Shown here: positions 1 through 64,000 of the stretch, piece by piece
Position numbering within the stretch: position 1 is the first letter of the stretch
Layout of the letters: the number at the start of each line of letters is the position of its first letter
The notes under the pieces: generated by a model
What the model was told of the DNA's origin: nothing
Databases searched by the model: none
The model's input: only the letters and a program-made list of their open reading frames with translations
Assembly (NCBI GenBank): GCA_964510885.1
Contig: CAZEDL010000006.1
Span: forward strand, 12,531 to 76,530
Direction: 5' to 3'
Length of the DNA stretch: 64,000 nt
From: an uncultured Gammaproteobacteria bacterium
Lineage (GTDB): Bacteria; Patescibacteriota; Patescibacteriia; Magasanikbacterales; GWA2-37-8
Translations under genes and position numbers: made by a program

Positions 1-78
1 ATCGTGGTGGCGGTGGCCATTGAAACCTACAAGCAGATTGAATCACAGTTGACTGTCTACGAATACGACCGGATATAA
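1..78 (+). CDS. secY: 3' end of preprotein translocase SecY (partial, start outside window)
   Basis: In-frame from position 1 to TAA at 76-78, giving the tail ...IVVAVAIETYKQIESQLTVYEYDRI. adk and map follow, as in the conserved spc-operon order secY-adk-map. An intrinsic terminator hairpin lies at 98-124. Confidence 0.5.
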   Translation: MVVAVAIETYKQIESQLTVYEYDRI

Positions 79-97
79 AAGTAAAATTAACGAGAGA

Positions 98-124
98 GAG
101 CAAGTTAACGCTTGCTCTTTTTTA
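98..124 (+). terminator. Rho-independent terminator after secY (GAGCAAG-loop-CTTGCTC followed by a T run)
   Basis: Seen in sequence: a 7-bp GC-containing stem followed by TTTTTT. Confidence 0.55.
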
Positions 125-235
125 ATCAGAATCATCTTGCCGGAAGTAGTAGTGTTTGCTATTATTGGCAGGGTTTAGGAGGGGATATATCGGCTTCTAG
201 ACCAGGGATGAATTCCGATATTTTCTGAAATTCTT

Positions 236-895
236 ATGAAAAAAATCCTTATTTTAATGGGGCCGCCCGGAAGCGGCAAGGGGACGCAGGCGAAAAAAAT
301 TGCTGCTAAATTTAAGTATGGCCATATTTCGACCGGTGATTTACTGCGGTCATTGCAGCAGAGCCCGTCGATCGCCCCCGATGAACAACAGGCGCTCGAA
401 GAGATGAAGGCCGGGCGTCTAGTTCCAGACTGGCTGATCTATCGACTGGCGTTTCGCGCCATTGATTCGTATCTATTAGCTGGACAGGGAGTAGTGTTAG
501 ACGGTGCGATTCGTAATCTCGCCCAAGCCGAAAGCTATGATACCTATTTTAAAGATCATAATTTGACAGATGAGGTCGCAGTTATAGAAATCGCGCTTCC
601 AGACAATGAATCATTTGATCGCCTCGCCAAACGTCGCATTTGCGCGAAGTGTGGAGAAATTGTGGCGTTTACTGATGTGCCCCCTACCATCTGCCCGGCC
701 TGTTCAGGAGAGCTTAAAGCCCGCGCCGATGACGCCCCGGCAGTGGTCGAGAAACGAATCGCCGAGCAGGGCAATCGCGCCATCGAGCCGCTTCGGCAGT
801 ATTATGACACGCAAAAACGTCTGATTACGATAGATGGTAAGCAGCCCGTGCCAGTGGTCGAAGCTGATTTGCAGTCTATTATCATGAAGAGTTAA
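236..895 (+). CDS. adk: Adenylate kinase with zinc-binding lid
   Basis: P-loop GPPGSGKGTQ, the GDLLR motif, and a lid bearing CxxC...CxxC (CAKCGE...CPAC). 219 aa. Confidence 0.95.
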   Translation: MKKILILMGPPGSGKGTQAKKIAAKFKYGHISTGDLLRSLQQSPSIAPDEQQALEEMKAGRLVPDWLIYRLAFRAIDSYLLAGQGVVLDGAIRNLAQAESYDTYFKDHNLTDEVAVIEIALPDNESFDRLAKRRICAKCGEIVAFTDVPPTICPACSGELKARADDAPAVVEKRIAEQGNRAIEPLRQYYDTQKRLITIDGKQPVPVVEADLQSIIMKS

Positions 896-906
896 TACTC
901 GCTGGT

Positions 907-1755
907 ATGCATATCAAAACCGGAGAAGCAATCAAACAAATCAAGGCCGGCGGTAAGCTGATGGGCCGAATTTTGCATGAATTGCAAGTCGCAGCCCGCG
1001 CCGGACACTCAACGCTTGAAGTCGATGCCTCAGCCGAAACAAAAATTCGCAAAGCCGGCGGTACCCCAATTTTTAAAGGTTACACGACCAGCGTCACTGA
1101 TATTCCATTTCCGTCAACTATTTGTGCTTCGCTTAATACCGAATTAGTTCATGCCATTGCGCGCCCCGATGTTGTCCTAAAAGACGGCGATATTTTTAGC
1201 ATTGATATTGGCATGGGATACCCGGCAAAAAAATCAAAATTCCAAATTCCAAATTCAAAATTCCCTCGTGGCGGGTACGTTACCGACACCGCCATAACTT
1301 TTGCGATTGGCACCATTCCCGAAGCTACCAAAAAATTACTAGCGGTTACTAAACAGGCACTCGAAGAGGGGATTAAAGCCGCCAAACCAGGCAACAGCAT
1401 TGCCGCCATCGGTAAAGCGGTTGAAACATACGTCCGCTCCCAAGGTAATTATGGTATTGTTGAAGATTTGGTTGGCCACGGGGTTGGCTATGCCTTGCAC
1501 GAAGCACCGCATATTCCCAATTACTACGACCCCGGCCTTGAATCGCTGATTTTAAAACCTGGTATGGTGATTGCCATTGAGCCTATGATCTCTATGTCAG
1601 GCGAACACCGTGTCCGCACCAAAGCTGATGGCTGGACTATCGAAATGAAAGACAAATCGCTCTGTGCTCATTTTGAACATACCGTAATTATTACCGAGAA
1701 GGGGAATATTGTAGCCACGCGCCGCCCTGGTGAAGATAAAGAAAAATTGTGGTAA
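907..1755 (+). CDS. map: Methionine aminopeptidase type I
   Basis: M24A family motifs (GHGVG, metal-binding D/H/E residues); length 282 aa; located after adk. Confidence 0.93.
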   Translation: MHIKTGEAIKQIKAGGKLMGRILHELQVAARAGHSTLEVDASAETKIRKAGGTPIFKGYTTSVTDIPFPSTICASLNTELVHAIARPDVVLKDGDIFSIDIGMGYPAKKSKFQIPNSKFPRGGYVTDTAITFAIGTIPEATKKLLAVTKQALEEGIKAAKPGNSIAAIGKAVETYVRSQGNYGIVEDLVGHGVGYALHEAPHIPNYYDPGLESLILKPGMVIAIEPMISMSGEHRVRTKADGWTIEMKDKSLCAHFEHTVIITEKGNIVATRRPGEDKEKLW

Positions 1756-1762
1756 TGAGCCT

Positions 1763-2170
1763 ATGAAAATCATCGGTCTTGATTATGGTACGAATCGCAT
1801 TGGCCTCGCCTGGAGCGATACCGCGCTCGGGGTAGTTCTCCCGTTCGGAGTTATTGAAGTAAAACCATCCAAAACACCAGGCAGCAACCAACAAGACCGC
1901 CTTTTTAAAAAAGTAATCGATCTCATCAAAAGCGAACATATCGACGCGGTAGTTATTGGTCTGCCCATTAGTCTAACCGGCCAAGAAAACCGCAACACTT
2001 CTCGGGTGAAAGAATTGGCGTTTGAAATTCAAAAACAGACCAACCTGCCTATCGCTCTGTCCGATGAGCGATTTTCTTCACAGCAAGCCGATAGCGTCGG
2101 CCCTGGTGTCAGCCGCGACGAGCGATCAGCGATGATTATATTGCAGTCTTATCTTGATAAGAAAAAATAA
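1763..2170 (+). CDS. ruvX: Holliday-junction resolvase-like RNase YqgF/RuvX
   Basis: The MKIIGLDYGTNRIGLAWSD N-terminus is typical of YqgF. The ORF-track start at 1730 overlaps map, so the internal ATG at 1763 is preferred. Confidence 0.85.
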   Translation: MKIIGLDYGTNRIGLAWSDTALGVVLPFGVIEVKPSKTPGSNQQDRLFKKVIDLIKSEHIDAVVIGLPISLTGQENRNTSRVKELAFEIQKQTNLPIALSDERFSSQQADSVGPGVSRDERSAMIILQSYLDKKK

Positions 2171-2250
2171 AATACAATTTTGGCAAACACCAAACGATTT
2201 CTATTCTGCACGTCCTGCCGTTCATCTTGTCCTGAGTATACAATGCTTCT

Positions 2251-2952
2251 ATGCACGCCATCATTCTGTCGCGCCACGATGTCCGCGAATTCGACCAGCG
2301 GATTGTGTGTTATACCCGCGAAGCTGGCAAGCGCGAATACATCGCCCGTGGTGTTAAAAAAATAACCAGCAAATTATCATCATCACTCGAACCATCGCTA
2401 TACGTCACAATTGCCTATGCAGCGGGCGCCGAGCGTGATTATGTAATAAATGCTGAAATTGAATCGCCTCGGGTAAATCTGCGCTCGGATGCTACAACTC
2501 TCTTGCTTGCACGCACTAGTTTACGCATAGTAGACGAGGCAGTTACTAATCCCGAATCCGACCCGCGCCTATTTGATTTTTTAGAAAGCTGGTTAACATA
2601 TCTCGATTCCGATAACAATATACTGTTTTCAGACACGGTATTATCTGGATTTATTATCCGCTTCATGGCCTATCTAGGTTTTGCACCCCGCCTTGATGAG
2701 TGCTCAGTTTGCCAAACCATAATGACTGATGGATATTTTTCGCTAGCGAGCGGGGGAGTGGTGCATAGTACGTGTTATCAAAAACCCCCGACGCTGCGTG
2801 ATGTGGTGTATGACATTTCCGCCAGCGATCTAAGTCTGCTTAAAAATATGCGTGACACCAGCTGGGTACTGCTTGGTGAACAATCAAGCAGTCAAAAAAT
2901 TAACCAGCTAGTACGCAATTTTTTGGCTTACTATAGCGAAAAAAAGGCTTAA
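2251..2952 (+). CDS. recO: DNA repair protein RecO
   Basis: RecO N-terminal OB-fold region followed by a C-terminal Cys cluster (CSVC...C); 233 aa. Confidence 0.8.
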   Translation: MHAIILSRHDVREFDQRIVCYTREAGKREYIARGVKKITSKLSSSLEPSLYVTIAYAAGAERDYVINAEIESPRVNLRSDATTLLLARTSLRIVDEAVTNPESDPRLFDFLESWLTYLDSDNNILFSDTVLSGFIIRFMAYLGFAPRLDECSVCQTIMTDGYFSLASGGVVHSTCYQKPPTLRDVVYDISASDLSLLKNMRDTSWVLLGEQSSSQKINQLVRNFLAYYSEKKA

Positions 2953-3096
2953 ATCAAATTATCGTATCGGTGGCGTTGCTAAAAGTTGTTGCCATCGACA
3001 TCTGATCTTTCATTAAAAATCTTGCCTATTATAATCAGTTCCGCTAGAATAAAATTCTGCCAATTATTTTCAATAAAAATATTTATTTCGGTGTAT

Positions 3097-4389
3097 ATGG
3101 ATATTCTTATCAGTCAATGTGCAGCTCATGTAGGCGAAACCGTTACCATAAAAGGCTGGCTTTATAACAAACGATCGTCCGGCCCGATTAGCTTTCTTGA
3201 AATTCGTGATGGCTCAGGATTTATTCAAGCGGTAGCGGTGCAAAAAAGTGTGGCAGCCGACGTGTGGTCGGCGCTTGAAGCGGTAACCCAAGAATCATCA
3301 CTCACGCTCACCGGTACGATTTCCAAACATCCCAAAAAAGATGATGTATTTGAGTTACAAGTTACCGGCGCCACAGTGTTGCAACAAGCCGTTGATTATC
3401 CGATCGCCAAAAAAGACCATGGCCCGGATTTTCTGATGGACAATCGTCATCTGTGGCTGCGCAGCAAACGCCAGTGGGCCATATTGCGCATCCGCGACAC
3501 GATCATCATGGCCATCCAGGAATATTTGCACACGCAGAATTTTATTCGCATTGATTCACCAATTTTTACCCCCAATGCCTGTGAAGGTACCACCACGCTA
3601 TTTGCAGTGCCGTATTTTGACCTCGGCTCCGCTTATATGTCTCAATCAGGCCAGCTCTATATCGAAGCTGCCATTGCCTCGGTCGGTCGCTGCTATGATT
3701 TTGGCCCAGTGTTCCGCGCCGAAAAAAGCAAAACCAAACGTCACCTCACCGAATTTTGGATGATGGATGCCGAAGCTGCCTTCATGGAACATGAAGGCAA
3801 TGTAGCGTTGCAAGAAAGGCTCGTCCGCCACCTCATCCGCCGCTGCCTTGAATCGTGCCAAACGGAGTTGCTGCTACTCGAGCGCAACCTCGACACCCTA
3901 AAAGCCGCTGATGCACCCTTCACGCGCTACACGTACGAACAGGCTATTGCCAAATTGCACGAGCTCGGCTCAGATATTAAATTCGGCGATGACCTCGGCA
4001 ACGATGACGAAGGCCTCCTGACCAAAGACAGCGCGGTGCCAGTATTTATCGAAAAGTGGCCAAAGAGTATCAAACCCTTCTACATGAAAACCGACCCAAG
4101 TGATGCCACTCGCGTGTTCAATGATGATCTGATCGCTACCGAAGGTGGAGGAGAACTCATTGGCGGCAGCCAACGCGAAGAAAACGTCGATATCTTACTC
4201 GCTCGTATAAAAGAAGAGGGGTTAAACCAGGCTGATTATGAATGGTATCTCGACACCCGTCGCTTTGGAGGTGTGCCGCATGCCGGCTTTGGTATCGGCC
4301 TTGAGCGCGTGGTACGCTGGATTTCCGGAGTCGAACATATTCGCGAGTGCATACCGTTCCCGCGGACGATTGGGCGCCTTAGACCTTAA
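3097..4389 (+). CDS. asnS: Asparaginyl-tRNA synthetase (class IIb; an archaeal-type AspRS is not fully excluded)
   Basis: Class II motifs FRAEKSKTKRHLTEFWMMDAE and GGSQRE. SGQL (rather than SPQL) and EFWM favour AsnRS. The preferred start is the internal ATG at 3097; the ORF-track start is 2986. Confidence 0.75.
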   Translation: MDILISQCAAHVGETVTIKGWLYNKRSSGPISFLEIRDGSGFIQAVAVQKSVAADVWSALEAVTQESSLTLTGTISKHPKKDDVFELQVTGATVLQQAVDYPIAKKDHGPDFLMDNRHLWLRSKRQWAILRIRDTIIMAIQEYLHTQNFIRIDSPIFTPNACEGTTTLFAVPYFDLGSAYMSQSGQLYIEAAIASVGRCYDFGPVFRAEKSKTKRHLTEFWMMDAEAAFMEHEGNVALQERLVRHLIRRCLESCQTELLLLERNLDTLKAADAPFTRYTYEQAIAKLHELGSDIKFGDDLGNDDEGLLTKDSAVPVFIEKWPKSIKPFYMKTDPSDATRVFNDDLIATEGGGELIGGSQREENVDILLARIKEEGLNQADYEWYLDTRRFGGVPHAGFGIGLERVVRWISGVEHIRECIPFPRTIGRLRP

Positions 4390-4403
4390 TAAACAAACCA
4401 AAA

Positions 4404-4431
4404 AATTCCCGCTCTCAGGCGGGAATTTTTA
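4404..4431. terminator. Bidirectional intrinsic terminator (AATTCCCGC-loop-GCGGGAATT followed by a T run) between asnS and a convergent gene
   Basis: Seen in sequence. Confidence 0.6.
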
Positions 4432-4458
4432 TCTTCTAACATCTAATAATGTACTATC

Positions 4459-5424
4459 TTAGCGCTGTGGTTCAAGGGTAATCACCGCCACCTCAGGCGG
4501 AGTAAATAACCGAAGCGGCGCGCCCGATTCACTGGTTCCAACCGTAGTAAAAATTGGTACCTTATTCCAAAAATTCAGCCAGCGATAAAAGCCTGTTCCG
4601 AGCCTAGACTCAACCTGCCCAAGTGGACCAAGCCATGGAAGCCATAGCTGCCCACCATGAGTATGGCCGGACACTTCAAGATCAGGCAGCGGCAAATCTT
4701 TCGGCCAAAATAAAATCCCGTCTGGATTATGACTAATCTGGATCAACGGGGTATGTGGTGGCCACTTTTTTAAGGCTGAAAAATCAAACTGCTGGCGGTA
4801 CACTTCATCCATGCCAAATAAACAAATAACCTGCTGCTTGATCGTAGGACATTCTAATTCGTTGACCAATAATGGCACATTAAGCTCAGCCAGCCGGGCA
4901 GACACGAGGGTAGATTTATCATAGTTAGTTTGGTAATCATAGGCCCGGTAGCCATATTCATGATTACCAAGCACGGCATAGACGGGTAACTTTTCAGCCA
5001 ATGCGCGCAAAGGTGAGAGGTATACGCTCTCGTCTTCCACCCCTTCATTTACCGTATAGTCGCCAGCGAGTAGAACCAGATCTGGGTTAATCGAGAGTAT
5101 AGTAGTGACCACTTTTTGTATCCATGCTTCTCGTTTGTGCTCACCGGCATGCAGATCAGAAACCACTACCACCCTAACGGGCTCTTTAATCCCGTTGATA
5201 GGGATGGATACCCGGTGTACCCGCAGCCAATTAGGCTCAATAAATCGGACATAGATGCCGAGTACAATAATAAGGCCTATAACAACTAAGAGGCCATAAG
5301 CCAAAAGCGGCCTACGCCCCAGCCAGGAGCGTTTATTTTTTCGGTCGCGGTTAAAAAAATAGGCGAGTAAAGCCAATACTCCTATGCCACCATACAGAAT
5401 TATTAAATACGGATTCAAATCCAT
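4459..5424 (-). CDS. Membrane-anchored calcineurin-like metallophosphoesterase
   Basis: Two N-terminal TM helices; DLH...GDY...GNHEY...GHTH phosphoesterase motifs. Confidence 0.8.
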   Translation of the reverse strand: MDLNPYLIILYGGIGVLALLAYFFNRDRKNKRSWLGRRPLLAYGLLVVIGLIIVLGIYVRFIEPNWLRVHRVSIPINGIKEPVRVVVVSDLHAGEHKREAWIQKVVTTILSINPDLVLLAGDYTVNEGVEDESVYLSPLRALAEKLPVYAVLGNHEYGYRAYDYQTNYDKSTLVSARLAELNVPLLVNELECPTIKQQVICLFGMDEVYRQQFDFSALKKWPPHTPLIQISHNPDGILFWPKDLPLPDLEVSGHTHGGQLWLPWLGPLGQVESRLGTGFYRWLNFWNKVPIFTTVGTSESGAPLRLFTPPEVAVITLEPQR

Positions 5425-5427
5425 AGT

Positions 5428-5658
5428 CTAATCAATATACCGAAAGCGGGGGACAGTGGCTCCATTATATTCTACCGTTTGCAAAAATTCTTCCTTCGGC
5501 CTAATAAACCAAGCTTCATTCCCAACCTCAGGATGATTATACAAGGCCTTATACACCACCTGTTTTTCTAGTGTTTCATGATGATATGCCTCACCAAGGA
5601 CTTCGTAAAAATTACCTTTGTAATGTTGGTAGCGGCCAAGCTTAATATGGTCAGTCAT
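5428..5658 (-). CDS. DUF1653-like small protein
   Basis: The motif YQHYKGNFYEV...YKALYN...WFIRP resembles DUF1653. The stop lies 4 nt from the downstream gene, so it is probably co-transcribed. Confidence 0.55.
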   Translation of the reverse strand: MTDHIKLGRYQHYKGNFYEVLGEAYHHETLEKQVVYKALYNHPEVGNEAWFIRPKEEFLQTVEYNGATVPRFRYID

Positions 5659-6055
5659 AAGAAAAAAAGTTTTTTAACTATACCAAAAAAATAAGCTATC
5701 GTCTACGTAAAATAAATAAAAACCCTTAAATTATAAGGGTTGTCTAGTTGCAGACGAAATAAAGTATTATCTGATCCAGAGTTTTGATATTTTTGAGTGT
5801 TTAAAGGTGTGTCTAGTCTTTATAGCTTTATAATATGAAGTTTTTATACAGTAGAAATATTATTTTGCAGTTAGATGTTTAGAGTTTTCTCTTATAGTTC
5901 CTGTACGAGAACAGAAGCTATAAGAGAATCGACGGTTGGGTAAGAAAAGAAACGGACCGTCGCGCCGTGTCATGAAGGCAAGAATTTTCACCTGACCTAG
6001 GTTTTCACCTAGGTCTACCTAGTCGCCCCCTCCTTAAGAATACGACGCGGTTTGG

Positions 6056-7843
6056 TTACTTGGCCAGCTCGGCCTCCCGCAGGATGCGCTCAACCTGGCC
6101 ATTGGTGATGGGGTGGTAGCCGGCCTTAACCTGTTCAAAGACGCGCCGCGCCCAGGCCAGGCCCTGGACGGTCTTCGCCTTGGCCCGCATCAGCGGGAGG
6201 ACGTACTTCATCCGGCCGCCCTCGACCAGGAAGCGCTCGATCTGGTCGTCCACCGCCGTGTAGCCGGACTCGACGGCGAGGAGGAGGAACGCCCACTTGA
6301 TCTCGGCGAAGCGGTTGGTGCTGAGGTTGAACTCGATGTCGAGCTTGGCGACGAACTCCGGGGTGGCCGGGCGCGGTAGCAGTTCCAGGTAAAGCGTCCA
6401 CTGCGGGTCGGACCAGGCCTGGCCGACCTCGCGGGGCGGGATGATGGACTGCTCAGCGTACCGCGCGACGTCGTCGATGAGCAACGACTCGATCTTCGGA
6501 GCGTTCTCGGGCCAGCCTGGCTCGTAGACGTAGCGCCAGGCCTGGACCTGCTCCAGCGCACCCGGCAACTCGGAGGCCACGAAGTCGAGGAAGGTGGCGG
6601 TATCGATGGCCGTGAAGCGGAACCGGGCGATGTAGGCCCGGATGAACCGGTCGAAGCGCTCACGCCCGACCCTCTCCTCGATGGCCCGGATGAACATCGC
6701 CCCCTCGAAGTACGGCACCCGCGAGAAGATGTCGTCGGGGTCGACGGCGCAGGAGATGTGGGTGGACAGGGCGGTAAGCTCGGGAGTGCCGGTCGTGATG
6801 AAGTGGTGGCAGTCCCGGCTGAACTCTCGGCCACGCAGGGCCATCTGCAGGAGGGCCGCGTCGCGGCCATGGAGCGCCTCGTAGATGCGCCACTCGATGT
6901 AGGTCGTCCAGCCCTCGTTGAGCCAGAACGACCGCCAGTCGGCATTGCCGATCAAGTTGCCGGTCCAGGAGTGGGCCAGCTCGTGGCCGACGACAGCCGC
7001 GCCGCCGGGGATTAGGGTGGGTGTCAGGAAGGTGAGCCGCGGGTTCTCCATGCCCCCGTAGGGGAAGGAGGGCGGCAGGATCAACAGGTCGAACCGCTCC
7101 CAGTCGTACGGGCCGAAGAGCCCCTCGGCCACGTCCATCATCTGTCCGACCTGGGCGAACTCAGCAGCCGCCGCGTCGACCAGCTCCACCTCGGACCAGA
7201 CGCGGCAGCGATCGGTGATGTCGCGCGACACCAGGTCGCCGACGGCGATGGCCATGAGGTAGGCCGGGATGCGCTGGGGCATACGGTATCGCTCGATCGC
7301 GAGCTCGCCCTGCTCCTCGCGGCCGAGGTGGTTGGCCGCCATGAGCGCGCGCAGCGCCTTTGGCACCGTGATCTCCGCCGAGTAGCTGAAGCGGATATTG
7401 GGGGTGTTCTGGCACGGCACCAGGCTCGGTGCGTGCAGGGCCTGGAATTGGGTGAACAGGTATGGGTGCCGCTTGCCCTTGGTCTGCTCAGCGCTGAGCC
7501 ACTGGATGCCGCTGGCCTCAGGCGAGGTGTGGTAGCGGATATTGACCCGGGGCTCGTCCTCGGGGACCATGACGTTCAGCCGCTGGCCTAGGACCGGCTT
7601 CGACTCGTGGAGCTGGAACTCCAGGGTCTGACCGGAGTTGTCGGTGACGGCTTCGATGGTGAGGTCCCGGACGTCGAGATCGACCGTGCCGCCCTGGCCG
7701 AAGTCGATAGTGGCGGTGCAGCTAATCGTCCTGGTGGCGAAGTTGATCTGGGCCTGCAGGTGCAGGTGGGTCATCGTCGGCTGACCCGGGCCGTAGTATG
7801 AATGCGGATCGCGCTTGATTGCTGGCATCTGCATCATGCACAT
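6056..7843 (-). CDS. M1-family zinc aminopeptidase (leukotriene A4 hydrolase/aminopeptidase N-like); high-GC gene
   Basis: HELAHSWTGNL...WLNEGWTTY is the HEXXH-(18)-E gluzincin M1 signature. GC is about 66% against about 50% in flanking DNA. The likely start is MCMMQM at 7843, preceded by GGAGAG; the ORF track extends to 7912. Confidence 0.85.
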   Translation of the reverse strand: MCMMQMPAIKRDPHSYYGPGQPTMTHLHLQAQINFATRTISCTATIDFGQGGTVDLDVRDLTIEAVTDNSGQTLEFQLHESKPVLGQRLNVMVPEDEPRVNIRYHTSPEASGIQWLSAEQTKGKRHPYLFTQFQALHAPSLVPCQNTPNIRFSYSAEITVPKALRALMAANHLGREEQGELAIERYRMPQRIPAYLMAIAVGDLVSRDITDRCRVWSEVELVDAAAAEFAQVGQMMDVAEGLFGPYDWERFDLLILPPSFPYGGMENPRLTFLTPTLIPGGAAVVGHELAHSWTGNLIGNADWRSFWLNEGWTTYIEWRIYEALHGRDAALLQMALRGREFSRDCHHFITTGTPELTALSTHISCAVDPDDIFSRVPYFEGAMFIRAIEERVGRERFDRFIRAYIARFRFTAIDTATFLDFVASELPGALEQVQAWRYVYEPGWPENAPKIESLLIDDVARYAEQSIIPPREVGQAWSDPQWTLYLELLPRPATPEFVAKLDIEFNLSTNRFAEIKWAFLLLAVESGYTAVDDQIERFLVEGGRMKYVLPLMRAKAKTVQGLAWARRVFEQVKAGYHPITNGQVERILREAELAK

Positions 7844-8054
7844 GTTGCTCTCCAATGCTGCCCCAACAGCAAGTTGATACGGGGGTGAGTGTGGTTGATT
7901 ATTCAACACCACTCAGCCCCGTATTCTTCAAAGAACAACATGATATATAAGCACTTGTCGCACTGAATGTCAATCGAGAGATAGTCAATATCAGCAATTA
8001 AATTTTCTAAATAAATAGAGGATTATTTTTTGTCACCCTTGATTCGATTCTTAC

Positions 8055-8100
8055 TTTGCAAATAACAAATACAGCTCCCCTGAAGGAAGCTGTATTTGTT
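8055..8100. terminator. Perfect 13-bp inverted repeat hairpin (AACAAATACAGCT...AGCTGTATTTGTT) downstream of tRNA-Leu
   Basis: Seen in sequence; a likely terminator for the tRNA transcript on the minus strand. Confidence 0.5.
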
Positions 8101-8104
8101 ATAG

Positions 8105-8186
8105 TGCCCAGAGAGAGAATCGAACTCTCATGACCGAAGTCGCGGGATTTTGAGTCCCGTGCGTCTACCAATTCCGCCATCTGGGC
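8105..8186 (-). tRNA. tRNA-Leu (anticodon CAA), class II with long variable arm
   Basis: The reverse complement gives GCCCAGA acceptor, a D-arm TGGCGGAATTGGTAGACGC identical to the E. coli tRNA-Leu D-arm, an anticodon loop CUCAAAA, a long variable arm, a T-arm GAGAGTTCGATTCTCTC and discriminator A. No encoded CCA. Confidence 0.9.
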
Positions 8187-8261
8187 CTAGCAATAAGCTA
8201 TAAGTAGCCGCTATATTAGCGGTTTCTTTTCTCCTTGTCAATCGTATGGTATACTCTCCCC

Positions 8262-9032
8262 ATGATCATCTCTGTAGTCAATCAAAAAGGCGGTGTCGGC
8301 AAAACCACCACCGCCGTAAACCTCGCTGCCGCCCTCTCCGAAGCCGGCAAATTTGTCTTACTGGTCGATCTTGATCCGCAAGGCAACGCCACCTCGGGCC
8401 TCGGGCTTAAAAGCGGGGAGCTAGAGCATGGGCTATACCATGCGTTAGTCGGTGCCCGTCGCTTGCACGACGTAGTGAAAAATACGGCGCATGCCGGGCT
8501 ACGGTTGGTTCCAGCCACACCTGATCTCGCTGGTGCCAACGTGGAACTGGTCAATGTCGACGGTCGGGAGATGAAGTTGTCTGATCTTCTTACCGAAGTG
8601 AACCATGCCTATGATTATGTGATCATTGATTGCCCACCGTCGCTCGGGATTCTGACCCTCAATGGCCTCGTGGCTGCTGATCACATTCTCATTCCGGTCC
8701 AGGCTGAGTACTATGCGCTCGAAGGCCTGGGGCAGCTTCTTAAAACGGTTGAATTAGTCCAAACCAATCTAAAACCAAATCTGGCCGTGCTCGGCGCCGT
8801 GCTCACCATGTTCGATGCGCGCACCCGCCTGTCGGAAGAAGTAATGCAAGAACTATACAAATATTTCCCGAATAATATTTTCCGCTCAGTGGTACCCCGC
8901 ACCGTGCGCCTAGCCGAAGCCCCTAGTTTTGGCCAAAGCATTTTTCACTACGAACCAAGCGGCAAAGGGGCGAAGGCGTATGAGAGGCTTGCTAAAGAGC
9001 TACTCGATAGATTCGAAAATAGTTCTGGCTAG
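8262..9032 (+). CDS. parA: Chromosome partitioning ATPase ParA/Soj
   Basis: Deviant Walker A VVNQKGGVGKTT and ParA/MinD family features. The ATG at 8262 is preferred; the track uses a TTG at 8235. An extended -10 TGgTATACT lies immediately upstream (8248-8256), so the mRNA may be leaderless. Confidence 0.9.
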   Translation: MIISVVNQKGGVGKTTTAVNLAAALSEAGKFVLLVDLDPQGNATSGLGLKSGELEHGLYHALVGARRLHDVVKNTAHAGLRLVPATPDLAGANVELVNVDGREMKLSDLLTEVNHAYDYVIIDCPPSLGILTLNGLVAADHILIPVQAEYYALEGLGQLLKTVELVQTNLKPNLAVLGAVLTMFDARTRLSEEVMQELYKYFPNNIFRSVVPRTVRLAEAPSFGQSIFHYEPSGKGAKAYERLAKELLDRFENSSG

Positions 9033-9059
9033 GTAATACTTGCTTAATAATTCACGTTT

Positions 9060-9101
9060 AATTTTCAATTTCTAATTTTCAATATCCAAACAATTTTCAA
9101 T
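9060..9101 (+). repeat. Three perfect direct copies of AATTTTCAAT immediately upstream of the parB start
   Basis: Copies at 9060-9069, 9074-9083 and 9092-9101 (seen in sequence). Confidence 0.6.
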
Positions 9102-9104
9102 CCT

Positions 9105-9974
9105 ATGTCCCTCGGTCGCGGCCTTGGCGCCCTCATCACTCCCACCACCGGCGCCCGCAAACAAACTATCCTCTCTACCGGTTCTATGCAGAATAGTGCC
9201 GATAAAGTCTGGTCGATTCCGCTCAGTGAGATTAGTGCGGATCCGAAGCAGCCACGCCGCACCCTCAAGCCAGCCGAATTGCAAGAATTGGCTGATTCGC
9301 TCAAAACCCACGGCGTGCTGCAGCCAATTTTAGTGCGTGAAAAAGATAGCGGAGGCTACGAAATCATTGCCGGCGAACGCCGTTTCCGGGCCGCGCAATT
9401 GGCAGGCCTGTCTACCATGCCGGCATTAGTCAAAAAATTTGCCGACCGCGAACGACTTGAAGTTGCCTTGGTGGAAAATCTGCAGCGTCAGGATTTAAAT
9501 CCGATTGAAGAAGCAGCTGGCTATGACCGACTAATCAAAGAATTTGGCCTGACCCAAGAACAAGTAGCAGCCAAAGTCGGTAAAGGCCGCCCCACCGTGG
9601 CCAACTTGATCCGCCTCCTTAGTTTGCCTGAAGAAGTGAAGACTGCGCTCGTGAACGGCGATATTAACACCGGCCAAGCCCGGTCTCTCCTAGCCCTCCC
9701 AAGCAGCAGCGAACAGCTGGCTCTGCTCTCCAGCATGCGCGGCCAAAAAATTACGGTGCGCGAACTAGAATCGCAAGTACGCACCAAAACTCCGGCCGCC
9801 CCGGCTCGCCGTGACCCCAATCTCAGTTATCTCGAAGACACCCTCCGCTCTGCCCTCGGCGCCAAAACCAGCATTACGCAAAAAGGCGGCCGCGGCACGA
9901 TTACCATCCACTATCATTCGGTCGAAGAATTATCCGGTATTGTGAAAAAGATTACGGATGACAGTGTGGAATAG
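9105..9974 (+). CDS. parB: Chromosome partitioning protein ParB/Spo0J
   Basis: ParB box GERRFRAA, HTH region, 289 aa, downstream of parA. Confidence 0.9.
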   Translation: MSLGRGLGALITPTTGARKQTILSTGSMQNSADKVWSIPLSEISADPKQPRRTLKPAELQELADSLKTHGVLQPILVREKDSGGYEIIAGERRFRAAQLAGLSTMPALVKKFADRERLEVALVENLQRQDLNPIEEAAGYDRLIKEFGLTQEQVAAKVGKGRPTVANLIRLLSLPEEVKTALVNGDINTGQARSLLALPSSSEQLALLSSMRGQKITVRELESQVRTKTPAAPARRDPNLSYLEDTLRSALGAKTSITQKGGRGTITIHYHSVEELSGIVKKITDDSVE

Positions 9975-10037
9975 TGCTTCAACCTAAGAATAAGTAATAA
10001 TTAAAAAACACCCTGGTTAGGCCAGGATGTTTTTTTA

Positions 10038-11564
10038 TTATGATTTCGGCGGAGTCGGCACTTTACCGCGTTTATACGGAATAATCTGTTTTATCCAGCT
10101 ACTCAGCGACGTATTCTTCAAGGAGTTTTTAATATGCGCCCGCGCGTGGTGCGTCTTTACGGTTTTCAGCCAATCCGGGCTCGGGCCTTTGCGATTCTTG
10201 TCGATCGTGATCGCCACCACGTCGCCGCTTTTAAGCGGTGTATCAAGTGACATCAATTGATCATTCACCCGGGCACCGCTACACTGGTTGCCGATATCGC
10301 TATGAATATGATAGGCAAAATCCACCGGCGTGGCATCTTCGGGCAAATCGATCACGTCGCCCTTCGGGGTGAAGACAAAAATTCGGTTCTGGAAAAAATC
10401 TACTTTCAATTCTTCCATCCCCGACAGGTTCACCAAGATTTCCTGCTGGATTCTGGCCAGTTCCTTGGCCCAGGCCACATCACGCGGGGGCCGGCGCGAC
10501 CCTTTTTCATCATAGAGCCAATGCGCGGCCACACCGAATTCCGCTTCCGCATGCATTTCCGGGGTACGAATCTGGAATTCCACCACCTTGCCATTATCGG
10601 CAAACACCGTGGTATGGAGCGACGAATAGCCGTTCGGCTTCGGCTGCGCAATATAATCTTTAATCCGGCCTTTCAGGGGCCGCCACAATTGGTGAATGAT
10701 CCCGAGCGTGGCATAACAATCGCCCACATCACCCACAATCACGCGCAGCGCCACAATGTCATACATCTTATCCGTTTCCCAGCCTTTACGCTGCAATTTT
10801 TGAAACAAGCTATAGAGCTGTTTTTGTCGGCCGTAGACATCCATTAATTTAATATGCGCCTTAGATAATTCCGTCCGGATTCGGGCCGTTACTTTTTCGA
10901 TCGAATCGCCCTGATCTGCCAGCAGACGATCGCGGATAGTTTTAGTCCGTTCGTATTCCTTGGGATAAATATACGGGAAGGACAAATCTTCCAGAAATCC
11001 TTTGAATTCACCCATGCCGAGGCGGTGCGCGATCGGAGCATAAATCTCAAGGCTCTCGAGCGCAATTCGGTGCCGTTTTTTTTCGGGCAGAGCATCGAGC
11101 GTGGTCAAGTTGTGTGTTCGATCGGCAAATTTAATCACCATCACGCGGACATCTTCGGCCATGGCCACGAACATCTTGCGCAAATTTTCGAGGTAGCGCT
11201 CAATGCCGCGGTATTTGAGTTTGCCAAGCTTCGTAATCCCTTCGATCATTTTGGCAATATCAGCCCCGAAATTTTTTTCAATCTCGGCCAGTGTCACTGC
11301 CGTATCTTCCGGCACATCGTGCAGGAGGGTGGCCACAATAATATTCGTCTCCATGCGCATTGTGGCCAAAATCCAGGCTGCCGCCAGAGGGTGCACAATA
11401 TATGGCTCGCCGGATTTGCGGAATTGTCCCGAGTGAGCGTTGGCTGCAAAATCATAGGCCAACCGCACCATTTCAAGATCCGATGATCCGCGGTACGACC
11501 GGATTTCTTTGACCAGTTTATCAATCGTCAGATCAGCGGGGATAGTAGTGCTGCTATATGACAT
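10038..11564 (-). CDS. Bifunctional (p)ppGpp synthetase/hydrolase Rsh (RelA/SpoT homolog), short form
   Basis: HD hydrolase domain (HD...DVPED), synthetase domain (RTPEMHAEAEFGVAAHWLY) and a TGS region. At 508 aa the C-terminal ACT/RIS region appears to be missing. Confidence 0.9.
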   Translation of the reverse strand: MSYSSTTIPADLTIDKLVKEIRSYRGSSDLEMVRLAYDFAANAHSGQFRKSGEPYIVHPLAAAWILATMRMETNIIVATLLHDVPEDTAVTLAEIEKNFGADIAKMIEGITKLGKLKYRGIERYLENLRKMFVAMAEDVRVMVIKFADRTHNLTTLDALPEKKRHRIALESLEIYAPIAHRLGMGEFKGFLEDLSFPYIYPKEYERTKTIRDRLLADQGDSIEKVTARIRTELSKAHIKLMDVYGRQKQLYSLFQKLQRKGWETDKMYDIVALRVIVGDVGDCYATLGIIHQLWRPLKGRIKDYIAQPKPNGYSSLHTTVFADNGKVVEFQIRTPEMHAEAEFGVAAHWLYDEKGSRRPPRDVAWAKELARIQQEILVNLSGMEELKVDFFQNRIFVFTPKGDVIDLPEDATPVDFAYHIHSDIGNQCSGARVNDQLMSLDTPLKSGDVVAITIDKNRKGPSPDWLKTVKTHHARAHIKNSLKNTSLSSWIKQIIPYKRGKVPTPPKS

Positions 11565-11882
11565 ACAGCAAGAAAAATTTTAATTTTCGATAATAAATCT
11601 CTATGCGCAGTATAGCTTTTTAGACTAAAAATGTCTATAAATCAGTCGTTTTATGGCTAATTTTTGGGTGTAATTACCCTGTGTATAACTCCGTTGACAC
11701 CTCCTGCAGCCATGATAAGTTACATAGTATAAAAAATATGAATCTCATTCACCAAGCTCATCAATTGTTTACTAATAAGGTCAGCATCTTGCCGACCATT
11801 ATTTGCGTAAATAATTTTTACTGGACGAAGGGTGATGAGCGCATAGGTGTAGCCTGATACCAGGCCACAATCTAAAACCACA

Positions 11883-11913
11883 TCACCCTGAATCTAACGA
11901 TCAGGGTGATTTT
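11883..11913 (+). terminator. Terminator-like hairpin TCACCCTGA-loop-TCAGGGTGA followed by TTTT in a noncoding region
   Basis: Seen in sequence. No annotated gene lies upstream on the plus strand, so it could end an unannotated small transcript. Confidence 0.35.
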
Positions 11914-12078
11914 AATTAAGACTGCTCTTTCACATCTGCTAACAATTGCTTGGCCATCAGCCCATACGGGGGTTATGTACTAATGGTCGAGCGATTGTTT
12001 AGTAACTATTTTCAGGCCCATCGGCCTGAAACAGCGCTCGAAAGTCCTGGCTTGCCCAGGCATTCATAAGGAGATCCC

Positions 12079-12285
12079 ATGCCGTTCGCCACCGCTTCCC
12101 AGGAAGATCATCCTGCCACCAGCCCGATCCACCCTGCTGCCCAGGAGTCCGCCGATGCGCCCGCGGACCCTCTGTTCATCGATGAGGTCCACGAGGTCTT
12201 CAACATCCCGCGTCGGCCCTCTGGGCCTGAGGTGGGGGGTGACCCCGTGTACAAGAGGCCACGCGGAACCTACTTCGTGTCGTAA
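12079..12285 (+). CDS. Hypothetical 68-aa protein in a high-GC segment, with a strong Shine-Dalgarno
   Basis: AAGGAG lies 6 nt before the ATG. GC is about 62% with GC3 bias. No recognisable domain. This could instead be part of a structured RNA. Confidence 0.3.
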   Translation: MPFATASQEDHPATSPIHPAAQESADAPADPLFIDEVHEVFNIPRRPSGPEVGGDPVYKRPRGTYFVS

Positions 12286-12320
12286 TCATCGGCACGCAGT
12301 TCACCGCCGGACGCTCGAGC

Positions 12321-12390
12321 GCTCCGGTCTTCCGGTGTTACCGGAACTGATGAGTCCTTTCAGAATAAGATCAGGACGAAACCAAATTCG
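12321..12390 (+). ncRNA. Candidate type III hammerhead ribozyme
   Basis: GUC cleavage triplet at 12327-12329; stem I hairpin UUCCGGU-GUU-ACCGGAA at 12330-12346; CUGAUGA at 12347-12353; stem II GUCCU...AGGAC at 12354-12377; GAA at 12378-12380; then AC starting stem III. All 11 conserved core nucleotides are in canonical positions. Stem III is only about 3 bp (A-U, C-G, C-G). Confidence 0.6.
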
Positions 12391-12397
12391 TGAGTTA

Positions 12398-12426
12398 CCA
12401 GTTTGTACTGGCTTTATTTGTTTTTT
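12398..12426 (+). terminator. Hairpin ACCAGT-ttgt-ACTGG followed by a T-rich run, downstream of the hammerhead motif
   Basis: Seen in sequence. Confidence 0.4.
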
Positions 12427-12467
12427 TAAATTAAAATATAACCTATTAAAATAAAATTGCCTATAGT

Positions 12468-12896
12468 ATGTCAAAAAATAAACCTGAAGTCCCATTCTGG
12501 GATTTCCCCCCAGAAAATACCGGTTCAGTTTTGGAAGAAAATGGCAGGCCAGTGCGTGACCGAAATGCCGCGGATGTTTTTAATAAATTAGAAAGAAAGG
12601 CGAATGAATGGGGAATTGATCTTGGCTCACTAAAAATTTTAGACAGACCTGAATTGATTGCCCAGTTATTAATTGATAAAAAAGTTGCAATTGTAGCAGA
12701 CGGCCCTTTTATAAATGATCATGATATGCAGACAATAGCGGATGCTGTTGTAGAGGATTGGCGCCCGGCATCTGGCACTTTGAGCGATCACGAGCGACAA
12801 AACTTATCTGCATTAGTGTATGACTGCCTCTCTCTAAACGAAGGTGAAGAGGAATTATTGGCAGCATATAATAAAGGAATTAAAAATAAAGAGTAA
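12468..12896 (+). CDS. Hypothetical protein (142 aa, acidic, no recognised domain)
   Basis: ORF only. Confidence 0.5.
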   Translation: MSKNKPEVPFWDFPPENTGSVLEENGRPVRDRNAADVFNKLERKANEWGIDLGSLKILDRPELIAQLLIDKKVAIVADGPFINDHDMQTIADAVVEDWRPASGTLSDHERQNLSALVYDCLSLNEGEEELLAAYNKGIKNKE

Positions 12897-12931
12897 TCTA
12901 TATTATTTAATTGGTATCGTAAAATATCCTC

Positions 12932-12960
12932 TTGACAAAATCCTCAAACTGTGCTATACT
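12932..12960 (+). promoter_or_regulatory. Near-consensus sigma70 promoter TTGACA-17-TGcTATACT (extended -10)
   Basis: TTGACA at 12932-12937, TATACT at 12955-12960, TG at -15/-14. Confidence 0.6.
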
Positions 12961-12965
12961 ACCAT

Positions 12966-13056
12966 TTGTGATACAAAGAAAACCTTAGCGCCAACGTATA
13001 ACCCCACTAGTAATAGCGGGGTTATATCGTTTTAAAAGGTATAGATGGCCAAATAG
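12966..13056 (+). ncRNA. Candidate small RNA 1 (about 90 nt), promoter-to-terminator unit
   Basis: It follows the promoter at 12932-12960. It contains the hairpin AACCCC-12nt-GGGGTT (13001-13024) and ends at GGCC-AAATA-GGCC followed by TTTTTT (13037-13056). No plausible ORF and no downstream plus-strand gene. Confidence 0.4.
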
Positions 13057-13082
13057 GCCGTTTTTTGTTTAAGCGTGGTCAA

Positions 13083-13131
13083 TAAACCTCTGGATTCCCG
13101 TTAGAGTTTACCTCCAGCGTAGGCGGGGCGG
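13083..13131 (-). repeat. Palindromic repeat family A, copy 1 (GGATTCCCG...CGGGAATGACA)
   Basis: Its reverse complement (GTCATTCCCGCCCCGCCTACGCTGGAGGTAAACTCTAACGGGAATCC) is near-identical to 52126-52173. Confidence 0.7.
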
Positions 13132-13179
13132 GAATGACACTAAAAAATAGTATTCACCAAGCTTTTTTTCTTTAAACCC

Positions 13180-13207
13180 TTGCATTTTTAGCGATTTTTG
13201 CTATACT
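13180..13207 (+). promoter_or_regulatory. Second near-consensus promoter TTGCAT-16-TGcTATACT
   Basis: TTGCAT at 13180-13185, TATACT at 13202-13207, extended -10 TG. Confidence 0.55.
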
Positions 13208-13212
13208 GCGCG

Positions 13213-13306
13213 CGTAGGCCTCAATCGGGCCTTTGTATCACCTTTGGCATCAAGGCATACCCTTTGAGCCTACATTAAAAACATCCCGTGGCGGGATGTT
13301 TTTTGA
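13213..13306 (+). ncRNA. Candidate small RNA 2 (about 93 nt)
   Basis: It starts after the promoter at 13180-13207. An 8-bp closing stem GUAGGCUC...GAGCCUAC encloses a CCUUUG-repeat region. It ends at the terminator AACATCCCG-tg-GCGGGATGTT followed by TTTTTT (13280-13306), which also serves the convergent gene at 13321. Confidence 0.4.
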
Positions 13307-13320
13307 TTCTAAAGTGGGTG

Positions 13321-13797
13321 TTAGTTAAGCTTCTCTCTAACCGTCTCTCCCAATTCTTTTAACCAATTCAGCACCGATTTATAGTAAGCAATATTCAGGA
13401 GTAATAACGTAATCACCACAATCGCATCATAGCTTTGCCGCACCCAGTACCCATCTTCCAGCCGGACCCACATCCCAAACTCATCAAACGTCAGGCCAAG
13501 CCCAATGCCATAGATAAACGTCAGCCAGCGAAAGCTACGCGATCCAAGTTCCGGCCGCCGCATAATAAAATAAAATCCGACCAGTACCAGAATTACTACC
13601 CCATAGGTAAAATGGTGGATGTGCACCCCGCGGATGGTCAAGAAAAAATTCGGTACCAAGTTATCAAGCACGAGGTATACGAACATGCGCGAGATAAAAA
13701 AGGTCACCAAAAAAGAAAAGGCAATAATGCCAATCAGGCGGCGATTACTGGGGGTATTGTATTCTTTGAGTTCCATGTTTTTTACAATAATTGTCAT
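13321..13797 (-). CDS. Hypothetical integral membrane protein (4 predicted TM helices)
   Basis: ORF with hydrophobic segments; no recognised motif. Confidence 0.5.
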   Translation of the reverse strand: MTIIVKNMELKEYNTPSNRRLIGIIAFSFLVTFFISRMFVYLVLDNLVPNFFLTIRGVHIHHFTYGVVILVLVGFYFIMRRPELGSRSFRWLTFIYGIGLGLTFDEFGMWVRLEDGYWVRQSYDAIVVITLLLLNIAYYKSVLNWLKELGETVREKLN

Positions 13798-13825
13798 CTC
13801 CGTGTAGGCGAAAACTACACTCGAC

Positions 13826-13916
13826 TGTCATCCTGAGCGTTAGCGAAGGATCCCTTAACGCTAACTTCATCGATGCTTTTGATTTTAAGCGATTCTTCGT
13901 TTCACTCAGAATGACA
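13826..13916. repeat. MITE-like repeat family B, copy 1 (about 91 bp; TIRs TGTCATCCTGAG...CTCAGAATGACA)
   Basis: The left 35 bp is near-identical to 52203-52237, and the terminal inverted repeats match. Confidence 0.7.
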
Positions 13917-13937
13917 AGTTGATTGCGATGTGTGACT

Positions 13938-13964
13938 GGATTCCCGCTTTCGCGGGAATGACAA
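13938..13964. repeat. Repeat family A, short copy (GGATTCCCGC-tttc-GCGGGAATGACA)
   Basis: It shares the GGATTCCCGC/GCGGGAAT palindrome. Confidence 0.55.
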
Positions 13965-13990
13965 GGAGTTGAATGAAGCTAAGATCGTGC

Positions 13991-16219
13991 TTATTCGGTA
14001 ACTGGCGCATCTTTTTTAAATCCACACTCTTTGCTACTGCACGCAATCACGCCTTTAGCTTTGAAGGTTAGAAGTGATTGGCAATTCGGGCACTTTTCCC
14101 CATTCGGCCGATCCCACATGGCAAATTTACAGTCCGGGTAGCGATTACAGGCAAAGAATAATTTGCCGCGCTTGCTTTTCTTTTGCACGAGTTCACCCTC
14201 CTTGCACTCCGGGCAGGGGATATTAAGTTTAGTTTCAATCTTTTTGATAAATTTACAGTCCGGATACTTGGAGCACCCGAGGAACGGCCCGAACCGGCCA
14301 TGCTTGATCGCGAGCGGTGCGCCGCATTTTTCACACGTCTCATGGCTCATTTCCACGCCGCCAAGTGCGGCTGCTTCTTCGGCGAGTGGCTTGGTGTTTT
14401 TACAGTCCGGATAACCACTGCAAGCCATGAATCTGCCAAAGCGCCCACGTTTGATGATCATGGGTTTACTGCATTTATCGCACACCTCATCGGTGGCTTC
14501 CTCAGTCAATTCTTTTTTGCTGAGTTCTTTATCTTTTTTATCTAGGTTCTCTTTGAACGGGCCATAAAAATCAGCCATCACCGGCTGCCAGTTTTTGTCG
14601 CCAGCGGCAATATCATCGAGGCGCTCTTCCATTTGGGCGGTAAATTCATAATCCACCACCTGCGGGAAATGTTCGACCAGTAGGTCGTTCACGAGGTATG
14701 CAATCTCTTCCGGTTCCAGTTTTTTACGCTCATCGCGCTTCACGTAGCCACGATCTTCGATCGTAGCAATGGTCGGGGCATACGTGGACGGCCGACCAAT
14801 GCCATGTTCTTCTAAAATTTTAACAAGTGTGGCATCCGAATACCGGGCCGGTGGCTCGGTGAAATGCTGCTCGGGTGTCAGGCTCTCTTCAGTCATGGCT
14901 GTGCCGTCGGTCAGCAGCGGCAAGCTATTTTCTTTGACTTTATCTGGATACAGTTTAAGCCAACCATCGAAAATAATAGTTTGTCCGGTGGCATGAAATA
15001 CATATTTGTTGGCACTCACAATATCAAGCGAGGTGGCGTTCAACGCGGCTTCTTTCATTTGGGTGGCTACTGCCCGTTTCCAGATCAGGCTATACAGCCG
15101 ATGCTGATTGGTTTCGAGAAACGGTTTCACCACGTCCGGGGTACGCAGCGCACTCGTGGGGCGGATCGCTTCATGGGCTTCTTGTGCGTTCTTATTTTTA
15201 TTTTTAAAATGTCGCGGCTCACTCAGCTGATACGTGGCGCCAAATTCTTCACCGATCGCAGTTTGGGCTTCAGCCAAAAACAGATCCGACAAATTCACCG
15301 CGTCGGTACGCATGTAGGTGATAAGACCCACGTGCCCTTCGCTGCCAAGTTCCACCCCTTCGTACAATTGTTGTGCCAGACGCATCGTCTGCTTGGCCGA
15401 AAAGCCAAGCGTATGGTTGGCTTCCTGCTGCAAGGTAGACGTAGTGAATGGGGCCGGCGGCTGACGGGTGGTTTTTTTCTCTTCAATATTCACGGCCGTA
15501 TAGGTGGTGCCGCTAAGTGCTGTTACAATCTCATCTACTTGGGTTTTATTTTTTAAATCCAGCTTGTCCAGTTTTTTATTCGGCAAGTTGGTAAGCGTAG
15601 CAGACACGGTGTCATTTTTTCCATCTACCCCAAACAAGCCCTCGATAGTCCAGTATTCTTCAGCTACAAACGCTTTGATCTCGCGCTCGCGCTCCACGAT
15701 GAGGCGCACTGCTACCGATTGAACACGCCCGGCGGACAAGCCCCGCGCCACTTTGCGCCATAGGAATGGCGACAAATTGTATCCCACCAGGCGATCAAGC
15801 ACTCGGCGAGCTTGCTGCGCATCCACCAGTTGCAAATTAAGTCCGCGCGGATGCTCCACTGCCTTCAGCAAGGCTGCTTTGGTAATTTCATGAAAGGTGA
15901 TCCGTTTCGCTTGGTGCGGATCGATGCCAAGAATCGTCGCCAAATGCCAAGAAATGGCCTCGCCTTCGCGGTCCTCATCAGTTGCAAATAAGATCTCGTC
16001 GACTTTTTTGGCTGCCTCTTTCAGTTCTTTGGCCACTGCCGATTTATCACGGCTCACAATATACTGAGGTTCAAAATTGTGTTCCACATCCACCCCCAGC
16101 TTGCTTTTTGGCAAGTCGCGCACATGGCCGAACGATGATTTGATAATATATTTTTTTCCGAGGAAAGCGCTGATCGTTTTGGCTTTGGCTGGCGACTCTA
16201 CGATGACAAGTGTTTTCAT
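13991..16219 (-). CDS. topA: DNA topoisomerase I with C-terminal zinc ribbons
   Basis: TOPRIM N-terminus (MKTLVIVESPAKAKTI), an active-site Tyr region, and multiple C-terminal CxxC zinc-ribbon repeats; 742 aa. Confidence 0.95.
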   Translation of the reverse strand: MKTLVIVESPAKAKTISAFLGKKYIIKSSFGHVRDLPKSKLGVDVEHNFEPQYIVSRDKSAVAKELKEAAKKVDEILFATDEDREGEAISWHLATILGIDPHQAKRITFHEITKAALLKAVEHPRGLNLQLVDAQQARRVLDRLVGYNLSPFLWRKVARGLSAGRVQSVAVRLIVEREREIKAFVAEEYWTIEGLFGVDGKNDTVSATLTNLPNKKLDKLDLKNKTQVDEIVTALSGTTYTAVNIEEKKTTRQPPAPFTTSTLQQEANHTLGFSAKQTMRLAQQLYEGVELGSEGHVGLITYMRTDAVNLSDLFLAEAQTAIGEEFGATYQLSEPRHFKNKNKNAQEAHEAIRPTSALRTPDVVKPFLETNQHRLYSLIWKRAVATQMKEAALNATSLDIVSANKYVFHATGQTIIFDGWLKLYPDKVKENSLPLLTDGTAMTEESLTPEQHFTEPPARYSDATLVKILEEHGIGRPSTYAPTIATIEDRGYVKRDERKKLEPEEIAYLVNDLLVEHFPQVVDYEFTAQMEERLDDIAAGDKNWQPVMADFYGPFKENLDKKDKELSKKELTEEATDEVCDKCSKPMIIKRGRFGRFMACSGYPDCKNTKPLAEEAAALGGVEMSHETCEKCGAPLAIKHGRFGPFLGCSKYPDCKFIKKIETKLNIPCPECKEGELVQKKSKRGKLFFACNRYPDCKFAMWDRPNGEKCPNCQSLLTFKAKGVIACSSKECGFKKDAPVTE

Positions 16220-16334
16220 ATGTTGAAGTGTGAAACTTGAAATGTGAAGATGGTAATTAAATTCGTAGATCAGGATTAATCACGAATTTTAAGCTTCACA
16301 TTTAAAGAGTTGTGGTTAGTGATTGTAAGCAAGT

Positions 16335-16364
16335 TTGACAGGGCTGTCAAATGGGCCATATAAT
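16335..16364 (+). promoter_or_regulatory. Consensus sigma70 promoter TTGACA-18-TATAAT whose -35 lies inside a perfect palindrome TTGACAGGGCTGTCAA
   Basis: TTGACA at 16335-16340, TATAAT at 16359-16364, palindrome at 16335-16350. Confidence 0.55.
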
Positions 16365-16391
16365 AATGATGAGGTTTTTTCTCATTTTTTT

Positions 16392-17195
16392 ATGTCTCAG
16401 TCATCGATGAAATGGAGTCAGTATACGTTAGGGGCAATTCTTTTGGTGCTCGTGATTGTAGGGGGCACCACCCTCATTGCCACTAAGACATCACTGCTTG
16501 ATTCGCTTAAAAAATCTTCTGAACTAACAGTGCTCGGCAATAACGCCACAAGTGATCATGGACTTCCTTCGCCTCTAAGTTTTAGCGATAATATCGCTAC
16601 CGGTGTAACACATATCACGCACGGGCGCGCTGAGGTTGGGGATCTTGCCAATGGGTGGGGCACCTATAGAATCAGCGTGATCCGAGTTACTGATAATAAT
16701 GTGTATCTGCAAATTTGTCCTCCGGAGGTGAAAGGATATATGCTCTTTGGCGTCTGCCCGCGCCGCATCTATCAGGTAAATTTGACCACCAATGAATTGC
16801 GCAACACCGTCAGCGGCAATCGGGGCAATCTTGATATGGCCGAAGATATTTCCGCTGATGAAACTTGGGTGGCCGCCGGGCGCAGCGACCCAGATAGCAG
16901 CGTCGGCCCGATTACCGTCGTGGTGCAAGAGATTATTGGTGAGAGGAAATATGAGTTCCCGGTTATGAACGGATTTAATCAGATGGGTGATGTGAGGTTC
17001 TCTCCAGATGGCCGGAGCATTGCCTATGCCGCCGCTCTCGGCACTCCGGGCACTGAAGCCGGCGCAATTTTTATGATTGATATTGCCTCGGGTGTGCAGA
17101 CAGAAGTGGCAAAGAGCACTCGCCCCAACAGCTACCTACGGATTACGGGCTGGAAGGATGCGGCTACGGTGGATTATAAGGAAATCAATTTATAA
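16392..17195 (+). CDS. Membrane-anchored PD40/TolB-like beta-propeller repeat protein
   Basis: An N-terminal TM helix (LGAILLVLVIVGG) and SPDGRSIAYAA-type repeats. The start is shifted downstream of the promoter that sits inside the track's TTG-start ORF. Confidence 0.5.
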   Translation: MSQSSMKWSQYTLGAILLVLVIVGGTTLIATKTSLLDSLKKSSELTVLGNNATSDHGLPSPLSFSDNIATGVTHITHGRAEVGDLANGWGTYRISVIRVTDNNVYLQICPPEVKGYMLFGVCPRRIYQVNLTTNELRNTVSGNRGNLDMAEDISADETWVAAGRSDPDSSVGPITVVVQEIIGERKYEFPVMNGFNQMGDVRFSPDGRSIAYAAALGTPGTEAGAIFMIDIASGVQTEVAKSTRPNSYLRITGWKDAATVDYKEINL

Positions 17196-17200
17196 TTGTC

Positions 17201-18508
17201 CTATCCATTTCTAAAACGCCGGCGCTGCCAGGCGTTTTTTAATTCGCTGGCCAAAAATAGCGAACCGGTAATAAGCAGGGTGTCACTCGGCCCGAGTTTC
17301 GGTAGGAGTGAATCAAGGGCTGCACTTGGATCAAGATATAATTCAACGCGCCGAGTGCCGAGCTTTTTTTTCGCGAACGCATACACCGTGTCAGGATTCG
17401 CACTCCGTCGGTGGTGTTCGGCTGTAAACCGGGTGCACACAAAAGAGTGAGGTTGGAGAGTAGATAGCTCAGTCAGCATCGGGCCGATCGTTTTATCTTC
17501 GGCACAGCCGAATATAATATAGATTTTGCCCGGTCTACTTCTCATCATTTTTACTGTTTCTGTAGTAGCGTGAATCTTATCTGGATTATGGGCTCCATCT
17601 ATAATAATAAGTGGCCGCCGCGATACGATCTCGCAGCGCAGCGGCAGGTGCACGCGTTTCAATCCACGTCGAATAGCCGGCTCAGGAATACCACAGGCTG
17701 CGGCGACTGCACGCGCCAGGCGCGCATTGGTATGCTGATGTATCCCCGGTGCCAATAGTTTTTGACTAGCCGAACTATTGGCGTCAGATTTTTTTTCAGC
17801 CGGGGCGACGAGTGTAAATGGTGCCCCATGCTGCAGCGCGGTGCGCCTAATAATTTGTTGAATGCGCGGATCGCGTTCGGCGCTGAATACTGGTGCCTTT
17901 GAAATAATGATCCCAGCTTTTTGCACAGCGATCTTCGCGGTAGTCTTCCCAAGCACCGCCGTATGATCAAGCCCGATGTTCGTAATCACCGCTGCATCTT
18001 TATACGGAATAATATTAGTCGAGTCATATTTTCCGCCGAGGCCAACTTCAAGCACTGCCCAGGCTACCCGGCGGGCAGCAAAATAAGATAGACCAAGCGC
18101 TGTCAGAATTTCAAAATACGAAGGTGGATCAAGCGGATAAGTTTTTAGATAGTTAGTCAACGCTCTTTGTATTTTTTTTACTTCACTGACAAAATCCGCC
18201 TGGCTCATTATTTTTCCCTGCACCATAAAACTGCTCCGCGGGCCATTCAAGGCCGGAGAGGTAAATAGTCCAGTCTTTTTTCCGCCGGCGCGCCATATAG
18301 ATTCGAGCATCAGGCAGGTGGAGCCCTTGCCACTCGTGCCAGCCACATGAATGTAATGGGGGATACGCCGTTCCGGATTGCCGAGGATATTCAAAAAGCG
18401 CTGTAGCCGCTGCAAAAAATAGCGCGGATTGCGCCGATCGACCAAGTATTCTGAACGGGCTAAAGAGTGCAGTGATAACAGCCAGCGCTCGGCTTCAAGA
18501 AAAGTCAT
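17201..18508 (-). CDS. folC: Folylpolyglutamate synthase/dihydrofolate synthase (Mur ligase family)
   Basis: ATP-binding GTSGKGST and the Mur-ligase middle motif TNIGLDHT. Confidence 0.85.
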   Translation of the reverse strand: MTFLEAERWLLSLHSLARSEYLVDRRNPRYFLQRLQRFLNILGNPERRIPHYIHVAGTSGKGSTCLMLESIWRAGGKKTGLFTSPALNGPRSSFMVQGKIMSQADFVSEVKKIQRALTNYLKTYPLDPPSYFEILTALGLSYFAARRVAWAVLEVGLGGKYDSTNIIPYKDAAVITNIGLDHTAVLGKTTAKIAVQKAGIIISKAPVFSAERDPRIQQIIRRTALQHGAPFTLVAPAEKKSDANSSASQKLLAPGIHQHTNARLARAVAAACGIPEPAIRRGLKRVHLPLRCEIVSRRPLIIIDGAHNPDKIHATTETVKMMRSRPGKIYIIFGCAEDKTIGPMLTELSTLQPHSFVCTRFTAEHHRRSANPDTVYAFAKKKLGTRRVELYLDPSAALDSLLPKLGPSDTLLITGSLFLASELKNAWQRRRFRNG

Positions 18509-18640
18509 GACAGCAAAATTTTATCTAAAGTAAGCCAAAATTTTAATAAAACCTATCATAAAATAGGTTGACAAAAGTGTCAAATTATGGTATGCAAATA
18601 AGGTATTTATCCTAAAGTTAGCCAAATTATATATAATTGT

Positions 18641-19114
18641 ATGAGGCTAGAAACAAACGCTTATAACCCAAATTTGCCGGAGTCCCCAGCTAACTTTAAC
18701 TGGGACGACCTAAAAAGTAGCAAACCGCGTTATGAAGGCGATGGAGGTGAACCAGACGAGGATGAATTATTTAATGAACTATTAGATAGCGCTGATCCAG
18801 CTTGTCGAGAGCTAAAAAAACAGACAATGCGTAAATTAGAAAATAAAGTCTTATGGAAGCATCTTGATGGGCCAGATGACGCCTGGCATATGAAGCGAGA
18901 AGCCATGCAAACTCGTGCTGACGAGAGAATAAATGATTTGAGTTCGCCAGCAGGCCGGCTAAAGCGTGTCTTGATCGCTCAAAAAAGAGCTGTTTGGGAT
19001 ACAGCACACAAGACACTTGCAGCAATCCGGATTGTTGACGATTATCGTCAAGAGCGAAAAAAAATTATAGAAGAAAATAATGTAGCTCCCGATAATGAGT
19101 TATTGGCTGCCTAA
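18641..19114 (+). CDS. Hypothetical protein
   Basis: ORF preceded by a TTGACA...TATGCA promoter-like sequence; no recognisable domain. Confidence 0.45.
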   Translation: MRLETNAYNPNLPESPANFNWDDLKSSKPRYEGDGGEPDEDELFNELLDSADPACRELKKQTMRKLENKVLWKHLDGPDDAWHMKREAMQTRADERINDLSSPAGRLKRVLIAQKRAVWDTAHKTLAAIRIVDDYRQERKKIIEENNVAPDNELLAA

Positions 19115-19163
19115 CCAGAATGTACAATTAAACCCTCTTACTATACTGTAAGAGGGTTTTTAA

Positions 19164-20273
19164 TTATCTAATTAATGTTATATACCGCATCCCGCCAATA
19201 TTTTTCACGAGCCCTCTTAATTCCATTAGTGTTAAGTGGCTGTTCACAGTGGGGGCTGGTAAATGGGTGGTTTTAACTACTGTATCGATTGGCACTCCCG
19301 CCTGATCAAGGGTATTTATAATTTTTTGTTCGGTATCGGTTAGCGTAACTTTTTTAGGAGTAGTCACTAATTGTTTTACGGTGTGTAGCTGCAACTCTTC
19401 CATAATATCGTCGGCTCCTGTAACCAGTTTAGCACCTTGCGCAATCAGTCGATTGCCGCCAGCTCCAGCCTCCGAAGTGATCGGGTGGGGAATGGCAAAC
19501 ACTTCTCGGTTATAATCCAGCGCCGCTCGCGCAGTGATGAGAGCGCCGGATTCGCGCGGCGCTTCGGTGACGAGTGTCCCGAGTGTCAGCCCGGCAATAA
19601 TGCGATTGCGCGCCGGGAATGAATAGGCAGTGGGAAGAAACCCAGGTGGATATTCCGACACAATTGCGCCGCCTTCAGCTATGATCCGGGCTGCCAGCCG
19701 TCGGTGGGCACTCGGGAAAATATGACTGGTATCCACCCCCGAGCCAAGCACTGCCACGGTTTTGCCGCCGGCAGATAAGCTCGCGGTGTGTGCAATCCCG
19801 TCGATACCAAGGGCGAGGCCAGATACAATAGCAGCTCCGCTAGCTGCTAATTCACTGGCCAATCGCTCGGTCACAATCTGTCCATACTGTGTGTGCCGCC
19901 GGGTTCCCACCACCGCGATCGCCGGCGCAGCCCTAAGCGCCTCAAGTGATCCCCGCACAAATAGCGTGTGAGCCGGATCAGGAATTTCTTTGAGAAGCGG
20001 GGGATAGGCCGGGTCGGAAATTGACACTGTCGTGATGCCATGGCGATCAAGTTCAGACAATATTTGTTCTGGCGGATTCGCTTCGCGCCAGCGAATAAAG
20101 GCGTCAGCAATCTCGGCATCAAGCCCGGCAGAGAGCAGCTCCGGCAGTTCCGCTTCCCAGATATCTGGGGCAGTTTGAAAGTGACGCGTTAGTCGTTCGT
20201 AACGCCGATAAGTAATTTGAGGAAAGTGGGCCAAGGCAGCCAAATAATTCATAGATGATTGACAAAAAAACAC
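19164..20273 (-). CDS. dprA: DNA processing protein DprA (Smf)
   Basis: Rossmann-like DprA core (AVVGTRR...GLALGIDGIAH) and a C-terminal winged-helix region. Confidence 0.88.
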   Translation of the reverse strand: MFFCQSSMNYLAALAHFPQITYRRYERLTRHFQTAPDIWEAELPELLSAGLDAEIADAFIRWREANPPEQILSELDRHGITTVSISDPAYPPLLKEIPDPAHTLFVRGSLEALRAAPAIAVVGTRRHTQYGQIVTERLASELAASGAAIVSGLALGIDGIAHTASLSAGGKTVAVLGSGVDTSHIFPSAHRRLAARIIAEGGAIVSEYPPGFLPTAYSFPARNRIIAGLTLGTLVTEAPRESGALITARAALDYNREVFAIPHPITSEAGAGGNRLIAQGAKLVTGADDIMEELQLHTVKQLVTTPKKVTLTDTEQKIINTLDQAGVPIDTVVKTTHLPAPTVNSHLTLMELRGLVKNIGGMRYITLIR

Positions 20274-20311
20274 TTCACCGTCACAATACGATAGTTACTT
20301 AATACTACTAT

Positions 20312-20596
20312 ATGTCAGAGCGTGCCCCGAGGGAAGTTGATAGCCTGTTAATAAAAAGAGCCATGATTGAATTGGTGGCTCTCAGCGAAGATGGGCCGGA
20401 GCAAAAAGAGGCACGAATGCAACGATTTGAAGCTGTCGTCGGTTCCGCTGGTGTTGACCGGACTCAATTGTTACAGGCTGTGCAGACTGAAATTGATGCT
20501 CAACTTTCATCTAAAGGCTATAATGCAGAATTAGCCACTAAATTAAAATTTGCTTTAGCAAAAATTGCAGAGCTACTGGATAAGCCTACGGAATAA
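20312..20596 (+). CDS. Hypothetical small protein (94 aa)
   Basis: ORF only. Confidence 0.4.
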   Translation: MSERAPREVDSLLIKRAMIELVALSEDGPEQKEARMQRFEAVVGSAGVDRTQLLQAVQTEIDAQLSSKGYNAELATKLKFALAKIAELLDKPTE

Positions 20597-21644
20597 TAAA
20601 CAGATTTTTTTTGGGAATTTTAGACAGTACCACCGGGCCGTTTTTAGTCAGATGAACCACATCTTCCAATCTGACGCCGCCCCACTTCGGAATATAAATT
20701 CCGGGTTCAATGGTAAATACCGAATCAACCTCAATTGTATCCGGTGATCCGGGGCCAAGCACCGGCCGTTCATGGATCTCGAGGCCGACCCCGTGCCCCA
20801 GCGCATGGCCAAAATAACTGCCATACCCCTGGCTATCAATATAATCGCGAGCAACCTTGTCTATATCAGCCGCTCGCACACCCGGTTTCACCGCTGCAAG
20901 CGCCTTCTGCTGCGCATCATACACGATCTTATAGATCGTTTTTTGTTTGTCCGTAACGCGGCCAATCCCGATAGTCACCGTTTCATCAGCATGATATCCA
21001 TGGTACACGCCGCCAAAGTCAATCGTCAGTAGCTCTCCTTTTTTTATAATCTTTGACGTAGCGACGCCATGCGGCAAGGCGCCGCGCGCTCCCGAGGCGA
21101 TAATCGTATCAAAGCCGATCCGTTCCGCTCCATAGGTCAGAAGCAGTGTTTCCAGTCGCCGCCGAATTTCATATTCAGTGCGGCCCGGTTTTATTTCAGG
21201 CAATAATTTTTTGAACGCATGCCGGTTGATACGCATCGCTTCGGCCAACAGTTCCGCTTCAGCCGCGGTTTTAACGGCGCGCAATAACGCACTATCTTCA
21301 GGGAGTGGTATGAGAGTGATAGCTCGCGGTAGTTGTTTTTTGAGTCTCTCAAAACTGCCAACCGTTGTATCATCGGCAAAAAATCCTAGCCGTTTTTTGG
21401 CTGTTTTTGGCAGATGCTCTTTAATAAGTGTCGCTGGGCCATCCTTAGAATTTAAAATTTTCCATTTCGGCGCCTGCTTTTTGGCCTGAGCAAGATAGCG
21501 GAAGTCGGTGATCAGGTAACGCTGCCGCTCGGTGATAAGGGCTACGGCCGTGGTGCCAGTAAAACCACTGAGGTAGCGGATTGTGGTTATATCAGATAAA
21601 AAAATTCCGGCCAGGCGATGTGTCCGAAATAAGTGCGTAAGCAT
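20586..21644 (-). CDS. pepP: Xaa-Pro aminopeptidase (M24B family)
   Basis: HGLGHGVGLEIHE metal-binding signature and the pita-bread fold motifs. Confidence 0.85.
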   Translation of the reverse strand: MLTHLFRTHRLAGIFLSDITTIRYLSGFTGTTAVALITERQRYLITDFRYLAQAKKQAPKWKILNSKDGPATLIKEHLPKTAKKRLGFFADDTTVGSFERLKKQLPRAITLIPLPEDSALLRAVKTAAEAELLAEAMRINRHAFKKLLPEIKPGRTEYEIRRRLETLLLTYGAERIGFDTIIASGARGALPHGVATSKIIKKGELLTIDFGGVYHGYHADETVTIGIGRVTDKQKTIYKIVYDAQQKALAAVKPGVRAADIDKVARDYIDSQGYGSYFGHALGHGVGLEIHERPVLGPGSPDTIEVDSVFTIEPGIYIPKWGGVRLEDVVHLTKNGPVVLSKIPKKNLFIIP

Positions 21645-21656
21645 AAGCAGAAATAA

Positions 21657-22190
21657 TTAATGAAGCCAACTGCGGAGCCTGTCTTCAGAAGCCAAACAGC
21701 TCTGCAGCAAGGCCGTCTTTTCTGCAGTGGAAAAGTGCCCCAGCACGAACTCACTCGTCTCGATCGGGGAGTCGGTTGCGGGTGCAATCCCGAGGCGGAG
21801 CCGGGTAAATGCTTGGCTGCCGAGGTGGGTGATGATAGACACGATGCCATTGTGGCCGGCTGGTCCGCGGTCGCTGTGCCAGCGGGTTTCGCCCAGTGGG
21901 ATATCTTTATCATCGTGCACAACTAGTACATCGCCGAGGCTAAGTTTATAAAAATCGAATACTGCTCTGACTGATACACCAGATTCATTCATATACGTCT
22001 GCGGTTTGAGCAGCAGCACTTTGTGACCGTCCACGCTGCCGCTCGCCACCTCAGACTGAAATTTTTTGTCGAACGAAAAAGTGCCAAGGTTCCACCGGGC
22101 AGCCAATTCATCAAGCGCCAAAAATCCGGCGTTATGCCGAGTGTCCATATAGTCTTTGCCTGGATTGCCAAGACCAACGATAAGATTCAT
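21657..22190 (-). CDS. pth: Peptidyl-tRNA hydrolase
   Basis: N-terminal MNLIVGLGNPGKDYMDTRHNAGF is the canonical Pth signature. Confidence 0.95.
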   Translation of the reverse strand: MNLIVGLGNPGKDYMDTRHNAGFLALDELAARWNLGTFSFDKKFQSEVASGSVDGHKVLLLKPQTYMNESGVSVRAVFDFYKLSLGDVLVVHDDKDIPLGETRWHSDRGPAGHNGIVSIITHLGSQAFTRLRLGIAPATDSPIETSEFVLGHFSTAEKTALLQSCLASEDRLRSWLH

Positions 22191-22195
22191 AAATA

Positions 22196-23575
22196 TTAAT
22201 TCACGCGCTTTTTAAGCTTGGTCATTTTTATGATGATCGGTGCAGCAAAGAATCCGAACTGCTCGCGCAGGCGATTGCTGAGGTAGTGCACATACGAAAT
22301 ATGTACCGAAGTTTTGTGTTTAATAAAAATTTCAAACAGCGGCGGGCAGGTGCGCAGTTGGTGAATACTGGCAATTTCCGGGTGCCGCACTCCGAGGCCC
22401 CGGGTAGGCAAATGTTTTTTGGTGGCGGCTTTCAGGAATTTCTTTAGCGTATCTTCATCAAGCATAATCTGGCGCTCAGCCTCGGCCCTCGTAATGAGTG
22501 GGAAAATCTGGTGCACGCGATAGCCTGTTTTGGCACTCACAAACACAATTGGCGCATAACTTAGATGTGGAAATTTTTTATAGATATGTTCCTTCACTTC
22601 GTTGCGGAAGGCATCGCCATTATCATCAGCTTCATCCCATTTATTGATAATCAAAATCACGCTCTTGGTATGTTCGCGTAATAGGCCTGCCAATTGTTGG
22701 TCTTGGTCTGTCACCGGTTCAGTGGCATCAAGCACCAGCAAGATTAAATCTGCCCGGTCAATGGCTGCAATACTTTTATCAATGCCCTGGCGTTCTAGTT
22801 CGCCGGACACTTTGGTCTTGCGGCGGATACCGGCCGTATCTACGAATACTATCTGTTTGCCATCTACTTCTACCAGCGTATCATGAGGTTCGCGAGTGGT
22901 ATGCGGCATATTGCTCACTATCACCCGCTCTTCGCCGATCAGTTTGTTGAATAGCGATGATTTGCCCACATTAGGCTTGCCAACCAAGGCCACTTTTAGC
23001 GGCTCTTTATCATCCAATGTTTTCGGGCGGCGTGAACCTTTGTTAAATTTTTGAAATACCAAATCAAGGAGGTCACCGACGCTCGTGCCGTTTGCCGCCG
23101 ATACCGGCATCACTTCGCCAAGGTTCAATTTTTGCCATTCGCGGTCATACACCTGGTGGCGGCTGGCTGGGTTATCAGCCTTGTTGGCCACCACGACTAC
23201 TGGCTTCTTGGCCCGATCAGTGCGCAGGCGATTGGCCAGTTCATATTCTTGGGGAAGGATGCCATTTTGAATATCGGTCACCAGCACAATCACATCCGCT
23301 TCTTCAAGGGCTAATTCGGTTTGTTTAATAATATCATCTTCAAGCGGCACATCATCGGCAAAGGTCAGCCCACCGGTATCAATGATCCGGAATTGTTTGC
23401 CGCGCCAGGTGGCGGTGGCAATATTGCGGGTGCGAGTAGTGCCAGGAACATTTGAAACGATGGCTAAATTACGCTCTAGAATTTTGTTAAATAGTGTTGA
23501 TTTGCCCACATTCACCCGGCCAACCAGAGCCATGGTGGGGAGGCGTTGATCAATAATGGTGGCTGGGGTGCTCAT
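22196..23575 (-). CDS. der: Ribosome biogenesis GTPase Der (EngA), tandem GTPase domains plus KH
   Basis: Two G1 motifs (GRVNVGKST, GKPNVGKSS) and a C-terminal KH-like domain. Confidence 0.95.
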   Translation of the reverse strand: MSTPATIIDQRLPTMALVGRVNVGKSTLFNKILERNLAIVSNVPGTTRTRNIATATWRGKQFRIIDTGGLTFADDVPLEDDIIKQTELALEEADVIVLVTDIQNGILPQEYELANRLRTDRAKKPVVVVANKADNPASRHQVYDREWQKLNLGEVMPVSAANGTSVGDLLDLVFQKFNKGSRRPKTLDDKEPLKVALVGKPNVGKSSLFNKLIGEERVIVSNMPHTTREPHDTLVEVDGKQIVFVDTAGIRRKTKVSGELERQGIDKSIAAIDRADLILLVLDATEPVTDQDQQLAGLLREHTKSVILIINKWDEADDNGDAFRNEVKEHIYKKFPHLSYAPIVFVSAKTGYRVHQIFPLITRAEAERQIMLDEDTLKKFLKAATKKHLPTRGLGVRHPEIASIHQLRTCPPLFEIFIKHKTSVHISYVHYLSNRLREQFGFFAAPIIIKMTKLKKRVN

Positions 23576-23585
23576 GTAATAATAT

Positions 23586-25097
23586 TTAGGGGGTGAGGTA
23601 ATCCTCGCCGATAACGATTAAAAGGTCGCTGTTTGGGTCGGCCGGGCCAAGGCGGCCCGTGCTGCTAGACATATCATCTGCAGGCTGAGTTGGCAAGGCC
23701 TTGGCTTCTAGTTGTAATTCTTTTTGCAGGTCGGTTAACAGCTCTTGATTCACTGCTCCGTCAAGCAAATAAAGGCTCGTTTTGGCAACCGGTCGGATGC
23801 TACTGTTACCAACCGTGGTAACACTAAAGCCCTTACCTTCCAGCGTTTTTTTGACTCGGGCCGCCAGGCCCACTTGCCAGGTGCCGTTTTGTATTTCGAT
23901 GGTAGCCTTGGCAAAAGCCGGATTGGGCAGAGGCGTCACCGGCAGGGCAGCGCTCCCAGTTGCCACTACCGCCGGGGTGGATGTGGCGTCAAAGATCCCG
24001 AGAATAGCTGAATTTACTGGCCCGAAGGTGCCAGTTTTTGGGGTGAGCAAGAAAGCCCCACCCTCGCCGGTGGTCGGAGCCAAGAGTCCGCCCGGACTAT
24101 CGTCGATCACCAAATTTCTGATCGCATTCTGATTAGTATCTTTGGCCACGCTCGCAAGGTACATCAATTGATCGAGGCTGAGGTTGGTGGCAATATTACT
24201 GGTCAATGAATCATAAATTCCTTGCACTCGGAGCGGATTAAGATAGGTCCCCGCCGAGAGCATTTTTTCTTTCAGCGCAACCAGCACCTGCTGCTGGCGT
24301 CGTGACCGGGCAAAATCAGAACCTTCGCCATTATTGCCATGACGCGACCGAGAATAGGTCAGCGCCTGCTCGCCATTCATGGTCTGTGTACCAGCCGTGA
24401 AGCTGACCGTTTTATAAGAATCATTGGGGCCTGGATAAGAATAATCGGTAAAACTTTTGTCTACCGTAATGGTCACACCGCCCACCTGATCCACCAATTC
24501 GTTGAACGCCTTGAAATCAACCCGTAAATAGTAGGGGATAGACAATCCAAAATTATCGGCAAAAATTTGGCGGGCATAGTCACCGCCCTGGCCCGGCTGC
24601 TTAGTTTCGCCGATCGCATCGGCACTATTTATTTTGCGGTAGCCATAGCCCGGAATATTCACTGCCAGATCCCGGGGGATAGAGATCAAGGCCACTTCTT
24701 TGGTGCTTGGCTTGAAGCTTAGAATAATATTAGTATCGCTGAGGTACGCTCCATCATGGCCGCTACCGCCAATGCCAAGTAGCAGTATGTTCACCCGGTC
24801 TTCTTCTTGCCCTGCTAACACGACGCCTCCGGGAAAAATAAAATTTTTAACGGTGGTGAGCGACCAGCCAGTACCCGGTGTCAGAAATCGTCCGCTCTTC
24901 GCGTTACTGTTTCTAGATAGCAGGTGCACTGCTCCGAGGGTGGCCAGTACCACTAATACAATAAGAAAAAATCGCCGCCCCTTGTTAGGGGAAGCTGTAT
25001 CTGGTTCGGGTAATGGATTGCGTGGAGTTAAAAGATTTATGCGGTCTTGTTCATTCATAGTGAGTATAATTGTAGCATAGGATTTACGCGGTTTCAA
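23586..25097 (-). CDS. LytR-CpsA-Psr (LCP) family cell-envelope phosphotransferase
   Basis: An N-terminal TM helix, the LCP core (LLGIGGSG...DTNIILSF...ISIPRDL) and a C-terminal LytR_C-like region. Confidence 0.85.
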   Translation of the reverse strand: MKPRKSYATIILTMNEQDRINLLTPRNPLPEPDTASPNKGRRFFLIVLVVLATLGAVHLLSRNSNAKSGRFLTPGTGWSLTTVKNFIFPGGVVLAGQEEDRVNILLLGIGGSGHDGAYLSDTNIILSFKPSTKEVALISIPRDLAVNIPGYGYRKINSADAIGETKQPGQGGDYARQIFADNFGLSIPYYLRVDFKAFNELVDQVGGVTITVDKSFTDYSYPGPNDSYKTVSFTAGTQTMNGEQALTYSRSRHGNNGEGSDFARSRRQQQVLVALKEKMLSAGTYLNPLRVQGIYDSLTSNIATNLSLDQLMYLASVAKDTNQNAIRNLVIDDSPGGLLAPTTGEGGAFLLTPKTGTFGPVNSAILGIFDATSTPAVVATGSAALPVTPLPNPAFAKATIEIQNGTWQVGLAARVKKTLEGKGFSVTTVGNSSIRPVAKTSLYLLDGAVNQELLTDLQKELQLEAKALPTQPADDMSSSTGRLGPADPNSDLLIVIGEDYLTP

Positions 25098-25209
25098 CTA
25101 CAGTCGACGCTGCCTTGATTTGCTGAGTCTCATATGGTATTATTTTAATAAGACGATTCGCATATCAGAGAATTTTCCATAATTCTGTGCATGGTAAACC
25201 GCTGCTACC

Positions 25210-25283
25210 GGGTGTTTAGCTCAGTTGGTTAGAGCGTTGCGTTCACATCGCAAAGGTCACAGGTTCGAGTCCTGTAATACCCA
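25210..25283 (+). tRNA. tRNA-Val (anticodon CAC)
   Basis: GGGTGTT acceptor, GCTCAGTTGGTTAGAGC D-arm, anticodon loop UUCACAU, GGTTCGAGTCC T-arm, discriminator A. A TTGATT-17-TATTAT promoter lies upstream (about 25126-25154). Confidence 0.92.
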
Positions 25284-25392
25284 CTTATTAAGTAGTTTGT
25301 AATTAGTAGTTAGTAATTTGGGTAGAAGAATGTAAATTTTTGTATAAAGCACGTCCAAACTACTAATTACACACTCTAACTACAAATAAGTG
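25282..25392. repeat. Long AT-rich imperfect inverted repeat (arms about 35 bp: CACTTATTAAGTAGTTTGTAATTAGTAGTT...AACTACTAATTAC...AATAAGTG) starting at the tRNA-Val 3' end
   Basis: Seen in sequence; the arms are roughly 25282-25320 and 25357-25392. Confidence 0.55.
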
Positions 25393-25445
25393 CTTCTCAT
25401 TATTACAAAACTACCCATTAATAATTACCGACCACTCAAATTATT

Positions 25446-25952
25446 ATGCCTCGGGATTTAACCAAAGAAAATGCTCCGCTTGGCGAACCTGCCTTTGGGT
25501 GGGAAGTCAATGAATATGAAAAATACGACCATAGCCGCCGGTGGTATCTCATCGTTGCCGTAGTAGGCTTGGCCTTAGTAGCGTTTTCAGTCTTTTCCAC
25601 CAACTACCTGTTCGCTCTGATCATTGTGTTATTTGGCATTGTGCTCTATTTGCACGAAGCCCAGGATCCAATCCTCATCCCCTTTACAATTACCTCAACT
25701 GGTATTATACTGGGCCGGAAGTTCTATCGGTATAGCGAATTAAAAGAGTTTTGGATCATTTACGAACCGGGCGAGGTAAAAAGCCTCTATTTTAGCCTCA
25801 ATTCGGCGATTAAGCACCGGTTGCAGGTTCCACTGCTAGATAATGACCCACTCGCTATTCGGGATTTTTTGAAACAGTACCTCAAAGAAAACCTAGCCGA
25901 AGAAGACGAGCCGCTTAGCGATCGCTTGGCGCGCGTCCTAGAACTGCATTGA
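25446..25952 (+). CDS. Hypothetical membrane protein (2 TM)
   Basis: ORF with two hydrophobic helices. Confidence 0.5.
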   Translation: MPRDLTKENAPLGEPAFGWEVNEYEKYDHSRRWYLIVAVVGLALVAFSVFSTNYLFALIIVLFGIVLYLHEAQDPILIPFTITSTGIILGRKFYRYSELKEFWIIYEPGEVKSLYFSLNSAIKHRLQVPLLDNDPLAIRDFLKQYLKENLAEEDEPLSDRLARVLELH

Positions 25953-25963
25953 AAATAGTCTAA

Positions 25964-26035
25964 GCACCCGTCGTTCAACGGATAGGACACTGGCCTGCGA
26001 AGCCGGAAATTTAGGTTCGATTCCTAACGGGTGCA
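25964..26035 (+). tRNA. tRNA-Arg (anticodon read as GCG)
   Basis: Perfect 7-bp acceptor GCACCCG/CGGGTGC, T-arm TTAGGTTCGATTCCTAA, and anticodon stem CUGGC/GCCGG with loop CUGCGAA. No encoded CCA. It is followed by a strong terminator. Confidence 0.85.
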
Positions 26036-26038
26036 CAA

Positions 26039-26080
26039 ACACAATACCTCCCCAAAAGGGAGGTATTGTGTTATTTTTTT
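26039..26080 (+). terminator. Strong intrinsic terminator ACACAATACCTCCC-aaaa-GGGAGGTATTGTGT followed by T8
   Basis: Seen in sequence; it terminates the tRNA-Val/Arg region. Confidence 0.8.
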
Positions 26081-26118
26081 ACTCTTTTCACTGTCTAATC
26101 TTGTGCTATACTTTTATC

Positions 26119-28236
26119 ATGAAACCATCCGCCCCCATCACCATCCTCCCTGGTGTTGGCAAAAAAGCCGCTGACCTCCTGCATCGCCTGGGCGTCTACA
26201 CCCTTCAGGATTTATTGTATTACTTCCCATTCCGCTACGAGGACTACCGTACGATCACTCCGATTGCGAATCTCGCCAATGAAAGTTCAGTCACCATCAA
26301 AGGCAGAATTGAACTGATTGCCAACAAGCGCTCACCGCGGCGGCGCCTAAATATTACTGAAGCCTTGGTGAGCGACGGCACTGATGAAGTCAGGGTCATC
26401 TGGTTCAATCAGGCCTTCTTGGCTAGCGCTCTGCAGCCTGGTGACGAAGTTTTTTTGGCGGGAAAAATAAAGCACGATCTGCTCGGTTTGCAGCTCCAAA
26501 GCCCGCTCTATGAAAAGATATATCCGGGCCGCGAGGCGAGCTATAGTGCCCGGCTCTTGCCAGTATACCCGCTCACGAGCGGAATTACTCAAAAACAAAT
26601 GCGCAGCTTCGTGGTTGCCGCCTTGCCAGCCGCCGACGAAATTATCGATTGGCTACCACCACCCATCCGCACTGCGGAAAAATTACCCACCCTCACTGAG
26701 GCCTTGCGGGGAGTGCACTTTCCTAAAACTGATACCGAACGCACCGTAGGTACGGAACGTCTTAAATTTGACGAGTTGTTTTTGGTTCAACTCCAGGCGG
26801 TGCAGGCGCACTTGGCGCGCGCCACGCACCCGGCCCCGGCTATGGACTTTAAAGAATCTGATATTCGGTCATTTGTCGCCTCACTGCCCTTCACCTTGAC
26901 CCCAGCCCAAAAAGTGGCCGCCTGGGAAATTATGCAAGATATGGGTCGATCACTCCCGATGAATCGCTTGCTTTCAGGTGATGTTGGTTCAGGTAAAACC
27001 GTCGTAGCGGCCATGGCCCTCTATCTTGCTACCCTCCACGGCTATCAGGGAATGATCATGGCGCCGACAGAAATTTTAGCGATGCAGCATTATAGCTCGC
27101 TGCAGCGATTACTCGGAAAGTTTGCTCCGGTTGGGCTGCTTACCGGCAGCACCTGTGCGATTTCGACCAATGATTTGCCGGGCACGAGCAGGAAAGCCGC
27201 TAAAGAAGACTGGCAGCGCCGTTTTAGAGACGGGCAGATTGCAGTTGCTATTGGTACGCACGCACTCTTATCACCTGATGTCACTGCCCGCCGCCTTGGC
27301 CTGGTGGTAGTCGATGAACAGCATCGCTTTGGCGTTGATCACCGGCGGACAATTAAAGAGAAAGGGGAGACCGTACATTTTCTAAGCATGACGGCCACGC
27401 CAATCCCGCGCACCCTGGCACTAGTATTCTATGGCGATGTGGCACTCTCGACTATTCGCACCTTGCCCCCGGGTCGTAAGCCAATTATCACGCGACTAGT
27501 GGAACCAGGGAAGCGCAGTGACGCCTATCAATTTATCAGGCAACAGGTTCAAGCTGGTCGCCAGGTGTTTGTAGTCTGTCCACTTATCAGTAGCACACCT
27601 CCCGACGAATCACCCGAAGCCGAACGTATTTTGTTTACCACTGCCCCGCTGACTGCAGAAAAAAAATCAGTGCTGAGTGAATATAAAAAATTATCCGAAG
27701 AAATTTTCCCGGATCTTAAGGTGCGGTATTTACACGGTAAGATGCCATCGGCAGAAAAAGATACTATCATGCAGGATTTTAAAGAGCGTAAATTCGATAT
27801 CCTAGTATCAACCTCAGTAATTGAAGTTGGTGTGGATGTTCCAAATGCGAGCGTGATGATGATCGAAGGCGCTGATCGTTTTGGTCTGGCGCAGCTGCAT
27901 CAATTCCGGGGCCGTGTGGGTCGCTCCGATCATCAGTCATATTGCTTTTTATTTACCGATGTTGGCGCTCGCCCAATCTGGGAACGACTCCAGTTTTTTG
28001 CCAGCCATAGTAATGGTTTCACGCTGGCGGAAAAAGATTTAGAAGTGCGGGGCCCCGGGCAAGTGTATGGCGTCGCGCAGAGCGGCCTCATGCAGCTGCG
28101 CCTGGCAAAAATTGGTGACACTGAATTAATCACTCGCGCTCGGGCTGCGGCCGAGCAGGTTGCGGAGCGCATATCACAGTGGCCGCTGCTTAAAAAGCAC
28201 CTGCGAACAGTAGGGGAGGCAATTCATCTCGAATAA
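26119..28236 (+). CDS. recG: ATP-dependent DNA helicase RecG
   Basis: Wedge domain, helicase motifs (GDVGSGKT, DEQHRFG, QLHQFRGRVGR). The track's GTG start at 26068 overlaps the terminator, so the ATG at 26119 is preferred. Confidence 0.9.
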   Translation: MKPSAPITILPGVGKKAADLLHRLGVYTLQDLLYYFPFRYEDYRTITPIANLANESSVTIKGRIELIANKRSPRRRLNITEALVSDGTDEVRVIWFNQAFLASALQPGDEVFLAGKIKHDLLGLQLQSPLYEKIYPGREASYSARLLPVYPLTSGITQKQMRSFVVAALPAADEIIDWLPPPIRTAEKLPTLTEALRGVHFPKTDTERTVGTERLKFDELFLVQLQAVQAHLARATHPAPAMDFKESDIRSFVASLPFTLTPAQKVAAWEIMQDMGRSLPMNRLLSGDVGSGKTVVAAMALYLATLHGYQGMIMAPTEILAMQHYSSLQRLLGKFAPVGLLTGSTCAISTNDLPGTSRKAAKEDWQRRFRDGQIAVAIGTHALLSPDVTARRLGLVVVDEQHRFGVDHRRTIKEKGETVHFLSMTATPIPRTLALVFYGDVALSTIRTLPPGRKPIITRLVEPGKRSDAYQFIRQQVQAGRQVFVVCPLISSTPPDESPEAERILFTTAPLTAEKKSVLSEYKKLSEEIFPDLKVRYLHGKMPSAEKDTIMQDFKERKFDILVSTSVIEVGVDVPNASVMMIEGADRFGLAQLHQFRGRVGRSDHQSYCFLFTDVGARPIWERLQFFASHSNGFTLAEKDLEVRGPGQVYGVAQSGLMQLRLAKIGDTELITRARAAAEQVAERISQWPLLKKHLRTVGEAIHLE

Positions 28237-28249
28237 AAATTATAAAAAT

Positions 28250-28281
28250 AAAAATCGCCTCGAGTGGGCGATTTTTATTTT
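28250..28281. terminator. Bidirectional terminator AAAAATCGCC-tcgagt-GGCGATTTTT between recG and radA
   Basis: Seen in sequence. Confidence 0.7.
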
Positions 28282-28287
28282 GAAATA

Positions 28288-29625
28288 TTAAGCCAAGGTA
28301 ATCAACTCTTTAATATTAGTTACTCCGATTAGTTTCACATTTTTAGAGGTCGGAGATTTGGTTGGTAACCTGGTAATCACCCGTTTAATGCCAAGTAGCT
28401 CACATTCTTTGAGTCGTTTTTCAAGTTGTGCCACTGCCCGAATCTCACCACCAAGTCCGACTTCGCCCATGGCTACGAGATCAGCGCCGGCCGGTTTGTC
28501 TTTATACGCGCTTGCAACCGCCAATGCAACCGCCAGGTCGGCTCCTGGTTCGGCTGCATCAATGCCGCCAACTACGTTGATATGGACATCGTATTGCTCA
28601 AGTTGTAGCCCGGCACGCTTTTGCAGCACTGCAATCAATACGTGGAGACGGTTCAAATCAAATCCGCTTGCTTTTCGCACTGGGTAACCAAAGCCAGTGC
28701 GTGTCACGAGTGCTTGCACTTCAACTAGGAGCGGCCGTGTCCCTTCCATCAGGCAGGTCAAAATGCTTCCGGGCACATGCTCACCGCGCTCCGCAAGGAG
28801 TGCGGCCGACGGGTTAGATACTTCGCTAAGGCCCGTGCCAGTCATTTCAAGCACGGCCACTTCATCGGTCGCTCCAAAGCGATTCTTCACTGCCCTGAGC
28901 AAGCGATAGTGTCCGCGCCGCTCACCTTCCACATATAGCACTGTATCCACCAGATGTTCGAGAGTCTTTGGCCCGGCTACGGAGCCTTCTTTGGTGACAT
29001 GCCCAATAATGATGAGAGCGATGGTGTTTTGTTTAGCCACTTCGAGGAGTTTGGTGGTACAGGCGCGTACTTGGGTCATCGCCCCTGGTTCACCTTCCAC
29101 TTCATTCGAAGAAATAGTTTGAATTGAATCAATGATCGCTACGGGTGGACGCTCTTTTTTAAGCGTAGCAATAATTGTTTCGACATTTGATTCGGCGGCC
29201 AAGCGCAGTGTGGCCGGCGGCACGCCCAGTCGGTCAGCACGGAGCTTTACTTGTTGCACGGATTCCTCTCCCGAAAAATATAAGCTGTGCGGTAATGCTA
29301 ATGCCAATTGCAGAGCGAGTGTTGATTTGCCGATACCAGGTTCGCCACCAAGTAGGGTCAAGCTGCCTGGCACAATGCCGCCGCCAAACACCCGCCCGAC
29401 TTCACTCTGCGAGAGTTTCAGGCGCTGCATTGTTTCATGCTTAATGTCGGTGAGGCTGCTCAATTGTGCCGGAGCGACGGCTGAGCTGTCTGCACCAGAT
29501 CGGCTGGCAGAGGGCACCGGCTCTTTGCCGATCGTGCCCCATTTACCGCACTCTAAACAGCGCCCAATCCATTTAGTGAATTGGGCGCCGCAGTTAGAAC
29601 AGATGAAGAGCGTGGTCTGTTTCAT
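28288..29625 (-). CDS. radA: DNA repair protein RadA (Sms)
   Basis: N-terminal zinc finger CSNCGAQFTKWIGRCLECGKW, RecA-like ATPase GGEPGIGKST, and a Lon-protease-like C-terminus. Confidence 0.95.
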   Translation of the reverse strand: MKQTTLFICSNCGAQFTKWIGRCLECGKWGTIGKEPVPSASRSGADSSAVAPAQLSSLTDIKHETMQRLKLSQSEVGRVFGGGIVPGSLTLLGGEPGIGKSTLALQLALALPHSLYFSGEESVQQVKLRADRLGVPPATLRLAAESNVETIIATLKKERPPVAIIDSIQTISSNEVEGEPGAMTQVRACTTKLLEVAKQNTIALIIIGHVTKEGSVAGPKTLEHLVDTVLYVEGERRGHYRLLRAVKNRFGATDEVAVLEMTGTGLSEVSNPSAALLAERGEHVPGSILTCLMEGTRPLLVEVQALVTRTGFGYPVRKASGFDLNRLHVLIAVLQKRAGLQLEQYDVHINVVGGIDAAEPGADLAVALAVASAYKDKPAGADLVAMGEVGLGGEIRAVAQLEKRLKECELLGIKRVITRLPTKSPTSKNVKLIGVTNIKELITLA

Positions 29626-29627
29626 AC

Positions 29628-31007
29628 TTATTTTTTGTCCACGTATACGGCCGTATTAAACGATTCTAGAACTTGTTCTGGCGTCATTGTCATGATTCGC
29701 TTATTTTTATTCGATCCCGGATCATTCACTCCAATTGTCTTGTCGTTAATATATCCAGTCAAAACCACATAGTGCCCTTGGTAGGTTTTTCCCGGCAGCC
29801 CATCTTTATTAAGGCCGTTGCACGGGGCGCAGTTGAAGACGATCGGTTTACCTTGCTTTAAGAGGCCTAAAATTTCGCCTTTTTTAATCACCTTGCCAGT
29901 GAGATTTTTCCACGGCCAACCATTTTTGAGGGTGCTTGGCTGCCAGGCGCCGGTGCAACCGAGCCCCCATTTACCGGTATCAAGCGGGGTGACTGATTCG
30001 CCATAAAAAGCCAATACCATCGCGAGGCTCGTCGATCCGCAGCCGCGTCGTTGGATAGTAGTGCAATCAGTGCGGCCGACCTGCGATTCTGGAAGTGGCC
30101 AGCCCTTGTCGCCTGGTTTCATCTTGGCCCACGGCCCCTCCCACTGCGCAAAATAAGGGACATTTTGATTGCCGGTTTGCGCATCCGCCGACCCGTCTCG
30201 AGCTGGTTCATCGGCCTCATCAACGAAAATTGGCTTCTCTTTGATATAGGTGATCTTTAAAAATTTAAAATTGGTCAAATCAGGATTCACCGTATTTAAA
30301 ATTGTGAATGACCCCCACAGTATGCATAGGCCAATAATAACCTCGCCAATTTTTTGGAGCCCCTCACTTTTCATGTCTCCGCCTCCCGATATTGCGATCA
30401 TAATGCCATAACGAATCACCATGATTACCGCCACAATACTGCCAACTGCCAGTGCATATTTGTAAATCGCTATCAAGTATTCGCCTAACCACGGAACCGG
30501 TGCTGCTCCGTCGGCATCTAGGGAGCCGTCAGTTTTGCTAAATAATAAACCAGGTATGCGAATGGCGGTCCGAGGCGGTTTCAAATCTTTGGCGATTTCC
30601 GTATAGATTTTCTCGTCTTCTGTGGCTTGATTATTTTTTTCCAGACAATCTTTGAGGGTGGGGAAGCGGGGTTTATCGATGCATTTTTCTGATTCAGTGA
30701 AGCCTGCTAGACACTGGTCGCCATACAGACAAAACCCTGATGATAAGACACTATTTTTCTGATCCTCGCAAAGTTGCATCTCAGAGTAAGCTTTGATGAA
30801 CTGCTTTTCAGGATCAAGAGATTCGTCAGCGCACTTATATTCAAATAGCTGCGTCGTACAGACCGCTTCACTTTTTTCCCGGTAGGCTGATAGGCAATAA
30901 TACGTTGCCGCCGATGGCCGAGCGAATCCAAAAATGCCAACCATGGAACTAAGTACAAACAATAAGCCAAAGACGATCCGTCGGCTGGAAAAGAAGTGGT
31001 TAAACAT
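29628..31007 (-). CDS. Cys-rich extracytoplasmic protein with a central two-helix membrane hairpin and a C-terminal C39-like (papain-fold) peptidase domain
   Basis: Signal/TM N-terminus and a Cys-rich N-domain. A central hydrophobic hairpin carries SGGGDMK. The C-terminal RRGCGSTSLAMVLAFYG...GHYVVLTGY...NDP resembles C39 peptidase Cys/His/Asp motifs. Confidence 0.55.
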   Translation of the reverse strand: MFNHFFSSRRIVFGLLFVLSSMVGIFGFARPSAATYYCLSAYREKSEAVCTTQLFEYKCADESLDPEKQFIKAYSEMQLCEDQKNSVLSSGFCLYGDQCLAGFTESEKCIDKPRFPTLKDCLEKNNQATEDEKIYTEIAKDLKPPRTAIRIPGLLFSKTDGSLDADGAAPVPWLGEYLIAIYKYALAVGSIVAVIMVIRYGIMIAISGGGDMKSEGLQKIGEVIIGLCILWGSFTILNTVNPDLTNFKFLKITYIKEKPIFVDEADEPARDGSADAQTGNQNVPYFAQWEGPWAKMKPGDKGWPLPESQVGRTDCTTIQRRGCGSTSLAMVLAFYGESVTPLDTGKWGLGCTGAWQPSTLKNGWPWKNLTGKVIKKGEILGLLKQGKPIVFNCAPCNGLNKDGLPGKTYQGHYVVLTGYINDKTIGVNDPGSNKNKRIMTMTPEQVLESFNTAVYVDKK

Positions 31008-31015
31008 GTAGAAAA

Positions 31016-31675
31016 TTAAGGGGTGATAAACGACTCAAGCAGCTGGGCAAGATCAATATCTTCCTTCAAGTTTATCCATCGATTATTAATAAAAATTGTA
31101 GGATACTCGCTAATCCCAAGCTGCTGGTTAAAAGCTATCGCCGCGGTTATATGTTGCTCCGCTTCAGTCCCGGTGGCACAGCTCCACCAGGTATTCATCG
31201 GTAGTTGCAGTTGTTCGCCTGTGCGTTTCACTAACGGTTCATCGAGGTGGCTTTTTTTAGCAGCAAAAATCGCGGTCACAAATTCTGAAAAACGGCCAAT
31301 TTTTCCGGCGCAGTATGCCGCCTGATGGGCGAGAGTATTAGATTTGAGAAACAGTTTTTGTTCCGGCGCATGTTTGAAGATCAAACGAGCATCTTCGGGG
31401 TGGTTTGAAACAAAATCGGCGAGCACCATATGAATCTCGCCGCACCGGCTACAGCCGAGATCGGAAAATTCCATAATAGTGAGTGGTGCGCCAGGATTGC
31501 CGAGAACCGGCTCGGTAGCTTCGCCTGGAATGAATACCGATACGGGGCTAATGAGTGGGGCAGTCGACGGCCGAGTAGTAATCGACCAGGCCCGTTTGAT
31601 TTGCTGGATGAGTAAAACAGCAGCTCCCACGATCAAGAGGCATAAGATGAAAATCATTTTTTTATGGTGGGTCAT
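31016..31675 (-). CDS. Membrane-anchored thioredoxin-fold thiol:disulfide oxidoreductase (DsbA-like)
   Basis: An N-terminal TM helix and the CxxC active site (CSRC) in a thioredoxin-like context. Confidence 0.7.
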   Translation of the reverse strand: MTHHKKMIFILCLLIVGAAVLLIQQIKRAWSITTRPSTAPLISPVSVFIPGEATEPVLGNPGAPLTIMEFSDLGCSRCGEIHMVLADFVSNHPEDARLIFKHAPEQKLFLKSNTLAHQAAYCAGKIGRFSEFVTAIFAAKKSHLDEPLVKRTGEQLQLPMNTWWSCATGTEAEQHITAAIAFNQQLGISEYPTIFINNRWINLKEDIDLAQLLESFITP

Positions 31676-31717
31676 AGGGTGAAAGTCAAGGGGGCTTCCG
31701 TAAAGGGTCGATAGGAA

Positions 31718-32953
31718 TTATAGTTTGGCCTCAAATACACCGCGTTGGGAAGGGTCGGTAAATAATACGCGGTTATTATTTTTATCGTAAGAAATGCTGT
31801 TAATATGATAGCTGCTGTCATCGCCGAGCGGGATCGATGTCTTAAGGCCGGTGCGGAGGTCAATTTTATACAAATCATCATAACTGCCAGCCGCTGCTTC
31901 TGGGGTCATGCCGGCTCCGACTGGCAAATCACGGGGCACAGCGCAAAATAAGGTGGTATCGTCCCCAAAGCTGCATTTGTCGGCCCAGGTATTAAGTTTC
32001 AGGCTCCGGCGGCTAGCACCAATATCGTCCCCGTAGGCGCTTGCAATCCACAATTCTGGTTTGAATTCAGTGCGTGCACTATCGACGCTGTATAGCAATT
32101 GTTTGCCGGTAGGCGACCATTTCGGTTGAAAATCAAGTCCTTCTACAATGAGTGATTTAAAATTTTCACCGTTCAAACCCACCAATAATACTTCGCGCCG
32201 ATCAGCCCCAAGGGGCTGGCCGGTTTGTGATAATGCCACGGTTTGGCGGCTCGGCGACCAATCAACCGTGACTTTGTCGCCATTGTCACCAAGAGGCTCA
32301 ATTGGAATAGTGCCACTACCGTCATCGTTGGTAACAATTAGCCAGCGATTTTCTGGCGACAAGCCCATGCTTTTGGAAGCAAATTGACTGCTGTCTGGCG
32401 AGAAAGAAAAATCTTCCCAGTGCTTAGGCAAGGTAACTTGCTGCTTAGTATTAAAATTATACAGAATTTTAGAGCCGTCCGGATATTCGAGGACTGCTTT
32501 GTCACTAGTATTAGCCCAGGTCACCTTGTCTACATTATAGAATTGCTGTTCGCTGAGAAGTTTGACGCTGCCATCTGCATTTAGTTTGTAAAACCGTCCA
32601 TCGCCGGCGTTCTCATAGCGCAGATTATTGTTGGTATCAAGCGATGGTGATTTGGTGATTACATCAAGCACTCGCGATACCGGTACCGGAGCATAGAAAC
32701 TCGGAGACGGGGTTGGGATCGGCCCTGCGGTAGGAAGGCCTGAATCTGGAGTAGGGGTGCCGCCGGGGTTAGGCGTAGAGGTGCGCGGCAGGGCACCCGG
32801 GAATTGGCTTCCCGGTGTAGGTTGAGCTCCTGGAATCTGGCCTGCATTCGGTAGTACCCCTTTCACAAAAAATAAGTAATAAATCCCAAACGCCAACAAG
32901 CCGGCAATCGTCAGAACCAGCAGCAGAAGTAAGATTTTTTTGAGCGGTGACAT
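31718..32953 (-). CDS. Membrane-anchored TolB-like (PD40) beta-propeller protein with a Pro-rich linker
   Basis: An N-terminal TM helix, a P/G/T-rich low-complexity linker and repeated S(P)DG...(V/L)A propeller blades. Confidence 0.55.
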   Translation of the reverse strand: MSPLKKILLLLLVLTIAGLLAFGIYYLFFVKGVLPNAGQIPGAQPTPGSQFPGALPRTSTPNPGGTPTPDSGLPTAGPIPTPSPSFYAPVPVSRVLDVITKSPSLDTNNNLRYENAGDGRFYKLNADGSVKLLSEQQFYNVDKVTWANTSDKAVLEYPDGSKILYNFNTKQQVTLPKHWEDFSFSPDSSQFASKSMGLSPENRWLIVTNDDGSGTIPIEPLGDNGDKVTVDWSPSRQTVALSQTGQPLGADRREVLLVGLNGENFKSLIVEGLDFQPKWSPTGKQLLYSVDSARTEFKPELWIASAYGDDIGASRRSLKLNTWADKCSFGDDTTLFCAVPRDLPVGAGMTPEAAAGSYDDLYKIDLRTGLKTSIPLGDDSSYHINSISYDKNNNRVLFTDPSQRGVFEAKL

Positions 32954-32965
32954 ATGGCCAAAGAG

Positions 32966-33394
32966 TTAACTTTTTTTCTTAATTGCGTCGATGCGGTGCT
33001 TGTTTTTAAGGAGTAGATGAAAATCGTAGATCAAAGCAATTATTGGCGGGATTAGAAGCAGCCACCATAAAGAAAAACAAACACTCGTTACAGCAATAGC
33101 TTTGCGTAAGTCAGTGGAAATATTTTTAGCGTTTTTTAAGGTGTCTTTTGTTTTTTGTGCCACTGATTCAGTCTGGGTTTGTGCGTTAGCTTGGGCTTTG
33201 GCTGCCTCTAGTCGACTGGCCCATTCACGTTCTTCCCATTCATGCTCGTCCCATTCGGCCTCTTCCTGTTGTTTTTGCAGTGCTTCCTCTCGCCCTCTTT
33301 GTTGCTGTTGCAGTTCTTCTTGTCCTCGCTGGTTAGAGGGTGGAGTTTTTGATGCTCCTCCGGTACCATTTTTTGATGGGGTGCCTGATGCCAT
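32966..33394 (-). CDS. Hypothetical Q/E-rich coiled-coil protein with a C-terminal TM helix
   Basis: ORF; compositional features only. Confidence 0.4.
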   Translation of the reverse strand: MASGTPSKNGTGGASKTPPSNQRGQEELQQQQRGREEALQKQQEEAEWDEHEWEEREWASRLEAAKAQANAQTQTESVAQKTKDTLKNAKNISTDLRKAIAVTSVCFSLWWLLLIPPIIALIYDFHLLLKNKHRIDAIKKKS

Positions 33395-33395
33395 A

Positions 33396-35960
33396 TCACT
33401 TGATAATCCAGGAACGGTTATCTCGCTTTAACTGATAGCTCGATTTAATCTTTTTTTGGCCGAGCACGTCAGAGAGTAACCGTTCGATCGTGCCCCTGAC
33501 CGTGCGTCGCACATCGCGAGCCCCCCGCGTGTCTTTCGGTAATTCGGATAGTAATTGTTCCAGTAGCCGCTGGTCAGCTTTAAGCTCGGTATGGTAGGCA
33601 TCAAGCCGACTATTGAGTTGTCTGATTTCAAGTTCAGCAATGCGGACTAAATCAGCCGATGTCAGCGGGTTGAATAGCAGAATTTCATCCAGCCGATTCA
33701 GGAGCTCTACCGAAAAGAACTCTTTTAGTCTGTCCCGAAGGCGCGAGTCGCGCTCCGAGCCGTTTTCGGCAGCACCTCCAAACCCGACAGCTCCTTTCTT
33801 GGCGTCTTCCGTGCCAAATGAGGTAGTTAGTATGAGTATAGCATGTTTTAAAGAAATTTTCTTGCCCGTAGCATCGGTAATTTCGCCATTTTCAAGCATT
33901 TGTAATAGTAGCTTGGTAACTTCTTTATGGGCTTTGTCGATCTCATCAAACAAAATAACACAATGCGGATTGAGTTTGATTTTGTCAGTGAAGCGATTGC
34001 TTTCTTTGTACCCCACATAGCCAGCCGGGGAGCCGAGCAGCTTTGATACGCCGAAACTTTCATTAAATTCACTCATGTCGAGTTTGATTAGTGCTTCTCG
34101 CCCTGGATACAGCGTACTCGCTAATTGTTTGGCTAGTTCAGTTTTGCCAACACCGCTTTCACCCACAAATAAAGCCGAAAACAAAGGTCGCTCGGGATGC
34201 GATAAGCCGAGTTGAGCTTGGTAAATATGCTGGGCCAACGAACGCACCACTTGATTCTGGCCTACAATCTTGGTGAGCAGAGTGTCTTCTAAGGTATGCC
34301 AATCCCGGTTGTTCTGATGGCGTAATTCCGCCGGTGAGGTATGGATAATCCGGGCAACTTGTTCGAGGATATCTTGCTCCGTGATACTGCCGAGCAGCTT
34401 CACTTTTTTACCGGCTTTATTAGCTTTTGACTGTTTTATTTTTTCTTCAGCTTCTTTGATTTCGGCCTGCAACTGATCTTCTAATTCTTTTTGTTTTACC
34501 GCTTCGGCAAACCGGTCAGTGCTAGCCGCTTCTTCTTTGGCCAAAATAGTTTTTTCAAGCCGCTGCTGCAGCCGCGCTAGCTTGGTGTGCCAGGATGACG
34601 ATTTAATGGTTAGGCGTTTTGCTGCCGCGGTTTCATCGAGCAGATCGATAGCCTTGTCCGGCAAAAATTTATTGCTGATATATCGATCCGACAAGCGCAC
34701 TGCCATTTCTACAGCCGCATCGCTAATACTGAGTCCGTGATAGGTTTCGTAGTTTTCTTTGATACCCTTTAGGATGGCGACAGCGTCGGTGAGGCTTGGC
34801 TCTGGTACGGTCACTGGCTGAAAACGCCGCTCTAACGCCGCATCGCTTTCAATATATTTTTTAAATTCCGCCGGCGTGGTCGCCCCAATACAGCGCACAT
34901 TGCCGCGTGATAGAGCCGGTTTCAAAATATTTCCCGCATCCATGGTGCCCTGATTCGAGCCGGCCCCCACGATATTGTGAATCTCATCGATAAATAAGAT
35001 GATGTTCGGATTGGCGTTCACTTCTTCCATTACCTGCCGGAGGCGCGCTTCAAATTCACCGCGATAAATGGTGCCAGCGATGAGGAGTCCCATATCGAGC
35101 GCGTAAATTTTTTTATTCAGTAGGCTGTCTGGTACTTCTCCGGCCAGAATTTTTTTGGCCAATCCTTCGACAATGGCTGTTTTGCCGACTCCGGGCTCGC
35201 CAAGCAGAACTGGATTATTTTTGGTGCGGCGCGACAGAATTTGGATCACGCGTAAAATTTCTGCCTCGCGGCCGATCACCGGGTCGATATTTTTTTGTAA
35301 ATCAGCGCGCGTCAGGTTGGTGGCAAAAAAATCGAGCGCATTATCTTTGCCTCTGCCTTTGGGGGCTAATCCGTGATGATGATTGTGGGGGGTGTTATTC
35401 TCGAGTGGGGGCATATTGTCGGGCAGATGATCCTGGATATGCTCAACTACATCCGCCACTTCGGTCAGGCGAGGGAATTGGGTGGCGTTCGACAGCACCG
35501 TTCCAAGTTGTTTATCGACTTCAGCGGGCTTTACTCCATTAACTGATAACAGATCCATCACCACGCGATCATTAAGCTGAATCAGGCCGGACAACAAATG
35601 TTCAGTGCCAATATAGGTATGCTGGTTTGATTCCGCTACCACCATCGCTTTTTCGAGCGCCACCTTAGACGCTTCGGAGAGCGGTGGCAGTTCTTTTTCT
35701 TTGACTCCGCTGAGGCGCGAGTCGCGATGTGAAGGGGTGGTGTAAATAGCCTGCTCCAGAGTTTTGGCAGTAAGCTTGAACCGGCTAATGATTTCGGCTC
35801 CCACCGATCCTTTTTGCCCGGATAAGGCAAAAAATAAATGAATCGGTTCCACTCTTGCGGCACGCACTTCAACTGCCACCCGGATACCCCGGGCGAGGGT
35901 TTCTTTGAGATGGGTAGAAAATCGGTCTAGTAGATGCATACGCGGCCTAGAAATATTCAA
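33396..35960 (-). CDS. clpB: Clp-family AAA+ chaperone (ClpB/ClpC-like), two AAA+ modules
   Basis: Clp_N repeats, NBD1 [15 protein letters not shown], a long coiled-coil middle domain, NBD2 [12 protein letters not shown], and sensor-2/ClpB_D2-small motifs; 854 aa. Confidence 0.88.
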
Positions 35961-36042
35961 GAAATCAGTCTATTTATGGACATTAGACGCTCGTTAGTAT
36001 ACAATTTTTTTACCGCTAAGTCAAAATGAAATTTCTATCAAT

Positions 36043-37407
36043 ATGCCCGTCCCTCAGCACATTTTTAAAGCCTATGATATCCGGGGATTAGTTGTGAGCG
36101 AGCTATCGCCTGATTTGGCTTACCGGGTGGGATACTATTTTGTCGACCTGCTCAAAATCGAAACCGGCCGAGCTGATTTTAAAGGCAAAGCCGTCATAGT
36201 CGGCCGCGATATGCGCGATTCAAGCCTTCTCTTCCAAAGCCAAGTCATTGCTGGCATTCGCGACCGAGGAGTGAATGTGATTGATATCGGGCTGGTATCA
36301 ACACCCCTCTTTAACTTCGCCTGTACCGAACTTCCGGAATCAGCTGGTGGCATCATGGTCACTGCCAGCCACAATCCTGCGGAATATAATGGCTTTAAGG
36401 CGACGCTGCCAACGGGTACCTCAGTGCCCGGCGTCCAGTTCTTGCCCTGCCGTGAAATAGCGCTAACACGCTCCGTACAAACAGGCGCTCTTAGCGAGCT
36501 CGAGCCATTGCCGCTCTATCAAAATAAAATTTTTTCTTTTGTCAGTCCGGCTGTGATTAAGCCGTTGCGGGTTGTAATTGATGCCGGCAATGGCATGGCC
36601 GCGGCCACCTTTCCAGTGTGGTTGAAACAGTTGCCTGTTACAGTAGAATTTTTGTACCTGGAACCAGATGGCACCTTCCCGAATCACGAAGCTAATCCCC
36701 TTAAAACTGAAACGCTAGCAGCCCTGCAAGCTAAAGTTGTTGCCGCCAAAGCTGATTTTGGCTTTGCGCTTGATGGTGATTGTGATCGCATCGGCCTTGT
36801 CGATGAAACCGGGGCGGTGGTGGAAGCCTCGTTTGTTAGCGCGCTCCTCGGGCTTGAAGTGCTGCGTGATCATCCGGGCGCTCCTATGATCTATGGCCTC
36901 ACTTGCAGCCGCATCGTGCCGGAACTCTGGCGATCAGCCGGCGCCGCTGCCACCGAGCCATCTGCCCCAGGTCATGCCAAAATTAAAAAATTAATGAAAG
37001 ATATCGGGGCTGCCTTTGCCGGCGAGTTGTCTGGACACTTGTATTACCGTGATATTCATGATCTCGAATCATCAGACCTGTCATTATTGTATGTGCTTCG
37101 CCTCTTGTCGCGAGAAGGTCGGCCGCTTAGCGAACTACTCCAGCCACTTAAAAAATATGCCCATTCAGGCGAAATAAATTTCAAAGTCGCTGATACTGCA
37201 GCCACGCTTAATCGCCTAGAACAAGCTTTCTCGGGAGAAGCCAAGAGTGTTAATCGGTTAGACGGTCTTACGTTTGATTGTAGCTGGGGATGGTTCAATG
37301 TGCGAGCCAGCAACACCGAGCCACTCTTGCGGTTAAATGCGGAAGCCTATGATGCCTCTGATTTAGAGGAGAGACTCGCTGCTATTAGGGCAATTATTAA
37401 TTATTAA
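36043..37407 (+). CDS. Phosphoglucomutase/phosphomannomutase (alpha-D-phosphohexomutase)
   Basis: Active-site loop TASHNPAEYNGFK, metal-binding DGDCDR and a sugar-binding loop. Confidence 0.9.
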   Translation: MPVPQHIFKAYDIRGLVVSELSPDLAYRVGYYFVDLLKIETGRADFKGKAVIVGRDMRDSSLLFQSQVIAGIRDRGVNVIDIGLVSTPLFNFACTELPESAGGIMVTASHNPAEYNGFKATLPTGTSVPGVQFLPCREIALTRSVQTGALSELEPLPLYQNKIFSFVSPAVIKPLRVVIDAGNGMAAATFPVWLKQLPVTVEFLYLEPDGTFPNHEANPLKTETLAALQAKVVAAKADFGFALDGDCDRIGLVDETGAVVEASFVSALLGLEVLRDHPGAPMIYGLTCSRIVPELWRSAGAAATEPSAPGHAKIKKLMKDIGAAFAGELSGHLYYRDIHDLESSDLSLLYVLRLLSREGRPLSELLQPLKKYAHSGEINFKVADTAATLNRLEQAFSGEAKSVNRLDGLTFDCSWGWFNVRASNTEPLLRLNAEAYDASDLEERLAAIRAIINY

Positions 37408-37418
37408 TATTATTTCCT

Positions 37419-37793
37419 ATGGTTCCGCGCTCGCTACGCACCTGGTTTATTATTCACTTTGTGGTTGATCTGTTTGCCGGGCTGCCGTTGTTTATTGCCC
37501 CGAGCACAGTTAGCGAATTATTTGGCGTGCTGAGCGGAGAGCCGTTTATAGCTCGCATGTTAGCAGCGGCCTTCCTGGCCATTGGCACTACCTCACTTAT
37601 CTGCCGCAATGCTCCTCTCGACGCCTATAAAGCGTTATTAAAATTAAAAATTATTTGGTCAAGCCTGGCATTAGCAGGTTTAATGATTTCGCTCGTCAGT
37701 TCCCCGTCACCAACGATATATCTCCCCATTATAATTTTTGTGCCATTTTGGGTGGCCTGGATATACTTCTATAAAAAAATAACGGCCAAATAA
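37419..37793 (+). CDS. Hypothetical membrane protein (about 4 TM)
   Basis: ORF only. Confidence 0.45.
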   Translation: MVPRSLRTWFIIHFVVDLFAGLPLFIAPSTVSELFGVLSGEPFIARMLAAAFLAIGTTSLICRNAPLDAYKALLKLKIIWSSLALAGLMISLVSSPSPTIYLPIIIFVPFWVAWIYFYKKITAK

Positions 37794-37818
37794 AGCCGTT
37801 ATTTATATCTAGAGAAAT

Positions 37819-38709
37819 TTAAGCGCCCATCTCGCGTAATTTTTTTACCCGTTCTTCAATCGGCGGGTGAGTTGACAGGAGAGATTTTAAGCCAGCTGCT
37901 TTGAAGGGGTTGGCCAAGAATAAGTGAGCCGTCGCCTGGTTGGCAGCCCGCATCGGCTGATTTTCAGCCGCAATTTTTTCAAGCGCCCGCGCCAATCCTT
38001 CGGGGTAACGGGTCAAAAGTGCACCCGACGCATCAGCCAGATATTCACGGCGCCGAGAAATCGCCAATTTTATCAGCTCCGCGATCAGGGGGGAAATTAT
38101 GGCCAATACGATCCCGACAATCATCAGAATGCCGCCAAGCTGTCCGCCACCCCGATCGTTATCACGTCGGCCGCCAGGCCACCGGGTGCGTAAAAAAATA
38201 TTAGATAAGATGGATACTGATCCGACCAGTACGGCTACCAGCATCATGAAACGAATATCATAATTACGCACATGCGACAGTTCATGGGCCAAGACACCTT
38301 CCAATTCTTCATTTTCCAATTTTTCAAGCGCTCCCCGAGTTACCGCTACCGATGCTGTCTCTGGCTTCCGGCCGGTGGCAAAAGCATTGATGGCGGAATC
38401 TTCAATAATATAAATCTTCGGCACCGGCGTGCCCGAAGAAATCGACAGATTCTCTATCATTCGGTACAGGTAGGCATTATCGTCCTTGATGATCAGGCGA
38501 GCGCCACTCGTATACAAGGCGATTTTGTCGCCATGAAAATAAGAAATCAGCGTTGAGCCAAGCGAAATAATAATCGCGAGCCACACTCCGCTATAGGTCG
38601 GGTCGCCGGTGGTATAACTGTACACATAGCCAAGACCAATCACGACCGCGATAAATATCATGATCAGTACCACAGATCGGCGTTTGTTTGCAGTAATTTC
38701 AGAATACAT
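37819..38709 (-). CDS. htpX: Membrane zinc protease HtpX (M48)
   Basis: HELSHVRNYD, the HExxH motif in M48/HtpX topology. Confidence 0.9.
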   Translation of the reverse strand: MYSEITANKRRSVVLIMIFIAVVIGLGYVYSYTTGDPTYSGVWLAIIISLGSTLISYFHGDKIALYTSGARLIIKDDNAYLYRMIENLSISSGTPVPKIYIIEDSAINAFATGRKPETASVAVTRGALEKLENEELEGVLAHELSHVRNYDIRFMMLVAVLVGSVSILSNIFLRTRWPGGRRDNDRGGGQLGGILMIVGIVLAIISPLIAELIKLAISRRREYLADASGALLTRYPEGLARALEKIAAENQPMRAANQATAHLFLANPFKAAGLKSLLSTHPPIEERVKKLREMGA

Positions 38710-38719
38710 CTTATTTTAA

Positions 38720-39169
38720 TTAATATTTAGGATCTTTTTTTTTAGAACCTCGAAAATATCCTCCGTCTCTCCCCATACTTCCACCAGTCGGTGGAAGATA
38801 ATGTCCGCTTGCGTTCCTTCCATCACTCAAACCGCAATCTCCTTCTTCGTGGTGTCTCCGGGTAATAGTGGGGTAGGCCCCTTGAACCATTTCGCCGGTT
38901 TGTTTATTTAGTATGCTCATCTGCATTATTTCTATTGTAAATTTACTTTTGCTGCGCCCTCTTTTTATGACTAACTGACCATCTTTTTCTCCGCGACTTA
39001 CTGTCCATGTCGCTTTTGTAGCGGTGTTTGGGTCGGCGCCCATTTCTCGGATTAGTTTCACAGTTAATGCTGCGGCAACTCCAAAGTCTGCGGTCAATTT
39101 ATCAATAAGGCCGTCGTTAGAAAGTGTCACTTCCAAATTTTCAAAATTAGGTCTAAATTCACCTTCCAT
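38720..39169 (-). CDS. Hypothetical protein
   Basis: ORF only. Confidence 0.4.
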   Translation of the reverse strand: MEGEFRPNFENLEVTLSNDGLIDKLTADFGVAAALTVKLIREMGADPNTATKATWTVSRGEKDGQLVIKRGRSKSKFTIEIMQMSILNKQTGEMVQGAYPTITRRHHEEGDCGLSDGRNASGHYLPPTGGSMGRDGGYFRGSKKKDPKY

Positions 39170-39187
39170 AGTGTTTGCTTTAAGCAG

Positions 39188-39754
39188 TTAAAATTTCACC
39201 TGCACATTCTGGCGTTCACTGGCGTCAGCCTGGAAGAATTCATACTTAGTAAAGTGCATCATGCCGGCAAACAGATTAGTGGGGAAGACCTGGATCTTTG
39301 TATTGAAGTCGCGTACATTGCCGTTATAAAAGCGGCGAGAAGCTTGAATTTTATTTTCAGTGTCCGAGATTTCATCTTGGAGCTGCAAAAAATTTTGGCT
39401 GGCTTTAAGATCTGGGTAGTTTTCACTCACGGCAAACAAAGTTTTCAGCACCCCGGATAATTGGTTTTCAGCTTGTTCCTGCTCAGCCAGCGTTGCCCCC
39501 GGTTTGTTGTGCGCTGCCATGGCTGCGGTGCGCGCTTCAGTCAGCTTCACGAGCGTTTCGCGTTCATGCGTCATATAGCCCTTCACCGTTTCTACCAAAT
39601 TCGGGATCAGGTCATAGCGGCGTTTCAGCTGGACATCAATATCGCTAAAGGCTTCATCAACCCGATTTTTGCTCCGAATTAAGCCGTTATACACGCCGAT
39701 AAGGAAGATGGCGAGTATTGCCACGATGCCAAGAATGATATAAACTGCAGTCAT
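39188..39754 (-). CDS. lemA: LemA family membrane protein
   Basis: N-terminal TM helix and LemA-type conserved region (LIRSKNRVDEAFSDIDVQLKRRYDLIPNLVETVKGY...RETL), adjacent to htpX as commonly seen. Confidence 0.85.
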   Translation of the reverse strand: MTAVYIILGIVAILAIFLIGVYNGLIRSKNRVDEAFSDIDVQLKRRYDLIPNLVETVKGYMTHERETLVKLTEARTAAMAAHNKPGATLAEQEQAENQLSGVLKTLFAVSENYPDLKASQNFLQLQDEISDTENKIQASRRFYNGNVRDFNTKIQVFPTNLFAGMMHFTKYEFFQADASERQNVQVKF

Positions 39755-39857
39755 ATTATATATGTATTAATTTTGTTTAAAGTTTGAAAAAAAATAACAG
39801 TAAACAGTAAATAAAAAATCTATTTTCTGCTGTCTATTTACTGCTTGCTTTTCTCCT

Positions 39858-41051
39858 ATGATTACTCTATTGCTTTTCCTCGCCGTTCTCAGCATCCTCG
39901 TCATTTCCCATGAATACGGCCACTTTATCACGGCGCGTAAAAGCGGGATTACGGTGGAAGAGTTCGGCTTTGGTTTCCCGCCGCGGATTGTTGGCGTTCG
40001 GCGTCTCACCACGGCTACCGGTAGCAAAAAGTGGCAAGTGGTTTGGGGAAAAAATGATTCGGCCGATCAAGTGGACGGCGCCATTCTCCCTACGCTTTAT
40101 TCCCTAAATATAATCCCCCTTGGCGGTTTTGTAAAGATTAAAGGCGAAACGGCCACAGCCGCTGGAGCGGCCGATCCGGATAGCTTCACGGTCAAGCCAG
40201 CTTGGCGAAAAATGCTCGTGTTGACAGCTGGTGTTCTCATGAATGTGCTGGTCGCCTTGGTATTATTTACGGTCGGATTTATAATAGGCGTGCCGCAGAA
40301 TTTAGAGCAGCAGGCTGATGTTAGTGCTATCCCTGATCATCATGTCGAAGTTATTAGTATTTTACCCGGTTCTCCGGCTGCTGCCGCCGGCCTCCAGCCT
40401 GGCGACCAGATTATCGGTCTTGATCAAACACTTGTTCGGCCGCGTTTGCCAGAACTGCAAGCCTATATGGACGCTAAACGTGATGCTGCAGTCGAGCTGA
40501 CAGTAGAACGTAATAATGAACTGTTGTACCCGATAGTTCGTCCTACTGTGTCAGCCGAAGTGGGCCGTGCTGTTATTGGTGTCAGTATTGCTGAAGTTGG
40601 CACTGTTCGCTACCCCTGGCATCGGGCGATTTTAGAAGGGGCAAAACTCACCGGCAGCACTCTTGGTGCAATTTTTGCAGGCTTTTATGATCTCATCCGC
40701 GATCTTATTACTGGCAAAGGAGCTGGCTCAGTGGTGTCCGGCCCGGTTGGAGTTGCAGTCATGACCGGCGAAGTGGCGCGGCTTGGCTTGTCTTATCTCA
40801 TTCAATTCGTAGCCATCTTGTCGCTCAATTTAGCTGTCTTAAATATTTTACCAATCCCGGCGCTCGATGGCGGCCGCCTCCTGTTTGTGGTGCTTGCAAC
40901 TGTATTCCGTCGGCCAGTCCGCGCCCGCATCGAAGAAATTGCGCATGTCGTTGGTTTTGCTGCTTTGCTTCTCCTGGTCGTAGTGATAACTATCAAAGAC
41001 ATCAGTGGTTTTAGCGGACAAATTGTTACCTGGGTAAAAACTATTTTTTAA
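39858..41051 (+). CDS. rseP: RIP zinc metalloprotease RseP (site-2 protease, M50) with a PDZ domain
   Basis: HEYGHF (HExxH), PDZ region, and a C-terminal LDGG motif. Confidence 0.9.
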   Translation: MITLLLFLAVLSILVISHEYGHFITARKSGITVEEFGFGFPPRIVGVRRLTTATGSKKWQVVWGKNDSADQVDGAILPTLYSLNIIPLGGFVKIKGETATAAGAADPDSFTVKPAWRKMLVLTAGVLMNVLVALVLFTVGFIIGVPQNLEQQADVSAIPDHHVEVISILPGSPAAAAGLQPGDQIIGLDQTLVRPRLPELQAYMDAKRDAAVELTVERNNELLYPIVRPTVSAEVGRAVIGVSIAEVGTVRYPWHRAILEGAKLTGSTLGAIFAGFYDLIRDLITGKGAGSVVSGPVGVAVMTGEVARLGLSYLIQFVAILSLNLAVLNILPIPALDGGRLLFVVLATVFRRPVRARIEEIAHVVGFAALLLLVVVITIKDISGFSGQIVTWVKTIF

Positions 41052-41054
41052 TCT

Positions 41055-42086
41055 ATGCAAGACGATTTGAAAAAGCTGTCCGAGCGCGTGTTGTCTAACT
41101 TGAAAAGCATAGCCGCCCTGCCCGAGTTCGAACAGCTCGAATTAACCGTCTTCGGTCGCAAGCAAGGCGAGTTGGTGGAACTGCTTAAAAAAGTAAAAGA
41201 CCTGTCCGCTGACCAGAAAAAAGTGTTCGGCCAGTATGCCAACGATATTAAGCTAAAATTAGAATCTGCGTTTGCTGGCAAGCGCGCCGAGTTAACCTCT
41301 GCCGCCTGGGCTGCAGCCGCTGCCACCGAGCGCCTTGATGTCACTCAGCCAGCCGTGCCGCCACGCCGGAGGGGGCATCTGCATCCAAACACCGTGATTC
41401 AAACTGACCTAGAAGATTTTTTTACCTCGCTTGGTTTTATGATTGCCGATGGGCCTGAACTCGAGAGCGATTATTATAATTTTTCGGCTGTTAATATTCC
41501 GGCCGATCACCCCGCTCGCGACAGCCAAGACACATTCTATATCAAAAATAATTCGAGCCAAGTGATGCGTACCCACACTTCTTCCGTGCAAGTACGGGCG
41601 TTGCAAAAGTATGGTGCACCGCTCCGGGCGATTGTACCGGGCAAATGTTTCCGCAACGAAGCCACTGATGTCCGCCACGAGCACACCTTTTATCAGCTGG
41701 AAGGCCTGGTGGTAGACAAAGGTATTACCTTCAGTCATCTTAAAGGAGTGCTTGAATTAGTGGCTAAGCATTTATACGGGCCAGATACCAAAGTCCGCCT
41801 GCGGCCTAAATTCTATCCGTTTGTTGAGCCGGGCGTGAACGGTGAAGTTACCTGCTTCTTGTGCCGTGGCCAAGGATGTCGCCTGTGCAAGGGGAGTGGT
41901 TGGCTGGAAATTCTTGGTGCCGGCATGATTCATCCGAATGTACTGAAACAAGGAAATGTTGATCCTGATGTATACCAGGGCTTTGCTTTTGGCTTTGGTC
42001 TCACCCGACTCGTGATGCTCAAATATGGTATCGAAGATATTCGCCTCCTCGAAAGCGGTAATTTGAAATTTTTAGAACAGTTTTAA
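41055..42086 (+). CDS. pheS: Phenylalanyl-tRNA synthetase alpha subunit
   Basis: Class II motifs (FRNE, GxGxGxER-like). 343 aa, followed by pheT. Confidence 0.95.
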   Translation: MQDDLKKLSERVLSNLKSIAALPEFEQLELTVFGRKQGELVELLKKVKDLSADQKKVFGQYANDIKLKLESAFAGKRAELTSAAWAAAAATERLDVTQPAVPPRRRGHLHPNTVIQTDLEDFFTSLGFMIADGPELESDYYNFSAVNIPADHPARDSQDTFYIKNNSSQVMRTHTSSVQVRALQKYGAPLRAIVPGKCFRNEATDVRHEHTFYQLEGLVVDKGITFSHLKGVLELVAKHLYGPDTKVRLRPKFYPFVEPGVNGEVTCFLCRGQGCRLCKGSGWLEILGAGMIHPNVLKQGNVDPDVYQGFAFGFGLTRLVMLKYGIEDIRLLESGNLKFLEQF

Positions 42087-42098
42087 TTCTCCGGATGT

Positions 42099-44561
42099 AT
42101 GCTTATCTCTTTCAACTGGCTCAAAAAATACGTCTCTTTACCCGACTCCATAACCGCCGCCGAAGTGGCGGAAAAATTAAAACTTACCACCGTGGAAGTT
42201 GAATCAGTCCGGCCGCTCGGCGCGCATCTAGCCAATATTGTGGTCGGAAAAATTTTGACCGTTGATAAACATCCCAATGCCGACAAACTACGCGTCACCA
42301 CCGTCGATGTCGGCACGGAACGCTTGTCCATCGTGTGCGGTGGCAGCAATCTGTCCGTCGGTCAATTCGTGGCCGTGGCTAAAGTCGGTGCCAGTGTCCG
42401 TTGGCACGGCGAAGGTGAACTGATCGTGCTCGAGCCAGTCACCATTCGCGGTGTCGCTTCAGCCGGTATGATTTGCGGCGCCGATGAAATCGGTCTCCTC
42501 GATCGTTTTCCCAAAACAGATGACAAAGAAATTGTTGATCTTGGCCCCAGTGGTTTTAAACCCGGTCAGCCGCTCAGCGATGCCCTGCAGTTAAACGATA
42601 CTATTTTAGAAATTGATAATAAATCCTTGTCGCACCGCCCGGATCTCTGGGGTCACTATGGCCTCGCGCGCGAAGTGTCGGTGCTGTTCAATCGCTCGGT
42701 GCAGGAATACAAAGTTAATCCCATAAAACCAGGTAAAGAGATGAAGCTGTCTGCTACCGTTGAGAATCCCGACCTGTGTTCGCGTTATATGGGTGTAGTC
42801 CTATCAGGCATCACCGTAGCTCCCTCACCAGCCTGGCTGCGTACGGCGGTGGAATCGGTCGGCATTCGTTCGATCAACAACATCGTCGATATCACTAATT
42901 TTGTCATGAATGATCTGGGGCAGCCGCTCCATGCCTTCGATGTTGCTACCCTCGCCTCAGATAATAAAAAAATTAGCCTATCTGTTCGGGCTGCCACGCC
43001 GAGAGAACAGCTTGTGACGCTCGACGGTGTCACTCGCAGCCTCGATCCGTCCATGGTGGTAATCGCGGACAATAAACAAGCCTTGGCTCTGGCTGGTGTA
43101 ATGGGTGGGCAGGGGAGTGCAATAACATCCGCCACCACTACGATTTTGTTTGAAGCCGCCACCTTTTCCGCTGCCGCTACTCGCCATACTTCTACCACAC
43201 TCAATCTCCGCACCGATTCATCGGCCCGGTTTGAAAAAAGCCTTGACCCTAATCTGCCGGCTGTAGCTCTTGCCCGGGCGGTCGCTCTCGCCACCGAGCT
43301 CTGTCCATCGGCACGCGTCATAAGTGCCATAGCCGATGAGTACCCACGCCGCCTCAAGCCACTGCCTCTCTCGATTCCATTGTCATTATTCGAAGCCAAG
43401 ATTGGCTGTGTTATCCCCGAGAAGACGATCGTCACTACGCTGACACGGCTTGGATTTGGGGTTAAACAAAAAAAAGATCTTCTCACCGTAGTAGTACCCA
43501 CCTGGCGAGCCACCAAAGATATTAGTATTCCCGAGGATGTGGTAGAAGAAGTATTGCGCTTTTTTGGTTATACAGAGGTCCCGGCCACACTGCCAGCCTT
43601 TCCGATCAAGCCTCCTGAAATTAATCTGCTACGGCGCCTAGAACGGAGCGTAGCCGAGTTGTTGGCTCGGGAATATGGCTACACCGAAATCTATAATTAT
43701 TCATTTGTCAGTGCCGAACAGATCGCCCGGCTCGGCGACGATGTGTCTAAATACCTCGAGCTCGATAATCCAATTTCTAAAGTTAAACCGTACCTACGGC
43801 GTAATTTGTTGCCGAACCTGCTAGAAAATATCAGTGCTAATCTTGAGGCCGTGGATGCCCTGCATTTTTTTGAGATCGGTAAAGTGTTCCATGGCGACGA
43901 TGCCGGCCCGCGCGCTGCTGAAAAAAGTGACACCCTGTTGCCGCGCCAAGACAGTTGGGTCACAGCAGCCTATGTGGGGAAAAAAGACCCGGCTCCCTTT
44001 TGGGAAGCTCGCCGCCTCAGTGACGCGCTGGCAGCGTGTTTAGGAATTGCACTCAGGTATGAGCCTGCTGAAGCACGCCCCTTATTTCCATGGCAGCACC
44101 CCACTCGCACCGCTTGGTTATATGCCGGGGAATACTTGGTCGGGCGCTTATATGAACTGCATCCCGTGGCGGCAGAACGACACGGCATTCGGGAGCGGGT
44201 GGCGTTTTTATCGTTCAACCTGTCGCTCTTGGCCGAACATAACTTAGCGGGTAATCGATCTCATTCCTATAAACCCTTGTCCGATTACCCAACTGTCGTC
44301 CGCGACCTCGCCTTTGTGGTGAATAAAAAATATACTCATGCGGAACTCTCTGGCGCTTTAAGTACTGTTGATCCGCTTATAATGAGCGTAGAGTTGTTCG
44401 ATGTGTTTGAAGGTAAGCATGTTCCAGCCGGCGCCAAAAGTATGGCCTACCGCCTTACTTACAGCTCGTTAGAGCGGACGTTAACCAGTGAAGAAGTCGA
44501 TAGTATCGAAAAAAAATGTATTACCTTGCTCACCACGCAATTCAGCGCCGAGATGCGCTAG
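42099..44561 (+). CDS. pheT: Phenylalanyl-tRNA synthetase beta subunit
   Basis: tRNA-binding N-domain, B3/B4 and B5 domains, FDX-ACB C-terminus; 820 aa. Confidence 0.95.
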   Translation: MLISFNWLKKYVSLPDSITAAEVAEKLKLTTVEVESVRPLGAHLANIVVGKILTVDKHPNADKLRVTTVDVGTERLSIVCGGSNLSVGQFVAVAKVGASVRWHGEGELIVLEPVTIRGVASAGMICGADEIGLLDRFPKTDDKEIVDLGPSGFKPGQPLSDALQLNDTILEIDNKSLSHRPDLWGHYGLAREVSVLFNRSVQEYKVNPIKPGKEMKLSATVENPDLCSRYMGVVLSGITVAPSPAWLRTAVESVGIRSINNIVDITNFVMNDLGQPLHAFDVATLASDNKKISLSVRAATPREQLVTLDGVTRSLDPSMVVIADNKQALALAGVMGGQGSAITSATTTILFEAATFSAAATRHTSTTLNLRTDSSARFEKSLDPNLPAVALARAVALATELCPSARVISAIADEYPRRLKPLPLSIPLSLFEAKIGCVIPEKTIVTTLTRLGFGVKQKKDLLTVVVPTWRATKDISIPEDVVEEVLRFFGYTEVPATLPAFPIKPPEINLLRRLERSVAELLAREYGYTEIYNYSFVSAEQIARLGDDVSKYLELDNPISKVKPYLRRNLLPNLLENISANLEAVDALHFFEIGKVFHGDDAGPRAAEKSDTLLPRQDSWVTAAYVGKKDPAPFWEARRLSDALAACLGIALRYEPAEARPLFPWQHPTRTAWLYAGEYLVGRLYELHPVAAERHGIRERVAFLSFNLSLLAEHNLAGNRSHSYKPLSDYPTVVRDLAFVVNKKYTHAELSGALSTVDPLIMSVELFDVFEGKHVPAGAKSMAYRLTYSSLERTLTSEEVDSIEKKCITLLTTQFSAEMR

Positions 44562-44607
44562 GGGAGCAAATGTGGTATACTGCCTCTGTCATTAACCTAT
44601 CACCTGT

Positions 44608-44994
44608 ATGTTTGATTCCTCCAAAGATATTTTATATATCGTGATCGCCGGCTGCATTGGCATCTTCACGGCCTTTGTTTGCTGGATGTTTTACTACCTG
44701 ATTCGGATTTTGAAAAACACCAGCCAGATTATTGAAGAAATTCGAGGGCGCCTTGATGACCTGTCTGCTGCCATCGGCAGTGTTCGCGAAAAAGTTGACC
44801 AGCTCTCGGGTATTATGAACTTGTTTAGCGACGGCGTCACCGGACTTGTTAAAAAGATGGTCAGCCGCAAAGCTGATGCCTGGGTAGATAACGGCACCGA
44901 TACCCTTAATTCCGCTGCTAAAGAAGCGGTCGACAAAGCAGTCGATATGACTGCTGCCAAAATGAAAAAGATGGCCCAAAAAATTAAAAAATAA
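44608..44994 (+). CDS. Hypothetical membrane protein (N-terminal TM, coiled-coil)
   Basis: ORF only. Confidence 0.45.
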   Translation: MFDSSKDILYIVIAGCIGIFTAFVCWMFYYLIRILKNTSQIIEEIRGRLDDLSAAIGSVREKVDQLSGIMNLFSDGVTGLVKKMVSRKADAWVDNGTDTLNSAAKEAVDKAVDMTAAKMKKMAQKIKK

Positions 44995-45008
44995 ATCTTC
45001 AATAATTA

Positions 45009-45036
45009 AAAAACTTCCCTGTGTGGGAAGTTTTTT
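45009..45036. terminator. Bidirectional terminator AACTTCCC-tgtgt-GGGAAGTT followed by T6
   Basis: Seen in sequence. Confidence 0.7.
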
Positions 45037-45054
45037 AATTGATAGTTACTTAAT

Positions 45055-45924
45055 TTACTCCGTCACCGTCAATTCGCCGCCCATATCACCATGCCCTGCC
45101 CCGCAGAATGAAGAACAGAAATAAGTGAAGGTGCCTGCTTGATCCGCGATAAAATCCACGACTACACTCTTTCCGGCCGGGATCGTTTTTTTAATGTCAT
45201 ACTCCCAGATAGCAAAGCCATGTTCCACATCCTTGCTCACAATCGTAATGCGCACCCGGTCACCCTTTTTCACTGTAATGCTCGCTGGTTCAAAACTCCA
45301 CTGCTTGGCAGTGATTGTAAATTCTTTAAGGGGCGCAGCCACAGGGGCGCTCTGGCCAAGCGCTTCACCGTCACTAACGCGTGGTACTGGCACTGGATCA
45401 GTAGGTGCTACCGGAATTTTTTCCGAAGAACTAGCGTTAGTTTTTGTTGTTTCAGGCGTTTTCTCCACCGCTTTAGCGGCAGCAGCTGCTTTAACGGCCG
45501 GAATATTTTTAAGAACAAAGCTGCTCATGAGGGCCTTTCCATTGGTTACAAGTGGCGCATCAGCTTTCGGGTATTCATAGATTCCTTTTTTGCCCGTATC
45601 CCGATGCAGCATAGCAAACACGTCGCGAGTCAGGGATTTTGGCTTTGTCAATCTGACCCGGACCGATTTGCTCGTACCTCTTTTTATTTTGGCATAACCA
45701 AGTTCAGTGCCCGGCTGACCGTCAGTATTCGCGCGAATCACCAACCAGCCCTCTTCGGGGCTGTTCACTGCGCTTACCAGCACCGTATTGTTACTCGTAT
45801 TTTGGCTGACCACCGTGATTTTGGGTATGATGCTGGTTGGCGAGGCTGCCAGCACTATTGAGGTGCTAAATACCAAGCTGAGCATGCCGCCTGCCACGAA
45901 CATGAGTTCCGCAGATAAGCGCAT
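45055..45924 (-). CDS. Secreted cupredoxin-domain copper protein (COX2/CuA-like site)
   Basis: A signal peptide, and a C-terminal FTYFCSSFCGAGHGDMGGEL matching the CuA pattern CxxxCGxxHxxM. Confidence 0.6.
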   Translation of the reverse strand: MRLSAELMFVAGGMLSLVFSTSIVLAASPTSIIPKITVVSQNTSNNTVLVSAVNSPEEGWLVIRANTDGQPGTELGYAKIKRGTSKSVRVRLTKPKSLTRDVFAMLHRDTGKKGIYEYPKADAPLVTNGKALMSSFVLKNIPAVKAAAAAKAVEKTPETTKTNASSSEKIPVAPTDPVPVPRVSDGEALGQSAPVAAPLKEFTITAKQWSFEPASITVKKGDRVRITIVSKDVEHGFAIWEYDIKKTIPAGKSVVVDFIADQAGTFTYFCSSFCGAGHGDMGGELTVTE

Positions 45925-46043
45925 AGAGACTAGTAAAAATAGTAATTAATAGCGTTAGTATAGCAAATCAGATGATCCGTGCCCAGTGCTTGCGTTCCCG
46001 GTCGATTTTGATAAGATACTCGCGCGCCGCAGGCGCTCTCACT

Positions 46044-49000
46044 ATGTCTGATTTTGTCCATCTCCACGTCCACAGTCATTACTCCTTGCTTGATGCCTTG
46101 CCGCAAATTCCGGATCTCGTGTCCGAAGCTAAACGGCGCGGCTTCAAGGCTCTCGCGCTCACCGACCATGGCAACCTCTATGGCGCTATTGAATTTTACG
46201 AAGAATGTGAGAAGCAAGGGATTAAGCCTATCATCGGCGTAGAAGTCTATGTAGCGCCCGGGAGCCGGCAAGACAAGGCGACTCCACACCAAAAAATTAG
46301 TCACTTGGTTCTGCTTGCGGAAAATCGAACGGGCTACGATAACCTGATCCAGTTAGTGTCGATTGCCCAGCTTGAAGGGGTGATTGCTGGCAAAGCCTGT
46401 GTAGACAAAGACCTGCTGCGTAAGCATCATGACGGAATTATTGCCCTGTCCGGCTGCCTCGAAGGTGAACTCGGACAATTAATTTTTAAAGAAAGTAACC
46501 TCACGAAAGGTAAAGCGGCAGCACTCGAGTATCAGGATATTTTTGGGGCAAATAATTTTTTTCTCGAACTCGGTGACTTGCCGGCGCTACCCGGCCAATT
46601 CGAACTTAATGCCGGCCTCATTACCATCGCCAAAGAGACCAACATCCCCCTTGTTGTCACGCGCGACGCGCATTATCTGCATCCCGAAGACGGCGAAGCG
46701 CAGGATACGTTAGTCTGCATTCGCGATGGTGTGACTTCGGAAGAACCGAACCGTACCAGCCTGGTTGAAGTTGATTTATCGCTTGCTCCCGGGAATGTGA
46801 TCGCCGCTCGTTTCAAACATTTGCCCGAAGCGATAGCCAACACCGGCCGCATTGCCGACCGCATTGATTTAAAATTAAAGCTGAATCAGTGGCACTTTGC
46901 CGCTGTCGATTTGCCAGCTGGTGCTACCGCTGATACCTATTTGCGCCAGCTTGTCTACGAAAAATTACCCCTCCTCACCGAGATCACCGACGCCGTGCGA
47001 GAGCGAGTTGATTACGAACTCGACATTATTAGTAAAAAAGGCTACTCGCCTTACTTTTTAGTGGTGGCCGATTATGTGCAATATGCCCGCGATCACGGCA
47101 TTGTAGAAACCACTCGTGGCTCCGGTGCCGGCTCAATTGTGTCGTATGCCATGGGAATCACTACCGTCAATCCACTTTATTTCAAATTACCCTTTGAACG
47201 CTTTTTAAATCCGTTCCGCCCGAGCCCCCCTGATATCGACGCCGATTTTGCCGACGACCGCCGCGACGACATGATTGCCTATGTGACCAAAAAATATGGC
47301 GCCGACAAAGTGGCTCAGATCATCACCTTCGGAACCATGCAAGCGCGCGCTGCCGTGCGTGATGTTGGCCGGGCCCTCGGCTATTCATATTCCTTCTGTG
47401 ATCAGGTCGCCAAACTTATTCCCTTCGGCGCACAAGGCTTTCAGATGACGATCGACAAAGCGCTCGACCTTGAACCAGATCTCAAGAAATTATACCAGGC
47501 CAATCCGCAAGCGCAGCGTCTTTTGGATCTGGCGCGCAAAGTGGAAGGTTGTGCCCGCCATGCGTCGGTGCATGCGGCTGGAGTGGTAATCGCACCCACG
47601 CCACTGACTGATTTCACTCCCGTGCAGCGCGAAGCGGGTGGCGAAAAAGTGACTACTCAATATGATATGCACTCCGTGGAAGCCGCCGGACTTTTAAAAA
47701 TGGATTTTTTGGGAATCCGTAACCTCTCAATCCTCGGGCACGCTGTGGAAATCATTGAAAAAACGACCGCTCAAAAAATTGATATTCATAATCTCCCGTG
47801 GGACGATGCCAAAACGTACGCCATGCTGGCGCGCGGCGAAACTGTGGGTGTGTTTCAGCTCTCGGGCTCTGGCATGACCCGCTATCTCAAAGAACTTAAG
47901 CCAGCCAGCATCTTTGACATTATGGCCATGGTGGCGCTGTTCCGGCCCGGCCCGATGGAATCAATCCCTGAATATATCCGCCGCAAAAACCATGCTGAAT
48001 TGATTGAATATCTCGATCCGCGCATGAAAGAATATCTCGACCAGTCGCTCGGGCTGATTGTGTATCAAGATGACGTGCTCCTCACCGCTATCCATCTTGG
48101 CGGGTACAACTGGGAAGAAGCCGACAAATTTCGCAAAGCCATGGGTAAAAAAATTCCCGAAGAAATGGCCAAGCAAAAAGAAAAGTTTTTCAAAGGTTGT
48201 CGCGAATATGGCAAAGTGTCCGATCTCAAAATCCATCGTCTGTGGGAGCTGATCGAGCCCTTTGCGGCCTACGGGTTTAACAAAGCCCATGCCGCGAGCT
48301 ATGGCGTCGTCGCTTACCAAACCGCCTACCTCAAAGCTAATTTCCCGCTGCAATACATGACGGCAGTCCTCATCGCCGAAAGCGGTGATATAGAAAAAGT
48401 CCCTGAAATTATTCAGGAATGTGAGCGCATGGGCGTAAAAGTTTTACCGCCCGACATTAACGCCAGCTTCAAAAGTTTTGCCATGGTCACGCCCGAGGAT
48501 GGGGGAGAGGCCCATATTCGGTTTGGCCTGTCAGGTATTAAAAATGTTGGTGAACATATTGCGGAAGTCATCTATCGCGAACGCCAAGAGCATGGTAAAT
48601 ATAAAAATTTGGAAGATCTGCTCACACGTATCAAAGATCGCGACCTCAACAAAAAATCTTTGGAAAGTTTGATCAAATGCGGAGCCTTTGATTCCTTTGG
48701 ATTTGATCGGAATCACTTGCTCATGAATGTCGAAAACATGCTGGCCTTTTTCCGGGCAGTCCATGAAGATACCAGCTCGCGCCAGCATTCTCTTTTTGCC
48801 GGCACCGCTCTTGAAGGGGTAAAAAAGCTCCGCCTGGATCCGGCACCCGACAGCACCGAAGCCCAAAAGCTCGTCTGGGAAAAAGAGCTGCTTGGATTGT
48901 ATGTGTCCTCTCATCCATTTATTCGCTATCAGGAAATGTTTGGCGCAACTCTCACGCGCGTGACAGATCTGCCCGGGAAGCCGCGTTCGACATGGGTAGT

Positions 49001-49544
49001 GGTGGGTGGCGTGATCGATAGCACCAAAAAGAAAATTACTCGGAGCGGTAAAGCTATGATGTTTGTGACCGTGCAAGACACCAGCGGCAGCCTGGAATTA
49101 TTGGTCTTCCCCAAAACCTACGAAACCACCAAAGATATCTGGGTGCCCGGCGCGCTCGTAGCGGTGGTTGGCAAAACTGGCGATGAAGAAGGGGATGATA
49201 AATTGTTTGTAGAAAAAGCCTATGCTATCACCGAGGCCAGCGCTCCGCTATTGATTCAGCAATTATCGGCCGGTTCTGCGGGTGTTAGCTTGCGTAAACA
49301 TGCCGGCGCTTTTGGGCTCTCCGGGCCAAAAATGGTACAAACAGCAGACGGAAATATTGAAATTACATTATCAAACAGCGAAGCCGCGGCTCGCTCTAAC
49401 GCTCTCAAAGAGATCTTTAAAAAGTATCCTGGATCAGCGCAGGTTTATTTGATAGTTGGTGATAAAAAAATAAAAACAGCCTTTACTATCGAAGCCTCAG
49501 CTGTGTGTTTGCAGGAATTTAAATCTTTAGGGATAGGAGTATGA
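46044..49544 (+). CDS. dnaE: DNA polymerase III alpha subunit
   Basis: PHP domain (HLHVHSHYSLLD), palm/fingers motifs and an OB-fold. The internal ATG at 46044 is preferred. Confidence 0.95.
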   Translation: MSDFVHLHVHSHYSLLDALPQIPDLVSEAKRRGFKALALTDHGNLYGAIEFYEECEKQGIKPIIGVEVYVAPGSRQDKATPHQKISHLVLLAENRTGYDNLIQLVSIAQLEGVIAGKACVDKDLLRKHHDGIIALSGCLEGELGQLIFKESNLTKGKAAALEYQDIFGANNFFLELGDLPALPGQFELNAGLITIAKETNIPLVVTRDAHYLHPEDGEAQDTLVCIRDGVTSEEPNRTSLVEVDLSLAPGNVIAARFKHLPEAIANTGRIADRIDLKLKLNQWHFAAVDLPAGATADTYLRQLVYEKLPLLTEITDAVRERVDYELDIISKKGYSPYFLVVADYVQYARDHGIVETTRGSGAGSIVSYAMGITTVNPLYFKLPFERFLNPFRPSPPDIDADFADDRRDDMIAYVTKKYGADKVAQIITFGTMQARAAVRDVGRALGYSYSFCDQVAKLIPFGAQGFQMTIDKALDLEPDLKKLYQANPQAQRLLDLARKVEGCARHASVHAAGVVIAPTPLTDFTPVQREAGGEKVTTQYDMHSVEAAGLLKMDFLGIRNLSILGHAVEIIEKTTAQKIDIHNLPWDDAKTYAMLARGETVGVFQLSGSGMTRYLKELKPASIFDIMAMVALFRPGPMESIPEYIRRKNHAELIEYLDPRMKEYLDQSLGLIVYQDDVLLTAIHLGGYNWEEADKFRKAMGKKIPEEMAKQKEKFFKGCREYGKVSDLKIHRLWELIEPFAAYGFNKAHAASYGVVAYQTAYLKANFPLQYMTAVLIAESGDIEKVPEIIQECERMGVKVLPPDINASFKSFAMVTPEDGGEAHIRFGLSGIKNVGEHIAEVIYRERQEHGKYKNLEDLLTRIKDRDLNKKSLESLIKCGAFDSFGFDRNHLLMNVENMLAFFRAVHEDTSSRQHSLFAGTALEGVKKLRLDPAPDSTEAQKLVWEKELLGLYVSSHPFIRYQEMFGATLTRVTDLPGKPRSTWVVVGGVIDSTKKKITRSGKAMMFVTVQDTSGSLELLVFPKTYETTKDIWVPGALVAVVGKTGDEEGDDKLFVEKAYAITEASAPLLIQQLSAGSAGVSLRKHAGAFGLSGPKMVQTADGNIEITLSNSEAAARSNALKEIFKKYPGSAQVYLIVGDKKIKTAFTIEASAVCLQEFKSLGIGV

Positions 49545-49557
49545 CGTTTTCCTAAAC

Positions 49558-49587
49558 AAAAAACTGTCCACCATAGGACAGTTTTTT
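49558..49587. terminator. Bidirectional terminator AAAACTGTCC-accatag-GGACAGTTTT
   Basis: Seen in sequence. Confidence 0.7.
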
Positions 49588-49589
49588 GT

Positions 49590-50705
49590 TTACATTTTTT
49601 CAATTTCTTTATCGATCTTCCAATTCGGATCAACATGCAAATTTTTCCAGTGCGTAAATTTTTTATCCACTGCCAAGTAGTACCCTGCCGCCGCAATCAT
49701 CGCTCCATTATCCATACAGTATTTAAATGTGGGAATCTGGAATTTAGAATTTGGAATATGAATGGCGATCTGCTGTCCTAGTGTGTCGCGGAGCCTCTTG
49801 TTAGCTGCCACCCCACCCGCCAAAATAATGGTATGTGGCTGATACTGTTTTGCCGCTTTGATTGTTTTAGTCACCAGCACATCAACAATAGCCTGTTCAA
49901 AACTAGCACAAAAATCAGCTACGGTAATGGCAGCTGGTACTTGGCCAAACATGCCGGCCGGTAGAGGAGGGGGGATGAGTGACAAAGCTGCCAAGTTATG
50001 ATCTCGCAACCAATAAAGTGCCGCTGTTTTAAGGCCCGAAAAACTGAAATTAAAATTATCTTGATCCAGCATCGGCCGAGGGAAACGAATAGCGTCTGGG
50101 TTGCCTCCTAATGCCTGCTTAGAAATCTGCGGCCCGCCCGGGTAGGGGAATCCGAGCAGTTTAGCAACTTTATCAAAGCACTCACCAGCCGCATCATCCG
50201 CTGTGTGCCCGAGGCGCTCATACTCGGTATGACTCTTCATCAAAATAAGTTCGGTGTGCCCACCACTGACTAATAAAGCTAATGCCGGAAAAATAATCTC
50301 GGTATTTGGTTCTTGAGCGGTGCCAGTATTTTTAATTTCTACCGAGTGAATATGGCCTGACAAATGATTAGTAGCTACCACTCTAATATCGCGCGCAAAG
50401 CTAAGCGCTCGTGCGGCCTCTACGCCGACCACGAGCCCAGTCACAAGTCCTGGCCCTGCGGTCACTGCAATCACATCAGGTTTCAGTCGCTCTCCATTTG
50501 TACCCGTGAGCACTGCTTCAATCAGCGGCACAATTTTTTCCGCATGCATGCGTCCCGCAATTTCTGGCACCACTCCACCATACTTTTTATGAACCTCAAT
50601 TTGTGAGGCAGTTTTTTCGTTTACAACAAATAAACCCTGCTCTGAACATTCGAGCAGGGCGACTGATGTATCGTCACAAGAAGATTCGATACCGAGAACC
50701 AGCAT
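49590..50705 (-). CDS. tsaD: tRNA N6-adenosine threonylcarbamoyltransferase TsaD (Kae1/Gcp)
   Basis: MLVLGIESSCDDTSVAL N-terminus and ASKH-fold motifs. Confidence 0.93.
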   Translation of the reverse strand: MLVLGIESSCDDTSVALLECSEQGLFVVNEKTASQIEVHKKYGGVVPEIAGRMHAEKIVPLIEAVLTGTNGERLKPDVIAVTAGPGLVTGLVVGVEAARALSFARDIRVVATNHLSGHIHSVEIKNTGTAQEPNTEIIFPALALLVSGGHTELILMKSHTEYERLGHTADDAAGECFDKVAKLLGFPYPGGPQISKQALGGNPDAIRFPRPMLDQDNFNFSFSGLKTAALYWLRDHNLAALSLIPPPLPAGMFGQVPAAITVADFCASFEQAIVDVLVTKTIKAAKQYQPHTIILAGGVAANKRLRDTLGQQIAIHIPNSKFQIPTFKYCMDNGAMIAAAGYYLAVDKKFTHWKNLHVDPNWKIDKEIEKM

Positions 50706-50779
50706 AGATAGTTATATCTCAACTAGATTTGATTTCAGCAATTCGCAGCGCTGAAATGGGGAGGGTTTAGGAATCGTTA

Positions 50780-50820
50780 GGTTCCCGCTCCGCCAGCTGG
50801 CGGATGCGGCGGGGGAATCA
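50780..50820. repeat. Repeat family A-like palindromic element (GGTTCCCGC...GCGGGGGAATCA) inside a cluster of GC-rich hairpins
   Basis: It has the same architecture as 13083-13131 and 52126-52173. Confidence 0.5.
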
Positions 50821-50890
50821 GTCCCGACAAAGTCGGGACGCCCAAGGCGGCGGAAGCCACCTGGGAAAATCACCGCCGCGCGGTGATTTG

Positions 50891-50967
50891 TGTCAGAGGG
50901 GAGAATCGAACTCCCGACCTCGGGGTTATGAATCCCGTGCTCTAACCGACTGAGCTACCCTGACAGC
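50891..50967 (-). tRNA. tRNA-Met (anticodon CAT; elongator or Ile2-type, not initiator-like)
   Basis: The reverse complement gives GTCAGGG acceptor, GCTCAGTCGGTTAGAGC D-arm, anticodon loop UUCAUAA and GGGAGTTCGATTCTCCC T-arm. It lacks the three G-C pairs in the anticodon stem typical of initiator tRNA. Confidence 0.85.
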
Positions 50968-51080
50968 TGCAAAAAACAGTGAGGCCATACTATATAATTT
51001 TGGTCCAACTGTCAATCTAATTATCCTACATGGCTTAAAAAATATCTGCAAAGACGGGTTAAAAATTGTCGTTTCCAAAG

Positions 51081-51113
51081 CGACCCCCTACAGCACAGTG
51101 CTGCAGGGGGTCG
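51081..51113 (-). terminator. Perfect hairpin CGACCCCCT-ACAGCACAGTGCTG-CAGGGGGTCG downstream of the hydroxylase gene
   Basis: Seen in sequence. Confidence 0.6.
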
Positions 51114-51122
51114 GGCGGTGGC

Positions 51123-51947
51123 TTACCACCATGTAATATTGACATGACTCCAGGCCTCCCACCAACGGCTCCAGTTCCATTTCCAGGGCCAACCGTAGGT
51201 GGCCAGCCGCTTCCACCAGGGTGGCAGATGTGTGGTGCCGAAGAGTCGGTCAGCGATAGCCAAGCGACTGGTGATTTCGAGCCACATGCTCGGGCCACCC
51301 TTCATCGAGAAGCCGAACTGGCGGCCATAGCCATGGTGCAATCCATGGTGCGGGCGACAGCCAGCAATCAGCCAGCCATAAGCCCCGGTCGGCTGCCATT
51401 CGGTGTGGAGGGTAAAGTGCACCACATCGATCCACCAGGCTTTGCCGATGGCGTACGTAATGGCCGCTAGCGCCACCCGCGGGCTCAAGAACCAAAGCCA
51501 CCCGAATACCGCCCAGTCAGCGAGGACAGCTGCTGGCATTGAGCGGAGCGGGAAGAAGAGCTCGGACAGATCGCTCGGGTTCGCATGGTGCGCCCCGTGG
51601 CTCCGGCGTGGGCCACGGGGTAAGATTAGGCTCGTCCATTTCAGCACACCGCGCGGCACATGCTGCACATTGCCATGGATGAACCATTCAAGAGAGAGCT
51701 TGATGAACAGAATCAGGCCGATCGCGATGAGGGCGAGCACCCAGTGATGCGGAGTGCTGGTGAAGCGCGGTACGCGAAAAAAGGCGGCAAGATGGGTGAG
51801 GAATAGCAGGGCCAGGAACCACGGGGTCGGCTCCCTGATGATAATGGCGAGCGCCTTCTCAAAGGTGTCAGTGTTCGGAATAAAAAAGCTCGGGCTCGGC
51901 TTGGCGTTAGTCGGAGTCATGGCAAACCTCCTTGCCTTTTTTGGCAT
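51123..51947 (-). CDS. Fatty acid hydroxylase superfamily membrane protein (sterol desaturase-like; histidine boxes)
   Basis: His clusters HGAHH and HHGLHH in a multi-TM context. GC is about 57%, above the background. Confidence 0.55.
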   Translation of the reverse strand: MPKKARRFAMTPTNAKPSPSFFIPNTDTFEKALAIIIREPTPWFLALLFLTHLAAFFRVPRFTSTPHHWVLALIAIGLILFIKLSLEWFIHGNVQHVPRGVLKWTSLILPRGPRRSHGAHHANPSDLSELFFPLRSMPAAVLADWAVFGWLWFLSPRVALAAITYAIGKAWWIDVVHFTLHTEWQPTGAYGWLIAGCRPHHGLHHGYGRQFGFSMKGGPSMWLEITSRLAIADRLFGTTHLPPWWKRLATYGWPWKWNWSRWWEAWSHVNITWW

Positions 51948-52125
51948 AAAGCCGTTGTTAAAAATAGGCGAACAGATGTTCCTGTATTTTGAACAGCGGC
52001 CGTGCCGATGTAAAAGAACTGATTAATTTTAAAAAGATAAAGATAGTTCTAACCTAGCATAGCCGCTTAAGACTGTCTATAAATTAGTAGTCGAGCTTGA
52101 TGAATAGTCACCAAAAACTCGTTTT

Positions 52126-52173
52126 GTCATTCCCACCCCCGCTTACGCTGGGGGTAAACTCCGGCGGGAATCC
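52126..52173 (+). repeat. Palindromic repeat family A, copy 2
   Basis: GTCATTCCCACCCCCGCTTACGCTGGGGGTAAACTCCGGCGGGAATCC, near-identical to the reverse complement of 13083-13131. Confidence 0.7.
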
Positions 52174-52202
52174 AGTCACGCGTCATCGTACTAGGCTCAA
52201 CC

Positions 52203-52294
52203 TGTCATTCTGAGCGTTAGCGAAGAATCCCTTAAAGTTAAATTTTGGTATTAGTTTTAGCGTCAAGGGATCTTTCACTGCGTTCAGGATGACA
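52203..52294. repeat. MITE-like repeat family B, copy 2 (TIRs TGTCATTCTGAG...TCAGGATGACA)
   Basis: The left arm is near-identical to 13826-13860. The internal inverted repeats are GTCATTCTGAGCGTTAGCGAAGAATCCC and GGGATCTTTCACTGCGTTCAGGATGAC. Confidence 0.7.
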
Positions 52295-52337
52295 CTTGCC
52301 CGCCAAGCTCGTTTATGAACAATATCTCACTAATAAA

Positions 52338-52361
52338 AAATCCCGCCACCAGGCGGGATTT
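52338..52361 (-). terminator. Terminator AAATCCCGCC-acca-GGCGGGATTT for the minus-strand gene at 52378
   Basis: Seen in sequence, with a T run on the minus strand. Confidence 0.65.
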
Positions 52362-52377
52362 AATAACTAATTAAAAC

Positions 52378-52866
52378 TTATTGAGCCAAGCTGCTGTCAG
52401 CGGCCGTGGTCGCTACCGCTGTTCCACCAGTACAGCCTTTTACCGCCGTGCGGAATTGAGTCTCCGCTGCTTTTGCAGCCGTCACATGAGCCTTGACCGC
52501 AGTGCGATGACTGGTGCGATAAGTGCTCCACGCAGCTGCGATTGCTGTATTTCGAGCGCTTACTTCGGTCTGAGCCCAGGCACTAACGAGTGCTGTCTTA
52601 CGAGTTGCTAACGCACTCGCTTGCGCGCTGCTAAAAGTGGTAAAAGCACTAGCAAGAGCATCTTCACGAACCCCAACTGCTGCCCCCACACAAGCAGTAT
52701 CGAGCGTAGCTCCTGACTTACGAGCTACCTTTGCTTCCATCTTAGTTTCAAGTTTTGCATCCCGCGCTTCTAGCTTGGTTTCCATATTCAGGCCCATCGC
52801 CGCTACTGGGCTCGTCATAAGGAGCGAAGACGCTACCAACACACTACCAATAAATTTATTAAGCAT
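52378..52866 (-). CDS. Hypothetical secreted Ala/Thr-rich protein
   Basis: Signal peptide and low-complexity A/T/S-rich repeats. Confidence 0.45.
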   Translation of the reverse strand: MLNKFIGSVLVASSLLMTSPVAAMGLNMETKLEARDAKLETKMEAKVARKSGATLDTACVGAAVGVREDALASAFTTFSSAQASALATRKTALVSAWAQTEVSARNTAIAAAWSTYRTSHRTAVKAHVTAAKAAETQFRTAVKGCTGGTAVATTAADSSLAQ

Positions 52867-53016
52867 AACAAAAATAATTAACTAGTATAAAAAATAATCT
52901 GACTCGACCTTTTGTTTCTACAGTATACACTATTTTTTACCATTGGTTACAGATATAACTTTGTTTATTGCCGAAGCTCGTGGTAAGATCCGTGGAGAAA
53001 ACCCCTTATAAATGCT

Positions 53017-53625
53017 ATGAACACGCTTTCCTTTAATTCAATTCTCGCCTGGGTCGCCGCCCAAGGCTATCCACTTGTCTTCTTAGGCATGTGTGCCGAA
53101 GGCCCTGCAGTCACCGCCGCCTCGGCCTTCACCGCCGCCCTCGGTCACTTCAACCCGTGGGTTATTTTGTTATTATCGATTTTAGGCGATCTAATTCCCG
53201 ACACCATTTATTATTATATCGGCTTCTTCGGCCGCCTCAGTATGGTGAAGTGGATCGAAAAACGGGCCAAGGCCACCCCCAGCCGCCTCGATAAACTGCA
53301 CCACCTCATGCATCAAAATCATACCAAGACCATGCTTACCCTTAAATTTACACCTTTTATCGCCATTCCTGGATTTATCATGATCGGTGCCAAACGGTGG
53401 TCTTACTGGCGATTTATTTGGGTGTGTGCCCTGATCACCGTACCAAAATCTATCATCTTGGTCTTGCTTGGTTATTATGCTGGTGACTTTCTCAAACTCC
53501 ACCCCGGCTATCTGGAACGGTTCGATGTTGTTTTACTCTGCCTACTATTTTTGTTTATTGGTGTGCCATTCCTCTATTCACGCATATCAGTATATATTGC
53601 CAACCGGCTTGAGAAAAAGGTATGA
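53017..53625 (+). CDS. DedA/VTT-domain-like membrane protein (putative)
   Basis: A multi-TM 202-aa protein with a G/D/P-containing re-entrant-loop-like segment. The assignment is tentative. Its end overlaps the downstream glycosyltransferase gene by 4 nt. Confidence 0.4.
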   Translation: MNTLSFNSILAWVAAQGYPLVFLGMCAEGPAVTAASAFTAALGHFNPWVILLLSILGDLIPDTIYYYIGFFGRLSMVKWIEKRAKATPSRLDKLHHLMHQNHTKTMLTLKFTPFIAIPGFIMIGAKRWSYWRFIWVCALITVPKSIILVLLGYYAGDFLKLHPGYLERFDVVLLCLLFLFIGVPFLYSRISVYIANRLEKKV

Positions 53626-54806
53626 GGCTGGCATTGTTTTCCGACAATTTTTATCCGGAATTAAGCGGCATCACCGATTCGCTGCTCGTACTCGGCCGCG
53701 AACTGGCAGAGGCCGGCCACACCGTAGCTTTTTTTGTCCCATACTACAGTGAAAAAAATTTCTTACGCTCCAATCTATCACCCGCTGAAATATCGATCGC
53801 GCCGAGAGTCAACATCATTCGTTTGCCCTCATACCCCTTTCCCACCGGTACCCGCCAAGGCCGCCTGGTAATTCCCTGGCCACATCTGACTCTAGAAGTT
53901 GCTCGCTTCCGCCCCGATATTATTCATACCCATTTATTTTTTGGGGTGGGTCTCGTTGCGCTGCGCGCGGCCCGCGAACTTAGGGTCCCACTCCTCGGCA
54001 CCAATCACACGCTACTGTCCGAATTCATGCGTCTTAGCCCAATTGGTAAAAGTTTTCTGTCATATCTCGGCAATGCTTATGTCCGCTGGTACTACAATCA
54101 CTGTGCCGAGATTACCGTGCCCGCCACTAGCCTGCGGGAAAGCATGATCACGAGCGGAGTTACTCGGCCCATCACCATCATGGATAATCCGATTGATGCC
54201 ACTATCTTTAAACCAGTAACCGCGGCCGATAAAGCGCGCTATCGAAGCAAGTGGCAGTGCACCGGGCCGACTGTTGTCTACGCTGGCCGCCTGTCCGGCG
54301 AAAAAAATGTGGCCGCGGTGATAAGCGCCTTCACCGAAGTGGTGCGGGTCCTGCCGGAAGCAGAACTGGTGCTTGCGGGCCATGGCAGTTTGGAATCAGA
54401 CCTGCGCTCTCAAGCAGCCAAGAGCCCTGCTGACAAGCGCATTCGATTTCTCGGCACCCTTGATAAAGCCTCTTTGGCCGAAGTCTATGTGGCGAGTGAT
54501 CTGTTTGTCACGGCCAGCCCCTCCGAAAATCAACCGCTTACACTGCTGCAGGCACTGGCCACTGGTTTGCCAGCTGTTGGGGTGCGCTCTGGCGGCCTCA
54601 GCGAATATATCCGTCCGGAATATGGCCGTTTGGCCGAAGTGGGGGATACCCTCGGGTTTGCCCGCCACATCCGCTATTATTTGCAGCACCCCGAGGAGTT
54701 GTCAGTCGCCTCCACCGCCGCGATAGCTGCCTCCCATCGTTTTTCCAGCGCTGTAGTAAGCCAAAAATGGCTTACATTATACCAATCCCTGCTTAAAAAA
54801 CCTTGA
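53622..54806 (+). CDS. Glycosyltransferase family 4 (GT-B, retaining)
   Basis: An N-terminal GT4 N-domain and a C-terminal EX7E-type region (SPSENQPLTLLQALATGLP). Confidence 0.85.
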   Translation: MRLALFSDNFYPELSGITDSLLVLGRELAEAGHTVAFFVPYYSEKNFLRSNLSPAEISIAPRVNIIRLPSYPFPTGTRQGRLVIPWPHLTLEVARFRPDIIHTHLFFGVGLVALRAARELRVPLLGTNHTLLSEFMRLSPIGKSFLSYLGNAYVRWYYNHCAEITVPATSLRESMITSGVTRPITIMDNPIDATIFKPVTAADKARYRSKWQCTGPTVVYAGRLSGEKNVAAVISAFTEVVRVLPEAELVLAGHGSLESDLRSQAAKSPADKRIRFLGTLDKASLAEVYVASDLFVTASPSENQPLTLLQALATGLPAVGVRSGGLSEYIRPEYGRLAEVGDTLGFARHIRYYLQHPEELSVASTAAIAASHRFSSAVVSQKWLTLYQSLLKKP

Positions 54807-54866
54807 AATCAGTCCCTAGACTCAGGTACAATATCTCTCTATCTGATTGTACATTTGAGAGGAGTT

Positions 54867-55877
54867 ATGAAGATCAGTTTTGTTATCCCAGCCTACAACG
54901 AACAAGATTATCTCGGCCTCTGCCTTGATTCAGTCCTGCGGGAACTAAGCCGTGGCACCTATGATGCCGAGATTATTGTCGTTAACAACGCCAGCACCGA
55001 CAACACTCCGGCTGTCGCGGCTTCATTCCCGGGCGTCACCGTTGTCACCGAAACCAAAAAAGGCCTCACCGCTGCCCGCGCCGCTGGTTTTCGCGCGGCC
55101 ACGGGCGAACTAATTGCCAATATTGATGCCGATACCATGCTCCCGCCGGGCTGGCTCGCCACCGTTATGGCCGAATTTTCTAAGCGGCCAAATTTAGTGG
55201 CACTCAGCGGCCCCATGGCCTACTACGATGTCCCATTTATGACCAACCTGGCGCGCTGGACATTCTATGGCCTCGCCTACGTATCATACGTGGTTAATAA
55301 ATGCATTCTTAAAATTGGCTCACTGGTGCAAGGGGGTAACTTCGTTGTCCGCCGCTCGGCCCTGCAGCAAATCGGCGGCTATGACACCGCCTTTGAATTC
55401 TATGGCGAAGATGCCGACATGGCCCGCCGCCTCCACAAAGTCGGCGATGTCAGATTTACGTTTCGCTTGCCTATGAATAGCTCCGGCCGCCGCCTGATTG
55501 TCGAAGGCGCCTGGACTACCGCTTATCACTACGCCGCCAATTATTTCTCCACCCTAATTTTAAAAAAACCAATCACCACCACTGCCCGCGCTGTGCGCAG
55601 TGCTGACGTGGAATCGATCGCCGATACTCAGTCGCCGCTGCGCAAAACCGGATTATTTGTCGCCCTCGGCGCGGTTACTCTTGCCGTCATTGGCGCCGGA
55701 GTGCTCGTTGGTAATCAGAACATCGCCAAAAGTAATGGGGCTGTGGCTCGCGTACAACTCGCTATGCCGGCTACCACCGTGAAGCTGGCGCGCCTCGAAG
55801 ATCGTATCTCCACCAAACTACAGGAATGGTACAGCTATATAAAAGATACCGAAGTCTACGAAACGATAACTAACTAG
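54867..55877 (+). CDS. Glycosyltransferase family 2 with a C-terminal TM anchor
   Basis: N-terminal ISFVIPAYNE, a DxD region (NIDADT) and a C-terminal TM helix. The ATG at 54867 is preferred. Confidence 0.85.
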   Translation: MKISFVIPAYNEQDYLGLCLDSVLRELSRGTYDAEIIVVNNASTDNTPAVAASFPGVTVVTETKKGLTAARAAGFRAATGELIANIDADTMLPPGWLATVMAEFSKRPNLVALSGPMAYYDVPFMTNLARWTFYGLAYVSYVVNKCILKIGSLVQGGNFVVRRSALQQIGGYDTAFEFYGEDADMARRLHKVGDVRFTFRLPMNSSGRRLIVEGAWTTAYHYAANYFSTLILKKPITTTARAVRSADVESIADTQSPLRKTGLFVALGAVTLAVIGAGVLVGNQNIAKSNGAVARVQLAMPATTVKLARLEDRISTKLQEWYSYIKDTEVYETITN

Positions 55878-55887
55878 TATAAACCAT

Positions 55888-56214
55888 ATGACTAAAAAAA
55901 TTTTGTTGTTTCTACTTTTGGCAACACTAATTATCCCGGCCACCGCCTCAGCCGACACCTCGACCCCGCCAGCGATTGGGGAACTAAGCCAGCTGCTTGG
56001 CATTAGTAACGACGACATCAAAGCCGAGCTCGCGGCTGGCAAAACCGCCCTCCAGATTGCCGTCGAGCATGGGATGAGAAAAGAGGTTTATTTGAAGCGC
56101 GTCGGCGCTGCAAAATCAGTGGTCAAAACGGCTGCTAAAAAAGTAGTTAAAAAAGCCTCGGCAAAACCGGTAAAAAAGGTTCCGCCTAAAACCATTAAAC
56201 CAGTCAAAAAATAG
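55888..56214 (+). CDS. Small secreted Lys-rich hypothetical protein
   Basis: A signal peptide and a Lys/Ala/Val-rich tail. Confidence 0.4.
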   Translation: MTKKILLFLLLATLIIPATASADTSTPPAIGELSQLLGISNDDIKAELAAGKTALQIAVEHGMRKEVYLKRVGAAKSVVKTAAKKVVKKASAKPVKKVPPKTIKPVKK

Positions 56215-56351
56215 ATTCAATTCTAAATAAATAAAATCCCCGAATTAAGGGGATTTTTCAGTACCGTTATTGTATGCCAAGATTTTTGGCTGTGTTCTGA
56301 GGAGCTGCTATAAAAAATGGCTTAATTTAGCCAAAATATTGCCAAAACCCA

Positions 56352-56380
56352 TTGACAAAACCCTGTTTTTGTGGTATACT
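56352..56380 (+). promoter_or_regulatory. Near-consensus promoter TTGACA-17-TGgTATACT, upstream of the high-GC lipoprotein gene
   Basis: TTGACA at 56352-56357, TATACT at 56375-56380. It is closely similar over about 40 bp to the promoter at 12932-12960. Confidence 0.55.
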
Positions 56381-56517
56381 TATTTGTTTAGTGCCTGAGA
56401 CGTAATATCGAGCCAGTATTTTGCTAAAAATAGCTAAGTAACGCCCTATATACTACTAATCGTACTATATACCGCGGTGCCTAGCACCATAAACTGAAAA
56501 TTGATAGGAGTTCGCTG

Positions 56518-57210
56518 ATGAACAAAAAAATTGGTCAGACCCTTGCGATCCTCGCCACCCTTCTCCTCGGCGCTTGCGGCTCCACGGAGTCGGGGCCGCT
56601 GGAGAAGGATCCTGCGCCCACCGCTCCCCAGACCGTCTACGGCGCCTGCACCTCCGACTCGCAGTGCCCCGGGGGCACGTGCCAGCAGGGCGTCTGCGTG
56701 GTCGAGAAGATCATCACGGTGCCGGCTGAGCCGGTCTGTGGCATCCGCTATAGCAAGCTGGATCTGGCCCCGGTGCCCTCGCGCAGCGAGCCCGTACAGC
56801 CGACCCTCTGCTTCCGCGCCGAGCCCTCGGTCATCTCGCCGAACTGCCAGCCGGTGGCGACCAATTTCGCATTCATCTTCCGCGTCAAGAGCGAGCGCCT
56901 CGACAAAGTCAACGTGATCCCGGGTGCGACCGTCGATGGGCAGAGCGTGGCCTTCCCGCTCCTCAACGGTGGCTCGCTCGGACCGAGCGGCTGGTACTAT
57001 GTCCGCCATGAGATCGCTGGCGTTCGCGACATCGGCAACGGCCTCACCATCTGCGCGCAGTGCACCAACTGCGCCACACCCGACGATCAGCCAAAGCTCG
57101 GTGTCTACATGGAGAGTCGGCTCGAGGGCGTGACGTGGGCCAAGACGCCGACCAGCGCGACCGAGAAGAACTACAGCCTCGACCTGCCCGTGGCGCTCGG
57201 CATCTTCTAG
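56518..57210 (+). CDS. High-GC Cys-rich lipoprotein (hypothetical)
   Basis: Lipobox LLLGAC, a GGAG-type RBS, about 64% GC with strong GC3 bias, and Cys-rich segments (CTSDSQCPGGTCQQGVC, CAQCTNC). Confidence 0.6.
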   Translation: MNKKIGQTLAILATLLLGACGSTESGPLEKDPAPTAPQTVYGACTSDSQCPGGTCQQGVCVVEKIITVPAEPVCGIRYSKLDLAPVPSRSEPVQPTLCFRAEPSVISPNCQPVATNFAFIFRVKSERLDKVNVIPGATVDGQSVAFPLLNGGSLGPSGWYYVRHEIAGVRDIGNGLTICAQCTNCATPDDQPKLGVYMESRLEGVTWAKTPTSATEKNYSLDLPVALGIF

Positions 57211-57257
57211 CCTCTTTTTTACCGCACAGAGCGGTGGGAAGGCCAACTCGACTCAAA

Positions 57258-57324
57258 ACCTCGTGCCTTCCCAACTTTACTTCTAATCAACAGATTGGAG
57301 ATAAAGTTGGCACGAGGTTTTTTG
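57258..57324 (+). terminator. Long hairpin terminator (CCTCGTGCC...GGCACGAGG followed by T6) after the lipoprotein gene
   Basis: Seen in sequence. A second hairpin, AAAAATATCCCGC-taa-GGCGGGATATTTTT at 57338-57372, serves the convergent hup gene. Confidence 0.6.
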
Positions 57325-57383
57325 ATAGCTAAAAATAAAAATATCCCGCTAAGGCGGGATATTTTTTTGTTTTTTTAAGAAGC

Positions 57384-57665
57384 TTATAATACAGCATCTT
57401 TGGCAGCTTTGGCCAAGCGGAATTTAACTACGGTCTTGGCAGCGATTTTGATCGCTTCGCCAGTGGCTGGGTTGCGGCCCATGCGAGCAGCGCGTTTTAC
57501 TTTAACCATTTTACCAAAGCCTGGAAGCACGAACATGCCGGTCTTCTTAACTTCTTTGTAAGCGGTCTCAGCCACGGTGTCGAGGAACATACCGACATCC
57601 TTTTTGCTTAAACCGGTTTTGTCAGCCAACAGTGAAAGTAAGGCCGACTTCGTCATTCCTGCCAT
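57384..57665 (-). CDS. hup: Nucleoid-associated DNA-binding protein HU
   Basis: HU/IHF fold signature (GFGKF-like GFGKM, beta-arm RNPATGE). Confidence 0.9.
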   Translation of the reverse strand: MAGMTKSALLSLLADKTGLSKKDVGMFLDTVAETAYKEVKKTGMFVLPGFGKMVKVKRAARMGRNPATGEAIKIAAKTVVKFRLAKAAKDAVL

Positions 57666-57804
57666 ATAACTATATGGTTAAAAATAAATGCGAAATGGTA
57701 TTGAGAAGGGCTCAATTGTTGATATGATGCCTGTAAACACGCAGATTCGTCAAGTGCCACAAGGGTTTTGGTGTGCACTAATCGCCAAAAAGATCAAGAC
57801 CCGG

Positions 57805-58653
57805 TCATTTTTTTACAAATTCTCCGGTTTGTAATTCACGGTATGCCTCATCAATTTCTTCATCCGTATTCATCACGATCGGCCCATACCAGGCAATTGA
57901 TTCGCCAAGCGGTTTTCCTGATACTAACAAAAATCGCGCCCCCGCGCCACCCGAACGCAGCGACACCAGGTCGCCCTGGCGCTCGAATAATACAATCGAT
58001 CCCTGGCCATAATCACTATGGCCGGTGCTTAATCCCACACTACCCTGAAAAATATACAAAAAAGTGGTGTAACCCGACATGACCGGGAAATCAAGCGGCT
58101 CATTTGGCGCGAGCGTAATATCAATATACAGCGGGCTCGCCATAATATCCTGCACCGGCCCGATGGCATCTTTCACCGTGCCGGCGATCACGCGCGCTTT
58201 GGCCGCTGCCCCAATCGACACTTCGGGAATATTCTGGTTTTTCACTTCCTGATAGCGCGGCCGCATCATTTTATCTTTCTGCGGCAAATTTACCCACAAC
58301 TGAAACCCTTGAATCCCGCTCGTGCCCTCGGGCATTTCTTCGTGAATAATGCCGCTCCCCGAAGTCATCCACTGCACATCGCCGCGGCCAATCACGCCGG
58401 CATTCCCAATCGAATCCCGGTGCCGCACATCGCCGCTCAAGATATATGTCACGGTTTCTATGCCGCGATGCGGATGCATGGGGAATCCCTGCAAATAATC
58501 CATCGGATTCGGCGAGCTGAAATCATCGAATAGGAGGAACGGGTCAAAGCGGGGGACTTCGGCGTTGGCAAAGCCGCGGTGGAGGCGTACGCCCGCACCT
58601 TCTAGGGTTTGGCGGGTAGTGAGGACCGAATTGATTATTTTAGTTTGAGACAT
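57805..58653 (-). CDS. Pirin family cupin protein
   Basis: Pirin N-terminal metal-binding motif HPHRGIETVTY and a bicupin architecture. Confidence 0.88.
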   Translation of the reverse strand: MSQTKIINSVLTTRQTLEGAGVRLHRGFANAEVPRFDPFLLFDDFSSPNPMDYLQGFPMHPHRGIETVTYILSGDVRHRDSIGNAGVIGRGDVQWMTSGSGIIHEEMPEGTSGIQGFQLWVNLPQKDKMMRPRYQEVKNQNIPEVSIGAAAKARVIAGTVKDAIGPVQDIMASPLYIDITLAPNEPLDFPVMSGYTTFLYIFQGSVGLSTGHSDYGQGSIVLFERQGDLVSLRSGGAGARFLLVSGKPLGESIAWYGPIVMNTDEEIDEAYRELQTGEFVKK

Positions 58654-58695
58654 ATCGGCAATGATGCTATATTTCTAATGCATTTATTATTCTAT

Positions 58696-59514
58696 ATGAA
58701 TTTTAGTAATTTTAAAAATGTTGTCGATCAGTTTCCCGCCACCCCCACCATGCCCGCCCTCTTCATCGGCCACGGCTCCCCAGCCAATGCCCTCGAAGAC
58801 AATGCCTACACCCGAGCCTGGATTGAAATGGGAAAGAATCTCGCAAAGCCGAGTGCCATTCTTTGCATCTCCGCCCACTGGTTCACCGATGGCACCTATG
58901 TCCACGGCCGCGAGCGCCCGCAAACGATTCACGATTACTACGGCTTTCCGCCGGAGTTATATGCTATTCGCTATAATTGTCCTGGCGCCCCCGAGCTAGC
59001 CCGTGACGTACAAAAATCCGTCACCAAAACGAGTGTACTCTGGGATGAAGACTGGGGCCTTGATCACGGCTGCTGGGTGGTGATTCGACATCTGTTTCCG
59101 AATGCCGATGTCCCCGTGTTCCAGATGAGCCTTGATGCTACAAAGCCGCCGCAATTCCATTACGACCTGGCTAAAGAGCTTGCCGCGCTGCGCCGCCGTG
59201 GGGTGCTTATAGTGGGCAGTGGCAATATCGTTCACAACCTCGGCCTGATTTCATTTGATCATATAACCACACCCTATGATTGGGCGCTCGAATTTGATGA
59301 GGTATCAAAAAAATTAATTGATGACGGAAATCACCAAGCCTTAATCGATTACAAAAAATTGGGCCATGCGGCCCAACTATCTATCCCAACTCCGGATCAT
59401 TATTGGCCACTCTTGTACACGCTCGCGCTCCAAGAGCCAGGCGAGAGCGTAAACTTTTTTGCCGAAGGCCACACGCACAAAAGCATTTCTATGCGGTCAC
59501 TGATTATTAGCTAA
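58696..59514 (+). CDS. Class III extradiol ring-cleavage dioxygenase family (LigB/YgiD-like)
   Basis: MPALFIGHGSP...HG...H motifs of the DODA/YgiD family. The ATG at 58696 is chosen, though 58750 is also possible; the track start at 58609 overlaps the divergent pirin gene. Confidence 0.75.
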   Translation: MNFSNFKNVVDQFPATPTMPALFIGHGSPANALEDNAYTRAWIEMGKNLAKPSAILCISAHWFTDGTYVHGRERPQTIHDYYGFPPELYAIRYNCPGAPELARDVQKSVTKTSVLWDEDWGLDHGCWVVIRHLFPNADVPVFQMSLDATKPPQFHYDLAKELAALRRRGVLIVGSGNIVHNLGLISFDHITTPYDWALEFDEVSKKLIDDGNHQALIDYKKLGHAAQLSIPTPDHYWPLLYTLALQEPGESVNFFAEGHTHKSISMRSLIIS

Positions 59515-59520
59515 ACCTGC

Positions 59521-60900
59521 TTAGAGCAGTGAGTTTTTCCCCGCGCCCGTCACTCGTTTAATATACTCCTTCGCATGACATTTCCGCCCCGTACTCTCGC
59601 GACTCATATACCGAATACTCCCAAAAATAGCTCGTTCAAACCACGGCCGGTCATGCACCCCGCCAATTGACCAGGCGATGCCAACATACCCATTCGGATC
59701 CCGCCCATCGAGCTCGTATTTGTCATTCAGATAAATTGCAATTTTCATCGCATCCTCCGGGCTCTTGGTCCATTCCAAAATTTTCTTGGCCCAATACATA
59801 CGGAGGTATCCGTGCATTTTCCCGTGCCGCACCATTTCAGTTTGCGCCGCATTCCACAAATCATCGTGAGTTTTCGACCGTTCTAATTCCGCGTCAGTAT
59901 AGGTCACTGGTCGCTCATCTTTTTTATGCTTCTGCAATGATTCGGTAGCCCACGCCGGGAATCCCGCCGCCGTATCATACTTTTTATTATAAAAACAAAA
60001 ATTATCCGCCAGTTCACGTCGCACCACTAACTCTTCAAGAAAAGCTGTGCTTGATGGTGATGACGGGTGATGCTTCCTGACCTCCATTACAATTCGCGCG
60101 GCCGATAGCTGGCCGAAATGTAAATAGGGCGATAAATTAGACTGTCCATCAATCGCCGGGTCATTACGGCTGCTTTCGTAAGCTGATAATTTTTTGCTAA
60201 TAAAATTGCTAAGACTGTGCTCTGCTGCCCGTTCACCGGGAGTAATCCATTCCACCGGTGTTACATCCCGATTAATCTGCAGGGTTCTTTCTACCATGTC
60301 CCAATCAGTTGGCGTCGATAAAAAAGCGATTTGTTTTTTAAGCGCCGGAAATGGCTCCAAAAATTCCGGCAACTGGCTAAGTATCTTCGGCCGAAAGGTT
60401 CGTGCCGCAAATTCTTGCTTGGGCGATGCCTGCCAGCACGGCACGATGTTATGCGCATCGACTTCAAACAGGGGAATAGAAATTTTCTTTTTTACCATCT
60501 CTTTCCACTGATCATAAATCCTAAGCGGAGAAAAATCTGCCACCAGCGCCCCGGCTCGGGCGCGATCTAAAAATTCGGGAATTGCTTCTCCGGGCGACCC
60601 AAGTACAACAGAAAACGGAATCGAGAGCGACCGTAAATCACCCTCTACTTCTCGTAATCCGCGTAGCATAAAATCATACTGGCGGAGTGTCGCTTCGAGG
60701 AACGTGGGCACGAGGCAAAATACCACCTGAACAGTCGTGTTATGCTTACGGGCTAATTCCTGCGCGTAGAGCAGTGCCCAGTTATCCTGCACCCGTTGAT
60801 CCCGGCTCATCCAGTAAATAATCGGCCCTGGTCTAATGGCGTGAGTAGATAAAGTGCGAACACGTTTTGGATTAACGCTGTGTAGCCTCATAGCAAACAT
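59521..60900 (-). CDS. Class II CPD deoxyribodipyrimidine photolyase
   Basis: It is strongly similar along its length to archaeal/eukaryote-type class II photolyases (N-terminus NPKRVR...GPIIYWMSRDQRVQDNWALLYAQ; C-terminus KTHDDLWNAAQ...GKMHGYLRMYWAKKILEW...NGYVGIAWSIGGVHDRPW). Confidence 0.9.
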   Translation of the reverse strand: MFAMRLHSVNPKRVRTLSTHAIRPGPIIYWMSRDQRVQDNWALLYAQELARKHNTTVQVVFCLVPTFLEATLRQYDFMLRGLREVEGDLRSLSIPFSVVLGSPGEAIPEFLDRARAGALVADFSPLRIYDQWKEMVKKKISIPLFEVDAHNIVPCWQASPKQEFAARTFRPKILSQLPEFLEPFPALKKQIAFLSTPTDWDMVERTLQINRDVTPVEWITPGERAAEHSLSNFISKKLSAYESSRNDPAIDGQSNLSPYLHFGQLSAARIVMEVRKHHPSSPSSTAFLEELVVRRELADNFCFYNKKYDTAAGFPAWATESLQKHKKDERPVTYTDAELERSKTHDDLWNAAQTEMVRHGKMHGYLRMYWAKKILEWTKSPEDAMKIAIYLNDKYELDGRDPNGYVGIAWSIGGVHDRPWFERAIFGSIRYMSRESTGRKCHAKEYIKRVTGAGKNSLL

Positions 60901-60934
60901 GAGTGGTGTTTAAGCAACGGCCTGGCTAGAAAGC

Positions 60935-61414
60935 TCAATTTAGTCGCCAAATGCCATAGTTCAAATAGGTGGCAAAGAGGAGCCATCCTAAATACGGAAA
61001 CAACAGATACGCCGCCACCCGGGAAATCCGGTAAAAAGAGTAGATAGTTGCCAAGAGAAATAGTAGGAGCATTAAAATGACCGCAAGCCCGAGAGCTGGA
61101 TTTTGCTCGCCAAAGAACGCTATCGACCACAGCACGTTACATCCCAATTGGCAGGTAAATAGTTGTAAGGCTAAGGTGTGTTTATCATTCTTTGTCCCGC
61201 CCTGCCACACGAGGTAACTGGCTACACCCATTATAAAATAAAGTGTCGTCCACACCGGTCCAAATACCCATGGCGGGGGAGTGAGTGCTGGTTTTGCTAA
61301 ATGGGTATACCAATTAGGAATATTCGGCATCGTAAAAAGTGAGCCGATTATTCCGGCGAGTTGAGTAATCACCATTGCGCAGATAAATACTACGATTTTT
61401 TTACCTCTGTTCAT
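60935..61414 (-). CDS. tspO: TspO/MBR tryptophan-rich sensory protein
   Basis: A 5-TM, about 159-aa protein with Trp/Pro-rich motifs (PPWVFGPVWTTLY). Confidence 0.85.
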   Translation of the reverse strand: MNRGKKIVVFICAMVITQLAGIIGSLFTMPNIPNWYTHLAKPALTPPPWVFGPVWTTLYFIMGVASYLVWQGGTKNDKHTLALQLFTCQLGCNVLWSIAFFGEQNPALGLAVILMLLLFLLATIYSFYRISRVAAYLLFPYLGWLLFATYLNYGIWRLN

Positions 61415-61420
61415 ACGATA

Positions 61421-61852
61421 CTATATCCGATTCAAAATAAGATAGGCGAGTGCTGATGTCGTGCCGGCGAGTACGGTGCCCCAAGCCATATCAATCAGCG
61501 ACATCGGCACTGGCCAATTTTTTAAGGTAGACAAATTAGTTAAATCATACGCCGCATAAGCAATCAGACCGAGCAGTGCGCCACGCAACAGAGCTTCGTT
61601 CCATGAGCGGTGGGCGAGCGCCGGACTAATTACAAATAATATGAGCCCCACTGCAAACAAGGGGTAAAATAATGCTGCCGGAGCGAGGGATAAATTGTCT
61701 TTCATCAAAAATCCAATCTGCTGCCGATACAGATTTTTTGCAATCAGAGCGAGCCAGATAATATCAAGCCCGAGTAGTATTGGCAGAGTTACTAAGAATT
61801 CTTTGATCAACATAAATTCATGAATCTTAAATAGTATACCACAGCAGTACAA
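61421..61852 (-). CDS. DUF2177-like membrane protein
   Basis: A small multi-TM protein; the family assignment is tentative. Confidence 0.45.
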   Translation of the reverse strand: MYCCGILFKIHEFMLIKEFLVTLPILLGLDIIWLALIAKNLYRQQIGFLMKDNLSLAPAALFYPLFAVGLILFVISPALAHRSWNEALLRGALLGLIAYAAYDLTNLSTLKNWPVPMSLIDMAWGTVLAGTTSALAYLILNRI

Positions 61853-61892
61853 AAAACACCCTTATTGATCAAGGGTGTATAGGTAAACAAGT

Positions 61893-62555
61893 CTAACTTT
61901 GCGCTTTGTAAAAGCGTTGAATCGACAACCAGTCCCAGTAATTATTATTATGCCGCAGGCCCCACCAGGCTCTAAAAATTGAAATGCCGCTACCAATAAC
62001 AGCACCCAGGCCACCAAACAGCAGATCGTACTTGGTATCGCTAGAAATATAATTCCCCAATTCACCAGACAAGTGAGTATGCAGGATCATGTCTGCCCCG
62101 AATTCAAATAGTTCCCACATCAGGGCGCTGCCAATAACAAGTCCAAATGTAGCTGCTATCGATTGGGTCCGATTCCAACCGTACCGATCACGCAGAATAA
62201 ATGGCAGTAGCAACGCTGCCAGAAGCGGTACCAAAAAATGTAAGACTTTATCATAGGGCACGCCAAATTGATACAGCCCATATAATCCAAGCCCGCCGAG
62301 TGCATCACCTGTAAACGCTATTGCCAAAAATATCTGCAGAGAATCAACAGCCCGATTTTTATGTTCTGCGCGCAGCGCACTCTGGTGCACATGGGCGAAG
62401 CGGGGGAGAGAGTATAAAATTGTGGCGCCAATCAGCATGGCAATCCCCGTGTAGCGTACATCATACACATACCATAGCCAGTGTTTCGGCAGCAGTATAA
62501 GTGCAAGCCCGGATGTCAATAAAAAAAATTGTACACTGCGGACAAATAATTTCAT
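61893..62555 (-). CDS. Hypothetical integral membrane protein
   Basis: A multi-TM ORF with no recognised signature. Confidence 0.45.
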   Translation of the reverse strand: MKLFVRSVQFFLLTSGLALILLPKHWLWYVYDVRYTGIAMLIGATILYSLPRFAHVHQSALRAEHKNRAVDSLQIFLAIAFTGDALGGLGLYGLYQFGVPYDKVLHFLVPLLAALLLPFILRDRYGWNRTQSIAATFGLVIGSALMWELFEFGADMILHTHLSGELGNYISSDTKYDLLFGGLGAVIGSGISIFRAWWGLRHNNNYWDWLSIQRFYKAQS

Positions 62556-62665
62556 ATAATCACGCTTAAGACTGACACTCTATCTGACGAATGAACGGTG
62601 TAATTATGACAGCCGAGTATCTGTAAGTAAAAGTAAAGCCAAGATAGCTGTATTTTTATTTATTT

Positions 62666-63151
62666 CTAAATACTGTCCCACTTTACATTAGTCACTCCCG
62701 GTAACCGCAGTATGTTCACTTCTACTTGCGGACGACAACTGCACAGGGCGATCGAAATTCCTGCCCAGGCATCAATCGGTGGAATATGAATCGTGCCGTT
62801 CTCTTCGCTGAATGGCAATTGTTGCAACGCTTGTTGGCATTGCCCGCTGGTGGCGAGCACCGCCACAGTGTGCGCCTGCTCAGCCAGGGTATCACCAAGC
62901 ATCACACTGCTGGTTACCACTTCAGTCACCACTGTTTTCCTATAGCCATAACTATACATCTGTTCGCCGTTACAAAATAATAATGGATTCTGTTTTGATA
63001 CCAAGTATGTGGTTGTAGTAGGCATTATTGGGCTACTGCCCACATCTGATGGGGAATTATCTGCTGTTGGCTCGCGACTGCATCCGGCTCCAATTAGCAG
63101 TAGCGCTGCACCGACAGCCAATAAGTATAAGTAGTTTGCGTGTCTAATCAT
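62666..63151 (-). CDS. Hypothetical lipoprotein
   Basis: Lipobox LIGAGC. Confidence 0.5.
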   Translation of the reverse strand: MIRHANYLYLLAVGAALLLIGAGCSREPTADNSPSDVGSSPIMPTTTTYLVSKQNPLLFCNGEQMYSYGYRKTVVTEVVTSSVMLGDTLAEQAHTVAVLATSGQCQQALQQLPFSEENGTIHIPPIDAWAGISIALCSCRPQVEVNILRLPGVTNVKWDSI

Positions 63152-63238
63152 ACTCGTAATACTTAAGAAGTTAATTCGTCTATAGTAACCGTAGCACTGC
63201 GTTGATTAATCAGTAGTTCGCCTGTACACTGTAACCTT

Positions 63239-63676
63239 TTGGCTAAAAATAAGGTATTTATACAATATATGACGTTACACTCTTTCCATTCATACCGAGC
63301 TCGTGTGGCCATTGTACCATTCGCTCTGGCCGTTATATTATTACCAGGCACAGCCGTGGCTGCCGTCTACCCAAGCGGTATGGTCGACGCCCTGCATACC
63401 TTTGGCCGGACGATCGGATTTGCCGAAACTGATCCGGGCTTAATCATCGCCCACCTTATAAAAATCGGTCTCCAATTCGTCGGTATCATTTTGGTGGTCA
63501 TGATTATTTTTAGTGGCATCGGTTTTTTGTTTTCAGGAGGTAAAGATGAAAATATGAAAAAAGCCCGCCGCTCACTCGCTGGCACCATTATCGGCCTGAT
63601 CATCATTCTCTCGGCCTATAGCATCGTGTCGTTTATTTTTACCGCCTTCAATTCGGCGGCGTCTCCAGCCATTTAA
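63239..63676 (+). CDS. Small two-helix membrane protein with a pilin-like hairpin (SGGKDENMK loop), possibly VirB2/TrbC-like
   Basis: A signal-like N-terminus and two hydrophobic helices separated by an SGGKDENMK loop. The start may be at 63269. The same hairpin motif occurs in the 29628-31007 protein. Confidence 0.45.
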   Translation: MAKNKVFIQYMTLHSFHSYRARVAIVPFALAVILLPGTAVAAVYPSGMVDALHTFGRTIGFAETDPGLIIAHLIKIGLQFVGIILVVMIIFSGIGFLFSGGKDENMKKARRSLAGTIIGLIIILSAYSIVSFIFTAFNSAASPAI

Positions 63677-63714
63677 AAAATGCCACCACAGTGTTAGCTG
63701 TAGTGGCATATTAA

Positions 63715-63957
63715 TTACATTTTTTTGATCAGCGACCCGAGCACCCACTGCTTGTCACCAATCCGATACCACCCATTCTTCTCTTCCAAAATTCGCACCA
63801 GTTCACCTTTCTTCAATTTTTTCACAATGGTATTTTTCGTCGCCGGGCCGCTACGTACATTAATGCCCGTATCACTCGAAGTCCCGCGTTTGATCGCGAT
63901 CGCGCCCATATAGAGGGGGACGCTGCGCGTTGGCTCGACAAAAAATTGTCCCGGCAA
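63715..63957 (-). CDS. Bacterial SH3 (SH3b) domain protein (may extend beyond this ORF or the window)
   Basis: SH3_3-like motif VRSGPATKNTIVKKLKKGELVRILEEKNGWYRI. Confidence 0.5.
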   Translation of the reverse strand: MPGQFFVEPTRSVPLYMGAIAIKRGTSSDTGINVRSGPATKNTIVKKLKKGELVRILEEKNGWYRIGDKQWVLGSLIKKM

Positions 63958-64000
63958 ATTATACCCGCAACTGGCACTGCCGCCACCATCAGCCTGCAGT

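Follow-up and report, generated by a model that had tools for sequence, protein, structure and literature searches.

Two linked small-RNA genes of Patescibacteria with co-evolved complementarity: a candidate RNA heterodimer

Two adjacent transcription units, u1 and u2, on the plus strand of the window analysed here (the whole 64-kb stretch of DNA, from whose first letter all positions are counted) are very probably a pair of conserved genes for structured small RNAs. On the reading that we favour, and to which we assign a probability of roughly 60%, both genes are strongly promoted and their products would form a specific heterodimer, the likeliest output of which would be that each RNA neutralises the other. 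A sequence-only reading of this segment had previously described two noncoding units of about 90 nt standing as independent orphans; the two noncoding units are borne out by conserved promoters, bodies, and terminators and by covariation, and the independence is not, the units being a co-evolving pair.

Bacteria of the Patescibacteria, or CPR, have genomes of about 1 Mb. Recognisable regulators are few in this group, and almost none of its members have been cultured. A literature search on the small RNAs of Patescibacteria/CPR bacteria found nothing. The u1/u2 pair, with its clean covariation signals, is a concrete and testable object for RNA-based regulation in these organisms, and it shows something seldom met in nature, the visible co-evolution of two separately encoded RNAs that preserves what would be a bimolecular structure.

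Host genome and conservation of the locus

The window's topA gene (13991-16219) is closest in protein comparison to metagenome-assembled genomes of Patescibacteria/Magasanikbacteria, a protein 100% identical to its product is present in the protein collection (P0001), and the genome is that of a Magasanikbacteria-like member of the Patescibacteria (CPR). An exact-protein look-up with the window's own small membrane protein returned no record.

The two units were found again, each under a promoter of its own, at 11 other loci, eight of which belong with the window to the main family (L001, L004, L012 (= L170), L201, L202, L203, L211, and L212) and three of which are distant pairs (L010, L015, and L020). 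Two further loci, L204 and L018, hold u2 alone, and the contig ends there. Wherever flanks were available, the pair lies between topA and a relA/spoT homologue; the gene order in related loci is topA, a small membrane protein in some of them, u2, u1, relA, parB, and parA. The two genes are separated by about 250-800 bp and share a strand in 11 of the 12 loci; in L020 the u2 gene is inverted together with its own promoter and closing helix. Identity of topA to that of the window runs from 80% down to about 57% among the pair-bearing loci, and the retention of a strongly promoted RNA pair at one locus across lineages spanning this range is one reason for attention to it. In other relatives, L006-L009 and L205-L210 among them, the flanks that were fetched showed no pair, which may be absent there or lie at another place in the genome.

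Among the window, L001, and L004, the RNA bodies are near-invariant over about 60 nt although topA is just 80% identical, and the spacer between u1 and u2 is unconserved. In the 11 other loci the -35 and extended -10 boxes are kept, as is the spacing to the first transcribed G; because both units and their promoter elements are conserved in those loci, the locus is more than a product of chance.

The flanking small ORFs carry no domains in Pfam or NCBIfam, and three neighbouring genes were rejected as partners of the pair. The small membrane protein is encoded in some loci with the pair, is missing from others, and is also encoded in loci without the pair, so that its presence or absence does not track that of the RNAs, and the ORFs at 12155-12454 and 12468-12896 were set aside because both are unique to the window.

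Recovery of related loci

A metagenome scan with the u1 pattern GCGCCAAC..AACCCC..GGGGTT gave, among the matches listed, mostly chance hits, the sole real one among them being L170, whose sequence is the same as that of L012. Covariance models R1 and R2, run over 93 loci, added L015 alone, and the distant members were recovered by a custom screen that combined a promoter with complementarity. One candidate from this screen, L062, was rejected as the promoter of a protein gene. As a search template, the combination of a promoter, a 5' seed, and a nearby complementary loop recovered distant members that were invisible to sequence and covariance-model searches. Viral contigs were scanned with a 19-mer from the u2 loop, which produced nine matches, none of which fits a model; as all nine lie in sequence that is unlike u2 and resembles protein-coding DNA, no link to phages is drawn.

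Promoters, structures, and terminators of the two units

The u1 promoter (12932-12960, plus strand) consists of TTGACA (12932-12937), a 17-nt spacer with TGc, and TATACT (12955-12960), and it earns 12 of 13 points under our own scoring of the whole window, which places it among the top three sigma70-like sites. In L001, L004, L012, L201-L203, L211, L212, L010, L015, and L020, a perfect TTGACA likewise stands at equal spacing from an extended -10 box. The u2 promoter (13180-13207, plus strand) is made up of TTGCAT (13180-13185), a 16-nt spacer with TGc, and TATACT (13202-13207); it earns 10 of 13 points under the same whole-window scoring and falls outside the eight best sites, and its -35 box (TTGCAT, TTGCTT, TTGCGT, or TTGATT) and extended -10 box are kept in all eight of the other two-unit main-family loci. 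Both promoters are thus as the sequence-only reading had drawn them (TTGACA-17-TGcTATACT and TTGCAT-16-TGcTATACT); its further statement that both rank among the best in the window holds for u1 and fails for u2.

The first transcribed G of u1 is predicted to lie 7 nt past the -10 box, at the head of the seed GUGAUACAAAG (12968-12978, plus strand), which is the perfect reverse complement of 13231-13241 in u2. The seed is followed by the segment C-B, CCUUAG-C-GCCAA (12983-12994, plus strand), whose C part is the 3' arm of a small hairpin, H0, that pairs with seed nucleotides 7-11 (81.5% paired, with covariation at nucleotide 7) and whose B part, GCCAA, is complementary to UUGGC of the u2 loop. 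Beyond it stands the long hairpin H1 (12993-13035, plus strand), built from a lower helix AACG/CGUU, a 1-nt bulge on the 3' side, an upper helix, and a GUAA loop, with UUUU after it. The 14 pairs of H1 are 96% paired, 10 of them with compensatory changes, and alifold is concordant; none of 500 shuffles was as good, and slid controls were 27-47% paired.

In most relatives u1 is only about 70 nt long, and H1 with its U-run is its own terminator. A second intrinsic terminator of u1, the hairpin and T-run GAUGGCCAAAUAGGCCGUUUUUU (13043-13069, plus strand), is clade-specific: it is present in the window and in L004, it has been displaced by the insertion of a palindrome in L001, and no second terminator hairpin was found between H1 and the u2 promoter in L012, L201-L203, L211, or L212. 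The hairpin with a T-run that had been proposed as the end of unit 1 is the one at 13043-13069, and the length of about 90 nt that went with it is supported in the window and does not extend to most relatives. As delimited by promoter and terminator, u1 is an RNA of about 70-100 nt; its predicted fold has an energy of -34.6 kcal/mol (z = -4.6; 0 of 200 shuffles as good).

Delimited in the same way, u2 is an RNA of about 93 nt, with a predicted fold of -37.0 kcal/mol (z = -4.8; 0 of 200 shuffles as good). Its body (13214-13273, plus strand) comprises the closing helix P1 (13214-13224 with 13263-13273), P2 (GG/CC), P3 (GCCUU/AAGGC), and an apical loop of 19 nt in the window. The closing helix had earlier been described as one of 8 bp; it exists, in the form of 6 bp, a bulged C, and 4 bp. 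In a covariance-model alignment of 12 sequences, 93% of the cells are paired and 11 of 16 pairs have compensatory changes, a result that none of 500 shuffles equalled and with which alifold agrees. Site A', CUUUGUAUCAC (13231-13241, plus strand), covers the 5' arm of P3 together with the 5' side of the loop, the u1 seed being its partner; sites B'-C', UUGGC-AUC-AAGG (13244-13255, plus strand), cover the 3' part of the loop and the 3' arm of P3 and are the partner of u1 12983-12994. The CCUUUG repeats remarked on in the sequence-only reading are in part, as the first copy, the predicted u1 binding site and in part helix arms. The strong terminator ascribed to unit 2 was found at 13277-13306 (plus strand), and its stem covaries. 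The minus-strand gene has its stop codon 15 nt away, and this terminator is probably bidirectional, also serving that convergent gene (13321-13797).

The families of Rfam 15, among them SRP RNA, 6S, tmRNA, RNase P, and known sRNAs, gave nothing at the locus at the gathering threshold, the only matches in the window being four tRNAs at other positions. In E-value mode the locus came closest to the rimP leader (RF01770), at 27.3 bits against a gathering threshold of 47, and all other matches had E > 0.5, in agreement with the earlier view that the units match no known RNA family. The weak resemblance of u1 to the rimP leader (27 bits, E = 0.027), which likewise sets a stable hairpin ahead of an intrinsic terminator in a span of about 100 nt, might suggest that the segment is a cis-regulatory leader, or else a degenerate protein-coding remnant, with promoter and terminator matches that are fortuitous. 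However, the score is far under the 47-bit cut-off and reflects a generic hairpin-plus-terminator shape alone, the host is no gammaproteobacterium, and neither rimP nor any other gene lies downstream: a sizeable plus-strand ORF is absent until 16335, as had been noted for the first 3 kb, and none of more than 31 aa starts within either transcript, in keeping with the earlier remark that neither unit has a credible ORF. No ORF is conserved, substitutions track base pairs rather than codons, and the promoters are matched base for base at the 11 other loci. An examination of conservation and covariation in related genomes had been proposed from the outset, and the 11 other loci, with compensatory changes in 10 of 14 pairs of H1 and 11 of 16 pairs of u2, answer it positively; the remnant or leader explanation is already contradicted by this covariation, and we give it next to no chance.

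Complementarity between the two RNAs

The first 11-15 nt of u1 can pair with the 5' arm of u2 and the 5' half of its apical loop, forming what we term helix A. Nucleotides 1-11 of this helix are 100% paired in nine of nine main-family pairs, with compensatory (double) changes at positions 6 (AU/GC), 7 (CG/UA/UG), and 8 (UA/AU) and one GU at position 9; the composite alignment of the main family was put together by hand, and the independent substitutions in it number about 4-5. Slid controls were 33-53% paired, and the covariation score was reached by none of 500 shuffles. In the distant pairs L010, L015, and L020, seed and site have been rewritten with matching length changes in both partners, and 14-15 bp are retained; these pairs were scored with our own script, the MAFFT composite alignment having lost register. 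The helix A duplex of the window has z = -5.3 (0 of 1000 shuffles as good), and in all seven pairs tested the duplex energies lie between z = -4.4 and z = -7.0, with 0 or 1 of 1000 shuffles as good. The complementarity of the u1 seed and the u2 loop is, by these patterns of substitution, co-evolved, and we hold it likely that the two RNAs pair with each other through helix A. For the organisms of L204 and L018, the sequences of their u2 imply that u1 should start with GUAAUGCUAAGG and GUGAUGCUGGGG, respectively.

The complementary 11-mers could also be understood at the level of DNA, as inverted repeats that belong to an invertible promoter switch, the ends of a small mobile element, or a protein operator pair. 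A promoter lies in the segment of about 250 bp between them, mobile palindromes have been inserted close by, and L209, a related locus without the pair, has a resolvase/recombinase gene near parA; no recombinase is linked in the pair-carrying loci. Yet the repeats are imperfect in L001, L012, and L010, where G-U wobble alone preserves pairing, and they are direct in L020, where the RNAs are still complementary because u2 and its promoter have together changed strand; the arrangement is accordingly not that of an invertible switch or a MITE. Furthermore, one of the repeats starts 6-7 nt past the -10 box, at the presumed transcription start, in the ten loci with a GTG-initial seed, and neither helix B/C (described below) nor the intramolecular covariation has a DNA-level explanation. 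We see only a very slight chance that the repeats act as DNA elements.

Another possibility is that u1 and u2 are ordinary, independent trans-acting small RNAs, each with mRNA targets of its own, and that their complementarity is incidental or a minor cross-talk. The classical base-pairing build of u1, with its 5' seed and Rho-independent terminator, would suit such a role, as would the large loop of u2 with its C/U-rich motifs. The compensatory changes and the rewriting of both partners, however, point to selection on u1-u2 pairing itself. Sequences complementary to the u1 seed, to the CGCCAAC region of u1, or to the u2 loop occur in the 64-kb window no more often than expected by chance, and neither u1 nor u2 showed consistent pairing with the translation starts of the relA, topA, and membrane-protein genes in seven genomes. 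Independent action of this kind appears improbable to us, and the complementarity to the membrane-protein gene at 13321-13797 that had been suggested earlier finds no support in the seven genomes.

A second intermolecular helix, B/C, would join u1 12983-12994 to u2 13244-13255. Within the main family it does not vary; in the distant pairs other complementary sequences take its place, namely GACA/UGUC in L010, GAAACUU/AAGUUUC in L015, and CCAAUU/AAUUGG in L020. The second half of u1 finds its best duplex at the homologous place of u2 in six of the seven pairs tested. Support for this helix comes from the three distant pairs, with modest single-duplex scores (z = -1.9 to -3.5), and its formation requires the opening of two basal A-U pairs of H1. 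The predicted gain in energy of the heterodimer over the monomers is small (0 to -7.7 kcal/mol), from a calculation that is blind to crossing helices. RNAcofold returned a longer duplex in which u1 also binds the 5' arm of P1; it was rejected because P1 covaries as an intramolecular helix. On balance, we lean slightly towards helix B/C and the crossing topology being right.

Proposed complex and its output

In the complex that we propose, u1 would enter with a 5'-terminal seed whose 3' half is held in H0, a single-stranded CGCCAAC, and the long terminator hairpin, and u2 would enter as a long irregular stem, P1-P2-P3, that exposes a loop of about 20 nt. Nucleation would take place between the free 5' GUGAUA of u1 and UAUCAC of the u2 loop, after which pairing would spread into the 5' arm of P3 to yield helix A, 11-15 bp in length. 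Because H0 and P3 share one stem sequence, their opening would permit helix B/C, of about 10 bp, to form between the freed CCUUA-GCCAA of u1 and the freed UUGGC-AAGG of u2. Helices A and B/C would cross topologically, and from this crossing order and the identical H0 and P3 stems we infer an arrangement of the four-way-junction type, or of helices lying side by side. Each RNA would in this manner neutralise the other, and the free excess of one could then act on a target. We offer mutual titration, that is, a small RNA with a dedicated anti-sRNA, as a tentative account of the output, at somewhat below even chances.

The heterodimer might instead itself be the functional entity, an obligate two-piece RNA that serves, for example, as a ribonucleoprotein scaffold and is neither regulator nor antagonist; u1 and u2 would then be the halves of a heterodimeric noncoding RNA that is widespread in Patescibacteria, joined by two co-evolving intermolecular helices round a four-way junction and acting as a single molecule. 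Such an RNA would suit the observation that distant lineages keep only the architecture and the mutual complementarity while seed and loop drift jointly, which is unlike a hub small RNA, whose seed is frozen by its many targets. It would also suit the strong and constitutive-looking promoters of both genes, their continued linkage, and the failure to find an mRNA target in the 64-kb window or among the neighbouring genes of seven genomes. Against it, no adjoining protein gene is conserved, the membrane protein being variable and the two upstream ORFs confined to the window; H1 and P1 are pure structure, with no conserved loop motifs for a protein; and there is no resemblance to a known split RNA in Rfam or by ARAGORN. 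We think an obligate heterodimer unlikely; if true, it would be a two-piece RNA of a new class, carried by the most reduced of bacterial genomes at a constant site beside the stringent-response gene relA.

Comparison with known systems

The two units have the generic attributes of bacterial small-RNA genes, namely a promoter and terminator of their own, no conserved ORF, and covariation in relatives. No such mutually pairing pair of RNAs is described in Rfam.

The closest parallels in pairing mechanism are CopA/CopT of plasmid R1 and RNA-OUT/RNA-IN of IS10, in which binding nucleates where a hairpin loop meets a single-stranded partner, spreads into the stems, and ends in two intermolecular helices placed side by side round a four-way junction rather than in a full duplex. 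These RNAs are cis-encoded on opposite strands and fully complementary, and one partner is an mRNA or a primer. The crossing order predicted from sequence for helices A and B/C implies an equal topology for u1 and u2, and RNA-IN pairs through its extreme 5' end, as is proposed for u1. In contrast to the cis-antisense systems, u1 and u2 are separate genes with their own promoters that share a strand in 11 of 12 loci, neither is protein-coding, and co-evolution preserves a complementarity of no more than about 25 nt.

A second group of parallels is found in the known sponge RNAs, such as RsaI with RsaG/RsaE in Staphylococcus aureus, RosA with RoxS/FsrA in Bacillus subtilis, and SroC with GcvB in enterobacteria, which target small RNAs that have conserved seeds and regulate many mRNAs and which are encoded away from their partners. 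As in these cases, one trans-encoded small RNA is predicted to bind another through a short seed, base pairing between the two being evident at the level of sequence co-evolution, and binding presumably blocks a region of the partner that is usable for other purposes. The u1/u2 pair differs in that its genes are linked, its seeds co-drift, and nearly all of its conserved sequence would serve the mutual interaction.

CRISPR crRNA:tracrRNA and two-piece tmRNA likewise consist of side-by-side RNAs whose mutual pairing is the conserved feature. Near u1 and u2, however, neither a repeat array nor any nuclease gene, cas genes included, is present, the neighbours being topA, relA, and small proteins without domains, and no tmRNA-like element was detected by Rfam or by ARAGORN, which placed no tRNA or tmRNA gene between 8186 and 25210. 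The msr-msd organisation of a retron is not seen, the locus having two promoters and two terminators, and no reverse transcriptase was found by Pfam on topA, relA/spoT, and the small ORFs or in the gene tables of related loci.

Spacer palindrome

The palindromic repeat GGATTCCCG...CGGGAATGACAC, previously noted between the units, lies at about 13092-13140. It is missing from L004 and most relatives and occupies a different position in L001; judged by this distribution, it is a mobile insertion that stands outside the RNA pair. Related copies are present at 13936-13964 and in distant CPR loci.

Promoters, terminators and coding potential

The two neighbouring predicted small-RNA genes, unit 1 (u1, starting at about 12968) and unit 2 (u2, starting at about 13214), lie on the plus strand, and a sequence-only reading had assigned each a promoter and a terminator, all of which we found at the places named: for u1, TTGACA (12932-12937), a 17-nt spacer with TGc, TATACT (12955-12960), and a hairpin with a T-run (13043-13069); for u2, TTGCAT (13180-13185), a 16-nt spacer with TGc, TATACT (13202-13207), and a terminator with a 12-bp stem and T6 (13277-13306). 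Promoter 1 scored 11/12 with an extended -10 in a consensus promoter scan. By our own scoring of all 64 kb, it was among three sites at 12/13, whereas promoter 2 reached 10/13 and fell outside the top eight; the proposal that both rank among the best in the window thus held for the first only. Another of the three best matches, TTGACA with a 17-nt spacer containing TGg and TATACT at 56349-56380, is separated from an ATG at 56519 by a leader of ~130 nt (56381-56518) that could be cis-regulatory.

The putative transcripts were predicted to fold at -34.6 kcal/mol (u1, z = -4.6) and -37.0 kcal/mol (u2, z = -4.8), far better than shuffled controls. The absence of a credible ORF was borne out, none longer than 31 codons starting inside either unit, as was that of a following plus-strand gene, the next sizeable ORF on that strand beginning at 16335.

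At curated thresholds Rfam matched no family at the locus, and ARAGORN found neither a tRNA nor a tmRNA there, in agreement with the earlier view that signatures of SRP RNA, 6S, tmRNA and RNase P are not obviously present; the pair belongs to no Rfam family. When thresholds were relaxed for a 600-nt stretch, the gammaproteobacterial rimP leader came out best, at 27 bits where the cut-off is 47, covering a hairpin and terminator only. The genes are trans-encoded and lack the defining features of a cis-antisense pair, and those of tmRNA and of an invertible DNA switch are likewise missing. No nuclease, reverse transcriptase or cas gene lies near the pair, which does not have the defining features of a retron or of CRISPR RNAs. 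A literature search for sRNAs in Patescibacteria gave no publication.

Gene neighbourhood and affiliation

The minus strand around the pair carries a RelA/SpoT homologue (508 aa, 10038-11564), a membrane protein without a domain match (158 aa, 13321-13797) and the type IA topoisomerase gene topA (13991-16219). Two plus-strand ORFs of 99 and 142 aa (12155-12454 and 12468-12896), without Pfam or NCBIfam matches, are absent from all the related loci, having been inserted between relA and u1 in this genome only. The u1 promoter and that of the sole (p)ppGpp synthetase/hydrolase gene, or at least its promoter region, stand back to back. In 11 of 12 loci both units are convergent with topA; in L020, the exception, u2 is on the topA strand. 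The RelA/SpoT homologue is short, as are its counterparts in related loci: HD, RelA_SpoT and TGS domains were matched, but no C-terminal domain. L020 has two tandem paralogues (4870-6240 and 6307-7740).

Among 185,579 species genomes, the closest topA genes came from MAGs of Patescibacteria (CPR), many of them carrying the name Magasanikbacteria, with 80% identity for the two top matches, and topA, relA, parB, parA is a common gene order in these relatives. The label "uncultured Gammaproteobacteria" on four related loci (L001, L004, L010 and L018) conflicts with all their nearest neighbours and is probably wrong, since by their topA, their gene order and their sRNA pair these loci fall with Patescibacteria; we treated it on these records as a binning label.

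Conservation of the two genes

BLASTN of 12401-14000 against topA loci recovered both units in L004 and L001, and in the three-way alignment with the window the RNA bodies and -10 boxes were almost invariant while the inter-unit spacer was not: its palindrome is absent in L004 and differently placed in L001. DNA identity in the adjacent membrane-protein gene was only 74%. In L012, a Magasanikbacteria MAG, profile searching revealed both units in diverged form within the topA-relA gap, in the order and orientation of the window. The window topA was also searched against a protein collection, and the contigs of ten homologues (69-73% identity) were taken. Five had both units in the topA-relA gap (L201, L202, L203, L211 and L212), one (L204) had u2 only, its contig stopping inside the region, and the other four lacked a pair near topA: in three of them topA and relA are almost next to each other, and L208 has another gene context. 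In L018, u2 lies just ahead of the contig end. Conservation with promoters was thereby confirmed. The searches yielded, in all, no more than 12 pairs and two u2 genes on their own.

Throughout the main family (the window, L001, L004, L012, L201-L203, L211 and L212), u1 has a perfect TTGACA, a 14-nt spacer, TGn and a -10 hexamer, and starts with GUGAU 6-7 nt past that hexamer. In the window and these relatives u2 has TTGCTT, TTGCAT, TTGCGT or TTGATT with an extended -10, and starts with GUAGG or GUGGG 6-7 nt past it. A U-run directly follows the long u1 hairpin in most lineages, making that hairpin the terminator of a predicted ~70-nt RNA; the extra terminator hairpin (13043-13069) is confined to the window clade, so the ~90 nt originally proposed for u1 stands for the window and not for most relatives.

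Intramolecular folds

For u1, RNAalifold on a plain MAFFT alignment gave a hairpin in which 9 of 14 pairs had compensatory changes; on the covariance-model alignment 96% of cells were paired and 10 of 14 pairs had double changes (0/500 shuffles reached the observed values; slid registers were 27-47% paired). Five lineages have GUAA as its apical loop, one has a UUCG-like loop and others have different ones; the loop is therefore structural and not a sequence motif. The model alignment of 12 u2 sequences was 93% paired, with double changes in 11 of 16 pairs (0/500 shuffles equal), so that the check for covariation in relatives was positive for both RNAs. The u2 fold consists of the closing helix P1, which had been noticed from the sequence and has two parts with a bulge, a 2-bp P2, and a 4-5-bp P3 (CCUU/AAGG; CCCC/GGGG in L018) with a loop of ~20 nt, near-invariant in the main family as (A/U)(G/A)(U/C)AUCACC(A/U)UUGGCAU(C/U).

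Predicted pairing between the two RNAs

The 5'-terminal 11 nt of u1, GUGAUACAAAG (12968-12978), match the reverse complement of u2 CUUUGUAUCAC (13231-13241) exactly; this u2 site comprises the 5' arm of P3 and the start of its loop. Both strands of this helix (helix A) change together among relatives: the u1 seed and u2 site are GUGAUACUAAG and CUUAGUAUCAC in L201 and L202, GUGAUAUUAAGG and CCUUAAUAUCAC in L203, L211 and L212, GUGAUGUUAAGG and CCUUAGCAUCAC in L012 (one U-G), and GUGAUACAGAG and CUUUGUAUCAC in L001 (one G-U). On a hand-assembled, indel-free composite alignment of nine pairs, positions 1-11 were paired in 9/9, with double changes at three positions; slid registers were 33-53% paired, and no shuffle matched the covariation score. 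Only about four or five independent events lie behind this covariation, so the main family alone is suggestive rather than conclusive. Seed nt 7-12 can also pair with the six nt preceding CGCCAAC in main-family u1 (hairpin H0, 81.5% paired), and at position 7 the covariation is in step with the partner inside u1 as well as with the one in u2; the H0 and P3 stems therefore share one sequence.

As far as sequence comparison reaches, the distant pairs (L010, L015 and L020) settle the case for u1-u2 pairing. In L015 the u2 model gave a weak match (26 bits) between topA and relA, and a search for the complement of its loop led to a u1 promoter with a perfect TTGACA, a 14-nt spacer, TGc and TAGGAT, whose predicted transcript starts UUUGUUGAUGCUAGG, a 15-nt perfect match to the u2 loop CCUAGCAUCAACAAA. 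All loci were screened for such a promoter with, within 1.5 kb, a complement to the first 20-26 transcribed nt that spans 10 nt or more (11 or more in the first pass) with at most one G-U, which recovered all known pairs and two new ones: L010 (u1 GUGAAUGCUAAGGG, u2 CCCUUAGUAUUCAC; 14-15 bp, one G-U) and L020 (u1 UGUUGAUGAUAGGG, u2 CCCU(U)AUCAUCAACA). The L020 u2 is on the opposite strand, with its own promoter (TTGTAT, 17-nt spacer, TATAAT) and a bidirectional terminator common to both units; because of this inversion the DNA sequences there are direct repeats while the RNAs are still complementary, which, with the G-U pairs, rules out inverted repeats maintained at the DNA level. Duplex energies of the u1 seed against whole u2 gave z = -4.4 to -7.0 in 7/7 pairs tested, with at most 1/1000 shuffles equal.

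In L015 a terminator-like hairpin with a U-run, ACGGGUC[AGCGGCAAAUCGCCAAC]GACCCGU (~10525-10490, minus strand), directly precedes the u2 promoter and has the CGCCAAC motif typical of main-family u1; the real u1 partner is ~700 nt further upstream, and the hairpin may be a remnant of a second or older u1.

A second, proposed contact (helix B/C) would join u1 GCCAA to its complement UUGGC in the u2 loop, both invariant across the main family; in the window u1 CCUUAG-C-GCCAA (12983-12994) would pair antiparallel with u2 UUGGC-AUC-AAGG (13244-13255). It is substituted at the homologous position in the distant pairs, as GACA/UGUC in L010 (one clean double change from GCCA/UGGC), ACCUAGAAACUU/AAGUUUCGGGGU in L015 (11/12 paired) and UCCAAUU/AAUUGGG in L020. 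For the second half of u1, the most favourable duplex fell at this site in 6 of 7 pairs tested, with modest individual significance (z = -0.6 to -3.5); the support for helix B/C comes from the three distant pairs. Since the helix A segment is 5' of the B/C segment on both RNAs, the helices cross and a simple extended duplex is impossible. We infer a four-way junction of H0, P3 and two short intermolecular helices, which could branch-migrate into two side-by-side intermolecular helices of ~12 bp each. The stable CopA-CopT complex of plasmid R1 has such a four-way, side-by-side topology, and in RNA-IN/RNA-OUT of IS10 nucleation occurs between a 5' end and a loop, as the u1 5' end and u2 loop would do here. 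Nearest-neighbour cofolding, in which crossing helices are not representable, favoured the dimer by only 0 to -7.7 kcal/mol.

Proposed role

Complements of the conserved single-stranded parts of u1 and u2 were not enriched within the 64-kb window, and in seven genomes neither RNA showed consistent pairing around the starts of relA, topA or the membrane-protein gene, so that the suggested pairing with the last of these, the convergent gene, is not supported. Nor does the presence of that gene and the two upstream ORFs follow the pair among related loci. A large set of third-party targets is unlikely, as seed and loop drift together and targets would freeze the seed; selection seems to act to maintain the u1-u2 pairing itself. 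This co-drift leads us to favour a dedicated regulator/anti-regulator pair, in which each RNA would occlude the other's whole functional surface. The main alternative, an obligate two-piece functional RNA, we consider rather unlikely. We place u1 and u2 among base-pairing small RNAs; they behave like sRNA and sponge pairs and structurally resemble plasmid antisense complexes, but differ from these in being at once trans-encoded, linked, both non-coding and co-evolving.

Additional repeats

A small palindrome, (GTC)ATTCCCGC-N4-GCGGGAAT(GAC), lies between the membrane-protein gene and topA (13936-13964), and the palindromic repeat reported between the two sRNA genes is indeed present as a longer-loop version (13092-13140). 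Copies of 25-30 nt with 92-100% identity occur in distantly related CPR genomes; the sites outside the window are L001:8601-8625, L007:8289-8313, L012:41-70, L025:857-933 and L030:455-482. In L001 the palindrome is inserted within u1, between hairpin and terminator. It has the look of a MITE/REP-like element that is widespread. Two copies with 88% identity (13825-13867 and 52202-52244), one of them just upstream of the membrane-protein gene, make up a second repeat family, CTGTCATCCTGAGCGTTAGCGAAGGATCCC.

Follow-up and report, generated by a model that had tools for sequence, protein, structure and literature searches.

Ssn nucleases and their hairpin sites were first described in 2025 and were tested in four proteobacteria (Chenal et al. 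2025, PMC11893778). The Neisseria site, NTS, has the consensus CGTCATTCCCGCGMAVGCGGGAATCYRG and is a longer, oriented subset of dRS3; the degenerate SRM pattern reads HGTCWYN(0-2)YYVSBRHN(0-5)WNVSBRGN(0-2)RNCYNB (PMC11893778). Mutagenesis identified three nucleotides before the stem as critical for cleavage and the C after the stem as critical for binding, the hairpin loop is dispensable for cleavage and tolerates extension, and the RNA form of the hairpin is not bound (PMC11893778). Di Nocera et al. 2013 (PMC3733652) describe CGTC-tagged REPs with an unpaired CGTC or TGTC head, an 8-9-bp stem starting with AT, a CCA-like tail and a loop of 4-5 nt, exceptions to the latter being noted. The same study lists the families CGTC-1 to CGTC-4, of which CGTC-1 is the dRS3 of Neisseria, and gives dimers as mostly head-to-head and rarely tail-to-tail (PMC3733652).

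From our analyses of a 64-kb stretch of DNA (the window, that is, the whole stretch analysed), we conclude that its repeats most probably belong to a known and very widespread superfamily of TGTC/CGTC-headed hairpins that takes in CGTC-tagged REPs, Neisseria NTS and Ssn-related motifs, as REP-like elements of the Ssn system that act at the level of ssDNA. In our best reading, variable gene cassettes have these elements at their edges. The TopA encoded in the window is 68-80% identical to Patescibacteria/Magasanikbacteria proteins, and the ssDNA recombination genes DprA, RecO and RadA are also encoded there.

Hairpin units of the window

Seven hairpin units were found within the window. All seven are intergenic, open with TGTCAT, the shared start that the initial annotation had noted for its families A and B, and carry both the TGTC head and a C directly after the stem. 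The positions critical for Ssn cleavage and binding are kept in the short A, long A and B forms alike. The TGTC head is unpaired, the stem starts with AT and runs for 8-9 bp, and the tail is of the CC(A) kind. This is the layout of CGTC/TGTC-tagged REPs (PMC3733652) and agrees with the earlier description of the units as REP-like. Repeats had been placed at four loci, of which three were retained. The 'A-like' hairpin at 50780..50820 (+) was not accepted, as it lacks the GTCA head and gives no covariance-model match even at E <= 10; it folds into an unrelated-looking hairpin whose layout is broadly comparable, and could have arisen by decay of a true copy or independently of the repeats. The repeats had also been called GC-rich. 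The A units are (57-63%, compared with 49% in the window), whereas the B doublets, at 39-42%, are not.

The short A unit at 13936..13963 (-), TGTCATTCCCGCGAAAGCGGGAATCCAG, consists of a TGTC head, an 8-bp stem (ATTCCCGC/GCGGGAAT), a GAAA loop and a CCAG tail. It agrees with the NTS consensus at 27 of 28 positions, the sole mismatch being the first base, T for C, and it is the only match to the published SRM pattern in the window (1 against 0.2 expected). The covariance model recovered this copy, which had been annotated initially, with 33.2 bits (E = 4e-6), and its fold as ssDNA has an energy of -9 kcal/mol (z = -5.8). Judged by its sequence, this unit is in essence a Neisseria NTS (PMC11893778). 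The NTS stem is also present at 4405..4426 in a headless palindrome, ATTCCCGC-TCTCAG-GCGGGAAT, with A and T runs on its flanks; this palindrome gives a weak covariance-model match of 14 bits and looks like a bidirectional terminator.

The long A unit is present in two copies. Copy 1, at 13090..13139 (-), has the NTS stem around an inner hairpin (P2) and the bulge TAAACTCTAA, with P2 and the bulge somewhat degenerate (45.5 bits, E = 2.9e-9). Copy 2, at 52125..52175 (+), reads TGTC-ATTCCCAC-CCCCGCTTACGCTGGGGG-TAAACTCCGG-CGGGAAT-CCAG (55.4 bits, E = 9e-12). Their initial assignment to one family is supported by 87% complementarity over 39 nt. Copy 2 and the locus-1 short unit are collinear when aligned and differ only in what the loop contains. 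The architecture of the long form comprises the NTS stem (P1), a covarying inner hairpin (P2) and a conserved (G/A)TAAACTCC bulge, with 28-30 nt between the arms of the stem. This form was found at no fewer than 119 loci in many phyla, with 117 of 123 long copies falling outside long ORFs. Its structure as ssDNA is backed by covariation: P2 has 74 double-change cells, compared with 14.6 in shuffles, and pairs at 96.9%, compared with at most 59% for slid partners, and (G/A)TAAACTCC is kept while P1 covaries in long copies outside the search-pattern selection. Long and short forms co-occur at the same loci and swap within otherwise homologous sequence, as at loci 1 and 2 of the window; a further case, in the relative L241, is less clean, its neighbours being rearranged. 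A strict long-form pattern gave no matches across the GTDB representative contigs, the published SRM pattern fits neither of the two long units, and a literature search with long-form and B-form sequences returned nothing relevant. P2 and the bulge presumably resemble type I-E CRISPR repeats. Identity of the long form as a CRISPR repeat was rejected, as no CRISPR-DR model matched and arrays are absent.

Family B is not a classical MITE but an inverted pair of hairpin units with tandem G·A mismatches. Doublet 1 (13826..13916) consists of u1 at 13826-13856 (+) and u2 at 13887-13916 (-), with heads outward and a 30-nt spacer; doublet 2 (52203..52294) consists of u3 at 52203-52233 (+) and the more degenerate u4 at 52265-52294 (-), with a 31-nt spacer. 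The starts of the two doublets are near-identical, as had been observed (88% over the first 43 nt), but the proposed terminal inverted repeats (TIRs) are not the ends of one element: each belongs to a hairpin unit of its own, the two units being mutually inverted, and comprises the head and 5' stem of that unit. The motif TGTCATYCTGAG occurs four times in the window, compared with 0.33 expected, and none of 100 shuffles had as many. Folded as ssDNA, the whole doublets reach z = -3.75 (doublet 1) and z = -3.99 (doublet 2). The B unit hairpin, AT[Y]CT-GA-GC...GC-GA-AG[R]AT, has a loop of ~3-4 nt and a tail of CCC or CGC, and is supported by covariation at the Y/R position in 138 of the 144 unique units taken from other contigs. 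None of the four B units in the window fits the published SRM pattern. A hammerhead or other ribozyme, considered for the GUC head and the CUGA...GAA of B, was rejected: B lacks the conserved cores, the units show no preferred direction relative to transcription, and Rfam is silent.

Families A and B had been reported to co-occur at two sites, and they do so as a single composite block. Loci 1 and 2 are collinear, running from A through a TCACRCRTC spacer to the B doublet, with 78% identity.

Neighbouring genes and Ssn-like nucleases

The repeats of locus 1 bracket an ORF for a 158-aa predicted membrane protein (13321..13797, -), and those of locus 2 adjoin an ORF for a 274-aa predicted membrane protein (51123..51947, -); neither protein has a Pfam match. 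The first of these genes is missing downstream of topA in the relatives L241 and L242, as are the B doublet and the short unit, and is probably variable cargo. The second gene has an anomalous GC content of 59% and is probably foreign cargo. The occupancy of orthologous spacers varies between relatives: the spacer between relA and topA contains a short double-headed hairpin in L241, where the surrounding order is rearranged, and no hairpin in L242. The history of this spacer between the window and L241 is ambiguous, a simple insertion and an inversion being the two candidates. For genome annotation, the hairpin units are relevant in that they give many spurious small ORFs and appear to mark the borders of variable cassettes.

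The initial annotation had proposed a search for a cognate transposase, for example of the IS200/IS605 or IS630 type, but the protein linked to this class of repeats is a ~95-aa GIY-YIG ssDNA nuclease (Ssn). The 28-mer of the short unit lies 1-100 bp from genes for ~95-aa GIY-YIG proteins in Taylorbacteria (L134), Patescibacteria (L140) and Omnitrophota (L145/L148), at L151/L154, and in Ignavibacteriaceae (L159/L160), the upstream copy being on the gene strand and the downstream copy inverted. In a set of 80 metagenome homologues, a headed hairpin was located upstream in 59 of 74 cases and an inverted one downstream in 50 of 75, with flanking stems that vary by compensatory changes. The hairpin-gene-hairpin arrangement was also present at three IMG/VR homologues. 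A different clade of small GIY-YIG genes, inserted at tRNA genes, served as the negative control and had no headed hairpins. In Patescibacteria, the genes for Ssn-like nucleases sit within conjugation-like clusters. The only Pfam match of the Ssn-like proteins is GIY-YIG, NCBIfam has no model for them, and their nearest solved structures are UPF0213 proteins (E = 5e-5). They are putative members of CDD family cd10448.

This linkage concerns the short form. Among 107 Ssn loci, we found no long forms and a single B-like unit, and no GIY-YIG ORFs were detected in the sequence around long copies (782 kb) and B units (1.1 Mb). The 64-kb window likewise contained no GIY-YIG ORF in a search whose positive control worked. 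In IMG/VR, only three Ssn-like genes were detected, yet B units are abundant. The recurrent neighbours of long copies and B units were limited to spurious ORFs running through the repeats and phage structural genes. Because neither an Ssn gene nor a transposase lies in the window or near these forms elsewhere, we infer the partner of the long and B units.

Proposed function and rival explanations

We propose that whenever the DNA becomes single-stranded, during replication, repair, conjugation or transformation, each unit would fold into a hairpin, to which the unpaired GTC head and the C that follows the stem would give an orientation. Ssn, the ~95-aa single-domain GIY-YIG nuclease of the characterised systems, recognises such a hairpin solely in ssDNA and on one strand, and cleaves a few nucleotides 5' of it; it would do the same here. 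An Ssn is presumably encoded by the host genome, and it would act on the long and B forms also. Genes for Ssn are themselves bracketed by an inverted pair of hairpins with heads outward, and the resulting hairpin-ssn-hairpin unit, which may be likened to an insertion sequence, is the presumed source of the dispersed copies. The heads-outward geometry of the B doublets is that of such a unit minus the gene, and this part of the MITE idea survives. By analogy with Neisseria, the elements may affect the recombination of incoming ssDNA in the host.

Patescibacteria (CPR) have tiny genomes and are supposed to depend on DNA uptake. An Ssn system with an identical 28-nt site is new for this group. 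The long and G·A forms are very widespread but are missed by the published search pattern. Should Ssn cut them, the natural specificities of ssDNA nucleases would be broader than reported, which would be of interest for ssDNA tools; if Ssn spares them, they would mark another partner. Somewhat doubtfully, we also consider that the long form (~50 nt) is a distinct, undescribed structured ssDNA element, with sequence conserved across more than a dozen phyla, and that the B form, with its tandem G·A mismatches, may represent another. Recognition rules or partners may be particular to each form, the partner being either an Ssn of a separate specificity class, its gene lying far from the sites, or a different protein. 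The repeated replacement of short by long forms in homologous sequence would then mean that one hairpin module had been inserted into another's loop.

A related but unlikely alternative is that Ssn acts neither on the long form (P2 and TAAACTCC) nor on the B form (tandem G·A), and that these have a different partner, a protein or a self-acting structured ssDNA/RNA, only ancestry or the head/tail convention being common to them and NTS. These forms were never found adjoining Ssn-like genes, the conserved bulge and the G·A pairs are left unexplained by the published recognition rules of Ssn, and B units are common on viral contigs, where Ssn-like genes are rare. However, the head and tail needed by Ssn are exactly kept, loop extensions are tolerated by the nuclease, both forms co-occur with short units at loci and replace them in homologous sequence, and no other gene family recurs beside them. 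That site-specific recombinases or integrating elements use the units for attachment or as targets has a low probability in our view; such a role would be compatible with the Ssn explanation. The units adjoin cassettes that look foreign or are missing from relatives, and Neisseria offers a precedent, dRS3 being the site for IS110-type recombinases and filamentous prophages; against this, recombinase and prophage genes are absent from the window.

That the repeats are classical MITEs, moved in trans by a conventional transposase (IS200/IS605, IS630 or RAYT), is highly improbable. In its favour, the inverted ends of the B doublet span 12 nt, the occupancy of orthologous spacers is not the same in all relatives, and nested copies were found. 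Nevertheless, the repeats in the window are flanked by no target-site duplications, the 64-kb window contains no transposase or integrase genes, no transposase recurs near the 119 + 120 related loci, the GTAG head that marks RAYT-type REPs is missing, and the 'TIRs' belong to hairpin units that are independent of each other and are also found singly. We consider it quite improbable, too, that the units function as RNA elements, whether terminators, insulators or stabilisers of transcript 3' ends, although such roles have been proposed for REPs generally and long copies mostly avoid long ORFs. The initial annotation had placed the repeats next to terminators and suggested a terminator or insulator role. 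The units do lie in intergenic DNA near gene ends and terminators, but the repeats themselves have no T-run or T-tail, and the predicted terminators adjoining them are separate, canonical hairpins. Related copies show no fixed direction relative to the genes beside them: long units are sense to the upstream gene in 39 cases and antisense in 47, B units in 56 and 41, a near-random distribution that fits a role at the DNA rather than the RNA level. The RNA form is not bound by Ssn, and the repeats matched no Rfam family: only tRNAs and chance-level matches were returned for the window at the gathering threshold and for the repeat regions and consensus copies at permissive E.

Comparison with described repeat systems

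The window repeats resemble REPs and REPINs with their RAYT transposases in being short, palindromic and intergenic, in forming inverted doublets, in the proposed action as ssDNA hairpins and in the bracketing of a single-domain nuclease gene by its own repeats. They differ from these in having a (C/T)GTC instead of a GTAG head and a GIY-YIG nuclease instead of a Y1/HUH transposase, no Y1 transposase being found in the window. In Neisseria, NIMEs and minimal mobile elements likewise have hairpin repeats next to cassette-like genes and short segments of variable sequence, with conserved genes on either side. Unlike these, the segments between the window repeats are not Neisseria RS repeats.

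The CGTC-tagged REPs described by Di Nocera et al. are closer. They share with the window units the head, the stem starting with AT, the intergenic location and the frequent occurrence as dimers; the tails are CCAG in A units and CCC or CGC in B units, and the loop of the short unit is within the range of 4-5 nt. In contrast, the B doublets of the window are tail-to-tail with heads outward, and the long form has a structured 'loop' of 28-30 nt; the stem of B may correspond to that of CGTC-3 or CGTC-4.

The closest described system is that of NTS/SRM and SsnA (PMC11893778). Unlike that system, the host here is a Patescibacterium and not a proteobacterium, the 64 kb contain no ssn gene, and the long and B units are outside the SRM pattern and were not found beside ssn genes; the known mechanism of Ssn also assigns no role to the invariant bulge of the long form. 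In common with that system, the short unit is the NTS save for its first base and has the same orientation of head and tail, the units cluster beside genes for small membrane proteins as the NTS clusters of Neisseria do, and the hairpin-ssn-hairpin architecture is also present in Patescibacteria and many other lineages.

Hairpin units in the window and their match to the NTS motif

Read directly from the sequence, the window contains seven hairpin units, all of which (7/7) start with TGTCAT. Three are A units with an NTS stem: a 28-nt short unit, TGTCATTCCCGCGAAAGCGGGAATCCAG, at 13936-13963 (minus strand), and two long copies of about 50 nt at 13090-13139 (minus strand) and 52125-52175 (plus strand), which are 87% complementary to each other over 39 nt. 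All three were found by a covariance model trained on other genomes (E = 9e-12, 2.9e-9 and 4e-6). The other four, B units of about 30 nt each with the form TGTCATYCTGAGYG-NNN-RCGAAGRATCSCTT, are arranged as two doublets at 13826-13916 and 52203-52294, each an inverted pair with the heads outward and a spacer of 30-31 nt. The recurrence of the repeats is far above chance, with TGTCATYCTGAG occurring four times in the window versus 0.33 expected. The two loci have a collinear composite in common, consisting of an A unit, a TCACRCRTC spacer and a B doublet. Identity between the two copies is 78%, and their sole large difference is the A loop, which is GAAA at locus 1 versus a 23-nt larger insert at locus 2.

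The repeats reported in the initial annotation are real, although several of the properties ascribed to them are not. The 91-bp "family B" does occur in two copies, but because each element is an inverted pair of B units, its supposed terminal inverted repeats are the heads of separate hairpin units. The high GC content holds for the A units (57-63%) and not for the B doublets (39-42%, window 49%), and the "A-like" copy at 50780-50820 is headless and undetected by the covariance model.

CGTC-tagged REPs, as defined by Di Nocera et al. (2013, PMC3733652), carry a CGTC or TGTC head that is unpaired, an 8-9-bp stem starting with AT, a 4-5-nt loop and a CCA tail, and Neisseria dRS3 is a member of family CGTC-1. 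The Neisseria NTS is defined as CGTCATTCCCGCGMAVGCGGGAATCYRG; its hairpin is bound by SsnA, a 94-aa single-domain GIY-YIG protein, solely as ssDNA and on one strand, and is cut just upstream (Chenal et al. 2025, PMC11893778). SsnA reduces transformation of Neisseria by NTS-bearing DNA, and SRM motifs typically flank ssnA genes across phyla (PMC11893778). The short A unit agrees with the NTS consensus at 27 of 28 positions and is the only match in the window to the published degenerate SRM pattern; it is an already known element. The window itself originates from a Patescibacterium, its TopA being 68-80% identical to Patescibacteria/Magasanikbacteria proteins.

Ssn-like genes and their flanking hairpins

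A consensus-like GIY-YIG query retrieved at least 8000 proteins of about 95 aa. These putative Ssn proteins were tentatively assigned to cd10448 on the basis of size, single domain and flanking motif. In all five gene contexts inspected, including Taylorbacteria, a Patescibacteria-group MAG, Omnitrophota and Ignavibacteriaceae, the gene is preceded, on its own strand, by TGTCATTCCCGC-GAAA-GCGGGAATCCAG and followed by an inverted copy, both 1-100 bp away; at one locus, L134, gene-less heads-outward doublets are found close by. Among 80 further metagenome homologues, a headed perfect hairpin was present at most 160 nt upstream in 59/74 and an inverted hairpin downstream in 50/75, with stems that vary by compensation, such as ATTCCTGC/GCAGGAAT and ATCCCAGC/GCTGGGAT. 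Three IMG/VR homologues have the same arrangement. Another small GIY-YIG clade, found at tRNA genes and used as the negative control, has no such hairpins.

Genes of this control clade encode GIY-YIG proteins of about 80 aa (P0019, P0103; L120 4860-5295, L127 4900-5670) and directly follow duplicated tRNA genes, complete or partial; some are in tandem, and TGTC-headed hairpins are absent. The clade looks like a mobile cassette targeting tRNA genes.

Some complete hairpins beside Ssn-like genes, up- or downstream, have one to three tandem "half sites" in front of them, each made up of a head, a 5' stem arm and about 8 nt (L134 4888-4936; L140 4878-4942; L168, L172, L201, L209, L214, L223, L226). 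Such half sites may have been left by repeated cutting and rejoining, or by slippage. Patescibacteria Ssn-like genes also occur beside Fic genes or within conjugation/T4SS-like clusters containing PrgI, TraC-like, TraG P-loop, T4SS pilin and T4SS-DNA_transf genes (L134 3243-9948; L140 1-4862; L151 3516-4163), which are settings of ssDNA transfer.

Long and B forms and their partner

A pattern fixing only GTCATTCCC, GGTAAACTC and GGGAATCC detected the long form at 119 or more loci in GTDB species representatives. Hosts among the matches listed include the Patescibacteria Saccharibacteria, Wolfebacteria, Gottesmanbacteria and Berkelbacteria, and further Dehalococcoidales, Anaerolineae, Nitrospirae, Nitrospinales, Oscillatoriales cyanobacteria, Melainabacteria, Thermodesulfobacteriota, Syntrophaceae, Rickettsiales, Bdellovibrionales, Omnitrophota, Ignavibacteria, Bacteroidetes, Acidobacteria, Verrucomicrobiota and Endomicrobia. 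The long form has the consensus YGTC-ATTCCCGC-[CCCCGTA-loop-TACGGGG]-TAAACTCCRG-CGGGAAT-CCAG. Covariation is strong in the inner hairpin P2, which the search pattern leaves unconstrained: the distal pairs are GC 49/CG 12, UA 36/GC 15/CG 6 and AU 35/GC 11/CG 5, and in an alignment fitted to the model there are 74 double-change cells versus 14.6 in shuffles, with 96.9% of cells paired versus at most 59% with slid partners. The exact bulge is imposed by the search pattern; in copies found by the model only, (G/A)TAAACTCC is kept while compensatory substitutions, such as ATTCCTGC/GCAGGAAT and ATGCCAGC/GCTGGCAT, alter the outer stem P1. Short and long forms are found together in the same loci. The long form matches no Rfam family, and its sequence has no match in the literature searched.

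Some units are nested or fused, with a complete short hairpin inside another unit's loop or inner hairpin (L040 1229-1298; L239 upstream of the gene; L024 161-213), an arrangement that points to hairpin loops as sites of insertion or recombination. At L216 1860-1915, a long-type unit with a bulge different from that of the long A form adjoins an Ssn-like gene; its inner hairpin, CCCGTATCAAGTACGGG, equals the consensus inner hairpin of the long A form, reversed relative to head and tail.

An IMG/VR scan yielded the B form at no fewer than 120 loci. Position 3 of the stem pairs as T-A in 72 and as C-G in 66 of 144 unique B units, with a mismatch in only 6, which supports a hairpin AT[Y]CT-GA-GC-loop-GC-GA-AG[R]AT with a central tandem G·A. 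Single B units score weakly in the nearest-neighbour model. Variants with an inserted inner hairpin were found, and several genomes with long units also carry B units.

The partner of the long and B forms can only be inferred, because GIY-YIG ORFs were missing from the sequence searched around them and no other protein family recurs near either form. An HMM built from Ssn-like proteins, which gave 134 matches in the positive control, detected no GIY-YIG ORF in the window, in its Patescibacteria relatives L241 and L242, in 782 kb around long copies or in 1.1 Mb around B units; conversely, 107 Ssn loci contained no long unit and one B-like unit. In favour of Ssn, both forms retain the head and 3' C, which control cleavage and binding according to published mutagenesis, Ssn tolerates removal as well as extension of the loop, and both forms take the place of short units in sequence that is otherwise homologous. 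Against it, the published mechanism assigns no role to the conserved bulge of the long form or to the G·A pairs of the B form.

Orientation, mobility and genomic setting

A terminator role, proposed in the initial annotation, is not supported: all units lack a T-run, and the predicted terminators nearby are other hairpins. For units downstream of a gene, crude ORF calls give 39 sense and 47 antisense long units and 56 sense and 41 antisense B units; 117/123 long units lie outside long ORFs. Orientation so close to random speaks against a strand-specific function as RNA and accords with elements acting at the ssDNA level. The proposal of miniature mobile elements had called for a search for target-site duplications and a cognate transposase; no duplications are visible at the units, and the window has neither a transposase nor an integrase. 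It does encode DprA, RecO, RadA, RecG and RuvX.

Occupancy varies among relatives. Two conserved sRNA-like units lie in the relA-topA spacer; between them, L242 has no hairpin, and L241 has a double-headed short hairpin, TGTCATTCCCGCTTTCGCGGGAATGACA, in place of the window's long unit, with rearranged neighbouring order. The short A unit, the B doublet and the gene for a 158-aa membrane protein after topA are absent in both relatives, which have other inserts there. A 274-aa gene adjoining locus 2 has an anomalously high GC content of 59%.

The candidate sRNA units (window 12932-13070 and 13170-13305, both plus strand; L241 8385-8790; L242 9120-9400) each have a terminator and a near-consensus promoter (TTGACA-17-TATACT; TTGCAT-17-TATACT) and are conserved in the window and both relatives; in Rfam they hit only rimP-leader, weakly (E = 0.054). 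Between convergent genes at 4405-4426, a headless palindrome with the NTS stem, ATTCCCGC-TCTCAG-GCGGGAAT, is flanked by A6/T5 and looks like a bidirectional terminator. GC-rich islands (57-66% versus 49% overall) at 6056-7912 (M1 peptidase gene beside tRNA-Leu), 12079-12330 (upstream of a 142-aa ORF) and 51123-51947 (the 274-aa membrane-protein gene) were probably acquired horizontally.

The best explanation for the repeats is that they are Ssn-related TGTC-headed hairpin repeats in a Patescibacterium, with the long and G·A forms as widespread variants that fall outside the published motif and have no counterpart in Rfam or the searchable literature. The small unannotated membrane-protein genes beside them look like variable cargo, and Neisseria NTS clusters adjoin such genes in much the same way.

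Follow-up and report, generated by a model that had tools for sequence, protein, structure and literature searches.

A GC-rich orphan lipoprotein gene, probably gained by horizontal transfer, behind a lineage-type promoter in a Patescibacteria-like genome

The gene described here lies in a 64-kb stretch of genome, which was analysed as a whole (the window) and has a mean GC content of about 49%. It encodes a predicted cysteine-rich lipoprotein, and its neighbours are GT2 and p108 on one side and HU and pirin on the other. The features of its transcription unit are as follows.

56233..56257, bidirectional: terminator hairpin that ends the DedA-GT4-GT2-p108 string and bounds the lipoprotein transcription unit on the left
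56338..56363, + strand: 13-nt tandem duplication, ATTGCCAAAACCC / ATTGACAAAACCC (repeat search, 12/13 identical)
56352..56380, + strand: sigma-70-type promoter, with a -35 box TTGACA, a 17-nt spacer and an extended -10 element TGTGGTATACT
56388..56517, + strand: putative 5' leader of about 130 nt from a predicted transcription start, AT-rich and free of ATG
56518-57210, + strand: lipoprotein coding sequence, 230 aa, GC3 0.87
56566-56577, + strand: lipobox LGAC, including Cys20
56647..56697, + strand: four-cysteine knot CTSDSQCPGGTCQQGVC, residues 44-60, C-x5-C-x4-C-x4-C
56698..57207, + strand: C-terminal part, about 170 aa, predicted to contain beta strands; six cysteines (74, 98, 110, 179, 182, 185)
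57255-57321, + strand: long hairpin with an interrupted stem (13 + 7 + 8 bp) and then TTTTTT at 57318-57323; intrinsic terminator
57337-57366, bidirectional: second terminator; the convergent HU gene stops 18 nt away

The coding sequence is located where the original prediction had placed it (56518-57210, + strand, 230 aa). Its GC content is 0.66, with GC1/GC2/GC3 values of 0.60/0.50/0.87; whereas the 29 ordinary genes of the window have a GC3 of 0.51 ± 0.04 and a maximum of 0.59. The GC3 of 0.87 corresponds to z = +8.9 against these host genes. Codon usage analysis gave a similar result. The RSCU correlation was 0.49 with the host genes, 0.80 with the gene of an M1 peptidase and 0.74 with p274, the latter two being other foreign-looking genes of the window. 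The composition of a high-GC donor, as originally claimed, is supported by the z value and by the low correlation with the host genes. The encoded residues are also biased to Gly, Pro, Ala and Val. An antisense ORF of 266 aa has a GC1 of 0.81 and a GC3 of 0.59. Because the GC3 > GC1 > GC2 pattern fits the + frame alone, the + frame is, judged by composition, the coding one and the antisense ORF is a shadow frame.

The composition step is abrupt, and the GC rise begins at about 56541. The AT-rich 5' side comprises the 137 nt ahead of the ATG and the first 8 codons (ATG AAC AAA AAA ATT GGT CAG ACC), which are host-like in composition. No high GC was found upstream of the coding sequence; downstream, it is gone about 55 nt behind the stop codon at the latest. 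At its start, the lipoprotein gene (ATGAACAAAAAAATT) is 13/15 identical to the beginning of p108 (ATGACTAAAAAAATT).

The promoter is the best site of the region, with a score of 11/12 and the upstream TG present. It consists of TTGACA, a 17-nt spacer and TATACT after TGTGG, and thus has the -35 box, the spacer of 16-18 nt, the TGn and the TAnnnT of the sigma-70 extended -10 class. The -35 box at 56352 sits within the second copy of the 13-nt tandem duplication. This class is similar in TTGACA, the 17-nt spacer and TGTGG-TATACT; however, the -10 region here follows a longer lineage-specific consensus, TGTGSTATACT. It is also unusual here that 137 nt separate the -10 box and the ATG, since other such promoters in the window lie 6-26 nt ahead of start codons. 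The leader showed no significant fold (z = -1.6), and the Rfam search of the leader and the 3' region (gathering and E-value thresholds) found no family, only terminator-like noise. A Shine-Dalgarno sequence AGGAG is located at 56506-56510, 7 nt ahead of the ATG. After the stop, a small hairpin precedes the long one, which has a folding energy of -34.5 kcal/mol (z = -7.8). With its T-run the long hairpin has the form of an intrinsic terminator; its stem is longer than typical and was not picked up by a simple terminator scan. Both the position of the promoter and the long hairpin terminator had been described correctly before.

The N-terminus of the protein, MNKKIGQTLAILATLLLGAC, is a standard lipoprotein signal (residues 1-19, Cys20). 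Such signals were recognized by the lipobox pattern [LIVMFWSTAG](2)-[LIVMFYSTAGCQ]-[AGS]-C within the first ~35 residues, together with a charged n-region and a hydrophobic h-region. All three parts are present here, and the pattern was matched in the window and in L001. Besides Cys20 there are 10 further cysteines (44, 50, 55, 60, 74, 98, 110, 179, 182 and 185), and a Pro/Thr/Ser-rich linker sits between the lipobox and the four-cysteine knot. The lipobox and the cysteine motifs named in the original prediction are thus both found in the protein, L-G-A-C with Cys20 being the lipobox. Profile searches detected in it no domain of a toxin or an adhesin, the two roles that had been suggested. The single-sequence AlphaFold2 models were poor, with an overall pLDDT of 41 for the full length and 48 for the mature part; only the knot residues were modelled confidently without an alignment (pLDDT 86-87). 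The protein resembles SPII lipoproteins (PROSITE PS51257-type lipobox) in the Lys-Lys n-region, the h-region, L-G-A-C with Cys20 and the Pro/Thr/Ser-rich linker. It differs in that none of the libraries searched contains a relative of the mature part, and its lipidation is predicted from motifs. No Lgt or LspA domain was detected among the window proteins scanned (64 kb of genome). Native lipoprotein-like ORFs also occur, in the same window at 62666-63151 (LIGAGC) and in the relative L084.

The lipoprotein is an orphan, and no relative was detected among about 15 billion proteins. The homology check proposed earlier was run and returned only self-matches. When the full-length protein was run against a word index of 5.8 billion protein clusters (E ≤ 0.01), the sole matches were its own sequence in two Logan contigs; phmmer, run in full over 1.84 billion representatives, likewise matched self only. 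The C-terminal 162 aa gave nothing in the word-indexed search even at E ≤ 10. No match was found by tblastn against plasmids and phages, in the PHROGs and IMG/VR viral contigs, or by tblastn against 166 fetched loci. Among the PDB sequences there was one chance match (E = 0.31) and none significant. Pfam and NCBIfam contained no significant family. The knot region (residues 44-60) scored 14.2 bits with NCBIfam TIGR04201 (Myxo_Cys_RPT; cut-off 25, E = 0.036). With the Pfam EB module (PF01683) it reached 15.2 bits (cut-off 24.3, E = 0.023), and the match covered only positions 18-39 of the 52 in the profile. The four-Cys spacing and the Gly positions in CTSDSQCPGGTCQQGVC are similar to those of the TIGR04201 Myxococcus cysteine-rich repeat and of EB; however, the motif occurs here in a single copy and scores below both cut-offs, so this is a resemblance and not membership. 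In myxobacterial lipoproteins a Cys-rich repeat usually has the same place as the knot here, close behind the lipobox. A screen of all fetched loci for GC3-outlier ORFs with a lipobox found only this gene and junk ORFs of uniformly high-GC genomes. A recurrent foreign-gene hotspot beside HU was considered and is unsupported by this screen, save for a milder case in L084.

The gene might also be an inert passenger, that is, recently arrived GC-rich DNA without functional expression, whose ORF has stayed open since GC-rich DNA is stop-poor. Long ORFs do occur here in several frames of the GC-rich DNA, and the lack of homologs leaves no evidence of purifying selection. However, the GC3 periodicity is in the correct frame, the signal peptide with its lipobox is of textbook form, and the number of cysteines in the mature domain is even (10). 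The AGGAG at 7 nt, the near-perfect promoter and the dedicated terminator also argue for a working gene. Moreover, useless DNA is quickly deleted from streamlined genomes. An inert passenger is therefore regarded as highly unlikely.

The promoter had been described as nearly identical over about 40 bp to a second one at 12932, and a shared promoter module had been proposed. This description was overstated. Ungapped alignment of 56352-56380 with 12932-12960 showed 22/29 identical positions, 10/17 of the spacer included, and no likeness outside the interval from the -35 to the -10 box. The identities comprise both hexamers, AAA and CCT after the -35 box, and TGTG before the -10 box; upstream of the -35 and downstream of the -10 the two sites match at background level. 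The pair was not reported by blastn-short at word size 7. No further copies of the flanks were found in the window or in 166 related loci. The identity beyond functional elements and the more than two copies by which a repeated module is recognized were both lacking in this material.

It could still be argued that the two promoters are copies of one element, which was duplicated or carried with inserted DNA. Besides the overall identity of 22/29, the spacer identity of 10/17 is the top value among 78 pairs of promoter-like sites, though others reach 9. Per pair, this gives a binomial p of 0.003, which becomes 0.017 with the TG set aside. An AAAAyCC motif also flanks TTGAC on each side in both promoters. 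However, about 0.24 pairs with at least 10/17 are expected by chance among the 78, the identity stops at the promoter edges with flanks that are not alignable, and TTGACAAAANCCT is not seen a third time in the window. In addition, the common parts are the -35 box, the A-tract and the genome-wide extended -10. A copied element is thus quite improbable, and common descent of the two promoters is given only a slim chance.

The 11-mer TGTGSTATACT occurs 5 times in the window, with 0.02 expected. Three of these five sites are located 6-26 nt ahead of the start codons of ordinary genes and have no good -35 box; only the promoters at 56352 and 12932 join a perfect -35 with the extended -10 in the window. 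Promoters of the form TTGAC-N13-TGTGnTAnnnT are also present in other, unrelated Patescibacteria loci, e.g. L117, L165 (Uhrbacteria), L097 and L105. Because of this excess over expectation and the recurrence in other Patescibacteria loci, TGTGSTATACT is, on sequence grounds, a consensus of the lineage. The two promoters most likely resemble each other because each carries the full strong-promoter consensus of the lineage, and not as copies of a mobile or duplicated module. A shared module is thus not upheld, since the likeness is confined to functional elements, no third copy was found in the window or in the 166 loci, and the consensus recurs across the lineage. The tandem duplication that holds the -35 box points to a promoter that probably arose or was tuned locally, rather than to an imported module. 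The locus gives a clear view of the lineage promoter consensus, TTGACA-N12-TGTGSTATACT.

The joining of the gene to its neighbours was compared with independent assemblies and with a relative. Two Logan contigs span GT2-p108-lipoprotein-HU, one from SRR16481186 (3409 bp, 99.8% identical) and one from SRR16481187 (1247 bp, 100%), so that both junctions are reproduced in the assemblies of two sequencing runs. Six mismatches to a Logan contig all lie inside HU, near the contig end. An assembly or binning chimera, in which reads of a high-GC organism were joined into a low-GC contig, would also produce an abrupt composition step. However, the assemblies of both runs cross both junctions with the same sequence, and the step falls at gene signals and not at random positions; a chimera is therefore extremely unlikely.

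One syntenic relative was found, L003 (CAZXIF010000154.1), which shares the tRNA gene, p274, p162, the DedA-like gene, GT2 (67%), HU (88%) and pirin remnants. The GT2-HU interval of L003 is about 150 bp long and contains one bidirectional terminator, whose position is equal to that of the terminator at 57337-57366. Both p108 and the lipoprotein are absent at L003, the one syntenic relative; the gene is thus missing from the corresponding site there. With this one relative, the simplest reading is that the lipoprotein was probably gained in the lineage of the window, and loss in L003 is the alternative. Signs of a mobile element are lacking: neither an integrase nor a transposase was found next to the gene, and neither direct repeats on its flanks nor an att-like site; the nearest tRNA gene is 5.5 kb away. 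The named relatives of GT2 come from Saccharibacteria, Kaiserbacteria and Patescibacteria MAGs. Together with the gene content and the relatives of the M1 peptidase (see below), they indicate that the host is probably a Patescibacterium.

The absence of both genes at L003 is also compatible with the arrival of a whole block of about 1.45 kb from another Patescibacterium (~55878-57330), consisting of p108, the terminator, the promoter, the leader, the lipoprotein gene and the hairpin. The donor would then have captured the high-GC gene earlier, and the native-looking promoter would have been made in a related lineage. The promoter architecture is common to Patescibacteria loci, and most of the gene transfers detected into Patescibacteria have a donor within the same group, while some come from other phyla (PMC12455944). 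However, the lipoprotein was found in no other Patescibacteria contig among 15 billion proteins, and the start of p108 is 11 nt behind GT2, which looks like membership of the GT2 operon. The 13-nt duplication at the -35 box also suggests local promoter evolution, though this is equally possible in a donor. We consider both the block transfer and the earlier capture in such a donor unlikely, while giving them some weight.

Other foreign-looking genes are also present in the window:

6056-7834, - strand: M1 / leukotriene-A4-hydrolase-type peptidase, GC3 0.90, adjoining a tRNA gene
50891-50964: tRNA gene, where the variable cell-envelope region begins
51123-51947, - strand: p274, a histidine-rich membrane protein of 274 aa, GC3 0.73, adjoining a tRNA gene

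The best homolog of the M1 peptidase besides itself is 59% identical and belongs to a 63%-GC MAG, where its composition is native. Its named relatives, with 47-56% identity, are from Candidatus Uhrbacteria, Candidatus Magasanikbacteria, Patescibacteria, Kofleriaceae, Myxococcaceae and Myxococcales. Since the M1 gene has no close donor either, sampling of the donors of this genome's high-GC genes is poor, and an orphan lipoprotein is thus less surprising. The p274 ortholog in L003 has a GC3 of 0.83 against a background of about 0.5. Because this ortholog is GC-rich too, the acquisition of p274 appears to be older than that of the lipoprotein. The region from the tRNA gene (50.9 kb) to HU appears to have accumulated foreign cell-envelope genes gradually.

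Horizontal acquisition from a high-GC donor is well supported by the composition, the codon use, the amino-acid bias, the absence from L003 and the confirmation of both junctions. No homolog was found anywhere searched, so that the case for transfer is made by composition and synteny and not by phylogeny, and no donor can be named. We consider it probable that a complete gene was acquired from an unsampled high-GC donor, and that it entered the GT2-HU space after the split from the L003 lineage. The GC boundary lies almost at the edges of the coding sequence; this reading therefore needs an extra assumption, either that the donor flanks were trimmed or that an in-frame junction was formed near codon 8. 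An in-frame junction may have used a pre-existing native start, compatible with the likeness to the start of p108. Alternatively, selection for an AT-rich initiation region and loss of the donor flanks may have produced the 5' boundary.

We infer transcription, lipidation, disulfide bonding, surface location and the biological role from the features of the locus. According to the acquisition of a complete gene from a high-GC donor, the course of events might be as follows. The gene for a lipid-anchored, disulfide-rich secreted protein would have been taken up from the unsampled donor into a Patescibacteria-like genome of ~49% GC, between GT2 and HU, once this genome had split from the L003 lineage. 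There it would have been domesticated behind a strong promoter of host type. Transcription would start from one of the two strongest consensus promoters of the window, with its extended -10 TGTGGTATACT, and the transcript would carry a leader of about 130 nt and end at the gene's own long hairpin. The product would be exported by Sec, receive its lipid at Cys20 and remain anchored at the outside of the cell membrane. The small four-cysteine knot and the beta-rich domain of about 170 aa would be displayed, and the role would probably be in cell-surface or host contact.

Patescibacteria depend on other cells, and contact with these is likely to be made by surface proteins. An orphan surface lipoprotein that was gained recently and has a strong promoter is a reasonable candidate for a contact role, and might in principle hint at the donor or host. 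There is only a small chance, in our view, that an epibiotic Patescibacterium took the lipoprotein as a surface module from its own high-GC partner or host, which may be Myxococcota-like, and that the gene came under one of its strongest promoters to mediate or mimic contact with the host surface. If this were true, unameliorated orphan genes could mark the host that is sought. Weak leads to a Myxococcota-like donor are the sub-threshold TIGR04201 match and the presence of Kofleriaceae and Myxococcaceae among the M1 relatives. In the literature, no paper was found connecting Patescibacteria with hosts among the myxobacteria.

For Saccharimonadia epibionts and their actinobacterial hosts, which are high in GC, gene transfers from one to the other have served to show that the two are associated (bioRxiv 10.64898/2026.09.16.751625). 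The present locus is similar to the transferred genes and islands of Patescibacteria (PMC12455944; bioRxiv 10.64898/2026.09.16.751625) in that a single compositionally foreign gene is found in a streamlined genome. The variable cell-envelope region starting at a tRNA gene and the other foreign-looking genes in the window are further similarities to these islands. It differs from them in having no nameable donor or homolog and no mobile-element genes nearby; moreover, the foreign composition is confined almost exactly to the coding sequence. The case is one more gene transfer into a streamlined genome. The event, the transfer of a surface-protein gene, is of an ordinary kind, and its product is an orphan family.

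The neighbourhood of the Cys-rich lipoprotein gene in the window includes the first two genes listed below; the third belongs to L003, the syntenic relative (CAZXIF010000154.1).

54855-55877, plus strand: GT2 glycosyltransferase gene, neighbour of the lipoprotein gene; GC3 0.60, slightly above the host
55888-56214, plus strand: p108, gene for a secreted protein of 108 aa whose tail is Lys-rich; GC like that of the host
L003 9997-11490: serine recombinase gene, about 3 kb beyond the pirin fragments

The closest named relatives of the GT2 (loci L003-L082) were Patescibacteria MAGs (54-57%) and Alphaproteobacteria (50-54%), the latter including Devosia, Pelagibacterium and Stellaceae; the GT2 may be an older transfer. 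The p108 gene starts 11 nt downstream of the GT2, is absent from L003 and may have arrived jointly with the lipoprotein gene. Its opening five codons match those of the lipoprotein gene at 13 of 15 nucleotides. The pirin gene is whole in the window (57805-58653), whereas only fragments are present in L003 (6870-7230, minus strand).

High GC3 values were also found in two other genes, each of which adjoins a tRNA gene.

6056-7834, minus strand: M1/leukotriene-A4-hydrolase-type peptidase gene; GC3 0.90 vs about 0.5 for the genome
8105-8186, minus strand: tRNA gene adjoining the peptidase gene
51123-51947, minus strand: gene for a histidine-motif membrane protein of 274 aa; GC3 0.73; adjoins the tRNA gene at 50891-50964

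The closest homologue of the M1 peptidase (59% identity) was located in a MAG of 63% GC (GCA_030649845.1), and the named relatives fall into two camps, Patescibacteria (Uhrbacteria, Magasanikbacteria) and Myxococcota (Kofleriaceae, Myxococcaceae). A host-type promoter and a long leader also precede this gene, with a promoter-like TTGACA near 7975. The Pfam search of the 274-aa protein gave no match. Its syntenic orthologue in L003 (2360-3103, minus strand; 53-63% identity) has a GC3 of 0.83; therefore, either the two lineages have each retained the high GC3, or repeated gene replacement took place at the same site.

The 11-mer TGTGSTATACT is a lineage-specific extended -10 consensus, with five copies in the window vs 0.02 expected.

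12950, 26102, 44571 and 56370, plus strand: TGTGSTATACT sites
61843, minus strand: TGTGSTATACT site

The copy at 26102 ends 6 nt upstream of an ATG, a distance suggestive of a leaderless mRNA.

Two promoter-plus-terminator units without an ORF are candidate small RNAs, and one of them is the 'sRNA-1' of the original prediction.

12932-13066, plus strand: unit 1
about 13180-13305, plus strand: unit 2

Neither matched an Rfam family; the top match was the rimP leader at chance level (27 bits, cut-off 47).

Structured intergenic elements were also observed.

13091-13140, plus strand: repeat of about 50 nt, copy 1, intergenic
52135-52185, minus strand: repeat copy 2, intergenic
about 52215-52290, minus strand: second long hairpin, GTCATCCTGAACGCAGTGAAAGATCCCTT...AAGGGATTCTTCGCTAACGCTCAGAATGAC

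The repeat copies are about 90% identical and internally palindromic, with the core TGGATTCCCG..GAGTTTACC.CCAGCGTA.GCGGGG.GGGAATGACA; together with the hairpin, they could constitute a miniature mobile element or a small family of structured repeats.

A different lipoprotein gene was found upstream of HU in L084, a relative whose HU is 84% identical.

L084 759-1184, plus strand: Cys-rich lipoprotein gene, 141 aa, lipobox LATGC

Locally, the DNA that holds this gene is GC-rich (GC3 0.69 vs about 0.5), and the gene's promoter is TTGACC-N12-TGTGCTAGGGT. The product's match to the MXAN_6577-like Cys-rich family is weak and falls short of the cut-off (E = 0.02). The L084 and window lipoproteins are not homologous.
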